The notes below the pieces were generated by a model. It was given only the letters and a program-made list of their open reading frames with translations, did not search any database and was not told the origin of the DNA. A DNA stretch of 64,000 bases, from assembly GCA_012520655.1 (NCBI GenBank), contig JAAYNW010000032.1, positions 25,899 to 89,898 on the forward strand, read 5' to 3'. The DNA is from Clostridiales bacterium. GTDB lineage: Bacteria > Bacillota > Clostridia > Lachnospirales > Lachnospiraceae. A program made the translations under genes and the position numbers. Numbering within the stretch: position 1 is the stretch's first letter; each line of letters starts with the position of its first letter. This document shows, piece by piece, positions 1-64,000 of the stretch.

Positions 1-379
1 CCATTTCGTCCCTGAGGTAGAGGTATCCGAACAAAGCTTCCAATCCAGTCGCTTTCCGGTAATCGTGCATGGTCGCATTCTTGGCTTTTGTATATGATTT
101 GGCATTCCTCCCCCGCTTGTACACTGCCAGTTCTTCTTCGGTAAGATACTCCTGCAAAGCATCCGCCATCGCTGCCTGCGTTGCTGCGTTTACATATTTT
201 ACCGCCATCTTATGCAGATTGTTGGCAGATCGGTTTCCCCGTTCCACTACAACAGTCCGAACAATTACATCATAAATGCTATCCCCTATATACGCAAGCG
301 CAAGAGGCGAATATTCTTTAATATCCACCTCTTTACAATTAAATTCTATTTTCAGTTTTGCAATTAAGCTCTTTTCCAT
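1..379 (-). CDS. mrnC: Mini-ribonuclease III (runs off the left edge; not in ORF track)
   Basis: Manual translation from ATG at 379: MEKSLIAKLKIEFNCKEVDIKEYSPLALAYIGDSIYDVIVRT...VYKRGRNAKS...DYRKATGLEALFGYLYL. Mini-III motifs are LAYIGD, KRGRN and ATGLEALFGYLYL. The start overlaps the cysS 3' end, the usual cysS-mrnC order. Confidence 0.93.
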   Translation of the reverse strand, partial: MEKSLIAKLKIEFNCKEVDIKEYSPLALAYIGDSIYDVIVRTVVVERGNRSANNLHKMAVKYVNAATQAAMADALQEYLTEEELAVYKRGRNAKSYTKAKNATMHDYRKATGLEALFGYLYLRDEM

Positions 380-1773
380 TTAACACCTTCACGAGTATCT
401 TCCAGTATAATACCCTTATCCAACAATTCCTTACGGATTTCGTCTGCTCTCGCAAAATTCTTCTCTTTCCTTGCCTTCTGTCTCTCTTCAATGAGCCCTT
501 CGATATCAGAATCGAGAAGTTCCTCTTTTCTCTCCACAATCAGACCGCAAACATCGGACAGTTCAACTACTTCATCCTTTAATGCTTTTATAAATTCCGC
601 AGTATGTGACGAATCGGCGTTCGTATTGATAAATTTCACAAGTTCAAAAATTACCGAAATTGCATCCGCCGTATTAAAATCATCGTCCATCGCTTCGTCG
701 AACTTCTTGATGAAGCCCTTCGCTTCTTCTATAAGCGCCTGCTCATCCTCTCTCATAGGCTCCGAAGCTACGTTTTCCAGCAGATAATTTAAGTTGCTTA
801 CACTGGTAACAATTCTTTCATATCCGTTCTTAGCGGCATCCATCAAATCAGCGCTAAAATTGAGGGGGCTTCTGTAATGTGCCGATAGCATGAAGAAACG
901 AAGCACCTGTAAATCATATTTTTCGGCTATATCCCTGACCGTAAAAAAGTTACCGGCAGATTTGGACATCTTTTTGTTATCGATGTTCAGGAAGGCATTA
1001 TGCATCCAATATCTTGCAAAAGGTCTTCCGTTAGCCGCTTCGGACTGGGCAATCCCATTTTCATGATGGGGGAAGACAAGATCTTCTCCGCCCGCATGGA
1101 TATCTATTTCGTCGCCAAGATATTTTTTACTCATAACGGAGCATTCAATATGCCAGCCGGGACGTCCGTTACACCACGGCGATACCCAGTATGGTTCTTT
1201 ATCCTTTTTAGGCTTCCAGAGAACAAAATCCAAAGGATCCTCTTTCTGGTCTTCTCCCGATACGAGAAGGGAACGGTTCCCTCCCTGCAAATCGTCCAGA
1301 TTTTTATGTGAAAGCTTTCCGTATTCCTTAAAGCGGCGTGTTCTATAATATACAGTTCCGTCCGATGCTTTATAGGCAAAGCCCTTTTCAATAAGACTTT
1401 CTATCATCTCCAGCATGCCGCAGATTTCATTGGTCGCAAGAGGATGAGTGGTTGCCGGTCTTACGTTCATAGCTGCCATATCTTTTTTGCATTCCGCAAT
1501 ATATCTCTCGGAAATTACGGTAGCTTCCACGCCTTCTTCCACAGCTTTTTTAATAATCTTATCATCTACATCGGTAAAGTTGGATACATAATTGACTTCA
1601 TATCCCTTATGCTCCATGTAACGCCTTACGGTATCGAACACGATCATCGGTCTGGCATTTCCGATATGAATCAGGTTGTAAACAGTCGGACCGCAGACAT
1701 ACATTTTCACTTTTCCCGGCTCGATTGGTACAAATTCTTCCTTTTTCTTTGATAAAGTATTATATATTCTCAT
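364..1773 (-). CDS. cysS: Cysteinyl-tRNA synthetase
   Basis: MYVCGPTVY, HIGNAR (HIGH), GRPGWHIECS and KMSKS motifs. HHENG appears instead of HHENE (see findings). Confidence 0.98.
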   Translation of the reverse strand: MRIYNTLSKKKEEFVPIEPGKVKMYVCGPTVYNLIHIGNARPMIVFDTVRRYMEHKGYEVNYVSNFTDVDDKIIKKAVEEGVEATVISERYIAECKKDMAAMNVRPATTHPLATNEICGMLEMIESLIEKGFAYKASDGTVYYRTRRFKEYGKLSHKNLDDLQGGNRSLLVSGEDQKEDPLDFVLWKPKKDKEPYWVSPWCNGRPGWHIECSVMSKKYLGDEIDIHAGGEDLVFPHHENGIAQSEAANGRPFARYWMHNAFLNIDNKKMSKSAGNFFTVRDIAEKYDLQVLRFFMLSAHYRSPLNFSADLMDAAKNGYERIVTSVSNLNYLLENVASEPMREDEQALIEEAKGFIKKFDEAMDDDFNTADAISVIFELVKFINTNADSSHTAEFIKALKDEVVELSDVCGLIVERKEELLDSDIEGLIEERQKARKEKNFARADEIRKELLDKGIILEDTREGVKWKRA

Positions 1774-1824
1774 TACTCTTAACCTTTCTTCTCCATTTAC
1801 TCGTACAAATTATCTTTTATTCCG

Positions 1825-2511
1825 TTATTTATCCTGTTCCGTATCGCTGCGGCGTTTCAATTCCCGCACCACCGCTTCCAGCTCCAGCAAACGGTTGGTC
1901 AATTCGCTGTTCTCACGGCGTAAGCCTGCAATATCTTCTTTGACAGGATCCGGCAGATTAATCTGATCCATTTCTTCCTGCGGCAACGCCTGATTATTTC
2001 TTTTTACCACACGTCCCGGAACGCCCACTACCGTAGAACCGGACGGAACTTCTTCCAATACAACGCTGCCCGCACCTATTTTAGAATTATCGCCAATTTT
2101 AAAGGATCCTAAAACTTTGGCTCCGGCGCTGATCATTACATTATTCCCTACCGTAGGGTGTCTCTTCCCGCACTCTTTACCAGTGCCTCCGAGGGTAACT
2201 CCCTGATATAGTGTCACATTATCACCGATAATCGTAGTCTCCCCAATGATAACTCCGTGTCCGTGATCGATAAAGAATCCTTTTCCGATCTGCGCTCCCG
2301 GATGTATCTCGATTCCTGTCTTACGCACTCCGCGCTGAGATACCCATCTGGCAAGAAAATAATGCTTTTTCAAATACAGCTTATGTGCCAGTCTGTAATG
2401 CAGCATTACCTTAAAACTGGGATACAAAAAAACCTCCAGCGCACTATGAATTGCCGGGTCCCGCTCTCTGATTACGGCAATTTCTTCACGCACTCTTTTT
2501 AGAAACCCCAT
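1825..2511 (-). CDS. cysE: Serine O-acetyltransferase
   Basis: TGIEIHPGAQIG, FFIDHG and LGGTGKE..KRHPT motifs plus hexapeptide repeats. Start moved to ATG 2511 (GGAGG SD upstream). Confidence 0.96.
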   Translation of the reverse strand: MGFLKRVREEIAVIRERDPAIHSALEVFLYPSFKVMLHYRLAHKLYLKKHYFLARWVSQRGVRKTGIEIHPGAQIGKGFFIDHGHGVIIGETTIIGDNVTLYQGVTLGGTGKECGKRHPTVGNNVMISAGAKVLGSFKIGDNSKIGAGSVVLEEVPSGSTVVGVPGRVVKRNNQALPQEEMDQINLPDPVKEDIAGLRRENSELTNRLLELEAVVRELKRRSDTEQDK

Positions 2512-2527
2512 ATCATTCCTCCATATC

Positions 2528-2810
2528 AAAAAAACTTCGTCCTCATAAAAATATGATAAGAGACGAAGTTATCCGCGGTTCCACTCTAATTAAAGACAAT
2601 AAAAAAATCGTCTTTCCCTTGTGTAGCGTAACGTGCTTTCCCGTATCCGGATACTTGAAAAATTCTCTTTCTCCGAATCAGCTCACAAATGCACTTGGGT
2701 TATCTTCGTATCAGGACTGCTTTCAGCCGACGGCATTCCCTCTCTGGCATCGTCAGATAACTTACTCTTTTTGTTCGAAGCCTTTATCTTATTTAGACGA
2801 AGCTTATTCC
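2528..2810 (-). promoter_or_regulatory. Cys-specific T-box riboswitch leader with intrinsic terminator
   Basis: Minus strand has AGAGAG and GGCTGA stem I boxes and a GTTATCT/AGATAAC helix. The specifier TGC (Cys) is at 2691-2693. The T-box AGAGTGGAACCGCG is at about 2574-2587; its UGGA bulge is complementary to the U73-CCA end of tRNA-Cys. A terminator stem AACTTCGTC...GACGAAGTT is followed by a T tract at 2528-2534. Confidence 0.93.
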
Positions 2811-2817
2811 TTAGTTC

Positions 2818-2846
2818 AGCATATGCAAAAAACCTTTGTTTGTCAA
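2818..2846 (-). promoter_or_regulatory. Sigma-A-type promoter of the T-box leader
   Basis: TTGACA (2841-2846), 17-nt spacer, TATGCT (2818-2823). The -35 box contains the hflX stop codon. Confidence 0.75.
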
Positions 2847-4144
2847 CACATTTTTGTATACCGCCCATATTTTCGGGCATCCGCCGCATGACAATTTACA
2901 CTTAATCGTATTCCTGTTTCCAGATATTCCTGCTCGAGAACTTGAGAATTCTCCATAAAATAAGATACGATCTGTCCCTTATCATAAGGAATGTGGAAAT
3001 CCACCGTTACGTAATCGGAATATACCGTTTTCAAAATCATTTCTACCAGCTCTGAGAGTCCTTGGCCGCTTTTGGCCGACATATAGATTTTATCATTCCC
3101 TACTACTTTAGGCAAAGCCTCAATTTCGCACAAATCTGCCTTATTGTATATATAAATGGCCGGGATATTAACGGCTCCGATTTCCTGCAACGTCTCCTCA
3201 GTTACCTTTATCTGTTGCCTGTATTCCTCATCCGAATAATCGATCACATATAACAGCAAATCGGCATTCTTAACCTCTTCCAACGTGGATCTGAATGCTT
3301 TTACCAGCCCATGAGGTAGCTTATGAATGAAACCGACCGTATCGGACAGAAGAAATTCTTTATTGTTGCCTGTATTAATGTTTCTGACGGTCGTATCCAG
3401 TGTGGCAAAAAGCATATCTTTTTCCAGAACCTTTTTATCCTCATCCTGCAAATACCTCTCCACCATGGCGTTCATCAAGGTAGACTTTCCGGCATTGGTA
3501 TACCCTACCAAGGAAACCTTAGGTATTCTCGCAGACAACCTTCTCTTACTCTGGGTCTCCCTCTCCTTAGACACTTCCTCAAGCTCCCTCCTCAGTTCCA
3601 CGAGACGTCTCTCGATTTTACGCCTATCCAGCTCCAGCTTTTTCTCACCGGCCCCCTTGCTGCTCATGCTGCCGCTGGCACCGCCTTGCCTTGTCAAAGC
3701 CTCATGCATGCCTACCAGTCGGGACAGAAGATATTGTAGCTTCGCCGTCTCTACCTGCAGCTTGGCCTCTCGTGTCTTTGCTCTTCTGGAGAAAATATCC
3801 AAGATTAAGGTAGTTCTGTCCAATACAGGTTTCTCAAGTTCTTTTTGAAGGTTACGAAGTTGGGACGGCGTCAGTGAATTATCGAAAATAACAATATCCG
3901 CCTCCAAAGCCCTTGCATAATCCTTGACCTCCTGCACCTTGCCCGCTCCGATATAATGTGACTTGTTGACCGTTGCCATCTTCTGCGTCACTACGCCTGC
4001 CACCGACATGTAGCACGCCTCCGCCAGTTCTTCAAGTTCCTTCATAGAGCGGTCAAAATTCTCATCCTCGCCTGTATCCAATCCTACCAACAAAGCCTTC
4101 TCCAATTCCTGCGGCTCCGATTTCTGTATTTCGTCTTGTATCAT
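2843..4144 (-). CDS. hflX: Ribosome-splitting GTPase HflX
   Basis: GYTNAGKST, LFATLDTT, DTVGFI and NKAD G-motifs; DRTTLILDIF..RAKTREAKLQVE. Confidence 0.96.
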   Translation of the reverse strand: MIQDEIQKSEPQELEKALLVGLDTGEDENFDRSMKELEELAEACYMSVAGVVTQKMATVNKSHYIGAGKVQEVKDYARALEADIVIFDNSLTPSQLRNLQKELEKPVLDRTTLILDIFSRRAKTREAKLQVETAKLQYLLSRLVGMHEALTRQGGASGSMSSKGAGEKKLELDRRKIERRLVELRRELEEVSKERETQSKRRLSARIPKVSLVGYTNAGKSTLMNAMVERYLQDEDKKVLEKDMLFATLDTTVRNINTGNNKEFLLSDTVGFIHKLPHGLVKAFRSTLEEVKNADLLLYVIDYSDEEYRQQIKVTEETLQEIGAVNIPAIYIYNKADLCEIEALPKVVGNDKIYMSAKSGQGLSELVEMILKTVYSDYVTVDFHIPYDKGQIVSYFMENSQVLEQEYLETGIRLSVNCHAADARKYGRYTKMC

Positions 4145-4156
4145 ATTCTCCGCTCC

Positions 4157-5353
4157 CTATACAATCTCATTAATAAAAACGTTAGAAAATAACTTCAGAG
4201 ACTCAAGTTGACATAATATTTCATCCTTTATTTCCCCTTGCGTGAAAATAAAACACTCTTCCGGCGTCTTATAACCAAATATCCATGAAGTCAATTTATC
4301 TATCGTTGTTGAGCACAGAGGTGCTCCGTCCATTTCTGTCCGTTTTTGTACAAGTGACTCTTTGCACCCGATACGGCAGTGCCATATTCCGTTGTTCTCC
4401 ATTATCATCGGGTCGGTAATGGCGATAGTCAATAAAATAAGATTCCGACTATCTTCTCCATGCCCGGGCTTCATTCTGAGTAAAGATAACATAGCCTGCA
4501 CATCTACAATTCTCGCCATGATAATAGGCTTATCGCCCGCTTCTTCCAAAAATCCGCTCTCTTTACCAAAAGCGTCACTACCGAATGCTGCTTCCTGAAT
4601 GTCCTCTTCTCCGCCTTCTCTTGTGTATAAGAAATATCCGATTATCCGCTTGTCCGCCTCCTGGCTTTCCTGCTCGCTAATAAGATAAACAGCTCCGTTC
4701 TGTACTTTCAGTTCCTTTACCAGCGTATTGTAATACGCTGCATCCCTGTGGGTAAAAACATCATAGTCCTTATGGAGATGAAAATTTACATAGTCTAATA
4801 ACTGTGGAATCTCCTGCTTTTTTAGCTTCGTAATTTTCTTTTGTCCATTCAAATCAGCCATAGCAGCTTTCGGGTTTGGCGATTGAGGTATCTCGGTTTT
4901 TACTCTATACTTCTTTTTGTTATAGATATACACGAACTGATATGGTTCATAGATTTTGGGGCTTGCAGGCATTAAAAAGGTAAAAGGCTGTTTTTTCTTA
5001 TACATGTAATCTATGGAAGCCTTAAGCAGCATTCCCATATATCCTCTATGACGGTATTTCTCATCCGTCGCCACTCCGACAATATAATTTATTTCCAAAC
5101 GAGTAAATGTATTACCTGTACGGATCTCCATATCGTAGGGAGACAAATGCAGCATTGCTGCTGCATTCTCATTATTTATGTCCGCTGCTCTGGCTTCTCC
5201 GGCTTCCTCCTCCGGCAGTATTATAAATGCATGATTTCTTACAGCTTTTTCTTTAAAATAGTAATCCGTGAACTCTCGGGAATCCTCGAAAAATACTTTC
5301 TCCCATAAAGGTCTGAGAGTAAGGCACTCCTCTCCCCTTATTTGCTTTATCAT
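4157..5353 (-). CDS. GNAT acetyltransferase, Eis-like (GNAT domain plus C-terminal SCP2-like domain)
   Basis: VGVATDEKYRHRGYM acetyl-CoA motif; IAITDPMIMENNGIW and the C-terminal FINEIV are typical of Eis-like proteins. Confidence 0.8.
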   Translation of the reverse strand: MIKQIRGEECLTLRPLWEKVFFEDSREFTDYYFKEKAVRNHAFIILPEEEAGEARAADINNENAAAMLHLSPYDMEIRTGNTFTRLEINYIVGVATDEKYRHRGYMGMLLKASIDYMYKKKQPFTFLMPASPKIYEPYQFVYIYNKKKYRVKTEIPQSPNPKAAMADLNGQKKITKLKKQEIPQLLDYVNFHLHKDYDVFTHRDAAYYNTLVKELKVQNGAVYLISEQESQEADKRIIGYFLYTREGGEEDIQEAAFGSDAFGKESGFLEEAGDKPIIMARIVDVQAMLSLLRMKPGHGEDSRNLILLTIAITDPMIMENNGIWHCRIGCKESLVQKRTEMDGAPLCSTTIDKLTSWIFGYKTPEECFIFTQGEIKDEILCQLESLKLFSNVFINEIV

Positions 5354-5428
5354 ATTATATCAATAACCATACCTTTCTCAAAGCTCCAAAAACTCTTTGA
5401 TCTTTAATCTTTTATCGCAACAAAAAAA

Positions 5429-5971
5429 CTATTTATTAGGACAACCGCCACAGCCTTCGCACTTATTTCGAGACACCATATCCTCCATGTAATAATTCAT
5501 GGGGCTTGTAAGCAGGCATATAGCCTGTGACGAGATACCGTCTCCGGCTCCCGTAAATCCCAATCCCTCTTCCGTTGTCGCCTTCACATTTACCTGCGCA
5601 GCATCGATTCCCAACGCCTGCGCAATATTTTCACGCATTGCATCGATGTAAGGGCTCATCTTAGGAGTCTGCGCTATAATAGTCGCATCTATATTTTCTA
5701 TTAGAAAACAGTTTTCCTCCAGTTTCTTTGCTACCTCTTCCAATAATTTTAATGAGGAAATCCCTTTATATGCCGGATCCGTATCGGGAAAAAGCTTTCC
5801 TATGTCCCCCAATGCGGCCGCACCTAAAAGGGCATCCATAATGGCATGCACAAGAACATCCGCATCCGAATGACCAAGCAGTCCTTTCTCATACGGGATT
5901 CTAACCCCCCCAATAATTAAATCTCTATCTTCCACCAGTTTATGGACATCATAACCCATTCCGATTCTCAT
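5429..5971 (-). CDS. ispF: 2-C-methyl-D-erythritol 2,4-cyclodiphosphate synthase, with Cys-rich C-terminal tail
   Basis: [29 protein letters not shown] and [15 protein letters not shown] motifs. Confidence 0.96.
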
Positions 5972-6160
5972 ACTGTATATATCCTTTCTGATATAATGCT
6001 TTACAATTCCCGAATTTCGTTTTCTTTTGATTATATCATCATTTTCTTCAAATAGAAATGTCTTTATTGGACTATCTTTTTCGTTTAATTGCTTTTATTC
6101 TTTCTTTTTTCACGAACTTTCATACCCGCTTAGATGAGTTTATACTGCTGGATATTCAAC

Positions 6161-6189
6161 ACACTCTTTCATTGAATATGCATATTTTA
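6161..6189 (+). promoter_or_regulatory. SigmaK-like sporulation promoter
   Basis: ACAC (6161-6164), 16 nt, CATA-TTT-TA (6181-6189), matching the B. subtilis sigmaK pattern AC-16/17-CATA---TA. Confidence 0.4.
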
Positions 6190-6223
6190 AAGTAAAATAT
6201 TAATAAGGAGACATAAGACCTCT

Positions 6224-6703
6224 ATGCATTCTTCTACTTATTATACCGGTATCGTAGGCATTATTGAACGAATATCGCCTTTAAATACACAGTGCTGCAA
6301 TCAAATGCTGACACTTCGCACTCTAAACGGAACGGTCAACTTCATACTTTCTCCGGGAACTTATGTCGCAGATAATACCCCTCTTCGCAACGGAATGCGC
6401 GTCACGGCATTTTATGACGCCAATCTTCCTGTACCACTCATATATCCTCCACAATATCAGGCAGCCTTCATCGGTCGCACGGAACCCGGTGAAAATATTA
6501 AAGTCAGTTATTTTAACAAAGACCTGGTTAGTGCGGAAAATTCCTTAAAACTGCATATAGACTCCAATACTAGAATCACTACCGCCAATGGACAGCAATT
6601 TGCCTGCAGCCTCGGCAATAACCTCTTGATGGTCTATTACAGTGCAACAACAAGAAGTGTTCCGCCCCAGACTACACCCGACAGAATTATTGTCTTCTGT
6701 TAA
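6224..6703 (+). CDS. Hypothetical protein with two internally similar beta-rich halves, possibly sporulation-associated
   Basis: 159-aa ORF with AAGGAG SD. The halves end in similar motifs (FYDANLPVPLIYPPQ and YYSATTRSVPPQ). A sigmaK-like promoter lies upstream. Confidence 0.7.
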   Translation: MHSSTYYTGIVGIIERISPLNTQCCNQMLTLRTLNGTVNFILSPGTYVADNTPLRNGMRVTAFYDANLPVPLIYPPQYQAAFIGRTEPGENIKVSYFNKDLVSAENSLKLHIDSNTRITTANGQQFACSLGNNLLMVYYSATTRSVPPQTTPDRIIVFC

Positions 6704-6713
6704 AAAAATCCAA

Positions 6714-6763
6714 AATCAGCCCACCGGAAATTCTGTTCACTCGTTCGTTCCGGCGGGCTGATT
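6714..6763. terminator. Hairpin between convergent genes (likely terminator)
   Basis: AATCAGCCC-ACCGGAA...TTCCGGC-GGGCTGATT inverted repeat. Confidence 0.65.
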
Positions 6764-6795
6764 CTGTCTTAATTTTATTACAATTATCTATTCTT

Positions 6796-8091
6796 TTAGT
6801 CAATCCCCAAAAGTCTCTCTATATAATATTGAGTATTAATAATAAACCACAGTTGAGCATCAAATCTCATAATAGTCCAAAGAGATACGCCTTGGAGATT
6901 ATATTCTGCCGCCAGCTTCGTTCGTGCGTCAAAGCTTCTTGCATCTTTAAACCATACTTGATGTAAAACCCTATTATTATCCATATAGTAAAAATAAGGT
7001 GATTGTGCCGCTTCATTAAATTGTATGGGTATATTGTTATCCGCCGCAAATTTTACTGCATCATTATTGGATATTACGGTAGCGCCCGTTGCACCGGGAA
7101 CATAAGGAAGTGTCCAATCATAACCTTGAGTAGTAATTCCTAGAAAAATCTTTTGAGAAGGAATGATACTGACCCCATAATCTAACAATTCTCTTACAAC
7201 ATTAACCGGAAAAATTGAATTTGGATAGCTGTAAGTCCTAGCCCAATCATAAGAAGTAAATATGATTGCGTCAGCATATTCTGCTAATTTTGAATAGTCA
7301 ATTTTTTCAAAGCTGCCATCGTATGTATCAATATTTGTAATAGGTGTTATCGTAACAACTACTCTGTATCCTTCCGAATGAAATACTTCATAAGTTTTTC
7401 TTATATTTTCCACAATAGCATTGATGTTGTCATAGTTAATGTTCTCTGCATATACGTTTATGCCGTAATAACCCTTCGTTTTCACTGTTTGAAAAATATT
7501 ATCAATAAGCCGGTCTAGTACGGAAGGATTATTTATTATCTCATAGGTTACTTCACGGCTGATTACTCCTGCTTCCGTAATAGTGGAAACAAACAACATG
7601 GGAGCAACACCATAAGCTTTAGCCAGCCGGATAAGTTCGGATTCATCATCGCTGGCAATAATCTCTCCTTCGAGCGTCGCCCTATAATTGAATATAGTCA
7701 GATAAGATAAAAATGGAAGTGTTTTTATTAAAACAGATTTATCTATGTAAGCAAAGGTATAACCACTGGTAGCAATTGTTACCGTTTTATTCGTTTGATA
7801 CTTTATGACAATGGTTTCTCCGGGATACATAAGCTCTCTATCGGAAAGATACGGATTATTCCTTAATAATTCCATTGGAGAAACACCGTATTGTTCCGCA
7901 ATACCCACCAAGGTATCTCCGGCCTTGACGGTATAGAGTATTTCGGGTTCGACAATCACAATGGTTTGTCCTATTGCTAAATTGTCAGGATTAATAATTC
8001 CGTTTTCCAATATTAATCTGTCAGCGGGGGTTCTGTAATATTCTGATATGGAATAGATAGTTTCACCGGGCAGTACTACGTGTATGATCAT
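6796..8091 (-). CDS. Two LysM domains plus GH18-fold domain; YaaH/SleL-like spore cortex or coat protein
   Basis: HVVLPGETIYSIS and YTVKAGDTLVGIAEQYGVS LysM repeats, followed by a GH18 TIM-barrel-type region (AQSPYFYY...HQVWFKDARS...LQGVSLW). Confidence 0.88.
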   Translation of the reverse strand: MIIHVVLPGETIYSISEYYRTPADRLILENGIINPDNLAIGQTIVIVEPEILYTVKAGDTLVGIAEQYGVSPMELLRNNPYLSDRELMYPGETIVIKYQTNKTVTIATSGYTFAYIDKSVLIKTLPFLSYLTIFNYRATLEGEIIASDDESELIRLAKAYGVAPMLFVSTITEAGVISREVTYEIINNPSVLDRLIDNIFQTVKTKGYYGINVYAENINYDNINAIVENIRKTYEVFHSEGYRVVVTITPITNIDTYDGSFEKIDYSKLAEYADAIIFTSYDWARTYSYPNSIFPVNVVRELLDYGVSIIPSQKIFLGITTQGYDWTLPYVPGATGATVISNNDAVKFAADNNIPIQFNEAAQSPYFYYMDNNRVLHQVWFKDARSFDARTKLAAEYNLQGVSLWTIMRFDAQLWFIINTQYYIERLLGID

Positions 8092-8121
8092 GCTTTCCCC
8101 TCAAAAGGTCTTTTTAATTAT

Positions 8122-8150
8122 ATTATATGCCGCTCCTATCTGTTAATGAC
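8122..8150 (-). promoter_or_regulatory. SigmaE-like sporulation promoter of the LysM-GH18 gene
   Basis: Minus strand GTCATT, 15 nt, CATATAAT. B. subtilis yaaH is sigmaE-dependent. Confidence 0.55.
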
Positions 8151-8242
8151 ATTTATATTCCACGACAGAATATAATATTATTTGACATTTTTCGAACCAA
8201 TTCCATATAGCACCATAATATAATCATAGGAGGTGATTAAAC

Positions 8243-8413
8243 ATGAAAGAACGAATCGGAAAATGTGTTGTTCTGAATATTTATGTTGATTGTGAGGAAA
8301 GATGGCGCCCTAATAATTTTGAGATTGGTAACAATTCTTGCAGAATTAGAGAGGATGACACAACCGTTGAAATAAATATTTTTGCTGAAAGCGATGATAT
8401 TAAAAGGCCTTAA
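8243..8413 (+). CDS. Unannotated 56-aa small protein
   Basis: Strong SD AGGAGGTG 6 nt upstream. Translation MKERIGKCVVLNIYVDCEERWRPNNFEIGNNSCRIREDDTTVEINIFAESDDIKRP. Followed by its own terminator hairpin. Confidence 0.7.
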   Translation: MKERIGKCVVLNIYVDCEERWRPNNFEIGNNSCRIREDDTTVEINIFAESDDIKRP

Positions 8414-8437
8414 TTTCCTATAACTTTAATGAATACG

Positions 8438-8465
8438 AAGTGGCGGCTATTAATCCGCCACTTTT
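8438..8465 (+). terminator. Intrinsic terminator after the 56-aa ORF
   Basis: AAGTGGCGG-loop-CCGCCACTT followed by TT. Confidence 0.65.
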
Positions 8466-8524
8466 GATATTGACTAGCAGACCGATGCTCCGAATCAGAG
8501 TATCCTCTCCGGCTTTTTACAATT

Positions 8525-8767
8525 CTATGATGCATTATGTTCTTTTAGTTTTGAATATGCTTCTAATGCTTCTGTAACCTCTTTGGGGCTTAAACCGGAT
8601 GTGCTAATAAGTTCACTAATAGATTCCAAATCTTTGAGCTTCTTTTCGTTATATAGGTTTTCCAGCTCATCTTGTTCTGATTTAATTCTAATTTGCAATG
8701 CAGAAATTAATTCTTCTTTTTCAGAGATTCTCTCTTCAATGGATTTTTTAGGTTTCCTTCCTGCCAT
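8525..8767 (-). CDS. Small coiled-coil hypothetical protein (80 aa)
   Basis: Start reassigned to ATG 8767 (GGAGG SD). MAGRKPKKSIEERISEKEELISALQIRIK... has heptad character. Confidence 0.75.
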   Translation of the reverse strand: MAGRKPKKSIEERISEKEELISALQIRIKSEQDELENLYNEKKLKDLESISELISTSGLSPKEVTEALEAYSKLKEHNAS

Positions 8768-8823
8768 AATTTTCCTCCAAGAATAAATATTAATATAGTA
8801 TATGGACAAGACCGGAAGAATAT

Positions 8824-8874
8824 TCATTGGTTGTTAAATAATATTATTATTGCACTTTTGTAAGCAACTGCCAT
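8824..8874 (-). CDS. Candidate 16-aa peptide MAVAYKSAIIILFNNQ
   Basis: Strong SD GGAGGTG 6 nt before the ATG. The very short length is the main doubt. Confidence 0.3.
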   Translation of the reverse strand: MAVAYKSAIIILFNNQ

Positions 8875-9013
8875 ACTAACCACCTCCGTTTTTTGATTAG
8901 CATGTGTAATATGTAGGTTTGTAATATAAAAGGTTATAGTTTCCTTTATTTTTTAGTCAATAAGTCATCGGCATAGGCATACTATATCGGTAGAATGATA
9001 AAGGAGACTTCTT

Positions 9014-9919
9014 ATGATTACCGAGCAACAATATGTAATCCTTTCACTTGAGTTAAATATGTTTTTTGGACGCATTATGAAAGAACATTCATTATTCTTA
9101 GAGGCTGGATTTACTCCCGCAAACCCTGAATATTCAAAAGTTGCAGATCAATACAAGCAACAGTTCGAGGCTATTTTACATAATGCCTTAATTCTTGGAA
9201 ACGGCATTATTAGCACACTTGTAGCGACCAAGGGTGAAATCGTAACGGATTACACCCTTGGTAGTGAGCAAAAGACACAGTGCTTCACCGGCATTGTCAT
9301 CAACCAGGAAATTACGAGACTTGAAGAATCACTTTATGGCACTGAAGATCCCTTAATAACCCCTGTTTTGATACAGCGTGTGGGGAAGCTTAATGCTTCT
9401 GTCATACCAATGTTGGAAGGCCTTATCAATTTCAAAACGCGAATATTAAATAATGTTTTGTCATGCAGCATGTTTACAGTAAACTACCCTCTGCTCATTG
9501 AGCATATTATACGTGAAGCCAAATTGTATCTTAGCCATTTAATCACACTCGAAAATCGACAGAATCCGGAAGGAACAATTAAAGATACTGAGCTATTTTG
9601 GGATCAAATTATGATGGAACATGCATTATTTATCCGAGGGCTACTTGATCCATCCGAAAATGATCTTATAAATACAGCGAATAACTTTGCCAGAGAATAT
9701 TCTAATTTAATTCAAACAGCAAGAACAGCTACTGATATGACAATTGAAAGTATAACAGATACAACCTTGCAAAAAACCGAGAAGTACCGAGACTTCAAAG
9801 AGGCAGGAACAAAAGGAATTAATGAATGCGAAATACGCAGTATTATTCTACCCTTGTTGGCAGATCATGTGTTGCGTGAATCAAATCATTATATTCGCTT
9901 GCTTCGTCAATTCCCCTAA
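9014..9919 (+). CDS. DUF2935-like protein with duplicated helical domain
   Basis: Repeated motifs FFGRIMKEHSLFL / FWDQIMMEHALFI and EHIIRE / DHVLRE. AAGGAG SD. Confidence 0.8.
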   Translation: MITEQQYVILSLELNMFFGRIMKEHSLFLEAGFTPANPEYSKVADQYKQQFEAILHNALILGNGIISTLVATKGEIVTDYTLGSEQKTQCFTGIVINQEITRLEESLYGTEDPLITPVLIQRVGKLNASVIPMLEGLINFKTRILNNVLSCSMFTVNYPLLIEHIIREAKLYLSHLITLENRQNPEGTIKDTELFWDQIMMEHALFIRGLLDPSENDLINTANNFAREYSNLIQTARTATDMTIESITDTTLQKTEKYRDFKEAGTKGINECEIRSIILPLLADHVLRESNHYIRLLRQFP

Positions 9920-9954
9920 CATTCCTCTTAAATAGATATCTTTTAGTTGCTTAA

Positions 9955-9975
9955 GGGCAGTGAATATCACTGCCC
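9955..9975. terminator. Hairpin downstream of the DUF2935-like gene
   Basis: GGGCAGTGA-ATA-TCACTGCCC perfect inverted repeat; no clear U tract. Confidence 0.5.
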
Positions 9976-10235
9976 CAAATGTTACTTTTATTTAATGATT
10001 CTATTGGGGGTCCTTATAGACAATGCAAAGGCGTAAAATTTATCCGTTTGTAGTGGTCAAGCATCCCATGCTTGAAGTGATGCTATATACCATTTACCAG
10101 CAAATATTTTTTTGCTAATCCATGCTTTACATTATTCATATTGTGCTCTCCCTTTTACATATTTATATGATAATCTATATTATCATATTTTCGTACCACT
10201 ATAAGCCTAGATTTAAATACTATTACAATTGGTTG

Positions 10236-10394
10236 TTAATTATCTTTATCTGTTTTATACTCAAATTCTATCGTATCTCCTACTTGAATGTCATCAGTAA
10301 ACCACCTGCGCGCAATATCAATAATAGACCCTTTATCGTTATCTATTGAGCATGTTACTATTCTGTTTTCGATTCTGATTATTGTTAGATTCAT
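10236..10394 (-). CDS. Unannotated 52-aa protein with weak DUF3006-like pattern
   Basis: GGAG SD. Translation MNLTIIRIENRIVTCSIDNDKGSIIDIARRWFTDDIQVGDTIEFEYKTDKDN. Confidence 0.55.
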   Translation of the reverse strand: MNLTIIRIENRIVTCSIDNDKGSIIDIARRWFTDDIQVGDTIEFEYKTDKDN

Positions 10395-10423
10395 TTGTAT
10401 TATACTCTCCTCGTTCCAAAAAT

Positions 10424-10449
10424 AAAAAACCTTGATATAATCAAGGTTT
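10424..10449 (-). terminator. Terminator downstream of the tRNA pair
   Basis: AAACCTTGAT-ATA-ATCAAGGTTT inverted repeat with a T tract on the minus strand. Confidence 0.65.
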
Positions 10450-10456
10450 CCATTAG

Positions 10457-10530
10457 TAGCGAGAGGGGGATTCGAACCCTCGACACTACGGGTATGAACC
10501 GTATGCTCTAGCCAACTGAGCTATCTCGCC
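10457..10530 (-). tRNA. tRNA-Met (CAT), elongator type
   Basis: GGCGAGATAGCTCAGTTGGCTAGAGCATACGGTTCATACCCGTAGTGTCGAGGGTTCGAATCCCCCTCTCGCTA folds into a cloverleaf and closely resembles the firmicute elongator tRNA-Met. CCA is not encoded. Confidence 0.93.
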
Positions 10531-10538
10531 ATATAATA

Positions 10539-10611
10539 TGGGACCTATAGGGCTCGAACCTATGACCCTCTGCTTGTAAGGCAGATGCTCTCCCAGCTGA
10601 GCTAAGATCCC
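10539..10611 (-). tRNA. tRNA-Val (TAC)
   Basis: GGGATCTTAGCTCAGCTGGGAGAGCATCTGCCTTACAAGCAGAGGGTCATAGGTTCGAGCCCTATAGGTCCCA cloverleaf with TAC anticodon. Confidence 0.95.
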
Positions 10612-10646
10612 ACATTGCCAGGTTGCTTTCCGCAACCCGCTTTGCT

Positions 10647-10676
10647 AGTATACAATTATCTCCCCCTAATTGTCAA
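10647..10676 (-). promoter_or_regulatory. Sigma-A promoter of tRNA-Val/tRNA-Met
   Basis: TTGACA, 18 nt, TATACT. Confidence 0.65.
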
Positions 10677-10736
10677 GGGATTTTTTGAAACTTTTTATCA
10701 AATTATCAAAATTTATTTTTTAGTATACTATTACAA

Positions 10737-12503
10737 TTACATTCTCTCCGGAGCCTGGAAGCCGAGAACATCGATACATGTCTCAAGCACATCCCTGGTC
10801 AATACCAAAAGGGCGATGAAGCCTTCTTTCTTGACAGGATCCTCTTCAGTCAATATCTTTGTTTCATGATAAAAATGATTGAATGCATTTGCTAAGTCAT
10901 AAATATAAGCGCACACCTTATGAGGCGCAATCTCTTCATATGCGCTCTCCATCATGGCGTTGAAGCCCACAAGCTGCAGCATCAGGTTCTTCTCCGATTC
11001 TCCGGTAGCCTCTTGCAGCGTTACTTCCACCAAAGAACCTCCCATTTCCCTATACTTCGTCAGAATGGATTTGATACGTACGATGGTATATAAAATATAC
11101 GGGCCAGTGTCCCCTTCGAATGAAGTAAATCTGTCGATGTCAAAAATATAATCTTTTGAAGCCTGATTGGATAAATCGCCGTATTTTACCGCTGACAAGG
11201 CTACTACCCGGGCAGTTTCCCTCGCTTCTTTCTCCGGCACCAATCGATTCTCCGTAATCTTTTTATACATTTCTTCATTGATTTCCTCAAGCAGAGATTC
11301 CAGACGCATTACACCTCCTTCTCTCGTCTTAAAGGGCTTACCGTCCTTGCCGTTCATCGTGCCGAATCCCAGGAAAAATAGTTTCGTCTCCGGCTGTACT
11401 AACTTAGTCTTTCTTGCACAACGAAATACCTGCTCGAAATACAAATCCTGACGCTTATCTACCACATAAATAATTTCATCGGGATTTATCTGATTCATAC
11501 GCTCTTTAATAGTTGCAAGATCCGTAGTATTATACAAAGACGCGCCGTCGGATTTTAAAATCATACAGGGCGGAATTTCTTTCGTGTCCGATTCCTCCCT
11601 TACGTCTACAACTAAAGCTCCTTCGCTCACATAGGCATATCCCATTTCCTTCATATCTTCTACCATATGAGGAATTAAGTCATGCACATCGGATTCTCCT
11701 TTCCATAAGTCGAACTCTACATTCAAATTGCGGTAGTTCTTCTTAAGGTCTGCCACCGAAACGTTAATAATATGCTGCCATAGAGCACGATACCCTCTCA
11801 CCCCGCTCTGAAGTTTAAAAGTAGCGTCCATTGCTTTCGCCTTATAAGAAGCATCTTCTTTTGATTTACTGCTCGCCATAGGATAGATTTCTTCCAGTTC
11901 CGAAATGGTAAAAGGTGCTTCATGAGGATATTCCCCATCAAACTTATCATCAAAATATACTAAATCCGGATAGCGTTCCTGCAATTCGGTAATGATTAAT
12001 CCCATTTGCAAGCCCCAGTCGCCGAGGTGGATATCTCCGATTACTTCATGTCCCGCATATCTTGCAATCCGTTTTATGCTCTCTCCTATAATCGCAGAGC
12101 GAAGATGTCCTACATGAAGCGGTTTTGCTATATTGGGACCGCCGTAATCGATTATAATCTTCTTACCCCTTTTCGGCATGTCCAACCCGAATTTGGGAGA
12201 ATGCGCCATCTGATTCAAATAATCCTTCAAAAATTCCGACTTCAGCTTTAAGTTCAAAAAACCCGGATTTACCACACTTACTTCTTCGAATATTTTGCTG
12301 TTTTCAAGCTTCGCCGCCACTTCCTGCGCGATAACAAACGGTGCTTTTTTATACTGTTTCGCACCCGCCATTGCCCCGTTGCACTGGTACTCGCATAGAT
12401 CAGGACGGTTAGATATTGTGACCTTTCCTAGTTCTTCCGCATATCCTGCCGATAAAAAGGCTTTCTTCATCTCATCTGATATTATATCAAGAATTTTATT
12501 CAT
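10737..12503 (-). CDS. argS: Arginyl-tRNA synthetase
   Basis: DYGGPNIAKPLHVGHLRSAIIG, HLGDWG, KSDGASLY and FEGDTGPYILY motifs. Confidence 0.97.
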   Translation of the reverse strand: MNKILDIISDEMKKAFLSAGYAEELGKVTISNRPDLCEYQCNGAMAGAKQYKKAPFVIAQEVAAKLENSKIFEEVSVVNPGFLNLKLKSEFLKDYLNQMAHSPKFGLDMPKRGKKIIIDYGGPNIAKPLHVGHLRSAIIGESIKRIARYAGHEVIGDIHLGDWGLQMGLIITELQERYPDLVYFDDKFDGEYPHEAPFTISELEEIYPMASSKSKEDASYKAKAMDATFKLQSGVRGYRALWQHIINVSVADLKKNYRNLNVEFDLWKGESDVHDLIPHMVEDMKEMGYAYVSEGALVVDVREESDTKEIPPCMILKSDGASLYNTTDLATIKERMNQINPDEIIYVVDKRQDLYFEQVFRCARKTKLVQPETKLFFLGFGTMNGKDGKPFKTREGGVMRLESLLEEINEEMYKKITENRLVPEKEARETARVVALSAVKYGDLSNQASKDYIFDIDRFTSFEGDTGPYILYTIVRIKSILTKYREMGGSLVEVTLQEATGESEKNLMLQLVGFNAMMESAYEEIAPHKVCAYIYDLANAFNHFYHETKILTEEDPVKKEGFIALLVLTRDVLETCIDVLGFQAPERM

Positions 12504-12594
12504 TATTTTCTTCCTTCCTTAACCGGGTGAAGCCACCCCTCATCTCATTTATATATACTACCATCTCACTCTTATTTAATCAACGCTGCATTTT

Positions 12595-13260
12595 TCACCC
12601 TGATCTTTCTACCTTAGAATATATACAGCCGCAATAATTCTGCCTATATAGCTCAAATTGACCGGACAGCTCTATCGATCTCTTGTACCCGTCTCTCTTT
12701 TTAAAATCCGAGGGTAAAAAAGAAACCTCATATTCTTTTCCCATACGATCCCCGATTTCGTTTAATTTTTCCGCATTTTTCATCGGACTAATAGTAAGCG
12801 TTGTAGTAAAATAATCAAAGCTTCTCTGTGCGGCCACCTGCGCGGTCTTGCAAAGTCTTAATTCATAGCATCGCAAACACCTCTCGCCGCCTTCGGGACA
12901 TCTTTCCAAACCTTTTGCCATATGATAAAAACATTCCGGTTCATAATCTCCCTCTATTACTCCGATTTTACGCGCTTTAAAGGTGGAATGCATATTCTCA
13001 AACATTCCTGTCTCCACCTGCCTGTTATAAACCTTTATCAAACGCTTCTGTTCTTCCACTCTTCTTCGGTACTCCGCATCCTCAGTGATATTGGGATTAT
13101 AATAAAAAACAGTAATATCAAAATACTCCCGCAAATATTCCATAACGTAGCTGCTGCAAGGTGCGCAGCAGCTATGAAGTAGGAGCGTTTTTCTCTCGTT
13201 CTCTCCGTCTTTTTTTCGTTCTTCTATAATCTTATCCAATTCCTTTGCATAATTTTTCAT
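12595..13260 (-). CDS. queH: Epoxyqueuosine reductase QueH (DUF208)
   Basis: LLLHSCCAPCS, YYNPNI, GERCLRCYELRL, FTTTLTISP and YRQNYCGC motifs. Confidence 0.92.
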   Translation of the reverse strand: MKNYAKELDKIIEERKKDGENERKTLLLHSCCAPCSSYVMEYLREYFDITVFYYNPNITEDAEYRRRVEEQKRLIKVYNRQVETGMFENMHSTFKARKIGVIEGDYEPECFYHMAKGLERCPEGGERCLRCYELRLCKTAQVAAQRSFDYFTTTLTISPMKNAEKLNEIGDRMGKEYEVSFLPSDFKKRDGYKRSIELSGQFELYRQNYCGCIYSKVERSG

Positions 13261-13346
13261 ATTAATAACTATGCTCCTATCGATTTGCAGCAGTCCCTAA
13301 TCGTATCCGTTGCTCGATTCCCATATACGATGCGGTATATTGTATA

Positions 13347-16300
13347 TTAAAGTGCAGCAATGTCTACCAATGTCAGCTTTTCTTCTTTATTGACATGCTC
13401 CAGACTCGTCACAAGTGCCCTTGCTGTATCCAGCGATGTCAGGCAGTGAACACCTGTTTCAATAGCCGTTCTCCTTATGAGGAAACCGTCTCTGGATTTA
13501 TCCCGTCCCTGTGTGGGCGTATCGATAACGAGGTCTATCTTATGCCCTAAGATAAGATCCATAACAGTAGGTGATTCCTGCTGTATCTTATTTACCTTGC
13601 GGGCATTCACTCCCGCTTCCTTCAGCGCATTCGCCGTACTTCTTGTAGCATATATGGTATATCCGAGCTTCTCAAAGCGTTTTCCTATTTCAATCGCTTC
13701 CCCCTTGTCCGCATCCTTGACCGTAATAATCATCTGCCTGAATTTCGGCAGGTTGATGCCGGCACCGAGGAAGGCTTTATAAAGCGCCTCATTAAATGTT
13801 TTGGAAATACCCAGACATTCTCCCGTAGATTTCATCTCCGGCCCCAGACTAATCTCAGCACCGCGTATTTTCTCAAAAGAGAATACCGGCATCTTAATCG
13901 CCACATATTCTGCTTCTTTCTGCAATCCCGGTTCATAACCGAGCTCGCAAAGCGGCTTTCCCATAATAACTTCTGCTGCCAGATCCACAATAGGAATACC
14001 CGTTACCTTGCTGATATAAGGAACTGTACGGGAAGAACGGGGATTTACCTCGATCACGTACACGTCTTCGCCCACGACTATGAACTGTATGTTAATCAAA
14101 CCGATAACGTGCAGCGCTTTTGCAAGCCTTCTCGTATACTCCGCAATGGTTTCTTTTACTTTTTCGCTGATACTCTGTGCGGGATATACGGAAATACTGT
14201 CGCCGGAATGTACGCCTGCTCTTTCAATATGTTCCATGATTCCCGGAATCAGTATATCGGTACCGTCACATACCGCATCTACTTCGATTTCTTTTCCCTG
14301 CAAATATTTATCTACCAGAATCGGATGATCTTGCGCAATTCGGTTGATAATCTCCATGAATTCTTCCACTTCTTCATCGGAAATAGCAATCTGCATCCCT
14401 TGTCCGCCCAGCACATATGAGGGGCGTACCAGTACGGGGTAGCCTAATTTATTTGCCACCTTCTTCGCCTCTTTTGCTGTATATACCGTTCCGCCCGAAG
14501 GTCTCGGAATATCGCACTCCTCTAAAATCGCATCGAACAATTCCCTGTCTTCCGCCGCGTCCACGTTCTCCGCGCTCGTTCCCAGTATCGGAACTCCCAT
14601 CTTCATAAGGCTCTCCGTCAGCTTGATAGCCGTCTGCCCGCCAAACTGAACAACCGCTCCGTCCGGTTTTTCTATATTTACAACATTCTCCACATCTTCG
14701 GGAGTCAGCGGCTCGAAATAAAGCTTATCCGCAATGTCGAAATCGGTACTTACCGTCTCGGGATTATTATTGATGATAATTGTTTCATATCCGGCCTTTG
14801 AGAATGCCCATGTAGCATGTACGGAACAGTAGTCAAACTCAATTCCCTGTCCGATACGAATGGGACCCGAACCGAGTACAAGTACCTTCTTAGGCGGATT
14901 CGTCTCTACCACTTCGCTCTGGCTGCCGAAGCAGGAATAATAATAGGGCGTGCTTGCCGCAAATTCTGCCGCACAGGTATCCACCATCTTAAAGGCGGCG
15001 GTAATACCGTTGTCATAGCGCATTTTCTTAATGTCCTCTTCCGGTATTCCCGTCAGTCTGCTGATTACATTATCCGGATATTCAATACGCTTTGCTTCTT
15101 TTAATAAGTCCAAAGTGAGAGGACCTTTTTTCAGAGTCGCTTCCATCTCTACCAAAATAGCAATCTTGTCGATAAACCAATGGTCAATCATCGTTATGTC
15201 ATGAATTGTATCATAATCAATACCTTTTCTGATCGCTTCCGCAATCACATAGATCCTCTGGTCATCCACTACTTTCAGCCTATCCAGAAGTTCTTCCTTA
15301 GAAAGTTCCGTAAAATCGTAGCTCATTAGGCAATCCACATGCTGCTCCAGCGAGCGAATCGCTTTCATCAACGCGCCTTCAAAATTTGTACAGATGCTCA
15401 TAACCTCTCCGGTGGCCTTCATCTGCGTGGTCAATGCTCTCTTAGCAGTTATGAATTTGTCAAAAGGAAGGCGCGGAATCTTAACTACGCAGTAATCCAG
15501 CGTAGGTTCAAAGCTCGCATAGGTCTTCCCTGTAATCGCATTCTTTATTTCGTCCAAGGTATAGCCCAGTGCAATCTTTGCAGCCACCTTTGCAATCGGA
15601 TATCCTGTCGCTTTGGAAGCGAGCGCGGAGGAACGGCTTACACGGGGATTCACTTCGATAACACAATATTCGAAGCTCGTAGGATGAAGCGCAAACTGCA
15701 CATTACATCCTCCTGTAATCTCAAGCTCGTTAATAATATTGAGAGCTGAGCTTCGAAGCATCTGATATTCTTTATCCATCAAAGTCTGTGACGGCGCCAC
15801 TACGATACTGTCTCCGGTATGTACACCTACCGGATCGATATTCTCCATATTACATACGGTAATGCAGTTTCCCGCACTGTCGCGCATCACTTCGTATTCT
15901 ATTTCCTTCCATCCCGAAATACAACGCTCTACCAGAACCTGTCCCACACGGGAAAGGCGTAGGCCGTTTTCCAGAATCTCTTCCAGCTCTACCTGATTGT
16001 CGGCAATACCGCCGCCTGAACCTCCGAGCGTGTATGCAGGGCGAAGAACGACGGGGTAACCAATTTTATTTGCAAACTCCACGCCGTCTTTCACATTTTC
16101 CACTACGAGAGAAGCCGCACACGGCTCTCCGATTTTTTCCATTGTTTCCTTGAATTCCAAGCGATCTTCCGCTTTTTTTATCGTCTTTGCGGTGGTACCG
16201 AGAAGTGTCACGCTATTTCTCGCAAGAAAGCCGGATTCGTCCAGCTCCATACCGAGATTTAAGCCCGCCTGCCCTCCGAGCGTAGGTAAAACACTGTCCG

Positions 16301-16547
16301 GTTTTTCTTTTTCAATAATCTGCTCCAGAACCTTAACCGTCAAAGGCTCAATATATATCTTATCCGCTATATCTCTATCCGTCATAATGGTGGCAGGATT
16401 GGAATTTACAAGCACAACTTCGATTCCTTCTTCCTTCAAAGAACGACAAGCCTGTGTTCCCGCATAATCAAACTCCGCCGCCTGTCCGATGACGATAGGC
16501 CCGGAACCAATTACCAATACTTTTTTCACATTAGGATTCTTAGGCAT
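13347..16547 (-). CDS. carB: Carbamoyl-phosphate synthase large subunit
   Basis: GSGPIVIGQAAEFDYAG, duplicated ATP-grasp halves and a C-terminal MGS domain; 1066 aa. Confidence 0.98.
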   Translation of the reverse strand: MPKNPNVKKVLVIGSGPIVIGQAAEFDYAGTQACRSLKEEGIEVVLVNSNPATIMTDRDIADKIYIEPLTVKVLEQIIEKEKPDSVLPTLGGQAGLNLGMELDESGFLARNSVTLLGTTAKTIKKAEDRLEFKETMEKIGEPCAASLVVENVKDGVEFANKIGYPVVLRPAYTLGGSGGGIADNQVELEEILENGLRLSRVGQVLVERCISGWKEIEYEVMRDSAGNCITVCNMENIDPVGVHTGDSIVVAPSQTLMDKEYQMLRSSALNIINELEITGGCNVQFALHPTSFEYCVIEVNPRVSRSSALASKATGYPIAKVAAKIALGYTLDEIKNAITGKTYASFEPTLDYCVVKIPRLPFDKFITAKRALTTQMKATGEVMSICTNFEGALMKAIRSLEQHVDCLMSYDFTELSKEELLDRLKVVDDQRIYVIAEAIRKGIDYDTIHDITMIDHWFIDKIAILVEMEATLKKGPLTLDLLKEAKRIEYPDNVISRLTGIPEEDIKKMRYDNGITAAFKMVDTCAAEFAASTPYYYSCFGSQSEVVETNPPKKVLVLGSGPIRIGQGIEFDYCSVHATWAFSKAGYETIIINNNPETVSTDFDIADKLYFEPLTPEDVENVVNIEKPDGAVVQFGGQTAIKLTESLMKMGVPILGTSAENVDAAEDRELFDAILEECDIPRPSGGTVYTAKEAKKVANKLGYPVLVRPSYVLGGQGMQIAISDEEVEEFMEIINRIAQDHPILVDKYLQGKEIEVDAVCDGTDILIPGIMEHIERAGVHSGDSISVYPAQSISEKVKETIAEYTRRLAKALHVIGLINIQFIVVGEDVYVIEVNPRSSRTVPYISKVTGIPIVDLAAEVIMGKPLCELGYEPGLQKEAEYVAIKMPVFSFEKIRGAEISLGPEMKSTGECLGISKTFNEALYKAFLGAGINLPKFRQMIITVKDADKGEAIEIGKRFEKLGYTIYATRSTANALKEAGVNARKVNKIQQESPTVMDLILGHKIDLVIDTPTQGRDKSRDGFLIRRTAIETGVHCLTSLDTARALVTSLEHVNKEEKLTLVDIAAL

Positions 16548-17760
16548 CTTTTTCCCTCGCTTTCATCATATCAATAAATCTGTCAAACAAATATCCGGAA
16601 TCCTGAGGTCCCGGACATGCTTCCGGATGAAACTGCACGGTGAAAATATTTTTGCCTGTATAAGAAAGACCTTCGTTCGTTCCATCGTTCACATTGATAA
16701 ACGCCGGTGTGGCAATCTTAGAATCCAGTTTTTCCATATCTACAACATAGCCGTGATTCTGAGAAGAAATATAGACTCTGCCGGTCTGCAAATCCTTTAC
16801 CGGATGATTTCCTCCACGGTGTCCGTACTTCATCTTGAAAGTATCGGCACCCGTTGCGAGCGCCATGAGCTGATGGCCTAAACAGATTGCAAAGATAGGA
16901 ATGTCTGTATGATATAACTTCTTTATTTCTTCTATAATAGATGTGCATTCTTTCGGATCTCCCGGTCCGTTGCTTAGCATAATGCCGTCCGGTGCATCCT
17001 CAATGATCTCCTCCGCTTTCGTAAGCGCCGGATACACGATAACATCACATCCTCGCTTAACAAGAGAATCCGCAATGTTATCCTTGGCGCCGAAGTCGAG
17101 AAGCGCTACTTTTTTGCCCGCTCCATTCAATGCTTTTACAAGACCGGGTTTCTTTTCATGTATCCCCTTTTGATATGCTTCTTTATTAAATCTGGCGCTG
17201 CCTGAAATTGCGCCGTTTTCTTCCAAAGACTTAGATCCCTTTATTTCATATTTATGTTCACAGGTTACTTTTTCCACTACTTTTCCCGTAGTGTATTTTT
17301 TTAATCTGGGAATGATTTCATCCAAATCATAGCCATCTCGCGTCGTAATCATACCGTTCATAGTGCCTTTTTCACGCAGAATCTTTGTGAGAGCTCTCGT
17401 ATCGATTCCCGAGATTCCCGGCACCCCGTACTCCTCCAGGAATTCCTGAATTGTCATATCAGAACGGAAATTGCTGGATACTCTCGACAATTCTCGCACA
17501 ATAAATCCATCGGGCCACGGTTTCTTAGATTCCATATCATCTCTGCATACCCCGTAGTTTCCGATAAGCGGATATGTCATACATACAGCTTGTCCTGCAT
17601 AGGACGGATCCGTAAGTACTTCCGGATAACCTGCCATAGACGTATTGAATACAATTTCGCTGATGATTTCTTTTTCGGCACCAATATGGATTCCTTCAAA
17701 AACAGTGCCGTCCTCCAAAATTAAAAATGACTTCATTGGAATTTCGCTCATTTTTTTCAC
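16540..17760 (-). CDS. carA: Carbamoyl-phosphate synthase small subunit
   Basis: LSNGPGDP, AICLGHQL, SQNHGY and QFHPEACPGP. The start could also be a downstream ATG (17751 or 17736). Confidence 0.97.
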   Translation of the reverse strand: MKKMSEIPMKSFLILEDGTVFEGIHIGAEKEIISEIVFNTSMAGYPEVLTDPSYAGQAVCMTYPLIGNYGVCRDDMESKKPWPDGFIVRELSRVSSNFRSDMTIQEFLEEYGVPGISGIDTRALTKILREKGTMNGMITTRDGYDLDEIIPRLKKYTTGKVVEKVTCEHKYEIKGSKSLEENGAISGSARFNKEAYQKGIHEKKPGLVKALNGAGKKVALLDFGAKDNIADSLVKRGCDVIVYPALTKAEEIIEDAPDGIMLSNGPGDPKECTSIIEEIKKLYHTDIPIFAICLGHQLMALATGADTFKMKYGHRGGNHPVKDLQTGRVYISSQNHGYVVDMEKLDSKIATPAFINVNDGTNEGLSYTGKNIFTVQFHPEACPGPQDSGYLFDRFIDMMKAREKDA

Positions 17761-17797
17761 CCGTCGTCCTCTCTCATAATTTTATCCAAATTATCTT

Positions 17798-17826
17798 ATT
17801 TTAGCACAACATCTTGTATGTTTCAA
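17798..17826 (-). promoter_or_regulatory. carAB promoter with an NrdR-box-like operator in the spacer
   Basis: TTGAAA (17821-17826), 17 nt, TG-C-TAAAAT (17798-17803). The plus-strand spacer reads GCACAACATCTTGTATG. Confidence 0.7.
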
Positions 17827-17897
17827 CTATATTTTCACTACAATTGCTCACTGATTGCTTGCAGCCTATACATCACCTTTCCAACATATATAAAACC

Positions 17898-19376
17898 TTA
17901 AAAAATTACCCAATATGCCGTATCATCCTTGATAATCAATTGTTCGGAAGCATCGAAATAATCCCAGTTTTTACCCGCAAAATAAGTATTATAAATTTCC
18001 TCATCCATAGGAACCTTTTCAAAGTTCCTTCCGGTTACTACATTCATCAGCGTATTTGTCACTATTCCGAGAGCTCTTTCATTAATCTGATCGGTTTTAT
18101 AGTGTACTTCATCATAGCTTAATGCACAGTCTACATCATTAACCACTGCCAACTTTGTTATCTGTGTTTTTTCTTCTTCTTCATACTTAAGTATTTTCTC
18201 ATATACCATATTCGCATATAGTTTATCCAGATTATTGCTCAAGGTTCTATTGGCAACAATAACATTGCCGAATATTATCTGTATGAGCAGATATCCGCAC
18301 CCGATATAGCATACGAGCCTTTTAAGCTTTCCTTCCACACATGCGAGCGATACGAGTAAAAGCATACTTTGCACCGCATAAAATGTCCAAATAATTCTAG
18401 GAGGCATATATATACATTGCTGCAGTATCGGAATCACAAAAATCATCACATTCAATCCAAAAAATAAAAGTATAAAATACAAAACCGCCATTTTATCTTT
18501 TTTCTTAACAAAGTGATAAAGCAGCATACTTATGCAAAAAACACTGATTAATAATGGCAGCCCTACGTTCGGAAGCAGTCCTTTACTGTTTTTCAATAAA
18601 GCAATATATACATTTATTATCTCTCCGAGCTTTTCCGATAATATCCCTGTTCCCGCGCTTTTTCTCAACCCTCCGCCTACTCCCGCATAAGCAATCAGAG
18701 TATAGCTTATTATGTTTAATACACCGGCTCCAAAGGTAGAAAGGCAACACACTATTTCCTCTATTACAGTCTTTTGGGTTATCTTATAATCATTATCCAA
18801 AAAGATATATGCCGTCAAAACAATTGCCGCATATACAGCCGCGACTTGATATCCTGTTGTCGACAATAGGATAAAAGCAAATGCTTTGATTCTCTTTTTC
18901 CTGATAAAATAGTAGATTCCGACAGAAGCAAATAAATAAGCCATGCCAAAGACCAGTGCACATTCGGAAAACATTAAATTTTCTCCAAACATCACGTTGA
19001 CAAATAATAACGCAGTAATCGCCGTAAATCCTGCCGTGTGCATAGATGTTTTTGCTTGCATTTTATCAAAAAAACCTTCTTGTACAAAACAAAGACCCAG
19101 GGCAAGCAAAAGAAGTGCTGTTATTACGGTAACGCCTGTATGCGTAGTAGTGGATAATCCCAGTTTTAATAATATGAAATCTATCAAGGATGTCAGATAT
19201 CTTCCATCTTGTATTTGAATTAAAATATCATCTTCAGCAGCCACCATATGTATTAAAGTATCACAGTTAAAGCTTCTTCGGAACAAACCTCCCCACGCTA
19301 CCAGCAATATACTTAGATTTATAAAATATTGATTCATTTTCCCTTGCATTCTCATATACTCTTCCCTTTGTGTCAT
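17898..19376 (-). CDS. Polytopic GT-C glycosyltransferase, GtrII/Glucos_trans_II-like
   Basis: About 10-12 hydrophobic segments, an N-terminal loop with IQDGRYL, YQVAA and PPRI motifs, and a soluble C-terminal domain. Visibly AT-rich. Confidence 0.65.
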   Translation of the reverse strand: MTQREEYMRMQGKMNQYFINLSILLVAWGGLFRRSFNCDTLIHMVAAEDDILIQIQDGRYLTSLIDFILLKLGLSTTTHTGVTVITALLLLALGLCFVQEGFFDKMQAKTSMHTAGFTAITALLFVNVMFGENLMFSECALVFGMAYLFASVGIYYFIRKKRIKAFAFILLSTTGYQVAAVYAAIVLTAYIFLDNDYKITQKTVIEEIVCCLSTFGAGVLNIISYTLIAYAGVGGGLRKSAGTGILSEKLGEIINVYIALLKNSKGLLPNVGLPLLISVFCISMLLYHFVKKKDKMAVLYFILLFFGLNVMIFVIPILQQCIYMPPRIIWTFYAVQSMLLLVSLACVEGKLKRLVCYIGCGYLLIQIIFGNVIVANRTLSNNLDKLYANMVYEKILKYEEEEKTQITKLAVVNDVDCALSYDEVHYKTDQINERALGIVTNTLMNVVTGRNFEKVPMDEEIYNTYFAGKNWDYFDASEQLIIKDDTAYWVIF

Positions 19377-19474
19377 TTTAACTAAGTCGTATAATTGTAT
19401 ATTTCAAATATAGATATACATAATCTTTAATAAAGCCATGGAAATACGTATACCGTCTTCCCATGGCTTTCCGA

Positions 19475-22400
19475 TTATCTTGTAAAATAATGTACGCCCG
19501 ATTCGAATATCTTCATATCCTGCTCTCCGTAAATATTAACCGCAACGGAACGATCGCGGCGCTCTGCATGCGCCATCTTTCCAAAACACCTTCCGTCCGG
19601 CGATGTGATGCCTTCGATGGATGCATAGGAACCGTTTACATTCCATTCCTCATCCATAGAAACGTTACCGTTAATATCGGCATACTGTGTAGCAACCTGG
19701 CCATTTGCAAACAATTTATCCAGCCATTCCTCCGGTGCTACAAAACGTCCCTCACCATGAGATGCCGGATTCACATAAGTTTTCCCTACCTCTGCCTCCT
19801 GCAGCCACGGCGATTTATTGGATATGACTTTCATATATACCATCTTGGAAATATGACGGTTGATAGTATTGAAGGTAAGAGTCGGCGAATCCTCTTTCTG
19901 TCCTACAATCTCTCCGAAAGGAACCAGCCCCAACTTGATTAACGCCTGAAATCCATTGCAAATTCCGAGCGCAAGTCCATCTCTCTCATTTAGCAGTCTC
20001 ATAACCGCTTCCTTTATCTTTTCATTCTGGAATGCGGTAGCAAAGAATTTCGCGCTTCCGTCAGGTTCATCGCCTGCGGAAAATCCACCCGGAAACATGA
20101 TAATCTGTGCATGGTTAATCGCCTTTTCAAATACTTCAACAGAGTCTCTGATATCTTCTGCCGTTAGATTCCTGAATACCTTTGTCACTACTTTCGCACC
20201 GGCACGCTCAAATGCTTTCGTACTGTCATATTCGCAGTTTGTACCCGGAAATACCGGTATGAATACCGTAGGCTTCGCCACTTTATTTTTACATATATAA
20301 ATTCTGTCCGTTGTGTAAAGCGGAGATTCTACCGATGTCGTTTCCTTTGCCGCCTTCGTAGGGAACACCTTTTCCAACTTAGAAGTCCAAGCTTTCAGCG
20401 CCTCATCCATAGAAACAGAAACATCCTTATACGTAAACTCCGGATTCTTCGTCACTTCACCGACTATACGGCAGTTTGAGATCTCGCTTAATTTTTCCAG
20501 CTTATCCGCCTCTATTTCCGCAACGATATCTCCCAAACCATTCTCGAACAAATCATTAGCAGACAGCTCTTCCGACATTTTCACGCCTAATCTGTTACCG
20601 AACGCCATCTTGCTGATCGACAAAACGAGGCCTTTCGCATCCTGGGCATAAGCGGATACTATAACTCCCTCATCTATAAGCAATGTAATCTGATGGTACA
20701 GGTTCATAACATTCTCATAAACAGGAATATCATATTCATCCTTATCGATCCAGAACTGAACCAGTTTATTACCTTCACGCTTAAGCTCCGGCGTCACAAT
20801 ATTGTCCTCTTTTGCCACATCTACCGCAAAAGATACTAAGGTAGGCGGCACGTCGATATCCTGAAAAGTTCCCGACATACTGTCCTTACCGCCGATTGAC
20901 GCGAGGCCATATCCGATTTGCGCGTCATATGCGCCGAGAAGCGCTGCAAAAGGCTGGCTCCAACGCTCCGGCTCCGATGTCATGCGCCTAAAATATTCCT
21001 GGAAAGTGAAATGAATATTCTTATAATCTCCGCCTGCGGCCACGATTTTTGCCATAGATTCCGTTACCGCATAAATCGCTCCATGATACGGGCTCCATGA
21101 AGAAAGATACGGATCGAATCCGTAGCTCATAAGCGTTATCGCATCTGTTTTGCCTCTTAATACCGGAAGCTTTGCTGCCATCACTTGCGTCTCCGTCAAC
21201 TGATATTTACCGCCATAAGGCATAAGCACGGAAGCCGCCCCGATAGATGAGTCGAACATCTCCACAAGTCCCTTTTGGGAACATACATTCAAATCATTAA
21301 GTGCTGCAAGCCATGCCGCTTTCACATCACCCTTCTCAAGGTGCTCTTTCACCGACGGAATTGCTATGTATTCAAAATAATTCTTTTCTTTCTCAGGAAT
21401 ATCTACTTTTACGTTTGTTTCCTGATGCGCTCCGTTTGTATCCAGAAAAGCTCTCTTAATGTTGACGATTTCCTTGCCTCGCCACTTCAGAACAAGTCTC
21501 GGCTCTTTCGTCACAACTGCGACAGGCACTGCTTCCAAATTCTCTTCCGCCGCAAAACCTAAGAACTTATCTACATCGGAGGGAGCTACCACCACCGCCA
21601 TTCTTTCCTGTGACTCGGAAATGGCGAGTTCGGTACCGTCAAGCCCTGCATACTTCTTGGGTACCTTGTCTAAATTTACAACCAGTCCATCGGCTAACTC
21701 TCCGATTGCCACGGAGACGCCTCCCGCACCGAAATCATTACACTTCTTAATAATCTTACTTACTTCTTCTCTTCTGAAAAGCCTTTGAATCTTACGTTCC
21801 GTAGGCGCATTACCTTTTTGCACTTCTGCACCACAAGTCTCGATGGAATCCTCCGTATGAACCTTAGAAGAACCTGTGGCACCGCCGCAGCCGTCTCTTC
21901 CCGTCCTTCCTCCGAGGAGAATAATGATATCATCCGGATCGGAACTCTCACGAATGACATTACGTCTGGGTGCCGCTCCCATTACCGCGCCGATTTCCAT
22001 TCTCTTTGCTACATAATCCGGGTGATAAATTTCTTTTACATAACCGGTAGCAAGACCTATCTGATTACCATAAGAAGAATAGCCCCCGGCTGCGCCGCGT
22101 ACGAGCTTCTTCTGAGGCAACTTTCCTTTAAGCGTTTCCGCTACCGGAACCGTAGGATCTGCTGCACCCGTCACTCGCATTGCCTGATATACATAACCCC
22201 GCCCCGAAAGCGGATCACGGATGGCCCCGCCAAGGCAGGTAGCCGCACCGCCGAAAGGTTCTATCTCCGTCGGATGATTATGTGTTTCATTTTTAAAGAA
22301 TACGAGCCACTCTTCGCTCACTGGACCATCGTCATATTCTATTTCCACAGGTACAATAACGGAACATGCATTAATCTCATCGGATTCTTCCATATCGTTA

Positions 22401-23275
22401 AGCTTTCCGTCTTTTTTAAGCTTGCGCATCGCCATAAGCGCCAGATCCATCAAACAGATATATTTATCCTCTCTGCCCTTTAGAATCTCTTCCCTCGTAT
22501 CGAGATAACTCTGATATGTAGTTTCAATCGGTGTCTTATAATAACCCTCCCCAAACTCCACATTTTTAAGTTCCGTAGAAAATGTCGTATGACGACAGTG
22601 ATCGGACCAATAGGTATCGAGCACTTTAATCTCGGTCATAGTAGGTTCTCTGTGCTCATCGTTTCTATAATAATTCTGAATATGCTTAAAATCCTTGAAG
22701 GTCATGGCTAACCCCAAGGAATCATATAATTCTTCCAGTTTTTTCTCCGGCATATCCTTAAATCCGTCTAAAATGGATACATCATCCGGTTCCTCGAACT
22801 GCGTAACGAGAGTATCCGGCTTTACCATATCCGTCTCCCTCGAATCCACCGGGTTGATGCAATACGACTTTATTTTCTCAAATTCATCTTCCGAAACATC
22901 GCCTATTATCAGATAAGTAACTGCCGTTTTGATAATGGGCTGCTCATCCTCCCGTAAAAACTTCACACACTGAACTGCGGAATCCGCGCGCTGATCGAAC
23001 TGTCCGGGCAGATACTCTACGCTGAACACCTTCCCATTCGAAGGTATTTCAAAATTCTCTTTGTATAGAATGTCTACCGGAGGTTCTGAAAAAACAATCC
23101 TGCAGGCAGCTTCAAAAGTATCTTCTGACAGATTCTCCACATCGTAGCGTATAAACATTCTTACGTCCTTTACGCCCGATATGCCCAAGTAACTTCGGAC
23201 CTCCTCCTTCAGCTCTTTCGCTTTTACAGCAAAGGGTTCCTTCTTTTCTACATAAATGCGTTTCACATTTCCCAT
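19475..23275 (-). CDS. purL: Phosphoribosylformylglycinamidine synthase (fused large PurL with GATase domain)
   Basis: WSDHCRH, FKNETHNHPTEIEPFGGAATC, FPGTNCE, GICNGFQ and MAHAER. Start at 23275, or at 23296 as in the ORF track. Confidence 0.97.
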   Translation of the reverse strand: MGNVKRIYVEKKEPFAVKAKELKEEVRSYLGISGVKDVRMFIRYDVENLSEDTFEAACRIVFSEPPVDILYKENFEIPSNGKVFSVEYLPGQFDQRADSAVQCVKFLREDEQPIIKTAVTYLIIGDVSEDEFEKIKSYCINPVDSRETDMVKPDTLVTQFEEPDDVSILDGFKDMPEKKLEELYDSLGLAMTFKDFKHIQNYYRNDEHREPTMTEIKVLDTYWSDHCRHTTFSTELKNVEFGEGYYKTPIETTYQSYLDTREEILKGREDKYICLMDLALMAMRKLKKDGKLNDMEESDEINACSVIVPVEIEYDDGPVSEEWLVFFKNETHNHPTEIEPFGGAATCLGGAIRDPLSGRGYVYQAMRVTGAADPTVPVAETLKGKLPQKKLVRGAAGGYSSYGNQIGLATGYVKEIYHPDYVAKRMEIGAVMGAAPRRNVIRESSDPDDIIILLGGRTGRDGCGGATGSSKVHTEDSIETCGAEVQKGNAPTERKIQRLFRREEVSKIIKKCNDFGAGGVSVAIGELADGLVVNLDKVPKKYAGLDGTELAISESQERMAVVVAPSDVDKFLGFAAEENLEAVPVAVVTKEPRLVLKWRGKEIVNIKRAFLDTNGAHQETNVKVDIPEKEKNYFEYIAIPSVKEHLEKGDVKAAWLAALNDLNVCSQKGLVEMFDSSIGAASVLMPYGGKYQLTETQVMAAKLPVLRGKTDAITLMSYGFDPYLSSWSPYHGAIYAVTESMAKIVAAGGDYKNIHFTFQEYFRRMTSEPERWSQPFAALLGAYDAQIGYGLASIGGKDSMSGTFQDIDVPPTLVSFAVDVAKEDNIVTPELKREGNKLVQFWIDKDEYDIPVYENVMNLYHQITLLIDEGVIVSAYAQDAKGLVLSISKMAFGNRLGVKMSEELSANDLFENGLGDIVAEIEADKLEKLSEISNCRIVGEVTKNPEFTYKDVSVSMDEALKAWTSKLEKVFPTKAAKETTSVESPLYTTDRIYICKNKVAKPTVFIPVFPGTNCEYDSTKAFERAGAKVVTKVFRNLTAEDIRDSVEVFEKAINHAQIIMFPGGFSAGDEPDGSAKFFATAFQNEKIKEAVMRLLNERDGLALGICNGFQALIKLGLVPFGEIVGQKEDSPTLTFNTINRHISKMVYMKVISNKSPWLQEAEVGKTYVNPASHGEGRFVAPEEWLDKLFANGQVATQYADINGNVSMDEEWNVNGSYASIEGITSPDGRCFGKMAHAERRDRSVAVNIYGEQDMKIFESGVHYFTR

Positions 23276-23351
23276 GATGAATTTACTATCCTCCATTTTA
23301 TTAACATCAAAAAAGATTACCTGGCAATCTTCCGGTTGATGACTATCCTTA

Positions 23352-23379
23352 ATTATACCGAATCTTAACTAATTTTCAA
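23352..23379 (-). promoter_or_regulatory. purL promoter
   Basis: TTGAAA, 16 nt, TATAAT. Confidence 0.6.
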
Positions 23380-23479
23380 TGGTATATCCAAATATTTTCA
23401 GAAAAAGGACCTTTCCGCCTTTTCTTACGGCACAAAAAAATGCCCCAAAGTACCCGTCTTTGAAGCATTTGCTTTTATA

Positions 23480-24064
23480 CTATTCTTCTATAACCAAGCC
23501 CCGCATAATATACAGAACTTCCCTATCCACAACTTCCTCCGCAATCCCTCTTGTCTGGGAAGCTATTTTAAGTCCCTCCAACACATACATGATATTTCTG
23601 GCCGCGCCTAATGGGTCTTCACAATAGAATTCTCCGGCTTCCACTCCGGCTTCAATCAGTTTCTCAATAATTTTTACCGCCGCCTCAAACTGCTGCTTTA
23701 AAAAATGATTCTTTTTAGGAAACTTATTTACAAAAAAGAATTCATATACTGCCATTGTGAGATTGTCCTTCCTGCCGAGCAACTCCTTTTTCTGCTCTTT
23801 TAAAAATAAAGCAAGAATATCGGAAGGTGTGGCATTTTTCCCGATACTTCCCGAGAAAACATCGTCCGTCTCTTCCGTCTCCATCTTCAGTACTTCCATA
23901 AAAATCTCTTCCGTACTCGAAAAATATAAATAAAGGCCACCGCGGCTTATCTCACATGCTTCCACGATATCCTTCATCGTTACGCTTTTGAAGCCCTTTT
24001 TAATGAATACCTTTCTCGCCGTTTCCAATATATAAATTCGCTTCTGTGCCGACTTTTCACTCAT
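23480..24064 (-). CDS. TetR/AcrR family transcriptional regulator
   Basis: ARKVFIKKGFKSVTMKDIVEACEISRGGLYLYFSSTEEIF helix-turn-helix. Confidence 0.93.
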   Translation of the reverse strand: MSEKSAQKRIYILETARKVFIKKGFKSVTMKDIVEACEISRGGLYLYFSSTEEIFMEVLKMETEETDDVFSGSIGKNATPSDILALFLKEQKKELLGRKDNLTMAVYEFFFVNKFPKKNHFLKQQFEAAVKIIEKLIEAGVEAGEFYCEDPLGAARNIMYVLEGLKIASQTRGIAEEVVDREVLYIMRGLVIEE

Positions 24065-24563
24065 CTATATGAACCCCTTGCTCCATCCCCGCTGTGTTCT
24101 GCCCTATCGGTCTATCCCAATACTCAATTATTTCTTTCATCTTAAGCAATACTTTCAAAATGGAACCGTTGTAAACACCTTCTGTCCACACTTTTCCTTT
24201 CGTCATACCGCCTAAAATATATTTGGACAATATTCCTTTGAGCATGTCCATTTCACGTATAGTTGCCGCTGCTATCAGTCTCTGTTCATCCGCTTCACTT
24301 CTTATACGGTTTCTGGAATAAACATAGGCGTAATTCCTATCGAGCAGATTCGTTCTGCGCGCATCCTGCACCAGACTCATCAATGTACTGTCATACACCG
24401 GAAAAGACATAGAATGTTCTTCTATTCCTTCGCCTTTATACATATTGGACACACGAACCCCCACCTTCGATTCTAACCAGGGGATATATTTTATCAGTCT
24501 CTCCACATCCACCTTGAAGCCGTTCACAATTTCCTGTATGTAAAGTGTATCCTTTTCCACCAC
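24057..24563 (-). CDS. Hypothetical protein translationally coupled to the TetR gene
   Basis: 168-aa ORF with GTG start and AAGGGG SD; its end overlaps the tetR start. Confidence 0.75.
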   Translation of the reverse strand: MVEKDTLYIQEIVNGFKVDVERLIKYIPWLESKVGVRVSNMYKGEGIEEHSMSFPVYDSTLMSLVQDARRTNLLDRNYAYVYSRNRIRSEADEQRLIAAATIREMDMLKGILSKYILGGMTKGKVWTEGVYNGSILKVLLKMKEIIEYWDRPIGQNTAGMEQGVHIDE

Positions 24564-24735
24564 TTGTTCCCCCTTCGGTTCATCCTAAGTTCTTTTAAGT
24601 ATACCATAAAATGAAAAAAAGTACAGCAGCTCTTGTCAAAAAAGGTAATCTTCTGTTGTATTTCATAATTAAAATTAGTATAATATAGGCAATTTCATAA
24701 TTGATATAAGGAAAAATAACAGCAGGAGGGGAAAC

Positions 24736-27006
24736 ATGGCAAAAGAATTTAAAATGGGTACCACAATTTGCGAAAGTGGACAGCCATTCAACGCTTTGCA
24801 TACGATTTTGGCAGGAACGGTCCGCGCCGTATATTCGGACGGCGAATTTTTTCTAGATAAAGGGGATATTATCGGTCTATGTGAACTATACCACGACACA
24901 TATATCTTCACCTATATCGCTTCTGACGATGTCACGATAGCATCTATCCCTTATAGCTCGGGAAATCTTTCCGCTATGTTTGGCAAGAATCCGAGCTTTA
25001 CCCAACTCGTCACTTCTTCCTGTCACAAACAGATGAAAAATGTGCTGGAAGTATATGAGTTTTCCAAATACGACTGCAGCAATCTTTATCAATACTTGAC
25101 AGACAGCTATAATGAATATGTAAAGCTCAGCGAGCGCTATCGCATATCTCCAAGAGCCCTTCCCGATTTGGAAAGCATCGAACCGCTGACTCTGGAAGAG
25201 GATATTCCCCAATGGCTTACGGATTATTACGAAAATATGGCCGTAGTCTTGGCACAGACTCTTCCCTTATCTCCTGTTCCGTATGCCGATTATTTGAACG
25301 GACTTCTTATGAAGGCCAGCCAGGATATTGCGGAGATTATGTCCGTATGCCGTATTATGTACGACTATAAAGCAGATATTGCCAGACTTCTTATGAATGA
25401 GAACAGGCTGGATCTTTTCGATTTGTATACTACATTATTTTTCAGAATCGGCCAGAACGAGGAGGATTCTACCGCCATAGGAGCTGCTGTAAGCCGCATG
25501 ATGATTAATCTGGAAGGCTTCAGCTCTATCGACCATGATCTTTATAAAGAAAGAGTTGATTCATACAAGGAGACGCTCGCTTTTATGGAAGAACACGGTT
25601 CAGACACACCTATGGAGAATCCCGAACTTGCCAAACATGTCGCTGCTGCGGATCATTCTTTGGATATTATTTTGGAATATGCGGACTGCGACCCTGCTGT
25701 CGCTGCCGATTTCCGTCGTTATATTGAAGAATATAAGAAGCAGATTGACAAAAATGCCGTAGATGATGACAGCCGCAAGCTTCGTATGAAGATAACGAAA
25801 CTTTTCTATACTATATATACTGCCGCTTTTCAAGTCAGCCTCCACGACAAGTCCATACCCACCATACTGAAGATGTTCTTCTTATTCGGTTACGTGGATG
25901 AAGAATTAGCAGGTTTGGAAAATGTTTCTTATCTTTACTCTATCGCGGAGAATTTTCACTCCTCTCCCGAGAATCACGTGTATACCGCCTATGACTGGCT
26001 AAAAGCAGTCTATTACGGCGAAAAGGAACCGAGCCGCAATGAGTTTGATATCGATTATACCGCCCATATACACGAAATGAAGGTAACAGGCAAGATCACT
26101 GCCGCTCAGGAAGCTTTATTGGCGAAGAACAATGCGCGGAAGGTTATGTTCGAGCTGGAAAATATGTTCCCTCTCGTTAATAAAATAACCTTTGGCCGTA
26201 TCTCCACATTCTGTCCAGTATTTTCCGAGCACAATGTTTTAAAGGATTTATCCCAGACTCTCGTTACCCCGGACAAAATAATTGACTCGATCAACAAAAT
26301 CCGGGCTATCGATTTCGGTGCGTACGGACGGGAAACTATTTATTCCAATCCGGAGGCCGGTGTTGCGAAAGAGATGATAAACGTAGAAGTTCTTCCCGAT
26401 GTTATCTTATTCCCTAACGTTGGTGTCCGCGGTGTTATGTGGCAGGAAATCGAAGGGAAACGCCGTACCACTCCCGCGCGTTTTATGTCCTCAATCTTCC
26501 AGGTGGAAGATCTCCTTACAATTATGACCAGACTTACCGGCGAATTCCGTTGGGAAATGTGCAAACGTGTACAGGGGGCAAGGTGGAACGATATTTCCGA
26601 GCGTTCTCTTACGAGTGAATATTTCGATTATATACAGTTTAATAAAAAGAACCGTGAACTTACCTCCGAAGCGAGAGACCGGATTAAGTCGGCCATGCAG
26701 AAAGCAAAGAACAGCTACAAAGAAATGTTTATACGTGACTATGTTACATGGATTATGTACGAATCCGCCGGCGCACCCCGCTTGAATAAAGTGGCAAGGA
26801 ATATCCTCTTTACCTACTGTCCTTTTTCCAAAGATATACGTGAAAGGTTAAAAACGAATCCTTTATATACGGATATTTTAGATAGGTATAGGATACGAAA
26901 CGCTCAGAAGCTTCATCATATGGACAACCTGTATCAGAAGCTCCAAAAGGGCCGTTTGCCGATACCGCCTGAAATAGTGGCCCAGCGTGAATATCTCGAC
27001 TATTAA
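24736..27006 (+). CDS. 756-aa protein: N-terminal cNMP-binding-like domain plus large domain of unknown function
   Basis: N-terminal beta-roll pattern (F..G..I...G....L..I..G.V...GDIIG..EL). No HTH visible. GGAGGG SD; terminator hairpin at 27064-27099. Confidence 0.75.
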   Translation: MAKEFKMGTTICESGQPFNALHTILAGTVRAVYSDGEFFLDKGDIIGLCELYHDTYIFTYIASDDVTIASIPYSSGNLSAMFGKNPSFTQLVTSSCHKQMKNVLEVYEFSKYDCSNLYQYLTDSYNEYVKLSERYRISPRALPDLESIEPLTLEEDIPQWLTDYYENMAVVLAQTLPLSPVPYADYLNGLLMKASQDIAEIMSVCRIMYDYKADIARLLMNENRLDLFDLYTTLFFRIGQNEEDSTAIGAAVSRMMINLEGFSSIDHDLYKERVDSYKETLAFMEEHGSDTPMENPELAKHVAAADHSLDIILEYADCDPAVAADFRRYIEEYKKQIDKNAVDDDSRKLRMKITKLFYTIYTAAFQVSLHDKSIPTILKMFFLFGYVDEELAGLENVSYLYSIAENFHSSPENHVYTAYDWLKAVYYGEKEPSRNEFDIDYTAHIHEMKVTGKITAAQEALLAKNNARKVMFELENMFPLVNKITFGRISTFCPVFSEHNVLKDLSQTLVTPDKIIDSINKIRAIDFGAYGRETIYSNPEAGVAKEMINVEVLPDVILFPNVGVRGVMWQEIEGKRRTTPARFMSSIFQVEDLLTIMTRLTGEFRWEMCKRVQGARWNDISERSLTSEYFDYIQFNKKNRELTSEARDRIKSAMQKAKNSYKEMFIRDYVTWIMYESAGAPRLNKVARNILFTYCPFSKDIRERLKTNPLYTDILDRYRIRNAQKLHHMDNLYQKLQKGRLPIPPEIVAQREYLDY

Positions 27007-27063
27007 AAACTAATAATATATAAAATGGAAAATCATAAACAAAAATTAATTTTACAGAATAGG

Positions 27064-27099
27064 ATAAAAAGCGTATACTGCATAGTATATGCTTTTTAT
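27064..27099 (+). terminator. Terminator after the cNMP-like gene
   Basis: ATAAAAAGCGTATACT-GCAT-AGTATATGCTTTTTAT inverted repeat. Confidence 0.65.
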
Positions 27100-27140
27100 T
27101 TTACCGCCAGATACCATATATTCGGAAAAGGTGATTTTAT

Positions 27141-27671
27141 ATGAAATTCATTTTATTATTTATCAAGAAAACTTTGCGCCTTGTACTAAAGCCACTCTCG
27201 TTTGTGCCTGCACTGATTGTCATGTACATGATATTCCAGCTTTCTGCGCAGAACGGCGTTACGAGCGGTCAATTAAGTTATAAGGTCAGCGTTAAAATAG
27301 TCGTTACTGCCGATAAACTATTGGATAAAAATCTCTCAGATGAAAAAATTGCTCACTATGCGGATAAAATTCACTACTATGTCCGTAAGCTTGGTCACAT
27401 TACAGAGTATTTCATTTTGGCAGTATCCGTAGCTTTTCCCCTCTATGTGTACGGAATAAGGGGCTTAACACTCATGCTCGTCGCAGGTATATTCTGCGTC
27501 GGTTTTGCCGCTTTCGACGAATACCATCAATCCTTTGTCGCCGGCCGCGGCCCTTCCGCACGAGATGTTGCGATCGACAGCATCGGAATATTTACCGGCA
27601 TCATTCTCGTCCGCATAGTCGGTTGGACCGGAAGGAAGACTATTTTCCGTCCCCTTTCCAATCACAAATAA
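27141..27671 (+). CDS. VanZ family membrane protein
   Basis: IFQLSAQ, VRKLGHITEYFIL, DEYHQSFVAGRG and DVAIDSIG motifs. Confidence 0.9.
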   Translation: MKFILLFIKKTLRLVLKPLSFVPALIVMYMIFQLSAQNGVTSGQLSYKVSVKIVVTADKLLDKNLSDEKIAHYADKIHYYVRKLGHITEYFILAVSVAFPLYVYGIRGLTLMLVAGIFCVGFAAFDEYHQSFVAGRGPSARDVAIDSIGIFTGIILVRIVGWTGRKTIFRPLSNHK

Positions 27672-27706
27672 ACCGATTCTTGATAGACATCTCCTCCGTT
27701 GCGCCA

Positions 27707-29338
27707 CTAATGAAACAGCGCAACGGCATATGGGGGCAAGGTTACTTCCTCTCCGTTCATCTTTATCTGTTCAGTGCCGGTAAGCAATAAACCTTCCAAA
27801 GAATCTGCTCCGTCTATCTCCTTGCCGTTTACAGTAACCCCGCTTAAATCAGCTTTCCGCTCGTCTTTAGAAACATTCATAACGAGTAGAACTTCCGAAC
27901 TCTCATATACTTTCTTTATTACACATATGTTGTCATCCGAAGCACCCTCTATATAGCTTACTTTTCCTCGTGCGATTTCAGGATAAACATTGCGTAACCT
28001 TATAGCTTCTTTATAGTAATTATATATGGACCACTTATCTTCTCTCTGCTCCTCCAGACTGTCATACTTCATCTTTACCATTTCCATATCTATGGGGCCG
28101 TCGCACATACCTTCTTTTTGGCTGTCCTTACTCCAATACATGGGCGCTCTCTTGTTTTCATCCCTTCCCGCGCCTTTCATTCCCAACTCTTCACCATAAT
28201 ACAGAAAGCAGCAGCCATTCATCATCAGGTTCATCGCTCCCGCTATTTTGGTCTGTCTTTCCGAATCTTTTCCGGAATAATAGCCCGCACTTCTTCCCAA
28301 ATCATGATTCGTGTAAAAAGGTGCATCGATATAATCGGGATTATACCCGGAGAACTTCTCATCCAATGTCTGCAGTGCTTTTCCAAAACCGCTTGCCGGT
28401 TTGCTCCCCTTTACCACACTCGCTATGATTCCCGAACTGTCCGCAAAATCAAAATCGAAAACACTGTCTATACCGCTTCCATAATATTGAGCATAGGTGT
28501 CCATATCTGTCCATACCTCTGCCACGATATAGGCGTCCTCCTTCTTTTCCTTTACCATACTATTAAACCATGAAAGGAAGTCGATATTGGCATCCACCGT
28601 TCCCGAATAATATTCCTTTGCCGCATCCAACCTGAATCCGTCAATTCCTTTTGCCAGCCAAAAATCGACGATATCCTCTATTTCTCCTCTTACCGCTTCG
28701 TTACCCACATTCAGATCCGGCATTCCGCTCCAAAACTGCGCTTCATAATACCATTCCGTTCCCTCCAGCCGGGAATAGCCTGCCCCTCCCTCTTTTGTAA
28801 AATTATAATATCCGTAATATGGACATTCCTGCACCGAAGGTTCTTTATCCCCCAATCCTTTCAGATATTCGCATGCCTCAACAAACCACGGATGCGAAGA
28901 AGAAGTGTGATTAAGCACAAAATCAATAATGACATGCACATCTCTTTCTTTGCATGCCGCCATAAAGGCCTCAAAATCCTCCATTGTTCCGTATTCCGCA
29001 TCTATTGCATAAAAGTCGGTCACATCATACTTATGGTAGGTAGGTGACGGCATGATCGGCATCAACCAGATACCATTACATCCCAAGTCCGTATCGGTAG
29101 AAGCATCTCCGTCATTGATATAATCGAGTTTCTCCGTCAGGCCCTTCAAATCTCCGACACCATCGCCATTCCCATCATAGAAGGAATAAACAAATACTTC
29201 GTAAAAAGTACGGTATTTGTCATCGGGAATATTTAAATCCTGTTTGCTGACTTCAATGTTTTCGCCCGTCTTGCATCCCGAAAGCAATCCCATGCACAAG
29301 CAGGCAGTTAAAAAAACGCTAATTCCTCTTTTTTTCAT
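27707..29338 (-). CDS. GH13 alpha-amylase-family lipoprotein
   Basis: Lipobox LLSGC; YHKYDVTDF, DFVLNH, GFRLDAAK (nucleophile), AEVW (acid/base) and NHD. Confidence 0.92.
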   Translation of the reverse strand: MKKRGISVFLTACLCMGLLSGCKTGENIEVSKQDLNIPDDKYRTFYEVFVYSFYDGNGDGVGDLKGLTEKLDYINDGDASTDTDLGCNGIWLMPIMPSPTYHKYDVTDFYAIDAEYGTMEDFEAFMAACKERDVHVIIDFVLNHTSSSHPWFVEACEYLKGLGDKEPSVQECPYYGYYNFTKEGGAGYSRLEGTEWYYEAQFWSGMPDLNVGNEAVRGEIEDIVDFWLAKGIDGFRLDAAKEYYSGTVDANIDFLSWFNSMVKEKKEDAYIVAEVWTDMDTYAQYYGSGIDSVFDFDFADSSGIIASVVKGSKPASGFGKALQTLDEKFSGYNPDYIDAPFYTNHDLGRSAGYYSGKDSERQTKIAGAMNLMMNGCCFLYYGEELGMKGAGRDENKRAPMYWSKDSQKEGMCDGPIDMEMVKMKYDSLEEQREDKWSIYNYYKEAIRLRNVYPEIARGKVSYIEGASDDNICVIKKVYESSEVLLVMNVSKDERKADLSGVTVNGKEIDGADSLEGLLLTGTEQIKMNGEEVTLPPYAVALFH

Positions 29339-29342
29339 AACA

Positions 29343-30218
29343 TTATCCCTTTACCGCACCGGACATACCGCTCGAATAGAATCTCTGGGTTATCACAAAC
29401 AATATTGCAATTGGAATAGAAATACACACACTTCCTGCCGCAAACGCCGTATACCAGTTATCGATATACTCCTTTTCAAGCATCTTCCAGAGACCCAGCG
29501 CTACCGTATAATAATCGGCATTAGCTCTGCAGATAACCCTTGCAAAGATGAAATCCACCCATGGAGCAATAAACGTGGTAATAATCGTATATACAATAAT
29601 CGGTTTGCTAAGTGGAACTGTAATCTTTGTAAATACCTGAAATTTAGTTGCACCGTCCAAAAATGCCGCTTCATCCAGCACCTTGGGAATCGTATCGAAA
29701 AAGCCCTTCGCTATATAGAATTCGATGCCCGCACCGCCCGAATAAACGAGAATGAGCGCAACACGAATCATCGCTCCTTCCGATAATCCCATAGCCTTTA
29801 AAATATAGTAGACCGCTATCATAGACATAAAAGCAGGAAACAGCTTAAGCACGAGCGCCACGTTCATAAAGGGTTTACGCGCTCTAAACTTAAGTCTTGA
29901 CATACAATAGGATACTGCCAATACAAAAAACGTAGAGATAATGCACGAGCATACCGCAATAATTAATGTATTCGTAAACATTCTCGGGAAATTCAGCACG
30001 CTTGTTTCCGTAAAAAGCTTTATATAATTATTGACCGTGTATGTTTTAGGAAAAAAGGTCGACATATAAGATCCTTTTTCTCCTCGAAAGCTCGTAAGTA
30101 TTACCCAGAATATAGGAAATAGCCATATAACAGACAATACCGCCAGGCACACATGGACAAAAAAATTCGTTATTGCTATCCTCGCTCTTACCGGAACAGC
30201 TTCTTTCTTTTTCATCAT
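29343..30218 (-). CDS. malG: Maltodextrin ABC permease (MalG/MalD type)
   Basis: EAAFLDGA EAA loop, six transmembrane segments, ends in GAVKG. Confidence 0.85.
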   Translation of the reverse strand: MMKKKEAVPVRARIAITNFFVHVCLAVLSVIWLFPIFWVILTSFRGEKGSYMSTFFPKTYTVNNYIKLFTETSVLNFPRMFTNTLIIAVCSCIISTFFVLAVSYCMSRLKFRARKPFMNVALVLKLFPAFMSMIAVYYILKAMGLSEGAMIRVALILVYSGGAGIEFYIAKGFFDTIPKVLDEAAFLDGATKFQVFTKITVPLSKPIIVYTIITTFIAPWVDFIFARVICRANADYYTVALGLWKMLEKEYIDNWYTAFAAGSVCISIPIAILFVITQRFYSSGMSGAVKG

Positions 30219-31588
30219 TGAAATCCCTCCTCATCCTTATAAGAACCTGTATTTCTGTACGTTACGATTGCAATAATAGCAAGGACCGTAAAGGTCATAA
30301 TACCGATGACGGCACCGAGATTAAAGTACTGCTGATCAATCGTCAGTTTGTACAGCCAGGTAATCAGAAGATCCGTTTTGCCCGCAGTGGAACCGACGGG
30401 TGTCGGATGTCCCTGAGAAAGAAGATAAATGACATTGAAGTTATTTACATTGCCGGTAAATTGCATGATCAGATAGGGCGTTGTTACGAACAGCATATAC
30501 GGTAATGTTATTTTAAAGAAAATATCGAATACATTAGCTCCGTCAACTCTTGCCGATTCATAAAGCTCTCCCGGTATGTTCTGAAGAATTCCCGTAACCT
30601 GCATTAGAGTATATGGAATACCTATCCACAAATTAATTACGATGACGGTCACTCTCGCCCACATCGTATTGGTAAAGAACGGCAGGGCTGTGTCTATGAG
30701 TCCTATATTCTTAAGCATAGTGTTTACCGCACCCTCCGGTTGCAGCATCGTTCTCATGATAAGGAGGGAAACGAATTGAGGAATGGCGATGGAGAGAACA
30801 AAGCAGAATCTCCAAAGACCTTTTAATTTTGTATCTTTTCTGTTAATGACAATCGCAAGTATCATGCCGAGCACGTAATTTAACCCTGTAGCGAATATTG
30901 CCCATATAATCGTCCAGGCCAATACGGACCAGAAGGTTTGCCCTATGGAGTCGTGAAAGCTGAGTACTTTTGCGAAGTTGGCAAGACCTACCCAATCGAA
31001 CAAAACCAGGTGATCATCGTATTTCGAATAATTGGTAAACGCCATAGTAATCATAAAAATAAGCGGAAGTATGGTAAACAGCAATATCCCCATGACCGGA
31101 GGTGTCATTAACAATATATGTAAATTTTGATTAAACAAATCTTTGATGTCGTCTTTAAATGAACTGATGTGCTTACCTGTTTTACTAAGAACTTCTGCTT
31201 TGTAAGCACTGCGTAGCGAAGCTACCCAGAGTAAAACAAATCCTGCCGTAATGGACAATGTCAACACCCCGTATAGCAAAATTAACAGTGAATTGTCCCC
31301 GGCAATATATTCGTAAATACCCTTTTTTTCATTCCATATTTCCTGCTGTGCCTGTGTGCCTAAAGAAGGCAGCATTTCCAAGTTATGTAGACCATTTTGA
31401 AACATGAACAAAATGTAATTAATTTCAATTATAAGAAACAAAAATCCCTTTACTATCTGTCCGTGCGCAATGTTTCCCGCTCCCATAAACAGCATAGACA
31501 GCTTTGTTATCAAATCACCTTTCTTTACCGCATTGCCTATCGTGTAAGGCGATGCAAACTCGTTCACTCTCTTTTTCCTTTTTCCCAT
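30215..31588 (-). CDS. malF: Maltodextrin ABC permease (MalF/MalC type)
   Basis: ELYESARVDGA, FAFTNY-like MAFTNY and TDLLITWLYKLT motifs. Confidence 0.85.
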   Translation of the reverse strand: MGKRKKRVNEFASPYTIGNAVKKGDLITKLSMLFMGAGNIAHGQIVKGFLFLIIEINYILFMFQNGLHNLEMLPSLGTQAQQEIWNEKKGIYEYIAGDNSLLILLYGVLTLSITAGFVLLWVASLRSAYKAEVLSKTGKHISSFKDDIKDLFNQNLHILLMTPPVMGILLFTILPLIFMITMAFTNYSKYDDHLVLFDWVGLANFAKVLSFHDSIGQTFWSVLAWTIIWAIFATGLNYVLGMILAIVINRKDTKLKGLWRFCFVLSIAIPQFVSLLIMRTMLQPEGAVNTMLKNIGLIDTALPFFTNTMWARVTVIVINLWIGIPYTLMQVTGILQNIPGELYESARVDGANVFDIFFKITLPYMLFVTTPYLIMQFTGNVNNFNVIYLLSQGHPTPVGSTAGKTDLLITWLYKLTIDQQYFNLGAVIGIMTFTVLAIIAIVTYRNTGSYKDEEGFQ

Positions 31589-31614
31589 GCCGTAACCTCC
31601 TGAAGCGAAAGATA

Positions 31615-31651
31615 CTCCAAGGTGCCCGTAACAATACGGACACCTTAGGAG
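31615..31651. terminator. Intercistronic hairpin after the binding-protein gene (partial terminator or mRNA stabiliser)
   Basis: CTCCAAGGTG-CCCGTA-ACAA-TACGGA-CACCTTAGGAG imperfect inverted repeat. Confidence 0.6.
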
Positions 31652-31707
31652 CTATCACTTTTTTTGTGAAATTATTTATTTCCTCGGAAACTTATCTCTG
31701 CCGCCAT

Positions 31708-33012
31708 CTATTGTTCCACTACGGATGTATTCAGAGTCTCATTGAGAGCTTCGGTTTTTTCTGCAGCATTTGCATGCGTCACTTCCTTATTAACAAATGC
31801 TTTACCCATATTCTCCGCAGGTGTCCAATAGTTACCCATTGCTGCTACGAATGGCTGAATAATAGCAGTGTTATCGAAAGTTGCATTCTGAGCCACAACG
31901 AGTGCATCGTTCTGGAGTGCGGGATCTGCAAGTAATTCAGTATTGCAGGGTACGATATTTCTCATCTCATAATGTGCCTTCTGTGCTTCCGCGCTTCCTA
32001 AATAGCTTGCAAGAGCGACTGCGACCTGCATGTTTTCACAGTTCGGGTTAACGCCAATCGCTTTAGATCCGGCAAATGCCATCATCTGTTTGTCTTCACC
32101 GTTAATTGTAATCGTAGGAAGTTCCCTTGCTCCGAAGTTATCGCCGAGCGCTTCTTTTACCGCTGAAAAGTCCCATGAACCTGAGAAAATTGCGGAAATA
32201 CTTCCATCACGTAAGCCCGCAAGCCCTGCTCCGTCAGCATCATTTACAAAGTTCGGGTTAGCTGCCAAATCCACAAGGTATTCGGTTACCGCAGTCGCTT
32301 TGTCGCCGCTAAAATCGATTCCCTGTGCTTCATCATTGCTGTTGCCGAACAGAGTACATCCGTTAGCTATATAGAAGGAAGCGATATACCATGAATTCGT
32401 AAGGGGAAATGCAACTTTGCCTTTTGCGAGCATTGTATCTAAGTTAGAAGCTTCTTCTTCTGAGAATACGCTCTTATCATAGTACATAAACCAAGTATTT
32501 GTTGTAAAAGGAACACCGTAAACAGCCCCGTCAACAGATACGGAATCTACGATTGCTTCGGAGTTTGTGCTCTTAACATAGCTTTCTGTCTCACCGCCTA
32601 ATCTTGCGATAGCATTAGATGCAATCAATTCCGTAAGGTTATCATTTGCAAACATATATACATCCGCTGCCGCTTCCACGTCCTGCGTTACGGTTGCCTT
32701 TGCATCACCTTCCGCACATACACCATAATTAAAGGTTATATCCCAATTCGGATGTAAAGCTGAGAACTGTTCACACATAGTAGGAAGCCAATTTCCATTT
32801 TCAGCCGCCTGATCTTCGGAGGGTCCCCATACAGTAAGTTCACATGTAAGCGCTTCTTCCTCTTCTGCAGATGTTGCTTCCTCTGCCTCTTCTGCGTCCG
32901 CTTCCGTCGTTTCCGCAGGAGCCTCCGTCGTTGTAGCCGCTTGGCTTCCACAGCCTGCCAAAGATGCCACCATTGCTGCCGTCATGAATAATGCCAACAT
33001 TTTCTTTTTCAT
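31708..33012 (-). CDS. malE: Maltooligosaccharide-binding lipoprotein (MalE/MalX type)
   Basis: Lipobox SLAGC, acidic T/A/E-rich linker, SBP_bac_1-type body (AADVYMFANDN, YGVPFT, FSGSW). Confidence 0.85.
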   Translation of the reverse strand: MKKKMLALFMTAAMVASLAGCGSQAATTTEAPAETTEADAEEAEEATSAEEEEALTCELTVWGPSEDQAAENGNWLPTMCEQFSALHPNWDITFNYGVCAEGDAKATVTQDVEAAADVYMFANDNLTELIASNAIARLGGETESYVKSTNSEAIVDSVSVDGAVYGVPFTTNTWFMYYDKSVFSEEEASNLDTMLAKGKVAFPLTNSWYIASFYIANGCTLFGNSNDEAQGIDFSGDKATAVTEYLVDLAANPNFVNDADGAGLAGLRDGSISAIFSGSWDFSAVKEALGDNFGARELPTITINGEDKQMMAFAGSKAIGVNPNCENMQVAVALASYLGSAEAQKAHYEMRNIVPCNTELLADPALQNDALVVAQNATFDNTAIIQPFVAAMGNYWTPAENMGKAFVNKEVTHANAAEKTEALNETLNTSVVEQ

Positions 33013-33103
33013 TAATTTCCTCTCCTTTTCACTTTGAACTTGTTTGCTTCAGGATTTTCATCCTTATATATAAAATGTGTTTTCACATTCTATACCAGAT
33101 TTT

Positions 33104-34609
33104 CTAACGCCTGTATATGGTTGACATAGTTCTTATCCACGTACGCCTGTCTTCGCTCAGGCAGTCATGCCATACTCTCCAACGCCAGTTACTTCCTACC
33201 GTAGACGGAAGATTCATTCTCGCTTCATTTCCCAATTTGAGAATATCCTGCATCTGCAAAATTACTACATCCGCAATGCATGAATAAGCAAGCCTGATAA
33301 TAGCATCCGGAATCTCATCCTTAGAATCTATATTTAAATATTCGTATAAAAACGCCAACTCGTACTCTGTCTTATCTCTATAGCATCCTACAATCGTTTC
33401 ATTGTCGTGGGTTCCCGCATATACAACGGTATTACAATCTATGTAATTGTGAGGAAGGTATTCCGACGAGACGTCCCCGCCAAAAGCGAACAGCAATACC
33501 TTCATCCCGGGCCACCCCATTTTCTCCCTCATTTTCTTTGCTACCGGCACATAGGCTCCTAAATCCTCCACCATAATCTTGCACTCGTCCGTTTCTTCCT
33601 CTAAAATACGCAAAACACTTTTTCCCGGACCTTTTTCCCATTTTCCGTCTTTCACACCGCCCTTTTCGGCCGGTATGCTGTAATATTTAAATAAACCGCT
33701 GAAATTATCTATTCGTACGGCATCATACAGTTTGGAATTCTCCCTCATCCGCATGCGCCACCAACTAAAATCTTCCTTTTCTATCCTTTTCCAGTCGTAT
33801 AGCGGATTCCCCCACTTCTGACCGGCTGCCGAGTAAGCGTCAGGCGGACATCCTGCCACTCTCGACGGTTTACCATCTTCACCTAATTGGAACAGTTCCC
33901 TGTGACTCCATACGTCTGCGCTGTCAAGTGCCACATAAAGCGGAACATCTCCTATAACTTCAATTCCTCTGCTATTCGCATATTTTTTTAACTTGCTCCA
34001 TTGATAATAAAATTTATATTGGCAGAACTTCCAGAATCCTAACTTTTCTTTATTGTTACTCTTATAATCTGAAATAGCTTTATCCTCACGCTCTCTAAGC
34101 TCTCTGCTGAAATTCAGCCATTCCTTGCCGTTTGATTCCGTCTTTATTGCCATAAAAAGACTATAATCTTCCAGCCAATCTTTTTTATCTTCACAAAAGG
34201 CAAGGAAATCCTCACTCCTTCTGTTAAAACGCTCATACGCTTTTTCTAACACCCGGAATCTATTCGCATACAGAACCGCATAATTGATGTCTTGCCCGTC
34301 GCTGCCCCAGTTAAAGCTTGCGATTTCTTCTTTTTTTAGTAGTCCGTCTCTCACTAAGTCATCCAGATCAATCATATATGGATTGCCTGCAAATGCTGAA
34401 AACGCCTGATATGGGCTATCTCCAAAGCTCGTCGGTCCGATCGGAAGCACCTGCCAATAACGCTGTCGCAAATCCATCAATAAATCCACAAAGCGAAAAG
34501 CTTCTTCACCCAGAGTACCTATTCCATAAGCAGAAGGCAGACTTGTAATTGATAACAGAATTCCTGCTCCTCTGGTAAATCTCTTTTTACTCACTGTTTT
34601 CGCCTCCAT
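33104..34609 (-). CDS. malQ: 4-alpha-glucanotransferase (GH77 amylomaltase)
   Basis: GILLSITSLP, WQVLPIGP, GQKWGNPLYDW, RID, EDLG, GTHDN and RMNLPST motifs. Confidence 0.93.
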   Translation of the reverse strand: MEAKTVSKKRFTRGAGILLSITSLPSAYGIGTLGEEAFRFVDLLMDLRQRYWQVLPIGPTSFGDSPYQAFSAFAGNPYMIDLDDLVRDGLLKKEEIASFNWGSDGQDINYAVLYANRFRVLEKAYERFNRRSEDFLAFCEDKKDWLEDYSLFMAIKTESNGKEWLNFSRELREREDKAISDYKSNNKEKLGFWKFCQYKFYYQWSKLKKYANSRGIEVIGDVPLYVALDSADVWSHRELFQLGEDGKPSRVAGCPPDAYSAAGQKWGNPLYDWKRIEKEDFSWWRMRMRENSKLYDAVRIDNFSGLFKYYSIPAEKGGVKDGKWEKGPGKSVLRILEEETDECKIMVEDLGAYVPVAKKMREKMGWPGMKVLLFAFGGDVSSEYLPHNYIDCNTVVYAGTHDNETIVGCYRDKTEYELAFLYEYLNIDSKDEIPDAIIRLAYSCIADVVILQMQDILKLGNEARMNLPSTVGSNWRWRVWHDCLSEDRRTWIRTMSTIYRR

Positions 34610-34933
34610 CGCCTGTACGTATACTCTTTTGCTTTTTTCGTAAATTTTCGTATCTGTTATAAATTTATCATCTATATATCGGATTTGTCAATAATAATAG
34701 GAATTATATAATTATATTTGACGTTTTTACCTAATTTTAATTCCAATTTTTGTTAAGTATTTTATTCTATTTGAGAAAATATTCGAAAATACAAAATATA
34801 TTATAACTTGAAATCATTTTGCTTTGCTTATATACTGTCTATAGGAATCTATGAATATGAAAATCAAAAACGAATTAAAAAGAATGGTTCAGAATAAAAA
34901 ACAAAAGGCGACAGAACGCAGAAAAGGAATCAC

Positions 34934-35944
34934 ATGGCAACTATTAAAGATATTGCAAATAAACTCGGAATATCCGTCAGCACCGTGTCCAAAGGTTTAA
35001 ACGGAGCGAGCGATATAAGCGAAGCATTACGTCAGACTGTACTCGATACGGCCGTCGAACTCGGATATACCACTAAGAAAATGAAAAAAGAAGAGCACAA
35101 AAAGCTATGTATTTTTATAGAAAATATGGATTATGAGACGAACAACCAGTTCGGCTATGAAATTATTTTAGGTTTTAAACAGGCAGCATACAGGGATAAA
35201 TGGGATATAAACGTACTCCCTATCAATCCAACCTTTCAGATGCAGGAAAAATATGACACATACATGTTGAAAAACGGATACCGAGGTGCTTTTCTCCTCG
35301 GATTTGCTTTACAGGATAATTGGATGAGTCAGTTAACCTCCACTACGATTCCTACAGTTCTATTCGATAACTATATAAGGAAAAACCCTAATGTAGCATA
35401 TATAGGAACAGATAGCTTTGAAGGCATTGATATCGCTATGGAACATCTGGTTTCCTTAGGTCATAAAAAAATTGCCTTTTTAAACGGTTCTCCCAACTCA
35501 ATGATTTCGGAGCAGCGTATGCAGGCGTACATGGACAGCCTTTCCTCCCATAACCTGGAGTTTAACGAAAAGCTGACCGCATACGGCTATTATGTTGCCG
35601 AAAGTGCAAAATATCACATCCCCTCTTTTCTTGCAGAGGGAGCCACTGCCATCCTGTGCGGAAATGATTTGATCGCTTCCGGCGTTATCATAGAGTGTAA
35701 GCTACACGGTTTCCGGGTTCCCGAAGATATCAGCGTCATAGGCTTCGATGATCTTCCTATCTCCGCTCACCTGGATCCTCCACTTACCACAATACGTCAG
35801 AACCGTGTAGAGCTTGGAAAATGCGGCTACTTCGCATTGAATAGTCTGATTAATCACGTTTCCATCAGCCGTACCATGCTACACGCACAATATATAGAGA
35901 GAGCTTCCACAGCCCCTGCGAAGGAGCATAATAAGTCGACTTAA
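34934..35944 (+). CDS. LacI family transcriptional regulator
   Basis: MATIKDIANKLGISVSTVSKGLN HTH; VPEDISVIGFDD and PPLTTIRQ motifs. Divergent from malQ. Confidence 0.95.
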   Translation: MATIKDIANKLGISVSTVSKGLNGASDISEALRQTVLDTAVELGYTTKKMKKEEHKKLCIFIENMDYETNNQFGYEIILGFKQAAYRDKWDINVLPINPTFQMQEKYDTYMLKNGYRGAFLLGFALQDNWMSQLTSTTIPTVLFDNYIRKNPNVAYIGTDSFEGIDIAMEHLVSLGHKKIAFLNGSPNSMISEQRMQAYMDSLSSHNLEFNEKLTAYGYYVAESAKYHIPSFLAEGATAILCGNDLIASGVIIECKLHGFRVPEDISVIGFDDLPISAHLDPPLTTIRQNRVELGKCGYFALNSLINHVSISRTMLHAQYIERASTAPAKEHNKST

Positions 35945-35974
35945 TTTTTCGACATATTTTATGTAAAAATCTTC

Positions 35975-36003
35975 TTGCTATCAAATAACCTCTATGCTAT
36001 AAT
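35975..36003 (+). promoter_or_regulatory. Promoter of tRNA-Trp
   Basis: TTGCTA, 17 nt, extended -10 TG-C-TATAAT. Confidence 0.7.
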
Positions 36004-36030
36004 ATGATTCGGCGGTTAAAAAACGCTCAT

Positions 36031-36101
36031 AGGGGCATAGTTCAAAGGTAGAACAGTGGTCTCCAAAACCATCGATGTGGGTTCGATTCCTACTGCCCCT
36101 G
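36031..36101 (+). tRNA. tRNA-Trp (CCA)
   Basis: AGGGGCATAGTTCAAAGGTAGAACAGTGGTCTCCAAAACCATCGATGTGGGTTCGATTCCTACTGCCCCTG; anticodon loop CT-CCA-AA. Confidence 0.95.
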
Positions 36102-36111
36102 TAACCCGATG

Positions 36112-36145
36112 AAAGCTCAGAAATTTATTGATTTCTGGGTTTTTT
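36112..36145 (+). terminator. Terminator after tRNA-Trp
   Basis: AAAGCTCAGAAAT...ATTTCTGGGTTTT followed by a T tract. Confidence 0.65.
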
Positions 36146-36183
36146 GTTTTTTATGGCAAGTTTTGAAAGGATAGAATAGAAAA

Positions 36184-36702
36184 ATGAAAAAAAAGTTAAA
36201 AACACTAAGTCCTGCCCTCGTTATTTTTCCGATTATGGCAATACTTATTTTTCTCGATCAGATAACAAAGCTTCTCGCTGTCAGCCGTTTGAAGGGACAA
36301 GCAGACTATGCTCTCATCTCCGGCATATTGGAATTTTCTTATTTGGAAAATACAGGCGCGGCTTTCAGTTCTTTTCTGGGCAGACAAGGCTTTCTCATCA
36401 CCCTTACTTCGCTTGTTATGCTCTTTCTTGTCTGGAAATATTTTCAGATTCCGCAAGGAAAAAGATTCCACCTCATGCGCACCGCTTTTCTCCTTATCAT
36501 AAGTGGCGGCATAGGTAACTTGATAGACCGGGTTAAGAATGGTTATGTTGTGGACTTTATCTACTTTGTTCCCATCAATTTTCCCAAATTCAACGTGGCT
36601 GACTGTTATGTGAGCGTCGGCATGGCTCTGCTCTGCATCATCTGCTTTTTTTATTATAAGGATGAAGAGCTTGGCTTTTTATTCGGCAAAAAATCGAAAT
36701 AA
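36184..36702 (+). CDS. lspA: Lipoprotein signal peptidase II
   Basis: DQITK, ENTGAAFS, GNLIDRV..GYVVDFI and FNVAD motifs. Confidence 0.95.
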   Translation: MKKKLKTLSPALVIFPIMAILIFLDQITKLLAVSRLKGQADYALISGILEFSYLENTGAAFSSFLGRQGFLITLTSLVMLFLVWKYFQIPQGKRFHLMRTAFLLIISGGIGNLIDRVKNGYVVDFIYFVPINFPKFNVADCYVSVGMALLCIICFFYYKDEELGFLFGKKSK

Positions 36703-36764
36703 ACATTCTTCTATTTCGATTTTGCCGAAAATAACGTGCGGAAAGCAAAATTAAATCCTCTTTC

Positions 36765-38513
36765 TCACATCGCAAATTGACTGTTATATAGCTGCGCATA
36801 AAACCCTTCTGCTGCCAATAAGGTTTCATGGTTGCCCTGCTCAATGATATTACCGTCTTTCATTACAAGAATGATATCAGCTTCTTTAATCGTAGAAAGT
36901 CTATGCGCTACGATAAAGCTCGTTCTCCCCTCCATTAATTTAGCAAAAGCATTCTGAATCTTCAGCTCTGTTCGCGTATCGATGGAAGAAGTGGCTTCAT
37001 CCAGAATGAGCATATCCGGTTGACAAAGCATAACCCTCGCGATACATAAGAGCTGTTTCTGTCCTTGCGACAGATTCCCTCCTGCCTCCGTAATCACAGT
37101 ATCATATCCTTCCGGAAGCCTTATAATAAAGCTGTGGGCATGCGCTGCTTTTGCAGCGGCGATTATTTCGTCTTCTGTAGCATCCGGCTTTCCCATCCCG
37201 ATATTTTCCCTGATTGAACCTGTCTTCAGCCAAGTATCCTGCAACACCATACCAAAAGAAGTGCGCAGACTCTTTCTCGTCACATGGCGGATGTCCTTTC
37301 CCTCCACCCGTATGCTTCCGCTGTCCACATCATAAAAACGCATCAGCAGATTGATAATTGTCGTTTTTCCGCATCCGGTAGGGCCTACAATCGCCACCCT
37401 TTGTCCCGGCTTCACATGGAGATTAAAGTTCTGAATTAACTTTTTATCGGGTACATATGAAAAATAAACTTCGGAAAGAGAGACATTTCCTTCCACCCCG
37501 GAAAGCATTACCGCATCTACCGGCTCCGGCTTCTGCGGTTCTTCTTCTATCAGTTCCAATATCCTCCCCGCACAGGCAATCGCATTTTGCAATTCCGTAA
37601 TAACTCCGGAGATTTCATTGAAGGGCTTCGTATACTGATTGGCATAGGTGAGCAGACATACGAGCTGTCCTACACTGATTCCTCCCGCTATCGCGGATAT
37701 CGCTCCCACAACGCCCACTCCCGTATATACGAGACTGTTTACAAATCTCGTTGCCGGATTGGTAATGGATGAAAAAAAGATCGCATTTAACGATGCTTCC
37801 TGCAATCTTTCATTAATCTCGTCGAACCGCTCCATCGCCTTTTCTTCGTGTCCATATGCCTGAATTACTCTTTGATTGCCGACCATTTCATCGATAAGTG
37901 CGGTCTGCTCTCCTCTTGCCTCCGACTGAAGCTTAAACATCCGATAAGTTTTCTTCGCAATAAAATTAGCGACCAGAAAGGAAACCGGCGTGAGCAATAC
38001 GACAACCGCTGTAATTCCTACATTAATAGTTAACATAATATTCAAGGTTCCTAAAATGGTCATAACTCCTGTAAACAATTGCGTAAAGCCCATAAGCAGC
38101 CCGTCAGCCAATTGTTCCACATCCGCTATTACCCGGCTGACCACTTCGCCATAGGAATGAGAGTCTATATACTTAAGCGGCAGCACTTCTATCTTCTTAA
38201 ATGCCTCATCCCTCATATCCCGTACAATTCCGAAAGTCATCCTATTGTTGCACACATTCATAATCCATTGTGCAATCGCAGTAAATGCAATAGCTATCGC
38301 CATTTTGCGAAGTATCGTTAATATTTTTGCAAAGTCAACCAATCCTTTGCCGGTAATATGGTCAATGGCCTCTCCGGTCAGAATCGGCAAGTATAAAGTA
38401 AGTACTACGCTGACTGCCGCCATAACAATGGACATACCGAGACAAAACCAATATTTCTTCATGTATTTCAATACCTTGAAGAGAGTTTCTTTTTGATTAT
38501 TGCTTCCATCCAT
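36765..38513 (-). CDS. Heterodimeric ABC exporter subunit (consensus NBD)
   Basis: TMD plus GPTGCGKT, LSQGQKQ, LDEATS and AHRLST. Confidence 0.93.
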   Translation of the reverse strand: MDGSNNQKETLFKVLKYMKKYWFCLGMSIVMAAVSVVLTLYLPILTGEAIDHITGKGLVDFAKILTILRKMAIAIAFTAIAQWIMNVCNNRMTFGIVRDMRDEAFKKIEVLPLKYIDSHSYGEVVSRVIADVEQLADGLLMGFTQLFTGVMTILGTLNIMLTINVGITAVVVLLTPVSFLVANFIAKKTYRMFKLQSEARGEQTALIDEMVGNQRVIQAYGHEEKAMERFDEINERLQEASLNAIFFSSITNPATRFVNSLVYTGVGVVGAISAIAGGISVGQLVCLLTYANQYTKPFNEISGVITELQNAIACAGRILELIEEEPQKPEPVDAVMLSGVEGNVSLSEVYFSYVPDKKLIQNFNLHVKPGQRVAIVGPTGCGKTTIINLLMRFYDVDSGSIRVEGKDIRHVTRKSLRTSFGMVLQDTWLKTGSIRENIGMGKPDATEDEIIAAAKAAHAHSFIIRLPEGYDTVITEAGGNLSQGQKQLLCIARVMLCQPDMLILDEATSSIDTRTELKIQNAFAKLMEGRTSFIVAHRLSTIKEADIILVMKDGNIIEQGNHETLLAAEGFYAQLYNSQFAM

Positions 38514-40246
38514 TATGCTCTCTCCTCCTTTTTAAACTGCGAATCATAGATTTCTTTATAAACATCACAGTTTTGAACAAGCTCATCGTGGGTACCGATT
38601 CCTGCTATTTTACCGTCATCCATAACTATGATAAAATCGGCATACCGAATGGAAGCTGCTCGCTGGGATACGATGAAAACTGTAATTTCTTCTTCCATTT
38701 CCCGGATTTCTTTTCTAAGTCTGGCATCGGTAGCGAAGTCCAGCGCGGAAGCGCTGTCGTCCAATATGAGTATTTCCGGCTTTCTTACGAGTGCTCTGGC
38801 TATTGTCAGGCGCTGCTTCTGCCCTCCTGAGAAGTTCTTGCCTTCCTGTGACACCCTTGTATCCAAACCGTCCCTTTTTTCATCGACAAACTCTTTCGCC
38901 TGAGCAATTGTAATCGCCCGGTACATTTCTTCATCTGAAGCATCCTCTTTCCCCCACCGCAGATTCTCCCTTATGGTTCCTTTGAACAATACTGCTTTCT
39001 GCATAACTATGCCGATTTTTGCACGAAGCATCTCAAGAGGATAGTCTCTCACATCCACTCCATTTATCTTTACGCTACCCTTTGTAGCATCATAAAACCG
39101 CGGAATCATATTAACCAGGGACGATTTTCCCGAGCCCGTTCCCCCTATGATTCCAATCGTCTGCCCGCGCCTTACTTCAAAATTAATATCTGTCAGGGCT
39201 TCCGCTCCCGCGTTTTTATAAGTCAAGCAAACATGCTCGAAAGAAACCGCTATATTTGCATGTTCCATAGTAGCAACTTTTTCTTTTTCCGGAGATACGA
39301 GACCGGACTTCACTTCAAATATTGCCGCAATGCGATTCGCACTGGCTAATGCTTTCGTTATGGTAATGATTAAGTTGGCAAGCTTGATAAGTTCCACTAA
39401 TATCTGAGACATATAGTTTACAAGGGCAACTACTTCCCCCTGCGTGATATAACCGGTATCCACCTGAAGCGCGCCTGTCCATATGAGCACAATTACCGCG
39501 CCGTTTATAATGACATAGGTAACCGGATTCATCAATGCGGAGATCTTACCTACAAATTCCTGCAGCTGTGCCAGTGCCCTGTTTTCCTTTTCGAAACGTT
39601 TTATTTCCGACATCTCTTTGTTAAAAGCACGTATGACTCTTATACCTGTCAGATTCTCTCTCGTAATGCCAAGAATCTTGTCCAGTCCTGCCTGCACCTT
39701 CTTATATAAAGGCATACTGATAAGCATAATTCCAAAGACTACAATACAAAGCAGAACAATTGTAACCAAAAAAATCACTGCTGCCCTTACGTCTATGGTA
39801 AACGCCATTGTCATGGCACCGAACACAATGAAAGGAGAGCGCAGGAAGAGACGCAGAACAAGGTTCACTCCTGACTGTACCTGATTAACATCGCTGGTCA
39901 TACGCGTAATCAGCGTAGATGTCCCGATTTCATCCATCTCCGTAAAAGAAAGCTTCTGAATATGCCCGAACAGCTCATGCTTTAATCCTGTAGAAAATCC
40001 CACTGCCGCCTTTGCGGAATAATATTGTGCGGTTATAGAACATACTAATCCTACAATGCCCAGTGCTACCATGAGCAGACACATTCTAACGATATACCCC
40101 TTATCTCCTCCTGCAATTCCCTTATCGATAATCGCCGCCATAACGAGCGGTACAAGAAGTTCAAAGGAAGCCTCCAGCATCTTAAAAAGCGGTGCCAATA
40201 CTGTTTCTTTTTTATAATCCTTAAGATAAATCAATAGCTCCTTCAT
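38513..40246 (-). CDS. Heterodimeric ABC exporter subunit (degenerate NBD)
   Basis: GGTGSGKS and FSGGQKQ. LDDSAS and VSQR replace the catalytic Glu and switch His, as in TM287/288-type pairs. Confidence 0.93.
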   Translation of the reverse strand: MKELLIYLKDYKKETVLAPLFKMLEASFELLVPLVMAAIIDKGIAGGDKGYIVRMCLLMVALGIVGLVCSITAQYYSAKAAVGFSTGLKHELFGHIQKLSFTEMDEIGTSTLITRMTSDVNQVQSGVNLVLRLFLRSPFIVFGAMTMAFTIDVRAAVIFLVTIVLLCIVVFGIMLISMPLYKKVQAGLDKILGITRENLTGIRVIRAFNKEMSEIKRFEKENRALAQLQEFVGKISALMNPVTYVIINGAVIVLIWTGALQVDTGYITQGEVVALVNYMSQILVELIKLANLIITITKALASANRIAAIFEVKSGLVSPEKEKVATMEHANIAVSFEHVCLTYKNAGAEALTDINFEVRRGQTIGIIGGTGSGKSSLVNMIPRFYDATKGSVKINGVDVRDYPLEMLRAKIGIVMQKAVLFKGTIRENLRWGKEDASDEEMYRAITIAQAKEFVDEKRDGLDTRVSQEGKNFSGGQKQRLTIARALVRKPEILILDDSASALDFATDARLRKEIREMEEEITVFIVSQRAASIRYADFIIVMDDGKIAGIGTHDELVQNCDVYKEIYDSQFKKEERA

Positions 40247-40292
40247 CGTTTATACTCTCCGATAAAACTGATTTATATAACCAGCTCCTATA

Positions 40293-41675
40293 CTATATCA
40301 GGTCAATAGCATCCCGTACGGATCTTACTCCTATAATCTTCATTTCTTTCTCTTCTATTCCCCTTACACTTTCCAGACAGACCGCAGGCAGGATGCAAGT
40401 AGTAAACCCTAACTTCTTGGCCTCCTGCACTCGTTGTTCCGCCATACTTACAGCCCTTACTTCGCCGCTGAGTCCCACTTCTCCGAAAGCGATTACTCCG
40501 CTGTCGATTGTCCGATTCTTAAAGCTGGAGACAATCGCCATCACAATCCCCAAATCGATAGCGGGTTCAACGACTTTTATGCCTCCGGCCAGATTTACAT
40601 AAGCGTCGCAGCTCGACATCTGCAGACCTACCCTTTTCTCCAGCACAGCCATCAACAGGTTTACTCGGTTAAAATCAGTACCAATTGCCTGACGTCTGGG
40701 AATTCCGAAGTTACTCCCGCATACGAGAGCTTGAATCTCGATCAATATCGGACGGGTACCTTCCATAGAACATGCGACTATCGAACCGCTGGCGTCTTCC
40801 GGCCTGCCGTTCAGCATAAATTCCGAAGGATTTATAACTTCCTTAAGCCCTTCCTCTCTCATCTCGAACACACCGATTTCATTCGTGGAACCGAACCTGT
40901 TCTTGACTCCTCGAAGTATCCTATAAGAAGCATGCCTGTCGCCTTCAAAATAAAGCACCGTATCCACCATATGTTCGAGTACTCTAGGCCCTGCTACCGT
41001 TCCTTCTTTTGTAACATGCCCTACAAGAAATATGGATATATTAATCCCTTTTGCAAGCTTAAGGAAAATACCGGTAGCCTCCCTTACTTGAGACACACTT
41101 CCGGGAGCTGCCGAGACCTCTTCGCTATACATCGTTTGGATCGAATCAATAACTGCCACATCAGGTTTCATCTCTCTTAATGTCTCTTCAATCACATATA
41201 AGTTCGTCTCACATAAGAGCAGCAGATTATCGTTAAATTCTCCGATTCTATTTGCACGTATTTTAATCTGCCTCAAAGATTCCTCGCCGGAAAGATATAG
41301 CACTTTGCGCCCCGCACCGGCAAGCTTCTGGCATACTTGCAGCAAGAGGGTAGACTTACCGATTCCCGGATCCCCTCCTACCAGAGTAAGTGAGCCCGGC
41401 ACGATGCCGCCCCCCAATACTCTGTCGAGTTCCCCTATCTGCGTGCTGAATCTTTCTTCGCTGCTCAAGGACACTTCGGATAGCTTCGCAGGCTCTGCCC
41501 GCGTTGGCCTGCCTCCGGTCTTAGAATACGTGCCGGTTCCCTTTGAACTCATGTTTATCCGTTCTTCCACAAACGTATTCCAAGCCTTGCACCCCGGACA
41601 CTGTCCCATCCATTTCGCCGATTCATAACCACATTCCTGACAAAAAAATACAGTCGCGTTTTTACCCTTTGCCAT
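40293..41675 (-). CDS. radA: DNA repair protein RadA/Sms
   Basis: C4 zinc finger, GDPGIGKST, KNRFG and a Lon-like C-terminal domain. Confidence 0.97.
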   Translation of the reverse strand: MAKGKNATVFFCQECGYESAKWMGQCPGCKAWNTFVEERINMSSKGTGTYSKTGGRPTRAEPAKLSEVSLSSEERFSTQIGELDRVLGGGIVPGSLTLVGGDPGIGKSTLLLQVCQKLAGAGRKVLYLSGEESLRQIKIRANRIGEFNDNLLLLCETNLYVIEETLREMKPDVAVIDSIQTMYSEEVSAAPGSVSQVREATGIFLKLAKGINISIFLVGHVTKEGTVAGPRVLEHMVDTVLYFEGDRHASYRILRGVKNRFGSTNEIGVFEMREEGLKEVINPSEFMLNGRPEDASGSIVACSMEGTRPILIEIQALVCGSNFGIPRRQAIGTDFNRVNLLMAVLEKRVGLQMSSCDAYVNLAGGIKVVEPAIDLGIVMAIVSSFKNRTIDSGVIAFGEVGLSGEVRAVSMAEQRVQEAKKLGFTTCILPAVCLESVRGIEEKEMKIIGVRSVRDAIDLI

Positions 41676-41709
41676 AGATTATTCCCTTCCACCCATAAAA
41701 ATTTTAGGC

Positions 41710-41748
41710 AAAAAAACGGGACTTTCACAAAATGACCGTCCCGTTTTT
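41710..41748. terminator. Hairpin with A and T flanks between the hypothetical gene and radA
   Basis: AAAAACGGGAC...GTCCCGTTTTT. Confidence 0.65.
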
Positions 41749-41756
41749 CGTTTCTT

Positions 41757-42167
41757 CTATTTTGCTACTTTGACATTTACTTCTCCGGCATCGGCAAGCT
41801 CTACGCTTAAATTCAGCTTACCACCCAAATTCGTACTCATTTTACCAATACTTTCATTATTTATATAAACCTCATATTCCGTTTCATCCTGAAGACCTAT
41901 CGTAATCTGCGCATCTTCATCGCCTTCTACATTAAAGGTAATACCATCCTGAGTTTCTTTAAAATCAGTTACACTCGTTCCCGGTACCGATTCATAGACA
42001 AACATCCCGTTCCTTTCAAGCTTTGTCATTGTCTTGTAAGTCTTAACCTTCAACAGGTCACCACCGTACTCAAAATCCTCTAATTTCGCTTTTTTCTCCA
42101 GTTTGTGGTTGCCAAAACTGATTGCTCCTCCGCCTTCCGCGCGAAGTAATTCTTCCACCACTGCCAT
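41757..42167 (-). CDS. Acidic beta-rich hypothetical protein (136 aa)
   Basis: Clean ORF with AGGAGG SD; no motif I can assign. Confidence 0.8.
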   Translation of the reverse strand: MAVVEELLRAEGGGAISFGNHKLEKKAKLEDFEYGGDLLKVKTYKTMTKLERNGMFVYESVPGTSVTDFKETQDGITFNVEGDEDAQITIGLQDETEYEVYINNESIGKMSTNLGGKLNLSVELADAGEVNVKVAK

Positions 42168-42257
42168 TTCTTATGTCCTCCTAAGTTTCCTTCCCTCGCT
42201 AATATGACACATTTTCAGCATCCTATTCTCAATATTAGTATAATATATTTTTTATAT

Positions 42258-44732
42258 TTAATCTACTAAAACTTCTGATTCGAGATTCTTTTTTACGCGG
42301 AATGTAACCTTTCCATCCTTTACTCCGGCGCTTACATTATCGCCGGGTTTTATTTTTCCTGCCAGAATTTCTTCAGCCAACGCATCCTCAATAACAGTTT
42401 GAATCGCACGTTTTAACGGCCTTGCACCCATCTTATAATCGGAATACTTATCTACGATATGTTCCTTTAAAGATGGAGAAATGGCCAGATAGATATTCAT
42501 CTGATTCTTGCACCTATTCCTAAGATCCGTGGACAGCAGGGTGATAATTTGCTTCATATTGTCTTTATTCAAAGGATGGAACACCATGATTTCATCAATA
42601 CGGTTAATAAACTCAGGTTTAAAAAGCCTCTTCACTTCTTCCATAACACCGGACTTCATTTTTTCATAGTTCTGCTTTTCATTCGTTTGAGAAGAAAAGC
42701 CTAAGTTCTTCGGATCAATGATTCTCTGTGCACCCGCATTAGAGGTCATAATAAGAATGGTGTTCTTAAAGCTCACTTTATGTCCTTTGGCATCCGTAAT
42801 ATGTCCATCATCCAGTACCTGCAAAAGAATATTGAACACATCGGGATGGGCCTTTTCAATTTCATCGAATAATACTACCGAATACGGGTTTCGCCTTACC
42901 TTCTCGCTGAGCTGCCCACCTTCGTCAAATCCTACATATCCCGGAGGGGATCCTATCATCTTGGATACCGAGTGTCCTTCCATATATTCCGACATATCCA
43001 CACGGATAAGAGCATTTTCAGAACCGAACATAGCTTCTGCCAACGCTTTGCTAAGTTCTGTTTTTCCTACACCTGTGGGTCCCAGGAACAAGAACGAACC
43101 GATGGGTCTGCCGGGATCCTGCAGACCGACGCGTCCTCTGCGCATCGCCTTTGCCACTGCGGATACTGCTTCCTCCTGCCCGATTACACGCTTATGCAGG
43201 ATAGACTCCAGTTTGAGCAGACGTTCACTCTCCTTTTCGGCCAGCTTCTTTACAGGAATTTTTGTCCACATGGATACTACTTCCGCAATTTCATTTTCCC
43301 CTACCACATACTTGCGGTCTTCCTGCGACAAATTGAATTTATGTTTCATCTTTTCATATTTCTTTATTAAAGCATCTTGATTTTGCTTTAGTTCTCCCGC
43401 CTGACTGAAAGCTTCTATTCTGATAGCTCGTTCTATCTGCGCATCCATCTTGGCAATCTGCTCCGTCAGTTCTTTCATCTTATCCGGCATATGCATCGTC
43501 TTAAGACGCACTGCGGCGGCAGCCTCGTCGATTAGATCGATGGCTTTATCGGGCAGATTCCTATCATTAATATATCTCGTGGAAAGATGAACTGCCGCTT
43601 CAATCGCCTCATCGAGAATTGATACACGATGGTGCTCTCTGTATTTCCCCACGACTCCCTTCAATATACGTATCGCTTCCGCCTCTGTCGGTTCTTCTAC
43701 GTTAACCGGTTGGAACCTTCGCTCCAATGCCGCATCCTTTTCCACATATTTTCTATATTCGGCAATTGTGGTCGCTCCGATTAGCTGAATCTCCCCCCTT
43801 GCCAATGAAGGTTTTAATATATTGGATGCATCGATTGCGCCCTCAGCGCCTCCGGCACCGATAATCGTATGCATTTCATCCAGAAAGAGAATAACATTAC
43901 CGTCATCTATGACTTCTTTTATCACTTTCTTGATTCTTTCTTCGAATTCGCCTCTATACTTGCTTCCCGCAACCATACCTGATAAGTCCAACGTAAGAAC
44001 TCTCTTATTCTGCACGGTAAACGGTACTTCACCGGAGACAATCCTCAGTGCGAGCCCTTCCACTACCGCCGTTTTACCGACTCCCGGCTCTCCTATCAGA
44101 CAGGGATTGTTTTTCATTCTCCTGCTCAGTATCTGAATAACCCTTCCAATCTCTTCTTCACGCCCAATTACGGGATCCAGTTCTCCCTTTTGTGCAAGCG
44201 CCGTAAGATCCCGGCTATACTGCTCCAGCACCGATGTTCCGCCTTTTTTCTTTCCATTCTGTTTTTTGGCTAGATCTTCTTTATAAAGTGTTCCGTCCGC
44301 ACCCATGGCAATTAAGGCGTCCACATACACCTTCTGTGCGGATATCCCGAGCGTGTTCAACAGTCTTACCGCCACATTTTCCCCCTCTTTAATAAGTGCC
44401 AGAAGAATATGCTCGGTTCCTGTCTTTTCAAGGCCAAAACGTTCTGCCTGCCTATGTGCTTCCTCAAGAACCTTTGCCGCACGAGGTGAATAACCATCTC
44501 TGTCTTTTATCTGAATACCGCTTTCCGGAGCGATTAAATCTTTAATCATCTCCAAAAGCTGAGTCTCTTCTAATCCGTTCTCCGTAAGAACCTTTGCCGC
44601 AACACCCGTTTTTTCTTTTAATAGGCCCACTAAAATATGTTCCGTTCCTACGTATCCCTGCTTTAAACTTGTTGCTGTCTTTTCCGCCAGCACAAGTGCG
44701 GCTTTCGCCTTATCTGTAAACTGTGACTGCAT
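42258..44732 (-). CDS. clpC: ATP-dependent Clp protease ATP-binding subunit ClpC
   Basis: Clp-N repeats, GEPGVGKT, GPTGVGKT, a UVR-like middle domain and the LGF ClpP-docking loop. Confidence 0.96.
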   Translation of the reverse strand: MQSQFTDKAKAALVLAEKTATSLKQGYVGTEHILVGLLKEKTGVAAKVLTENGLEETQLLEMIKDLIAPESGIQIKDRDGYSPRAAKVLEEAHRQAERFGLEKTGTEHILLALIKEGENVAVRLLNTLGISAQKVYVDALIAMGADGTLYKEDLAKKQNGKKKGGTSVLEQYSRDLTALAQKGELDPVIGREEEIGRVIQILSRRMKNNPCLIGEPGVGKTAVVEGLALRIVSGEVPFTVQNKRVLTLDLSGMVAGSKYRGEFEERIKKVIKEVIDDGNVILFLDEMHTIIGAGGAEGAIDASNILKPSLARGEIQLIGATTIAEYRKYVEKDAALERRFQPVNVEEPTEAEAIRILKGVVGKYREHHRVSILDEAIEAAVHLSTRYINDRNLPDKAIDLIDEAAAAVRLKTMHMPDKMKELTEQIAKMDAQIERAIRIEAFSQAGELKQNQDALIKKYEKMKHKFNLSQEDRKYVVGENEIAEVVSMWTKIPVKKLAEKESERLLKLESILHKRVIGQEEAVSAVAKAMRRGRVGLQDPGRPIGSFLFLGPTGVGKTELSKALAEAMFGSENALIRVDMSEYMEGHSVSKMIGSPPGYVGFDEGGQLSEKVRRNPYSVVLFDEIEKAHPDVFNILLQVLDDGHITDAKGHKVSFKNTILIMTSNAGAQRIIDPKNLGFSSQTNEKQNYEKMKSGVMEEVKRLFKPEFINRIDEIMVFHPLNKDNMKQIITLLSTDLRNRCKNQMNIYLAISPSLKEHIVDKYSDYKMGARPLKRAIQTVIEDALAEEILAGKIKPGDNVSAGVKDGKVTFRVKKNLESEVLVD

Positions 44733-45112
44733 TAATCTAGTCCTCCATAATTTTCATAAACTTCGTCAATAAGAGCATGCACTTCTTCTCTGGAAATATT
44801 CTTACAGCTGCTCCTTGCCAACAAAACTTTCAAATCTTTTCTCAGTTCTTTCATCGTTTCCATCTTATCCATATCTATGGCAACCACGGCACCTCTGCGC
44901 CTGTCCACTTTCACAAACCCTTCTTGTTTAAGAACAGTATATGCTTTATTCACCGTGTGCATGTTAATACCTATAGCATCCGCAAGCTGTCTGACAGACG
45001 GAAGTTCTTCGCCAATTCTTATTTTGGATGTGGCAATCCCTATAATGATTTGATTGCGAAGCTGCAAATATAACGCCTCGTCGCTGTTAAAATCTATATC
45101 TATTATCATCAT
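44732..45112 (-). CDS. GntR family regulator, YtrA subfamily
   Basis: LYLQLRNQI...LPSVRQLA...INMHTVNKAY..L..EG wHTH; about 126 aa with a short C-terminal helix. The TAATG stop/start overlaps clpC. Confidence 0.9.
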   Translation of the reverse strand: MMIIDIDFNSDEALYLQLRNQIIIGIATSKIRIGEELPSVRQLADAIGINMHTVNKAYTVLKQEGFVKVDRRRGAVVAIDMDKMETMKELRKDLKVLLARSSCKNISREEVHALIDEVYENYGGLD

Positions 45113-45133
45113 ATTCAATACCTTCCTCTTGAC

Positions 45134-45154
45134 TGTTATACAAATATTATAACA
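45134..45154. promoter_or_regulatory. Palindromic operator TGTTATA-N7-TATAACA upstream of gntR
   Basis: Perfect 7-7-7 inverted repeat between a TTGACA (minus strand, 45166-45171) and the gntR SD; resembles YtrA-subfamily operators. Confidence 0.65.
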
Positions 45155-45250
45155 CTAAAAACATTATGTCAAGAATCTGCTTTAGCCCTTCCGATAGCAA
45201 AAGGGTATATGAGTAGCAAGCCCATATACCCCATATTTTTATTTTTGAAA

Positions 45251-46603
45251 TCAATCCCTATCTTCCATATTTAAAAACTCAAACTCAAACTCATCATCAT
45301 CGATTAGGAAATTTTTGGCTTTCTTCTTCGGCATCGGAGCAGGTGTTTCCTCTTCAACATCGTAATTAATTTTCCTAACCTTGGATACCGGCTCTCTTAC
45401 CGGTTGTTTTACCACTTTGACGCTGCTTCGTCTTCTGACGGGAACTTCTTCCTCCTCGTCGTCTTCCTCATCCTCGTCATCATCTTCTTCGTCATCATCT
45501 TCTTCGTCATCATCTTCTTCATAATCTTCATCATCATACAAATCTCTGATCTTAAACAACAATAACGTAACTATAACTGCAAGAATCGCTACCACTACCG
45601 CCAGAACAATAATTACAATCTTTTGAATGGCGAGCTGATCGGAATCGCTCTCACTCTGTGCCGATCCTGCTTCCGCCGCCGCCATGAGTCCTGCCAGCGT
45701 CTGGCGCGTTCCGTTTATATTATCATATAAATACCATTCGTTCTCGCCGGCATCATTTTGTGTATAAACCATTTCATAGTCCGGCTTTGTCTCTTCTTCC
45801 GGCTGAGCAGGTTCTTCCGCAGGAACTTCTCCGGCTTCTTCCGGTACAGCCTCTTGCGCGCCTTCAGCCGCAGCGCTGTCCGCGCCTTCTCCACCGGCAC
45901 TATCCGTAGCCTGTATATTTTCTCCGGCCGTATTCTGCTGTGCCGAATTGTCAGTAGCAGCCGCTGCCGGCGGATCTCCGACCGTTATCAAATCCGAACG
46001 GATAAATCCTACGATTTCCTTACCCGCCGAAGTCGTATATTTTATCTGATACCATTTCTTTCCATCACTCGCATTCGCTTCTCCGGTAATTGTAACTACC
46101 GTATTCTTCGTTGCCGAACCTACTGTTTCGTGCTCTGTTGATGCACCTTCCCTAATTCTTGCACTTTCGTAATTCACATATGCTTTCGTTTCCGCAATCG
46201 GAGTCGCCGTAGTCGGTTCCGGCTTCTTCTCTGTCGCACTGCTTTCGGTTGCCGTACTGCTATCCGTGGTTGTCGCAGTAAGCGTTCCGGTAGACGTCGT
46301 TGCTTTAATCAGCAAGTCGGAACGGATATATCCGGTGATGTTGTCTGCGGTTACTTTGTACCAGACCATTCCTGCACTGTCTGTCACTTCATCCGTAACA
46401 GCTACCGTACTGCCCTTTAATAAACCCACCACCACATCGCTGGAAGTTGTCGGTTCCTTTCGTACCTTCGCCGCATCCGCAGAAACAATTCCCGTTGTCT
46501 GCGTATAGGCCATGCAAACTGTAGGCGTGCCAATGAAAACAATCATAGAAAATAACACACACGTCGCTACGGTCACTAATTTACCTGTTATACTTTTCTT
46601 CAT
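45251..46603 (-). CDS. Membrane-anchored protein with two SH3b domains and an acidic cytoplasmic tail
   Basis: N-terminal signal; two SH3_3-like repeats (AKVRKEPTTSS...WYKV and ARIREGASTEH...WYQI); T/S/A/E/P-rich linkers; a TM helix IVIIVLAVVVAILAVIVTLLLF; D/E-rich tail. Confidence 0.85.
   Translation of the reverse strand: MKKSITGKLVTVATCVLFSMIVFIGTPTVCMAYTQTTGIVSADAAKVRKEPTTSSDVVVGLLKGSTVAVTDEVTDSAGMVWYKVTADNITGYIRSDLLIKATTSTGTLTATTTDSSTATESSATEKKPEPTTATPIAETKAYVNYESARIREGASTEHETVGSATKNTVVTITGEANASDGKKWYQIKYTTSAGKEIVGFIRSDLITVGDPPAAAATDNSAQQNTAGENIQATDSAGGEGADSAAAEGAQEAVPEEAGEVPAEEPAQPEEETKPDYEMVYTQNDAGENEWYLYDNINGTRQTLAGLMAAAEAGSAQSESDSDQLAIQKIVIIVLAVVVAILAVIVTLLLFKIRDLYDDEDYEEDDDEEDDDEEDDDEDEEDDEEEEVPVRRRSSVKVVKQPVREPVSKVRKINYDVEEETPAPMPKKKAKNFLIDDDEFEFEFLNMEDRD
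45475..45520. repeat. 15-bp tandem repeat encoding (EEDDD)x3
   Basis: TCGTCATCATCTTCT repeated three times inside the SH3 gene. Confidence 0.8.
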
Positions 46604-46628
46604 CCGTATTTCCTCCCCTTATGGGTTA

Positions 46629-47108
46629 CTAAATTTGTTCTACATTAAAAAAACGCATCGCCCCCGGATCACCCTTCATCAGCTCCACACCATATCCGGA
46701 AAGTGCTCGTTTCGCCCTTTCCCGTTCCTCAGCATTCCTATGATAAGCAGTAGCACACTTTTCGCAAAGAGCTCCGTGACGGATATTGGCGCCACAAATC
46801 CCGCATTTCATAAATGATCTGGAATTAGACGCTATTTCCAATCTGGATTCCCTTAGCATCTGGTGTATCGCCTTCTGGCTCACTCCCGTTCTCTCAGCTA
46901 TTTCCCCGGCTGTGGCTCCCGGATGCTTTTCGATATAATTACGCGCTTTCCCGTAATCATCATAAGCGAGGGCATGGCAATCTTCACACTCATATTCTCC
47001 GACACCTTTAAAAATCATTATACCACCACACTTATCGCATTTATACGGCCTGTTATAATCATATTTACCTAAAGACGATTCAAAAACAGCAATTTCTCTA
47101 TTACTCAT
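46629..47108 (-). CDS. YvyF-like zinc-ribbon/HTH protein
   Basis: CxxC..CxxC, an HTH-like GATAGEIAERTGVSQKAIHQML, and a second CxxC..CxxC pair. Confidence 0.7.
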   Translation of the reverse strand: MSNREIAVFESSLGKYDYNRPYKCDKCGGIMIFKGVGEYECEDCHALAYDDYGKARNYIEKHPGATAGEIAERTGVSQKAIHQMLRESRLEIASNSRSFMKCGICGANIRHGALCEKCATAYHRNAEERERAKRALSGYGVELMKGDPGAMRFFNVEQI

Positions 47109-47111
47109 ATA

Positions 47112-48407
47112 CTACCCCATTTCCGATGATACATCATCAATTGCTTTTCCAATATCATGGCGCATATATTTATTATCATAAATTACCCACTCTGTAGCTT
47201 TATAAGCATTTGCTCTCGCTTCTTTTAAATCTTTTCCCTTCGCTGTAATCCCAAGAACTCTTCCGCCGTCCGTCATTATACCGTCTTTCGTCAGCTTCGT
47301 GCCCGCATGAAAACAATAATAGCCGTCTTTTCCGTCAAAATTCTCAAGGCCGCGAATCACATAACCTTTCTCGTATTTTACCGGATATCCGTCCGATGCG
47401 AGAACAACGCATACCGCCGCATTATCTTCGAACTGCAGATCGACCTCATCCAGCTTCCCATCAATACATGCATTCAGCACTTCTATAATATCGTTTTTCA
47501 TTCTCGGAAGAACTACCTGTGCCTCCGGATCGCCAAATCTGGCATTATATTCCAAAACTTTCGGTCCCTTATCGGTTAACATAAGTCCAAAAAAGATAAC
47601 GCCTTTGAATTCTCTTCCTTCCGCCGCCATTGCATCTACCGTCGCTTGGTATATATATTTGCGGCAAAAATCATCCACTTCTTTTGTATAAAAAGGACTG
47701 GGGGAAAAGGTTCCCATTCCGCCCGTATTCAATCCCTGATCTCCGTCCATAGCCCGTTTATGATCCTGCGCGGAAGTCATAGTCTTTACCGTCTTTCCAT
47801 CCACAAACGAAAGTACGGACACCTCTCTGCCTGTCATAAACTCTTCAATCACCAGTCTGTTTCCTGCCGACCCAAACTGCTTATCCAACATAATAGTTCT
47901 TACGCCTTCCTTAGCTTCCTCCAGTGTATTACAAATCAACACCCCTTTCCCGAGAGCCAGACCATCCGCCTTCAGTACAATCGGAAAGCCTTCCTCGCCG
48001 AGACCTTCGAGATATGTGATTGCCTCATTCGCATCATCAAAGTTTTCATAGCTCGCCGTAGGAATATGATATTTTTTCATCAAATCCTTGGAAAAGGCTT
48101 TGCTTCCTTCCAAAATTGCCGCATTTTTTCTCGGTCCAAATGCTCTGAGTCCTGCATTATTAAGCTCGTCCACAAGTCCTCCTACAAGAGGATCATCCAT
48201 ACCTACAATCGTTAAATCAATCGCTTTTTCCTTTGCAAACGCTACGATCTTCTCAAATTCCATAGCTCCTATGGGAACACATTCCGCTAACTGTCCGATA
48301 CCGGCATTTCCCGGCGCACAATATATTTTCTTGACCCTCGGACTCTTTGACACGCTTACCGCTATTGCATGCTCTCTGCCACCGCCTCCGACAATCAGTA
48401 CTTTCAT
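47112..48407 (-). CDS. purD: Phosphoribosylamine-glycine ligase
   Basis: GGGGREHA, KADGLALGKGV, GLNTGGMG and EYNARFGDPE. Confidence 0.98.
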   Translation of the reverse strand: MKVLIVGGGGREHAIAVSVSKSPRVKKIYCAPGNAGIGQLAECVPIGAMEFEKIVAFAKEKAIDLTIVGMDDPLVGGLVDELNNAGLRAFGPRKNAAILEGSKAFSKDLMKKYHIPTASYENFDDANEAITYLEGLGEEGFPIVLKADGLALGKGVLICNTLEEAKEGVRTIMLDKQFGSAGNRLVIEEFMTGREVSVLSFVDGKTVKTMTSAQDHKRAMDGDQGLNTGGMGTFSPSPFYTKEVDDFCRKYIYQATVDAMAAEGREFKGVIFFGLMLTDKGPKVLEYNARFGDPEAQVVLPRMKNDIIEVLNACIDGKLDEVDLQFEDNAAVCVVLASDGYPVKYEKGYVIRGLENFDGKDGYYCFHAGTKLTKDGIMTDGGRVLGITAKGKDLKEARANAYKATEWVIYDNKYMRHDIGKAIDDVSSEMG

Positions 48408-49033
48408 CTATGTACCCTCCTACATTTTCCGTCTTTTATCTCTATCTTGCCGTTAGCTATCAAATTAATCGCTTCCGGCATAATAATCCATTCTGCCTGC
48501 TCCATCACACGCTTCTGCAAAGTCTCCGGCGTATCTGCCTCTTCCACTTCTACCGCTTTTTGTAAAATAATAGGTCCGGTATCCGTCCCGGCATCTACGA
48601 AATGAACTGTAGCTCCCGTTACCTTTACCCCTCTTTCGAGCACGCTCTCATGTACCTTGAGCCCGTAATATCCCTTTCCGCAAAAGGATGGAATGAGAGA
48701 AGGATGTACATTAATAACTTTGTTCGCATACTTTTCTATCATCGTCTCAGGAAGCACTACCAGAAAACCTGCCAAAACAATCAAATCGGGAGCCGATTCC
48801 TCCACCGCGTGTAAAAGCGCTTCATTAAATGCTTTTCTGTCCGCATAATCTTTCGGCGATACGCAAACTGCCTCAATGCCGTTCCTTTTCGCCCTCTCCA
48901 GCGCATACGCATTTCTATTGTTACTGATGACCCTTACGATTTCAGTACCGGCGATGGTTCCTGCTTCGATCCCATCGATGATCGCCTGCAAATTCGTGCC
49001 GCCGCCGGACACGCATACGACCACTCTCAGCAT
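48404..49033 (-). CDS. purN: Phosphoribosylglycinamide formyltransferase
   Basis: [23 protein letters not shown] and DTGPII. Confidence 0.97.
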
Positions 49034-50052
49034 AAAGCCACTCCTTTTTCTCCTGCTTCTACATGTCCTACTACATAAGGGGCTTCACCTGCCGCTCTAA
49101 TCGCTTCCATGGCTGTCCCCACCTGATCTTTATCTAAGGCGAGCACCATACCCAGCCCCATATTGTAAGTGTTATACATCATCTTTTCTTCCAAAGCGCC
49201 CTTTTCCTTAAGAAGATTGAAAATAGGCGAAATATCATAACTATTCTTATTTACTACCGCTACCGCTCCGTCCGGCAGCATTCTCGGAATATTTTCATAG
49301 AAACCGCCGCCTGTAATGTGGCTGCAGCCCTTGATTGTAACGCCTGCCTCTTTTACTGCTTTAAGCGCCTTCACATAAATCTTGGTAGGAGCGATTAACG
49401 CCTCTCCCAACGTCTTGCCGAGTTCATCATAGTAAGTGTTCAAACTCTCTTTTGTCATGTCGAATACTTTTCTTACAAGTGAAAAGCCATTGCTATGTAC
49501 TCCGGAAGATGCAATGCCTACAAGAACATCGCCTGGTTTTATATCCGCTCCCGTAATCAAATTCTTTTCATCTACAACACCTACGGCAAATCCCGCAAGA
49601 TCGTATTCGTCCTCCGGATAAAATCCCGGCATCTCAGCTGTTTCTCCGCCGATAAGAGCCGCTCCGGACTGAATACATCCGTCCGCTACTCCCTTTACTA
49701 TCGTCGCAATCTTTTCCGGATAATTTTTACCGCATGCAATATAATCCAGGAAAAACAAAGGTTCACCGCCCGCACAGGCAATATCGTTCACACACATGGC
49801 AACGCAGTCTATGCCTACCGTATCATGCTTATCGAGCAGGAATGCCAGTTTCAACTTTGTTCCGACGCCGTCCGTTCCCGATACAAGCGTAGGTTTCTCC
49901 ATATTTTTAATGCCGGCAAGCGAAAAGGCTCCCGAAAATCCTCCCAGACCTCCAAGCACCTCCGGCCTCATCGTTTCCTTCACATATTTTTTCATTAATT
50001 CTACCGACTTATAACCTGCCTCAATATCCACACCGGCGTTTTTGTAATCCAT
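49027..50052 (-). CDS. purM: Phosphoribosylformylglycinamidine cyclo-ligase
   Basis: [32 protein letters not shown] and HITGGG. Start at ATG 50052 (GGAGG SD). Confidence 0.97.
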
Positions 50053-50121
50053 GACATTTCCTCCACTGTTCACATTATAATTTGCATCGTCTGTGCCGCA
50101 AATTGCATACCTTTTCATTTC

Positions 50122-50625
50122 TTATCGATAATTCTTATAGCCTACTTCCTGCAGTTTTGCATCTTTTTCCTGTACGCTCTCTCCTAAAGTCTTGCTGTAA
50201 GCTTTCAGCTTCGCAAGCAGCTCCGAATCAGACGTAGCCAGGATCTTCGCGGCAAGAATGCCTGCATTAGCGCCGCCGTTGATGGCTACCGTGGCCACCG
50301 GAATACCTGAAGGCATCTGCACGATGGAATAGAGAGAATCTCTTCCTCCAAGCGATGTCGTATGCATGGGAATACCAATGACCGGCATAGGGAAAATCGC
50401 CGCACACATACCGGGTAAATGAGCTGCCATTCCCGCACCTGCAATAATTACTTTGAGTCCGCGTTCCTCTGCGCCCTTCGCATATTCAAAGAACACATCC
50501 GGTTCTCTATGCGCCGAAATGATATTCATTTCATAAGAAATTCCAAGCTCCTCCAAAATATCCGCAGCTTTCGCCATAACCGGCATGTCCGAGTCGCTTC
50601 CCATAACAATACCAACCTTTGCCAT
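50122..50625 (-). CDS. purE: N5-CAIR mutase / AIR carboxylase
   Basis: VGIVMGSDSD, SAHR, AGMAAHLPG and PVATVAI. Confidence 0.97.
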   Translation of the reverse strand: MAKVGIVMGSDSDMPVMAKAADILEELGISYEMNIISAHREPDVFFEYAKGAEERGLKVIIAGAGMAAHLPGMCAAIFPMPVIGIPMHTTSLGGRDSLYSIVQMPSGIPVATVAINGGANAGILAAKILATSDSELLAKLKAYSKTLGESVQEKDAKLQEVGYKNYR

Positions 50626-50712
50626 CACTACTCTCTCCTCTTTTTTTCTTCTAGTTTACTAAAATTCTCTTATGCACGCAACCTATATTTTCTTAGTTTT
50701 TTGGGACTTTGC

Positions 50713-52773
50713 CTATTGTCCAAAGGGCTTATTCAATTCCTCACAGCCCTCCAGAACAAACCTTCCTTTTAAGATTATGGGTATTACCTCGTTATCCGCA
50801 GTAACTGCCGACAGCTCTCCCAATTCATCATAAGGAATGGTTATATCCGTATGACAGTTAAAATACGCTTTTTTACTGTCGGTTTTTCGAAGGACGGACA
50901 CCTCGTTATCACGGGCGATGATCGCTTTGCCGTCCGGATTATATGTTACCATATCCTCTTCATGGGAATAGCAGGTATCTCCCACCGCAAAATGCGGTCC
51001 CATTTTTTCCGCAATCAAAATCGGCAGTTTATCTCCGATTCCGTATTTCAAAGCAGCCATATAGGCTACCGTATTCGTCCCTATGGCAAACTCCCCGATA
51101 GGAAGCGTATCATGATGGAACATAATATTTTCTTTTATATACTTTTTATTTTCTTCTTCCGTCTCGAAGTTAGTGCAGCAATAATCGGTTATCATGCCGT
51201 CCTTAAACGTAATCTTAAGATTGATATACTCCAATTCTCCGAGAAATACTCTGCTTACGTGAAGAACGCCCTCCGTTCCCGCAAGTTTGGGCGAGGTAAA
51301 CACTTCTCCCACCGGAATATTCACATCTGCAACACAGTTTTCGAAGTTCGTCTCTTTATCCGGCGACTTGAGTTCATGAAGACTTATCTTAAGGGAGGTT
51401 TCATTATCTCCCATTCCTTTTACGAGCACGTACTTCGCACGATCCAGTGTATCTATAATGACCTGCTGGATATCCCGATAAAGCTTATAATCCAGAGTAT
51501 TTATTTTTACAATTTCATCAAAAATCTCTTCATATTTATCCCCAATTGGTGGAACCGGGAACGAGATAATCGTAAAGCTTCGTTCCTCACCTTTTATATA
51601 TTCGTTCTGCAGTTCTCCTGCTGCAGACATATATTCCACAGAAAGCTTCTGCTGTTTCTCCGATAGGCGAAGAGCCTCTTTTTTGGTTTCGGGTGCAAAA
51701 GGTGTTTCTCCGAATATCTCCATCACCGCAGGACCGCCCAACAAGGCCGCTTCTTCTTTCAGCGTCTCATAAGCCTCTTTCAATACCTCCAGCCTGCGGT
51801 TAACATATTGTTTATCCAGATAGAGCGCCTGATCGTCTTTATGGTCGTAGTCATACTGCTTGTTCGCACTCGTGCCGAAATAACCGATCTTATTCACGCC
51901 TTTTCCTTGAAAAGCACTGACCCCTGCACGGTATATGACGGGTTTCATTCCTATCTTTTCAAAATTATACACTGCCTCTTTTATCATCCGTTCAAAGCCA
52001 AGAGAATACCTTATATTTACCGTTTTCTTCTTCGTAATATCCTTACCGCACACTTCAAAGCCTATGCGATACCCTTCTGTATAAGTATCTGCCATAAGCT
52101 TTATCTCGTCTCGGGACATATCGTTCAAATGCTTTGCTGTCTTAAGTTCGCTGTCCGTCACATATTCTCCGAAATAAAAAAGATACCGCAAGTCCTCCAA
52201 GTCGCTGTCCATAATAATTCTAAGTGCAAAATCTTTTTCCGGACAAAGCTGCTCACGAAGGCGCTTTTCAGCCTCCGGCTCCGAGTAGTCGCTGACAAAC
52301 CAATAAATGATTTGTCTCAGCTCCTCATAAACCGGTATGCCATTTTCCTCACGGGCGCTGCAAAATGCATAATAAACTTCCAAAAACAATTCCATGCGGA
52401 TAATCATCTCAAAAAGATCCTGTTCGTAGGCAAATACAATCAGGCTTCGTAATTCCGTATACAGAAAAGACAAAAGCTGCCCATATTCCTCCCCCAGTTC
52501 CTTAACCCCATATGCGGGATTCGCATAACTCATCGCATATTGTTCCGGAAGAACATCTTCATACAATTTCCTGTTGTGCGCCTTCAATTCTTCCATGGAC
52601 GCTTTCCTAAGCTGTCCGCTTCTTACATATTCATACGTGTCCGCCATTTGACATAAAAATGCGGCTGTACAGCTAAAGTATCTCTGATATCTTTCTTCCA
52701 GATACTTCTCATCTCGTAATTCCTTTATTCTTTCCAGAGAAAGTTCATATCGTTCCAACATAATCCCGTTCAT
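50713..52773 (-). CDS. M29 (aminopeptidase T/AmpS-like) metallopeptidase with long N-terminal extension
   Basis: NIPVGEVFTSP, GEFAIG, EKMGPHFAVG and HTD metal-site motifs in the C-terminal part; 686 aa. Confidence 0.85.
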   Translation of the reverse strand: MNGIMLERYELSLERIKELRDEKYLEERYQRYFSCTAAFLCQMADTYEYVRSGQLRKASMEELKAHNRKLYEDVLPEQYAMSYANPAYGVKELGEEYGQLLSFLYTELRSLIVFAYEQDLFEMIIRMELFLEVYYAFCSAREENGIPVYEELRQIIYWFVSDYSEPEAEKRLREQLCPEKDFALRIIMDSDLEDLRYLFYFGEYVTDSELKTAKHLNDMSRDEIKLMADTYTEGYRIGFEVCGKDITKKKTVNIRYSLGFERMIKEAVYNFEKIGMKPVIYRAGVSAFQGKGVNKIGYFGTSANKQYDYDHKDDQALYLDKQYVNRRLEVLKEAYETLKEEAALLGGPAVMEIFGETPFAPETKKEALRLSEKQQKLSVEYMSAAGELQNEYIKGEERSFTIISFPVPPIGDKYEEIFDEIVKINTLDYKLYRDIQQVIIDTLDRAKYVLVKGMGDNETSLKISLHELKSPDKETNFENCVADVNIPVGEVFTSPKLAGTEGVLHVSRVFLGELEYINLKITFKDGMITDYCCTNFETEEENKKYIKENIMFHHDTLPIGEFAIGTNTVAYMAALKYGIGDKLPILIAEKMGPHFAVGDTCYSHEEDMVTYNPDGKAIIARDNEVSVLRKTDSKKAYFNCHTDITIPYDELGELSAVTADNEVIPIILKGRFVLEGCEELNKPFGQ

Positions 52774-53114
52774 ATCCCATACGCTCCTGCATATAAAATG
52801 ATGCTGATAATGGCCAATACCGCAGTATTAAATCCAATCCCCAAATAAGAGAATAAATAATATCTGTCTTTCTCCATTCTGGAAAGTATTCCCAATATCA
52901 ATCCTGTTAAGGAAAAAAGAGTTACCAAAAAAACTGCCGCGCCATATTGTGTCACCGCAGCTCCTTTATTTTTATAAGACAAATAAATTGCTGCCGTAAC
53001 AGAAACGGCAGAAATAATACCCAAAATAGTTGCCATAATTCCTTTTTCCGTATGTTTCTTTGCCGTAAAAATATATCCGCTCTTACGGCCCTTATGATGA
53101 TTTCTACGGTTCAT
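52770..53114 (-). CDS. Small three-TM membrane protein (DUF6142-like)
   Basis: Basic N-terminus with YIFT..KH, then three hydrophobic helices. GAGGTG SD before ATG 53114. Confidence 0.7.
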   Translation of the reverse strand: MNRRNHHKGRKSGYIFTAKKHTEKGIMATILGIISAVSVTAAIYLSYKNKGAAVTQYGAAVFLVTLFSLTGLILGILSRMEKDRYYLFSYLGIGFNTAVLAIISIILYAGAYGI

Positions 53115-53124
53115 AATCACCTCT

Positions 53125-53150
53125 AAAAGGGCATTCCTTTTCGAATGCCC
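53125..53150 (-). terminator. Intrinsic terminator after the 50-aa ORF
   Basis: GGGCATTC-loop-GAATGCCC with TTTT on the minus strand. Confidence 0.7.
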
Positions 53151-53157
53151 ATAACAT

Positions 53158-53310
53158 TTAAAATAAGATTTTTGATTTACCGGATAAAAGTTTTGCTCCG
53201 CTTATAATGAGGAGAACACCTCCTGTAATCCCTGCCACCAACGTTACGACACCGATTACAATGTTCAAAGCTCCCGAACCGCACATAAGCTTATAAATTC
53301 TTTCTTCCAT
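53158..53310 (-). CDS. Unannotated 50-aa membrane protein
   Basis: GGGAGGAG SD. Translation MEERIYKLMCGSGALNIVIGVVTLVAGITGGVLLIISGAKLLSGKSKILF, a Gly-rich hydrophobic hairpin. Confidence 0.75.
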   Translation of the reverse strand: MEERIYKLMCGSGALNIVIGVVTLVAGITGGVLLIISGAKLLSGKSKILF

Positions 53311-53324
53311 ACCAGCACTCCTCC

Positions 53325-53999
53325 CTATTTGGCTCCATAAGTTTCATAATATGCGTCAATTGCCGCTTTACATGTATCATCAATATAGATTGTACCATGA
53401 TATGGCTTATTATACAAATATCCTACCACTTCTTCCATCGTTACGATAGCATTCGCTTCAAAACCATATTTCTCTTTAATTTCGTATAGCGCACTCTTTT
53501 CTCCTTGTCCTTTTTCCATGCGATTCAAAGAAACTATTAGCCCTTTGATTTCCACATCAGCCTGCGCTTTAAGAATAGGGAAGGTCTCTTCGATAGACTT
53601 GCCGGAAGTCGTCACATCTTCGATAATCACTACACGGTCACCGGCTTTTAATTGGCTTCCGAGAAGTATGCCCGTATCGCCATGATCCTTCTCTTCCTTT
53701 CGATTGGAACAATATCTGACATCCTTTCCGTATAGTTCGCTGATTGCCATAGTAGTCGCTACACTGAGAGGTATTCCTTTGTATGCCGGTCCAAACAGAA
53801 CGTCGAAATCGAGCCCGTAATTATCATGAATCGCTTTGGCATAATATTCTCCCAGCTTTCTGAGCTGCGTACCGGTCACATATCCTCCTGCATTCATAAA
53901 AAACGGAGATTTGCGTCCGCTTTTCAGTGTAAATTCTCCGAATTTAATCACCTGACTGTCCACCATAAATTCAATAAAATCCTGTTTATACTGTTCCAC
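53325..53999 (-). CDS. pyrE: Orotate phosphoribosyltransferase
   Basis: FGEFTLKSGRKSPFF, FGPAYKGIPL, NRKEEKDHG and IIEDVTTSG. GTG start. Confidence 0.96.
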   Translation of the reverse strand: MEQYKQDFIEFMVDSQVIKFGEFTLKSGRKSPFFMNAGGYVTGTQLRKLGEYYAKAIHDNYGLDFDVLFGPAYKGIPLSVATTMAISELYGKDVRYCSNRKEEKDHGDTGILLGSQLKAGDRVVIIEDVTTSGKSIEETFPILKAQADVEIKGLIVSLNRMEKGQGEKSALYEIKEKYGFEANAIVTMEEVVGYLYNKPYHGTIYIDDTCKAAIDAYYETYGAK

Positions 54000-54051
54000 G
54001 TTTCTTAAAACCTCCGTATTTACGAGTCATTTACTATTCTTGCATTTCCTT

Positions 54052-54080
54052 ATTTTAACATGTTTCCTATCTCTTTTCAA
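54052..54080 (-). promoter_or_regulatory. pyrE promoter
   Basis: TTGAAA, 17 nt, TG-T-TAAAAT. Confidence 0.65.
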
Positions 54081-54100
54081 TCCGTACGCCCAAAGCCGTT

Positions 54101-55030
54101 CTATTTCTTCCCGGCCAATGCCGCAGCAATATCTTCACGCATCTCTTCCACCGCCGCACGAGAGGCCGATCCGAAATTTTCCGCTCCGAACTCCGCATAT
54201 TTCTCCTCCTGATATGCCGCTATGATTCCTCTGGAAGAGTTTACGATAGCTCCAAGTCCGTCCTCATTAAAGAAATGCACGAGATCGGTGCCTTTTCCGC
54301 CCTGCGCACCGTAACCCGGCACGAGAATATAAGCTTTCGGCATAACTTTGCGCAGCACCTTTCCCATTTCCGGATAGGTTGCCCCGACTACCGCACCTAC
54401 ATAGCTATAGGAATTTCCCATATGTTCTTCTCCCCATTCGGCAACCTTCTCTCCTACAATTTCATAGAGCGGTCTGCCGTCAATCAATCTGTCCTGGAAT
54501 TCTCCACTGCTGGGATTAGACGTTTTTACGAGTATGAAAATACCTTTACTCTCTCTCTTGCAAACAGCCATAAACGGCTTCACTCCATCCGAACCGAGAT
54601 ACGGATTTACCGTGGCAAAATCTTCATCAAAGCCATAGAAAGATTGACTGCCAACCTGTACTTTGCCAAGATGACCTACCGCGTAAGCCTCCGAGGTGGA
54701 GCCTATATCGCCTCTCTTAATATCTCCGATCACTATAAGACCTTTCTCCTTACAATAATCCACCGTCTTCTTAAAAGCCTTTATTCCTTCCACTCCAAAT
54801 TGTTCGTACATCGCAATCTGTGGTTTCACTGCCGGAATCAAGTCATATATATTATCAATAATTTCTTTATTGAACTGCCAAATCGCCTCTGCGGCCCCTT
54901 CCAACGTCTCCCCGCATTCCTTATAAGCTTTTTCGGTTACATGCGCCGGAATATATTTCAGCACGGGGTCCAGACCTACTACGATAGGTGCGTTTGTTTT
55001 TTTTATCTTAGATACCAGTTGATTAATCAT
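54101..55030 (-). CDS. pyrF: Orotidine-5'-phosphate decarboxylase (subfamily 2)
   Basis: VGLDP, KPQIA, DIKRGDIGST, TVNPYLG and LVPGYGAQGG. True start at ATG 55030 (GGGAGG SD). Confidence 0.95.
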   Translation of the reverse strand: MINQLVSKIKKTNAPIVVGLDPVLKYIPAHVTEKAYKECGETLEGAAEAIWQFNKEIIDNIYDLIPAVKPQIAMYEQFGVEGIKAFKKTVDYCKEKGLIVIGDIKRGDIGSTSEAYAVGHLGKVQVGSQSFYGFDEDFATVNPYLGSDGVKPFMAVCKRESKGIFILVKTSNPSSGEFQDRLIDGRPLYEIVGEKVAEWGEEHMGNSYSYVGAVVGATYPEMGKVLRKVMPKAYILVPGYGAQGGKGTDLVHFFNEDGLGAIVNSSRGIIAAYQEEKYAEFGAENFGSASRAAVEEMREDIAAALAGKK

Positions 55031-55100
55031 AAAGGTTTTCCTCCCATTTCTATAAGCAAATTCGTTCCGCATAACGGTTCGCGCACAACAAAGGCGTTGT

Positions 55101-55505
55101 CTATAGTGCAACGCCTTCTAAATCTTTAAGTACATATATGTTCTCCACATAATCCGGTACTCTATCTTTTTCCACCCATTCCAGTTCTCCGTATTCCTCG
55201 GACAAAACAATATTATCCTCTTCATTCTCATCGATACTGCACAGGTAAGCGATTCCCACACATTGGGAATCCCCTACCATCTGAGACCATGTATATACAA
55301 TGCGTTCAATCTTTCCTTCTACGGATAAAAGTTCTCTGATTGCCCGCAAAACCGCATCATCCGGTGCCTCTCCGTAATTTACTTCCGAATCGATAAATTC
55401 CCATATAAAGGGATCCGGAATACGATCGTCCACCCATCTCTTTATCAGTAAATATTTATCGTCTTTTTTAATGATTCCTTTTACCTTTAAATAAACATTC
55501 TCCAT
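55101..55505 (-). CDS. Nudix-fold protein with degenerate Nudix box
   Basis: MutT-like layout (GII...YLLIKR...WEF), but the box reads DSEVNYGEAPDDAVLRAIRELLS. Confidence 0.75.
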   Translation of the reverse strand: MENVYLKVKGIIKKDDKYLLIKRWVDDRIPDPFIWEFIDSEVNYGEAPDDAVLRAIRELLSVEGKIERIVYTWSQMVGDSQCVGIAYLCSIDENEEDNIVLSEEYGELEWVEKDRVPDYVENIYVLKDLEGVAL

Positions 55506-55522
55506 ACTGTCCTCCCGTTATC

Positions 55523-57913
55523 CTATGTGGCTATCAACTCTCGGCAATCCACATATTTCTTAATATTAGACGCGTTTACATACTTCTTATATTCGTCTCC
55601 GTTTGTCACTACCAGCGTCGGAGCCTGCATAACGCCGTATCTGCCGGCGAGTTCCATATTTTCCTCCGCATCGATAAGAACATACTTCTCTTCTTTTAAA
55701 TATTCTTTTGCCAGTTTGCAATTCGGGCAGGTCTTAGTCGTAAAAAGATATTTTACGGCTTCCGGCTTCTCCACTTTTACGCTGACCTCTTTTTCATAGT
55801 TCGACAGCGTGACCATACGCGTCATCGGTTTCTTCAAAGAAGACTTCTCCACACAATATTCAGTCCTGTTTGCGTATTCCTGAAGCTTACCGTCATTCCA
55901 GTTCTGCACCGGCCTGTAATATCCCGTTATACGGCTATAAATCTCCGTCGTCTTTCCGCAGTGAGGACATACCTTCTGTTCTCCCGCAAGATATCCGTGC
56001 TCATTGCAGATAGAATAAGTAGGTGACATCGTGTAATAAGGAAGCTTGTAGTTATCAGCGATTGTTTTTACCAAATTAGCCGCCGCTTTCCAGTCCGGAA
56101 GTTTTTCTCCCAGAAAAGCGTGAAATACGGTACCGGAAGTATACAGCGTCTGCAAATCGTCTTGTATATCCAAAGCGTCGAAAATGTCTATCGTATAATC
56201 CACCGGCAGATGGGAGGAATTCGTATAGTAGGGCGTATCTCCCGGATTCCCTGCGGTCTTAATAGCCGGCCATCTCTTCTTGTCGTGCTTTGCCAGACGA
56301 TATGTAGTACTTTCTGCCGGAGTTGCCTCCAGATTATATAAATCCCCATACTTTTCCTGGTAATCGGAAAGTCGGTTTCTCATATGATTCAATACTTCTT
56401 TTGAAAATTCCTGGGTTCTCTTATCGCTCATATCCGCGCGAAGCCAATTCGCATTCAGTCCCACCTCATTCATGCCGATAAGGCCGATGGTAGAAAAATG
56501 GTTATCGAACCCGCCAAGATAGCGCTTAGTATACGGATATAGCCCTTCTTCCAGTAATCTGGAAATTACCCCTCTCTTTATCTTAAGAGATCTCGCCGCA
56601 ATATCCATCATCTTGTTGAGTCTCTTGTAAAAATCATCTTTGTTGGCGGAAAGATAAGCAATCCTAGGCATATTAATCGTTACTACACCCACACTTCCCG
56701 TACTCTCTCCCGAACCGAAAAATCCTCCCGTCTTCTTCCGAAGTTCCCGTAAATCCAAACGCAGACGGCAGCACATACTGCGCACATCGCTCGGCTCCAT
56801 ATCGGAATTAATGTAATTGGAAAAATACGGCGTTCCGTATTTAGCGGTCATTTCAAATAAAAGTCTGTTGTTCTCCGTGTCTGACCAATCGAAGTCACGG
56901 GTAATGGAATAGGTCGGTATCGGATACTGGAATCCTCTTCCATTGGCATCTCCTTCGATCATTGTCTCGATAAATGCCTTATTGATCATATCCATTTCTT
57001 TTTTACAGTCTTTATACTTGAAGTCCATTTCCTTGCCGCCTACGATTGCGGGCAGCTCTGCCAAGTCGTCAGGCACCGTCCAATCCAGCGTAATGTTGGA
57101 AAAAGGAGCCTGTGTTCCCCAACGGCTCGGTGTATTTACACCATAAATAAATGCCTCTATGCATTTCTTCACTTCCGAATATGTCAGCTTGTCCACCTTC
57201 ACAAACGGTGCCAGATATGTATCAAAGGAAGAAAATGCCTGTGCACCCGCCCATTCATTCTGCATAATTCCAAGGAAATTCACCATCTGGTTACACAGCA
57301 CGGAAAGATGCGCCGCCGGAGCGGAAGTAATCTTGCCGGTAATACCTCCGAGCCCCTCTTGGATAAGCTGTTTCAAGGACCATCCCGCACAATAACCGGT
57401 CAGCATCGATAAGTCATGGATATGGAGGTCCGCATTTCTATGAGCCTCCGCAATTTCCTCATCATATATCTCGGAAAGCCAGTAATTGGCCGTTACTGCA
57501 CCGGAATTGCTTAAAATAAGCCCGCCTACCGAATAGGTCACGGTAGAATTCTCCTTTACTCTCCAGTCTTCTATCTTCACGTAGCTGTTGACAACATCTT
57601 TATAATCGAGAATGGTAGATTTCATATTGCGCATTTTTTCTCTTTGCTTGCGGTAGAGAATAAATGCTTTGGCTGCCTCCGTATATCCCGTCTGCTCCAA
57701 TACTCTTTCCACGCTGTCTTGAATATCTTCTACATAAACTTTGTCTTCTTTCACTTTATTCTGAAACTCGGACGTAACGCGAAGCGCCAGCAGATCAATG
57801 ATATCATTGTTATACTGCATATCCGTAGCATTGAAAGCCTTCATAATAGCATCACTAATCTTTGTTAATGTAAAGTCTGCGATTTCCCCATCCCTTTTAA
57901 TTACTTGAAACAT
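55523..57913 (-). CDS. nrdD: Class III anaerobic ribonucleoside-triphosphate reductase: ATP-cone, catalytic domain and C-terminal glutaredoxin-like domain
   Basis: VIKRDG ATP-cone, HIHDL, SMCCRL finger loop, EATPAE, zinc ribbon, RITGYY glycyl-radical loop, then FTTKTCPNC...APTL. Confidence 0.93.
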   Translation of the reverse strand: MFQVIKRDGEIADFTLTKISDAIMKAFNATDMQYNNDIIDLLALRVTSEFQNKVKEDKVYVEDIQDSVERVLEQTGYTEAAKAFILYRKQREKMRNMKSTILDYKDVVNSYVKIEDWRVKENSTVTYSVGGLILSNSGAVTANYWLSEIYDEEIAEAHRNADLHIHDLSMLTGYCAGWSLKQLIQEGLGGITGKITSAPAAHLSVLCNQMVNFLGIMQNEWAGAQAFSSFDTYLAPFVKVDKLTYSEVKKCIEAFIYGVNTPSRWGTQAPFSNITLDWTVPDDLAELPAIVGGKEMDFKYKDCKKEMDMINKAFIETMIEGDANGRGFQYPIPTYSITRDFDWSDTENNRLLFEMTAKYGTPYFSNYINSDMEPSDVRSMCCRLRLDLRELRKKTGGFFGSGESTGSVGVVTINMPRIAYLSANKDDFYKRLNKMMDIAARSLKIKRGVISRLLEEGLYPYTKRYLGGFDNHFSTIGLIGMNEVGLNANWLRADMSDKRTQEFSKEVLNHMRNRLSDYQEKYGDLYNLEATPAESTTYRLAKHDKKRWPAIKTAGNPGDTPYYTNSSHLPVDYTIDIFDALDIQDDLQTLYTSGTVFHAFLGEKLPDWKAAANLVKTIADNYKLPYYTMSPTYSICNEHGYLAGEQKVCPHCGKTTEIYSRITGYYRPVQNWNDGKLQEYANRTEYCVEKSSLKKPMTRMVTLSNYEKEVSVKVEKPEAVKYLFTTKTCPNCKLAKEYLKEEKYVLIDAEENMELAGRYGVMQAPTLVVTNGDEYKKYVNASNIKKYVDCRELIAT

Positions 57914-57988
57914 CTCATTTCCTCCCTGCATACATTATTGAGCACTGCCAAAACAACACATGCGCTCCCCCATTTCCCCAACAAGTTC

Positions 57989-58102
57989 ACATAATATCTT
58001 GTAAATCCTGATTACAGAAATTGTAACATCTTACCACTAAAAAGTCAATAAAAAACACAAGATATTATGTTAACATCTCTTCGTTAACACAACATCTTGT
58101 GC
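57989..58102. promoter_or_regulatory. nrdD promoter flanked by three NrdR-box-like sites
   Basis: Minus-strand TTGACT (58043-58048), 17 nt, TACAAT (58020-58025). Boxes at 58055-58070 (ACACAAGATATTATGT) and 58087-58102 (ACACAACATCTTGTGC), 32 bp apart, plus 57989-58002. The pattern matches the NrdR consensus acaCwAtATaTwGtg. Confidence 0.8.
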
Positions 58103-58136
58103 CTCCCCTTTTGCAATCATCTAATCCACTTCTATT

Positions 58137-59189
58137 TTATCTCGTCTTTAAGAAGGTATATTCCCTCTTTGCAGTTTCATCATCCGGATATGTAGTCAAA
58201 TAGCTATCTAAGAGCACCGCTGCCTTTTTATATTCACCAAGATATTCATAAGTAACAATTTCATTGAATTTCAGCGTCTGCATCATATCATTGTTTTCAA
58301 TATTCATTCCCGCTTGAAAAGCCGCCAGCGCTTCTTCATATGCTCCCATCTCCATCTTGCACAGGCCGAGCTGGTTATAGACCTTCGCATTGGTCTGATC
58401 ATCCGCAATAAAGCTGTTATATACGCTTACCGCATAATTATTATCTCCCAATTCTTCATAGGTTTTCCCTAAAAGGAGCACCGCCTCATATCCTGCCGTC
58501 TTCCTCGCCTTTTCCAGATAATTCCTCGCGTTATCGTAGTCCTTCAAATAGTAATACATCCTCCCGCACTCATAATCGGTCATGGACTTCGAGCCGCTGT
58601 CGAGCGCTGCCTGCAAATATTCCTGACCTACTTCCTTATATCCGTTTTGTTCGAGCACAAGATAGATATCGATTAATTGTGTATAATCATCTTTGTCTAA
58701 CGAAATCGCCTTGTCGAAGTCGGCCTTCGCCTTTTCAAAATCTGTGCCGATTCTAAGGCACCCTCTCAAATAATAGGCCACTTTATCTTTGGGCAAAAGA
58801 GCAATAATAGAATCATAAGCCTGTATGCTCTTATTGATTTCCCCTAACTTATAATAGACGGTAGCGAGATAATAATTAATATCATAATCTACCGCATCCA
58901 CCTGTCCGTTACTGTTGCTAAGTGCCTTCTCAAAGGCGGCGGCTGCCTCGGTATACTGTGTAAGACCCATATATGCCAAACCTTGTCCTCTATATAACAG
59001 GCGCAAATCTTCGCCGTCTACCATCGCTTTTTCAAAGCACTGGAGCGCCTTATTATAATCCAACGCCTCCACTGCTGCCATTCCTTCATTGATATTGACA
59101 TTCTTGGATTTTTGTCCGCAACCAGCAAGCAGACAACACAAAACCGCCCCTAACAAGACTATTTTAATAAAATTCTTTTGTTTCTTCAT
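58137..59189 (-). CDS. TPR-repeat lipoprotein
   Basis: Start at ATG 59189; lipobox LLAGC; multiple TPR-like repeats (YRGQGLAYMGLTQYTEAAAAFEKAL and similar). Confidence 0.85.
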   Translation of the reverse strand: MKKQKNFIKIVLLGAVLCCLLAGCGQKSKNVNINEGMAAVEALDYNKALQCFEKAMVDGEDLRLLYRGQGLAYMGLTQYTEAAAAFEKALSNSNGQVDAVDYDINYYLATVYYKLGEINKSIQAYDSIIALLPKDKVAYYLRGCLRIGTDFEKAKADFDKAISLDKDDYTQLIDIYLVLEQNGYKEVGQEYLQAALDSGSKSMTDYECGRMYYYLKDYDNARNYLEKARKTAGYEAVLLLGKTYEELGDNNYAVSVYNSFIADDQTNAKVYNQLGLCKMEMGAYEEALAAFQAGMNIENNDMMQTLKFNEIVTYEYLGEYKKAAVLLDSYLTTYPDDETAKREYTFLKTR

Positions 59190-59319
59190 GATAGTTCCTC
59201 TTTCCTGCTTCTTCATATGCCGGAAAACGACAAAGTACTTTATTATACTACTATATTTTTCATCCTCATACAACCCTTTCAGCAGCTGTAAACATTTTTC
59301 CGGCAAATATCTCTATCCT

Positions 59320-59916
59320 TTATGACTCATAAGGCGATAATTCGAATCGGATGAAATACCCTCTGTCGTGATCGCACACCGGACAATTTTTCGGAGCTTC
59401 CTCACCTTCAAACAAATGGCCGCAGTTTAAACAGAACCATGCCGTTTTTACATCTGATACAAATAATTTTTTCTCCTCCAAAAGCTCTGCAAATCTTCCG
59501 AAACGGTCTCCATGTATTTTCTCTATTTCCGCAATCAAATGAAAAGAAGCGGCCACTTTGGCAAATCCTTCCTCTTTTGCTTTGTCTCCGAACGCCTTAT
59601 ATACCGAATCGTGTTCCTCATACTCATTATGCTGTGCCATACGTAAAAGCTGCGCCACATCGTCCGTAATATCTACAGGATAACTACCGTCTACATTAAT
59701 GCTTTCTCCGGTCAGCTCCTTTAAATGGTTGTAAAAAATCTCAGCATGCTCTTTTTCCTGATTTGCCGTATATTCAAAAACGGCGCTTATTACATAGAGA
59801 TTTTCTTTCTTTGCCTTGGATGCCGCAAATGTATAGCGGTTCCTCGCCTGACTTTCTCCTGCAAATGCTCTCATCAAATTATCCTTTGTTTCACTGTCTT
59901 TAAAATTTACTCCCAT
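59320..59916 (-). CDS. rbr: Rubrerythrin
   Basis: AFAGESQARNRY, QEKEHA, IEKIH and C-terminal CLNCG...CPVC. GGAGG SD before ATG 59916. Confidence 0.92.
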   Translation of the reverse strand: MGVNFKDSETKDNLMRAFAGESQARNRYTFAASKAKKENLYVISAVFEYTANQEKEHAEIFYNHLKELTGESINVDGSYPVDITDDVAQLLRMAQHNEYEEHDSVYKAFGDKAKEEGFAKVAASFHLIAEIEKIHGDRFGRFAELLEEKKLFVSDVKTAWFCLNCGHLFEGEEAPKNCPVCDHDRGYFIRFELSPYES

Positions 59917-60037
59917 AATGACCTCCATTATTTGATTTTCCGGCTACCTTTTGATAAGATCGCACTAAAAGTTCTGCTGTATAAAAACGGGCGGCAGGTT
60001 TATCCTACCGCCGCTTCTTTATTCATTATTTTCCGTT

Positions 60038-60880
60038 TTATAGAACTTTATTCACGAGTCTCATTTTTTTCCATTTCCTGAATTTCAGCCACAGCCACCG
60101 TCCCTGCATAATGTCCGCGCCTATCCAGGCGAATACTTCTCCGTAAAATACACCGTTTTCGCCAATAAGCAACGGTAAAATCAGTGCACAGCCGCACCGC
60201 ATAGCAAGCTGAACCACACCGGAAAACATAGGCAGCACCGGGGTGCCCATTCCCTGTACACAGGCACGTATTATATACAGCACATATAAGAGCGTAAAGA
60301 AACCTGACAATATCACGAGAAAATTGTATCCTACCTGTAGGGACTCATTTACATCTACAGCATCTCCTGCAATGAAAAGATGCAGCAACATTCGTCCGAA
60401 CACTAACATAACGGTTGACATAAGTAACGCTGTCCCAATTCTTATTACATTTGCCGCCCTCAGTCCTTGTTTAATTCTCTCAAAAAGTCCTGCGCCCATA
60501 TTCTGTCCTGTATAAGCGGACATTGCATACCCGTTGACTACTGATTGTACAATCAGTCCGCCGATTGCCGTTATCATGTTTTGGAGTCCCATCAGTATTC
60601 CCAACCTGCATTGCTCGAAAAGCATTTGTAAATCCGCTCCATAATCATTATTCTTAGATTTAAGTATTTCTATTTTATTTAATATGATAAAACAAAAAGC
60701 GGCCGCCAGAAGCTGCGCTAAGACCGTTCCAAAAGCTGCCCCTTTCACTCCCCACTCAAACCCGTATACAATCAAAACATCCAGAGCAATGTTACAAAGT
60801 GATGCTATCGTCATCGCACGAAGAGGCGCTCGGCTATTCCCGAGCGCCCGCAAAACGGCTGAAAATAAATAACAATTCCC
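60038..60880 (-). pseudogene. Truncated and internally deleted MATE efflux gene
   Basis: MATE motifs LRALGNSRAPL, GVKGAAFGT, GQNMGAG and VRACVQGMG-like IRACVQGMG are present. The N-terminal part is missing, and VVNGY joins directly to AMSAYTGQN. No SD or start codon is evident. Confidence 0.7.
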
Positions 60881-60939
60881 CCTATTGTGCGGTCTTATCG
60901 GCAAACCGATTATTCATTTTAATTTGCCGCTTACATTTC

Positions 60940-61800
60940 TTATTTACACTTTCTAATCGGAATCCATATTTCACTCAGATAGGAATCGCTGTTTGCATCT
61001 TCCTGTGAATACCATTCCAATTCCGGCGCATCCGCATGTTCGTAACCGGAATTAGGAAACCATTCCGTATAGATTCTCTTCCATACACTCTGTTGGGACT
61101 CGGGAAGTCTGCCGCGGCATTCGAACTTCACATATTCCTGATCCTCAATTATGAGCTCTTTCATTCCTTCCTTTACCGGTTCATCGGACTCAACAGCTAT
61201 CATGTAGTCAAACTCCTGTCCTCTCGGATTATAACATACTCCGTAAAGTTCAGGTTTTCCTTCCTTGCAGATCTTACACATTTTCTCAAGAGCCCCATCC
61301 TCACAGGCGTCGTTCCACATCTGCGGAATCATTTTAAAATTCTGCTCATCCACCGTAGTAAATGTTCTTACCAGTCCTACCAATCTGAATCCTTCTGCTT
61401 TTTCGATACGATACTTCATTTCACTCACTCCTTTAATTGTGAATTTAAAAGAAATTGTAGGATACAAAGTCAGGATAACGCCCTTTTCTCTCGCCTCTCT
61501 CGGCGTAATTCCATGAAGGTTCTGAAAAGCTCTCGCAAAAGAAACCGGAGAATCATAACCGTATTTCAATGCAATATCCAGTACGCTTTCTTCTCCCCTC
61601 TGAAAATCCAGCGCTGCAAGAGTAAGCCTTCTTCTGCGAATATATTCCGCCAATGGTACATCCGCAATAAATGAAAACATCCGCTGAAAATTATATGAAG
61701 AAGAGCATGCCAGCTTAGCAGCTTCCGCGTAGTCAATCTCTCCGGTCAGATTGTCTTCTATATAATTCAGCGCAGCATTCATTTTGGCCAACCATTCCAT
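60940..61800 (-). CDS. AraC family regulator with C-terminal GyrI-like effector domain
   Basis: YIEDNL..EID, FQRMFS, YGYDSPVSFARAFQNLHGITP; C-terminal WKRIYTEWFP..LEWY...SEIWIPI. Confidence 0.92.
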   Translation of the reverse strand: MEWLAKMNAALNYIEDNLTGEIDYAEAAKLACSSSYNFQRMFSFIADVPLAEYIRRRRLTLAALDFQRGEESVLDIALKYGYDSPVSFARAFQNLHGITPREAREKGVILTLYPTISFKFTIKGVSEMKYRIEKAEGFRLVGLVRTFTTVDEQNFKMIPQMWNDACEDGALEKMCKICKEGKPELYGVCYNPRGQEFDYMIAVESDEPVKEGMKELIIEDQEYVKFECRGRLPESQQSVWKRIYTEWFPNSGYEHADAPELEWYSQEDANSDSYLSEIWIPIRKCK

Positions 61801-61938
61801 TCTTCGTCCCTCATTCCTTTGTTCGTTGTTACATCACAATCTTAGGATATTTTTATTTTTTATTCGCAACTTTTTATGCCCAAAAAAATTTTTTTACTTT
61901 GTTCTGTATCTTCAAGCGCTTGCCCACATATTGACATT

Positions 61939-62304
61939 TTATATTATTTGATATCCTTCTTCACTCAAAGCATCCAGAGCTTTCTTAAGGTTGTCTTCCT
62001 TTACGAGTATATAATCGGTATTGTAAGTGGATATAGCGAAGATTCCAATCTTCGCATCTGCAAGGATGCCCGATATTTTAGCCAGAATACCGATTAATGA
62101 AAAGTCAAGGATGCCTTCTATGCGAAACGCCCTCCAGCCGTCATCTCTTTCCTCCGCATTCTGAGGCACAAGCTCCGTTTTGCAGACCAGTGACAGCTCC
62201 TCATCCGTTTTCCCCACAAAACAATAGTCATCCTCAAAATCCACGTCTTTTATGTCTTTTATTTTACACACACTGAACTGATTGCCAATTACTCTTATAT
62301 TCAC
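61939..62304 (-). CDS. ACT domain protein (ACT_7/CASTOR-like)
   Basis: TDEELSLVC, WRAFRIEGILDFSLIGILAKIS and IFAISTYNTDYILV. Confidence 0.88.
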   Translation of the reverse strand: MNIRVIGNQFSVCKIKDIKDVDFEDDYCFVGKTDEELSLVCKTELVPQNAEERDDGWRAFRIEGILDFSLIGILAKISGILADAKIGIFAISTYNTDYILVKEDNLKKALDALSEEGYQII

Positions 62305-62381
62305 TTTTTATCTTCTTAATACTATTCAAATTTAAAATCCTTGATTGCAGTTCTATAGAATATTAATACAAAATGTGAGTC

Positions 62382-63176
62382 TTATGCGAGTATCGCCTTA
62401 TCACTGGCAAATTCCTCCCCGGATACGAGTTCGAACTGGTGCAGCAAGTCAGCCACCGTAAGCTTCTTCTTCTCTTCTCCCGCGATATTCAGTATTACTC
62501 TTCCGTCATGCATCATTATCAATCGGTTGCCGTGAGCTATCGCATCTTTCATATTGTGAGTAACCATCAGTGCCGTCAAGTGATTCTCCTCGATGATCTG
62601 GTCTGTAACGCGAAGTACCTTTTCTGCGGTCTTCGGGTCCAAAGCTGCGGTATGTTCATCCAAAAGCAACAGATTCGGTTGCTGCAAAGTTGCCATGAGC
62701 AAAGTGAGCGCCTGACGCTGTCCGCCGGACAGCAAGCCAACCTTCGAAGTCATGCGGTCTTCCAGCCCCAGATCGAGAACTCTTAATAGCTCACGGTATT
62801 TTTCTTTTTCCTGTTTGGTAATTCCCCATCCGAGTTTTCTGCTTTTCCCCCGACGAGCCGCCAATGCCAGATTCTCCTCTATCTCCATGCTGGCGGCAGT
62901 CCCTGTCATTGGGTCCTGAAATACGCGGCCAAGAAAACCGGCTCTCTTATGCTCCGGTAAACCTGTAATATTCTGCCCATTCAGAAGAATCGCCCCTCGA
63001 TCTACAGGCCAGACTCCTGCAACCGCATTCAGCATAGTCGATTTTCCGGCGCCGTTTCCGCCGATAATTGTGCAGAAATCTCCTTTGTCCAGATGAAGAT
63101 CAACTCCGTTAAGCGCTGATTTTTCATTAATCGTACCGAGATTAAAGGTTTTATGAATATCTATAATGTTTAGCAT
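62382..63176 (-). CDS. ABC transporter ATP-binding protein (putative Trp/Tyr importer family)
   Basis: GGNGAGKS, VFQDP, LSGGQRQ, LLLDEHTAALDP and VTHN. Confidence 0.88.
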   Translation of the reverse strand: MLNIIDIHKTFNLGTINEKSALNGVDLHLDKGDFCTIIGGNGAGKSTMLNAVAGVWPVDRGAILLNGQNITGLPEHKRAGFLGRVFQDPMTGTAASMEIEENLALAARRGKSRKLGWGITKQEKEKYRELLRVLDLGLEDRMTSKVGLLSGGQRQALTLLMATLQQPNLLLLDEHTAALDPKTAEKVLRVTDQIIEENHLTALMVTHNMKDAIAHGNRLIMMHDGRVILNIAGEEKKKLTVADLLHQFELVSGEEFASDKAILA

Positions 63177-63179
63177 CTG

Positions 63180-64000
63180 TTATTCCTCCTTATCCTTTCT
63201 GGCTTCAAGTGCCGCCAAAGATGCTTTGGCGGTACGGCCAAAAGAATTCTTGCGTCTGCCCTGGATGTAAGGAACAGCCAGAAATGCGGCTACTATGATA
63301 GCGGTAAACAGCTTTAGGTCGTTGGAATTCAACTTTAACCAAAGCACGATACCGACAACAATATAGTAAATAATGCCACCCATAATGACAAACACAAGTC
63401 GAAGTGCAAAATTCATGTGTTTTCTTAAAATGGCTTCGCCCAATACCTCACCGATGATAACCGCTGCCAGACCGATAACAATTGCGCCGCGTCCCATATT
63501 AATATCCGAAAAGCCTTGATATTGCGCCATCAAACCGCCTGCAAGCCCTACAAGACCGTTTGACAGTGATAAGGCCAGAACCTTCGTAAAATTAATATTG
63601 ATTCCGTTTGCCTTGCTCATGGAAGGATTGCATCCGGTAGCGCGTATGGAGCTGCCCTGCTCAGTACCGAAATACCAATACAAAAGAGAAATTAATGCAA
63701 GGGCAAACAATCCTGCTATCAAAATCGATTTGGGTATATTCATTAAAGAAACAAGCAGATTGTACTTCTGAGAACTTAATGCCATATTTGCAGCCATGCC
63801 CATAATATGCAGGTTGACAGAATACAATGCAATCTGCGTCAAAATCCCCGAAAGAATCGGTGGAATACCTAGCGCAGTATGCAATAAGCCGGTGACCAGA
63901 CCCGCTAAAAGGCCGGCAAATATTGCAACTAATAAAGCCGCCGGAATCGGAACTCCGGCAAGAGTAAGCATCACGGTAACGGCACAGCCGGTTGCAAAGG
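63180..64000 (-). CDS. ABC transporter permease (partial; 5' end beyond the window)
   Basis: The frame stays open to the window edge (FATGCAVTVML...); ILSGILT, G..IRATG and MGRGAIVIGLAAVIIGE motifs. Confidence 0.85.
   Translation of the reverse strand, partial: FATGCAVTVMLTLAGVPIPAALLVAIFAGLLAGLVTGLLHTALGIPPILSGILTQIALYSVNLHIMGMAANMALSSQKYNLLVSLMNIPKSILIAGLFALALISLLYWYFGTEQGSSIRATGCNPSMSKANGININFTKVLALSLSNGLVGLAGGLMAQYQGFSDINMGRGAIVIGLAAVIIGEVLGEAILRKHMNFALRLVFVIMGGIIYYIVVGIVLWLKLNSNDLKLFTAIIVAAFLAVPYIQGRRKNSFGRTAKASLAALEARKDKEE

Follow-up and report, generated by a model that had tools for sequence, protein, structure and literature searches.

NrdR is regarded as an essentially ribonucleotide reductase (RNR)-specific repressor, and the locus examined here raises the question of whether it also represses carAB, the carbamoyl-phosphate synthase (CPSase) operon, in a Kineothrix species (Lachnospiraceae). 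The window, a stretch of 64,000 nucleotides that was analyzed as a whole, belongs to an assembly of 2.85 Mb in 97 contigs (G000). A preliminary description of the window had placed an NrdR-type box in the spacer of the carAB promoter and had proposed that NrdR represses carAB through it. The promoter and its box were recovered by promoter scan and sequence inspection at the same coordinates. The proposed repression is weakly supported and probably does not operate here, as the box has no partner and single boxes are not bound by the NrdR proteins studied.

The carAB promoter spacer reads as an NrdR box

Both genes lie on the minus strand and are preceded by a 137-bp intergenic region, with carA (small subunit; NF009475, 549.5 bits) at 16540–17760, starting at GTG 17760 or alternatively ATG 17751, and carB (large subunit; NF003671, 1539 bits) at 13347–16547. 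carA is the sole CPSase small-subunit gene of the genome. The CarA protein has 406 residues here, as compared to approximately 360 to 370 in several congeners and other genera (G007, G010, G012, G026–G029, G033, G035, and G036); the match in those shorter proteins splits at residues about 176 and 212, and this clade's CarA carries an insert of ∼35 residues (about 177–211) between the N-terminal and glutamine-amidotransferase domains. The gene upstream of carA (492 aa; 17898–19376, minus strand) has no NCBIfam match, and its orthologues in relatives match Pfam PF14264 (Glucos_trans_II). In other Kineothrix lineages, the neighbor of carA is purL (FGAM synthase) rather than this gene.

The promoter scan identified a −35 hexamer, TTGAAA, at 17821–17826 and a −10 hexamer, TAAAAT, at 17798–17803 (both minus strand), the former of the same hexamer class as in the carA promoters of the family and the latter with a TG directly in front. 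The arrangement TTGAAA-17-TGcTAAAAT matches the consensus at 10 of 12 positions and is located 38 bp upstream of the carA GTG at 17760. This stretch is a sigma-A promoter in Kineothrix. Its spacer contains a full-length NrdR box, ATACAAGATGTTGTGC (17804–17819, minus strand), which fills 16 of the 17 spacer positions. NrdR boxes are 16 bp long, with conserved C4, A6, A8, T9, T11, and G13 and at least 63% A+T between C4 and G13 (Shahid et al. 2026; PMC13584703). All six conserved positions are present in ATACAAGATGTTGTGC, and six of the eight residues at positions 5 to 12 (AAGATGTT) are A or T (75%, as compared to the required 63% or more). The 13-mer CACAACATCTTGT within the spacer (plus strand, 17805–17817) had been described as shared with nrdD, and it is indeed identical to 58088–58100. 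Read on the minus strand as ACAAGATGTTGTG, it has only two copies in the whole 2.85-Mb assembly, one in the carA spacer and one in nrdD box 1.

A crude consensus score was non-discriminating in this A/T-rich genome and was dropped in favor of matrices made from the nrdD boxes of relatives. The genus matrix comprised 32 distinct nrdD boxes of 28 relatives, and the box set was unchanged when the window's genome and its five nearest relatives were left out. On this matrix the carA box scored 19.5 bits, the fourth best value in the genome; the four sites at or above 19.5 bits were two at nrdD, one inside a 306-codon open reading frame (ORF), and the carA spacer. From the exact score distribution, 0.42 sites per genome are expected by chance at this score, and 0.07 in the intergenic fraction. 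The carA box also shares the genus-specific flavor of nrdD box 1 at the degenerate positions. The likeness of the carA spacer to an NrdR box is genuine and somewhat above chance.

A promoter element accounts for the right half of the box

Within the box, the rightmost TTGTGC doubles as the TRTG/−16 element of the promoter. Box positions 12 to 16 coincide with TGTGC (17804–17808, minus strand), a TRTGn −16/extended −10 element whose TG adjoins the −10 hexamer. TRTGn directly before a −10 is the "−16 region" of Gram-positive promoters; such extended −10, or "−16 region," TRTG promoters were reportedly described in Gram-positive bacteria by Voskuil and Chambliss in 1998. The spacer ends in TRTGn in 15 of 35 carA promoters of other genera, as compared to ∼0.3 expected, and TRTGn is also present in the pyrB promoter of the window's genome and in congeners with an unrelated left half of the spacer, such as GGAAAAAACGTTGTGG. 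The carAB promoter thus resembles Gram-positive TRTG promoters in having TGTGc right before its −10, and the family's carA and pyrB promoters show this element repeatedly, but it accounts for box positions 12 to 16 only and not for the left half. Further explanation is needed only for the left half, ATACAAGAT, together with T11. The left half is spacer sequence inherited within one Kineothrix subclade.

The carA start region resembles pyrBI of Escherichia coli

At the predicted transcription start of carAB, 5 to 6 nt after the −10, the sequence AATTTGG (17786–17792, minus strand) is a candidate site of UTP-sensitive reiterative transcription. The pattern TTGnnn-N16-18-TAnnnT-N5-6-AATTTG is found upstream of carA throughout Kineothrix and in 35 of 109 other genera, as compared to 0.1 in shuffled sequences, and TAtAAT-N5-6-AATTTG(G/A)G is common to the predicted starts of Lachnospiraceae carA promoters (35 of 109 genera; loci L064–L174). 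As in pyrBI-type promoters, the predicted initial transcript of carA has a purine start, a run of at least three T in the DNA, and then G. In E. coli, the pyrBI ITR is AATTTG, where high UTP leads to nonproductive AAUUUUn stuttering, and carAB P1 uses GTTTGC. Like E. coli pyrBI and carAB P1, the carAB promoter serves the pyrimidine pathway, and its predicted +1 falls on AATTTG(G), with an A start and three T followed by G; unlike at E. coli pyrBI, the host is a clostridial Firmicute, the start site is a predicted one, and the stuttering is putative. No PyrR was detected in the genome (best match 31 bits, as compared to a cut-off of 140), and an Rfam scan of 17650–17950 at E up to 10 returned noise only, with neither a PyrR site nor a riboswitch, in agreement with the earlier remark that no PyrR-type attenuator precedes carA. 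No report of such UTP-sensitive control for this group was found among the ten top-ranked literature matches. We infer that the conserved pyrimidine control of carAB probably resides in the AATTTG start region and would proceed by UTP-sensitive reiterative transcription, as at pyrBI.

The pyrB promoter of this genome reads TTGAAA-17(..TTGTGG)-TATCAT-N6-AATTTTAG. The pyrB leader lies outside the window (G000:C34:12928–13237; locus L256), where TTGAAA-17-TATCAT-N6-AATTTTAGGG is followed by a 34-codon leader ORF (MATREHNDCFRFFQMP...) and, after it, a hairpin terminator, AATCGAAGAGAA-TTTTTT-CTCTTCGATTTTG. This arrangement of promoter, leader ORF, and terminator is a pyrBI-like attenuator layout as in E. 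coli.

Genuine NrdR operators are box pairs

The genome encodes an NrdR (TIGR00244, 206.8 bits; G000:C89:76170–76607; beginning MKCPFCGHENTRVIDSR). Its sequence is canonical, with a Zn-ribbon, the DNA-contact residues Asp15 and Arg17, and an ATP-cone. For ribonucleotide reduction, the genome has two nrdD paralogues, both away from carA, and no class I or II reductase. On the minus strand upstream of nrdD, operator box 1, GCACAAGATGTTGTGT (58087–58102), contains the shared 13-mer and leads a two-box arrangement conserved in 28 relatives, and box 2, ACATAATATCTTGTGT (58055–58070), ends 6 bp before the −35 TTGACT (58048–58043). Two boxes are located just upstream of the nrdD −35 in 28 of 30 relatives, 32 bp apart (31 bp in two), and nrdD regions with box pairs of 20 to 40 bits, which served as the positive control, were found in 29 of 30 relatives. 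A two-box scan of the genome returned nrdD1 (39.0 bits) and nrdD2 (25.2 bits) at the top; carA was not among the matches. In this genome and in the genus, bona fide operators invariably comprise two boxes.

Five further pairs of 18 to 24 bits in the two-box scan were judged noise and not regulon members; one precedes mraZ, one is in the parS/soj region, one follows a flagellar gene, one is near xerD, and the fifth is at another place. Two of these pairs, of 22 to 23 bits, are at replication and division genes, though judged noise: one at G000:C89:94027–94073, upstream of mraZ in the cell-division cluster, and one at G000:C63:25624–25671, among parS-like TGTTTCACGTGAAACA repeats upstream of soj/parA. 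At nrdD, a third NrdR-like box, TTACAAGATATTATGT (57989–58004, minus strand), lies downstream of the −10 in this species only, the homologous stretch in the five nearest relatives being TT(T/G)ACATAGAGTTATGT, which no longer scores. The longest nrdD ORF opens at ATG 57931, but five relatives have a TAG stop in place of its second codon, and nrdD therefore most likely starts at ATG 57913–57911 (MFQVIKRDG...).

The NrdR tetramer engages two boxes with a linker of 15 to 16 bp or 26 to 27 bp between them (PMC13584703). Neither the S. coelicolor nor the E. coli protein binds a lone box, in vitro or in vivo (PMC12051234, PMC13584703); isolated E. coli boxes are unbound, and binding is lost with G44C, a substitution of the conserved G13 in box 2 (PMC13584703). 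This two-box rule is based on the NrdRs of E. coli, S. coelicolor, Listeria, and Streptococcus, with no clostridial NrdR among them. The carA box shares with RNR operators (E. coli nrdAB, nrdHIEF, and nrdDG; S. coelicolor nrdAB and nrdRJ; nrdD of this genome) a 16-bp partial palindrome with the same core, and further an A/T-rich stretch from C4 to G13, overlap with promoter elements, and a cognate nrdR in the genome. In contrast, those operators are box pairs with a linker of 15 to 16 bp (rarely 26–27 bp) at RNR genes, whereas carAB has a single box. This situation is reminiscent of topA in Pseudomonas aeruginosa, where one NrdR-like box at a non-RNR gene was put forward as enlarging the NrdR regulon (Crespo et al. 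2015, PMC4409342) and has been called questionable by Rozman Grinberg et al., as NrdR does not bind single boxes (PMC12051234). Both the topA and the carAB boxes are putative, single, and at non-RNR genes; at topA, activation was proposed.

The carA box has no partner in this genome

No second box was found at a permitted spacing around the carA box (offsets of 29–46 bp on both sides, covering 31/32 and 42/43). The best 16-mers at those offsets scored −14.0 and −9.1 bits on the genus matrix and −3.2 and −5.8 bits on the general matrix, with at most four of six core positions, and within ±200 bp of the carA box nothing usable as a partner was found in this genome. The preliminary description had pointed to a half-site beginning 31 bp away and to the likeness of this distance to the period of tandem NrdR boxes. 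A half-site, TCACTACA, is indeed present with its start at 17835, at the stated distance of 31 bp, with C4, A6, and A8, but the tandem architecture does not hold, the half-site being chance-level and absent from sister species. Extended to a candidate second box, TCACTACAATTGCTCA (17835–17850, plus strand), it is a half-site only, with four of six core positions and without the critical G13 (−14.0 bits on the genus and −3.2 bits on the general matrix). With p = 0.025 per position, a match of this quality is expected by chance among eight allowed offsets. It is located in extra intergenic DNA of ∼61 bp, within 17827–17897 between the 492-aa gene and the carA −35, which is missing from sister species, specific to this species, and present in all four metagenome copies of it. 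The 74-bp stretch from the 492-aa gene to the carA −35, which holds these ∼61 bp, was considered as a repeat or mobile element and rejected as such, being single copy in the genome.

A pseudo-box, ATACGGCATATTGGGT (17908–17923, minus strand; five of six core positions, 8.8 bits on the general matrix), is present in the 3′ end of the 492-aa gene (..DTAYWVIF*), where it codes for ..DTAYWV... In the window's species the ∼61-bp stretch separates it from the spacer box, and the distance of 104 bp is not a permitted spacing. In K. alysoides (KNHs209, G025) and in G011-type genomes, the pseudo-box lies exactly 43 bp upstream of the spacer box, equivalent to a permitted 27-bp linker (p ∼1.4e-3 over eight allowed offsets), and the two boxes as a pair score 26.9 and 23.0 bits in K. 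alysoides and G011-type genomes, the value of 26.9 being comparable to nrdD2. The distance is 55 bp in G001, and the gene end is missing in G017 and K. sedimenti (G015); the partner geometry is lost in four of the six closest species. A plausible partner box is present only in K. alysoides-type genomes. Downstream, a UTR element at +32 reads GGATAAAATTTAGAGA in relatives (five of six core positions, −1.4 bits) and is kept also where the box is lacking, but mutations have turned it into GGATAAAATTATGAGA in the window's species (four of six, −5.8 bits). The window's genome is thus the least favorable of its clade for two-box binding.

Within one Kineothrix subclade, the box core is intact in some lineages and broken in others

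Lineages were compared on a carA tree (the closest species and others from public assemblies) and on a concatenated carA+nrdD tree. Conservation of the box upstream of carA orthologs, a further expectation from the preliminary description, is mixed: within a single Kineothrix subclade, six lineages have an intact core and at least four a broken one, and the box is absent from the sampled genus members outside this subclade and from 109 other genera. The preliminary description had named absence from close relatives as a ground for refutation, and both the absences outside the subclade and the breaks inside it go part of the way. The intact lineages are G000, the K. alysoides clade, whose box is the same as that of the window's species, P0027 (ACACAAGATGTTGTGC; 22.5 bits; T2C), P0020 (ATACAATATGTTGTGA; G7T and C16A), P0034 (ATACTATATCTTGTGC; A5T, G7T, and G10C), and G003 (CTACTATATGTTGTGA; changes at positions 1, 5, 7, and 16). 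All changes in these lineages fall on degenerate NrdR positions, a footprint-like pattern, although the lineages were picked by their intact core. The core is broken in the K. sedimenti clade (T11C), P0028 (T9G and G13A), G020 (C4A and T11C), and P0040 (C4T, A6G, and G13A), and no box was found in P0029, P0038, or the sampled Kineothrix members outside the subclade. Over ten lineages, a hand count gave eight differences at the six core positions as compared to 18 at the seven free non-core positions (one-sided binomial ∼0.08). Per position, the differences amounted to ∼2.3 in the discriminator (−10 to start), 1.3 in the core, and 2.6 in non-core positions. These counts would give at most a weak sign of selection on the box core.

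In the six closest species, the sequence from the −35 to the start codon is nearly invariant and that upstream of the −35 is unalignable. The spacer is kept with few changes over carA distances of ∼0.5 substitutions per site, and is the most variable part of the promoter once G020, P0040, P0029, and P0038 are included. Outside the genus, no NrdR pair of at least 15 bits was found upstream of carA in 109 other Lachnospiraceae genera, and single sites of at least 12 bits occurred in 3 of the 109 upstream regions, as compared to 1.1% of shuffled sequences. Among a further 80 Lachnospiraceae loci, pairs of at least 15 bits were found only in three Kineothrix genomes already in the genus set, and at none of the other 77. 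Two scans of metagenome collections, with the promoter and UTR as the pattern and the box as N, found nothing.

Discussion

The account that we favor, with roughly even confidence, is that the carA box is an orphan and not an effective NrdR operator in this genome. That no effective operator is present is deduced from the lack of a partner box at a spacing usable by the NrdR tetramer. The orphan could have arisen by chance resemblance, or could be the remnant of a two-box arrangement surviving only in K. alysoides-type genomes.

A working operator is a possible but doubtful alternative, in which NrdR loaded with dATP/ATP would bind the spacer box and block RNA polymerase, so that an ample dNTP supply lowers carAB as well as nrdD. 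A weak partner would then assist the tetramer's second dimer; candidates are the half-site at −31, the UTR element located at +32, and, through a loop, the pseudo-box 104 bp upstream. The quality and rarity of the box (six of six core positions, 19.5 bits, 0.07 intergenic sites expected, and only two copies of the 13-mer) are consistent with this alternative, as are its position inside the core promoter of a nucleotide-synthesis gene, where a repressor is most effective, and an intact nrdR with its DNA-contact residues. Consensus-compatible substitutions in four diverged lineages (P0027, P0020, P0034, and G003) point the same way, and so does the 27-bp-linker pair of K. alysoides and G011-type genomes, as NrdR accepts linkers of 26 to 27 bp (PMC13584703). 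The two-box rule, moreover, was not established on a clostridial NrdR, and the pseudo-box at 104 bp is roughly in helical phase (∼10 turns). However, all partners are poor here (−3.2, −5.8, and 8.8 bits, the last at the non-permitted 104 bp), and the studied NrdRs do not bind single boxes. At least four related lineages have a broken core, four of the six closest species have lost the partner geometry, and the box does not recur in 109 other genera. Box positions 12 to 15 belong to a promoter element, and AATTTG is an independent, conserved candidate control element at the predicted start site. On physiological grounds, dATP-dependent repression of carAB would also cut the arginine supply, because carA is the only CPSase small-subunit gene. 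No literature linking NrdR to carAB was found.

The spacer might instead be constrained otherwise, by another DNA-binding protein (e.g., an arginine or nucleotide regulator with an A/T-rich palindrome) or by tuning of the promoter through spacer sequence or shape, the likeness to NrdR boxes being coincidental; we regard this as very unlikely. The near-invariance from the −35 to the start codon in the six closest species implies a constraint that is not box-specific, the retention of the spacer at carA distances of ∼0.5 substitutions per site argues in the same direction, and an ArgR-like ORF (identified by eye only) is present at C2:17354–17833. Yet no ARG-box-like or other known motif was seen in the spacer by eye, the invariant and variable positions follow the NrdR consensus rather than another nameable motif, and the spacer becomes the most variable promoter part when G020, P0040, P0029, and P0038 are counted.

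A bolder scenario, which we consider unlikely, is that NrdR was recruited to the sole carbamoyl-phosphate synthase operon in one Kineothrix subclade. It would act through the strong spacer box and a weak box contributed by the end of the upstream coding sequence, a pairing with a 27-bp linker that K. alysoides KNHs209 still has intact, so that dATP would gate pyrimidine (and arginine) synthesis; in the window's species, the ∼61-bp insertion would have parted the boxes, and the strong box may still partly repress alone. A verified carAB target would, if true, be the first direct link of dNTP sensing to de novo pyrimidine supply, and would also test if one high-quality box is enough for NrdR. 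For now, the orphan carA box mainly illustrates that the −16 element of a promoter and a drifting spacer can imitate an operator, and the lesson for prediction of NrdR regulons is to apply the two-box rule. The AATTTG and pyrBI-like by-product of this analysis may matter more than the NrdR question: the family-wide AATTTG at carA, together with a pyrBI-like pyrB leader in PyrR-less Lachnospiraceae, suggests enterobacterial-style, UTP-sensing, repressor-free control in gut Clostridia.
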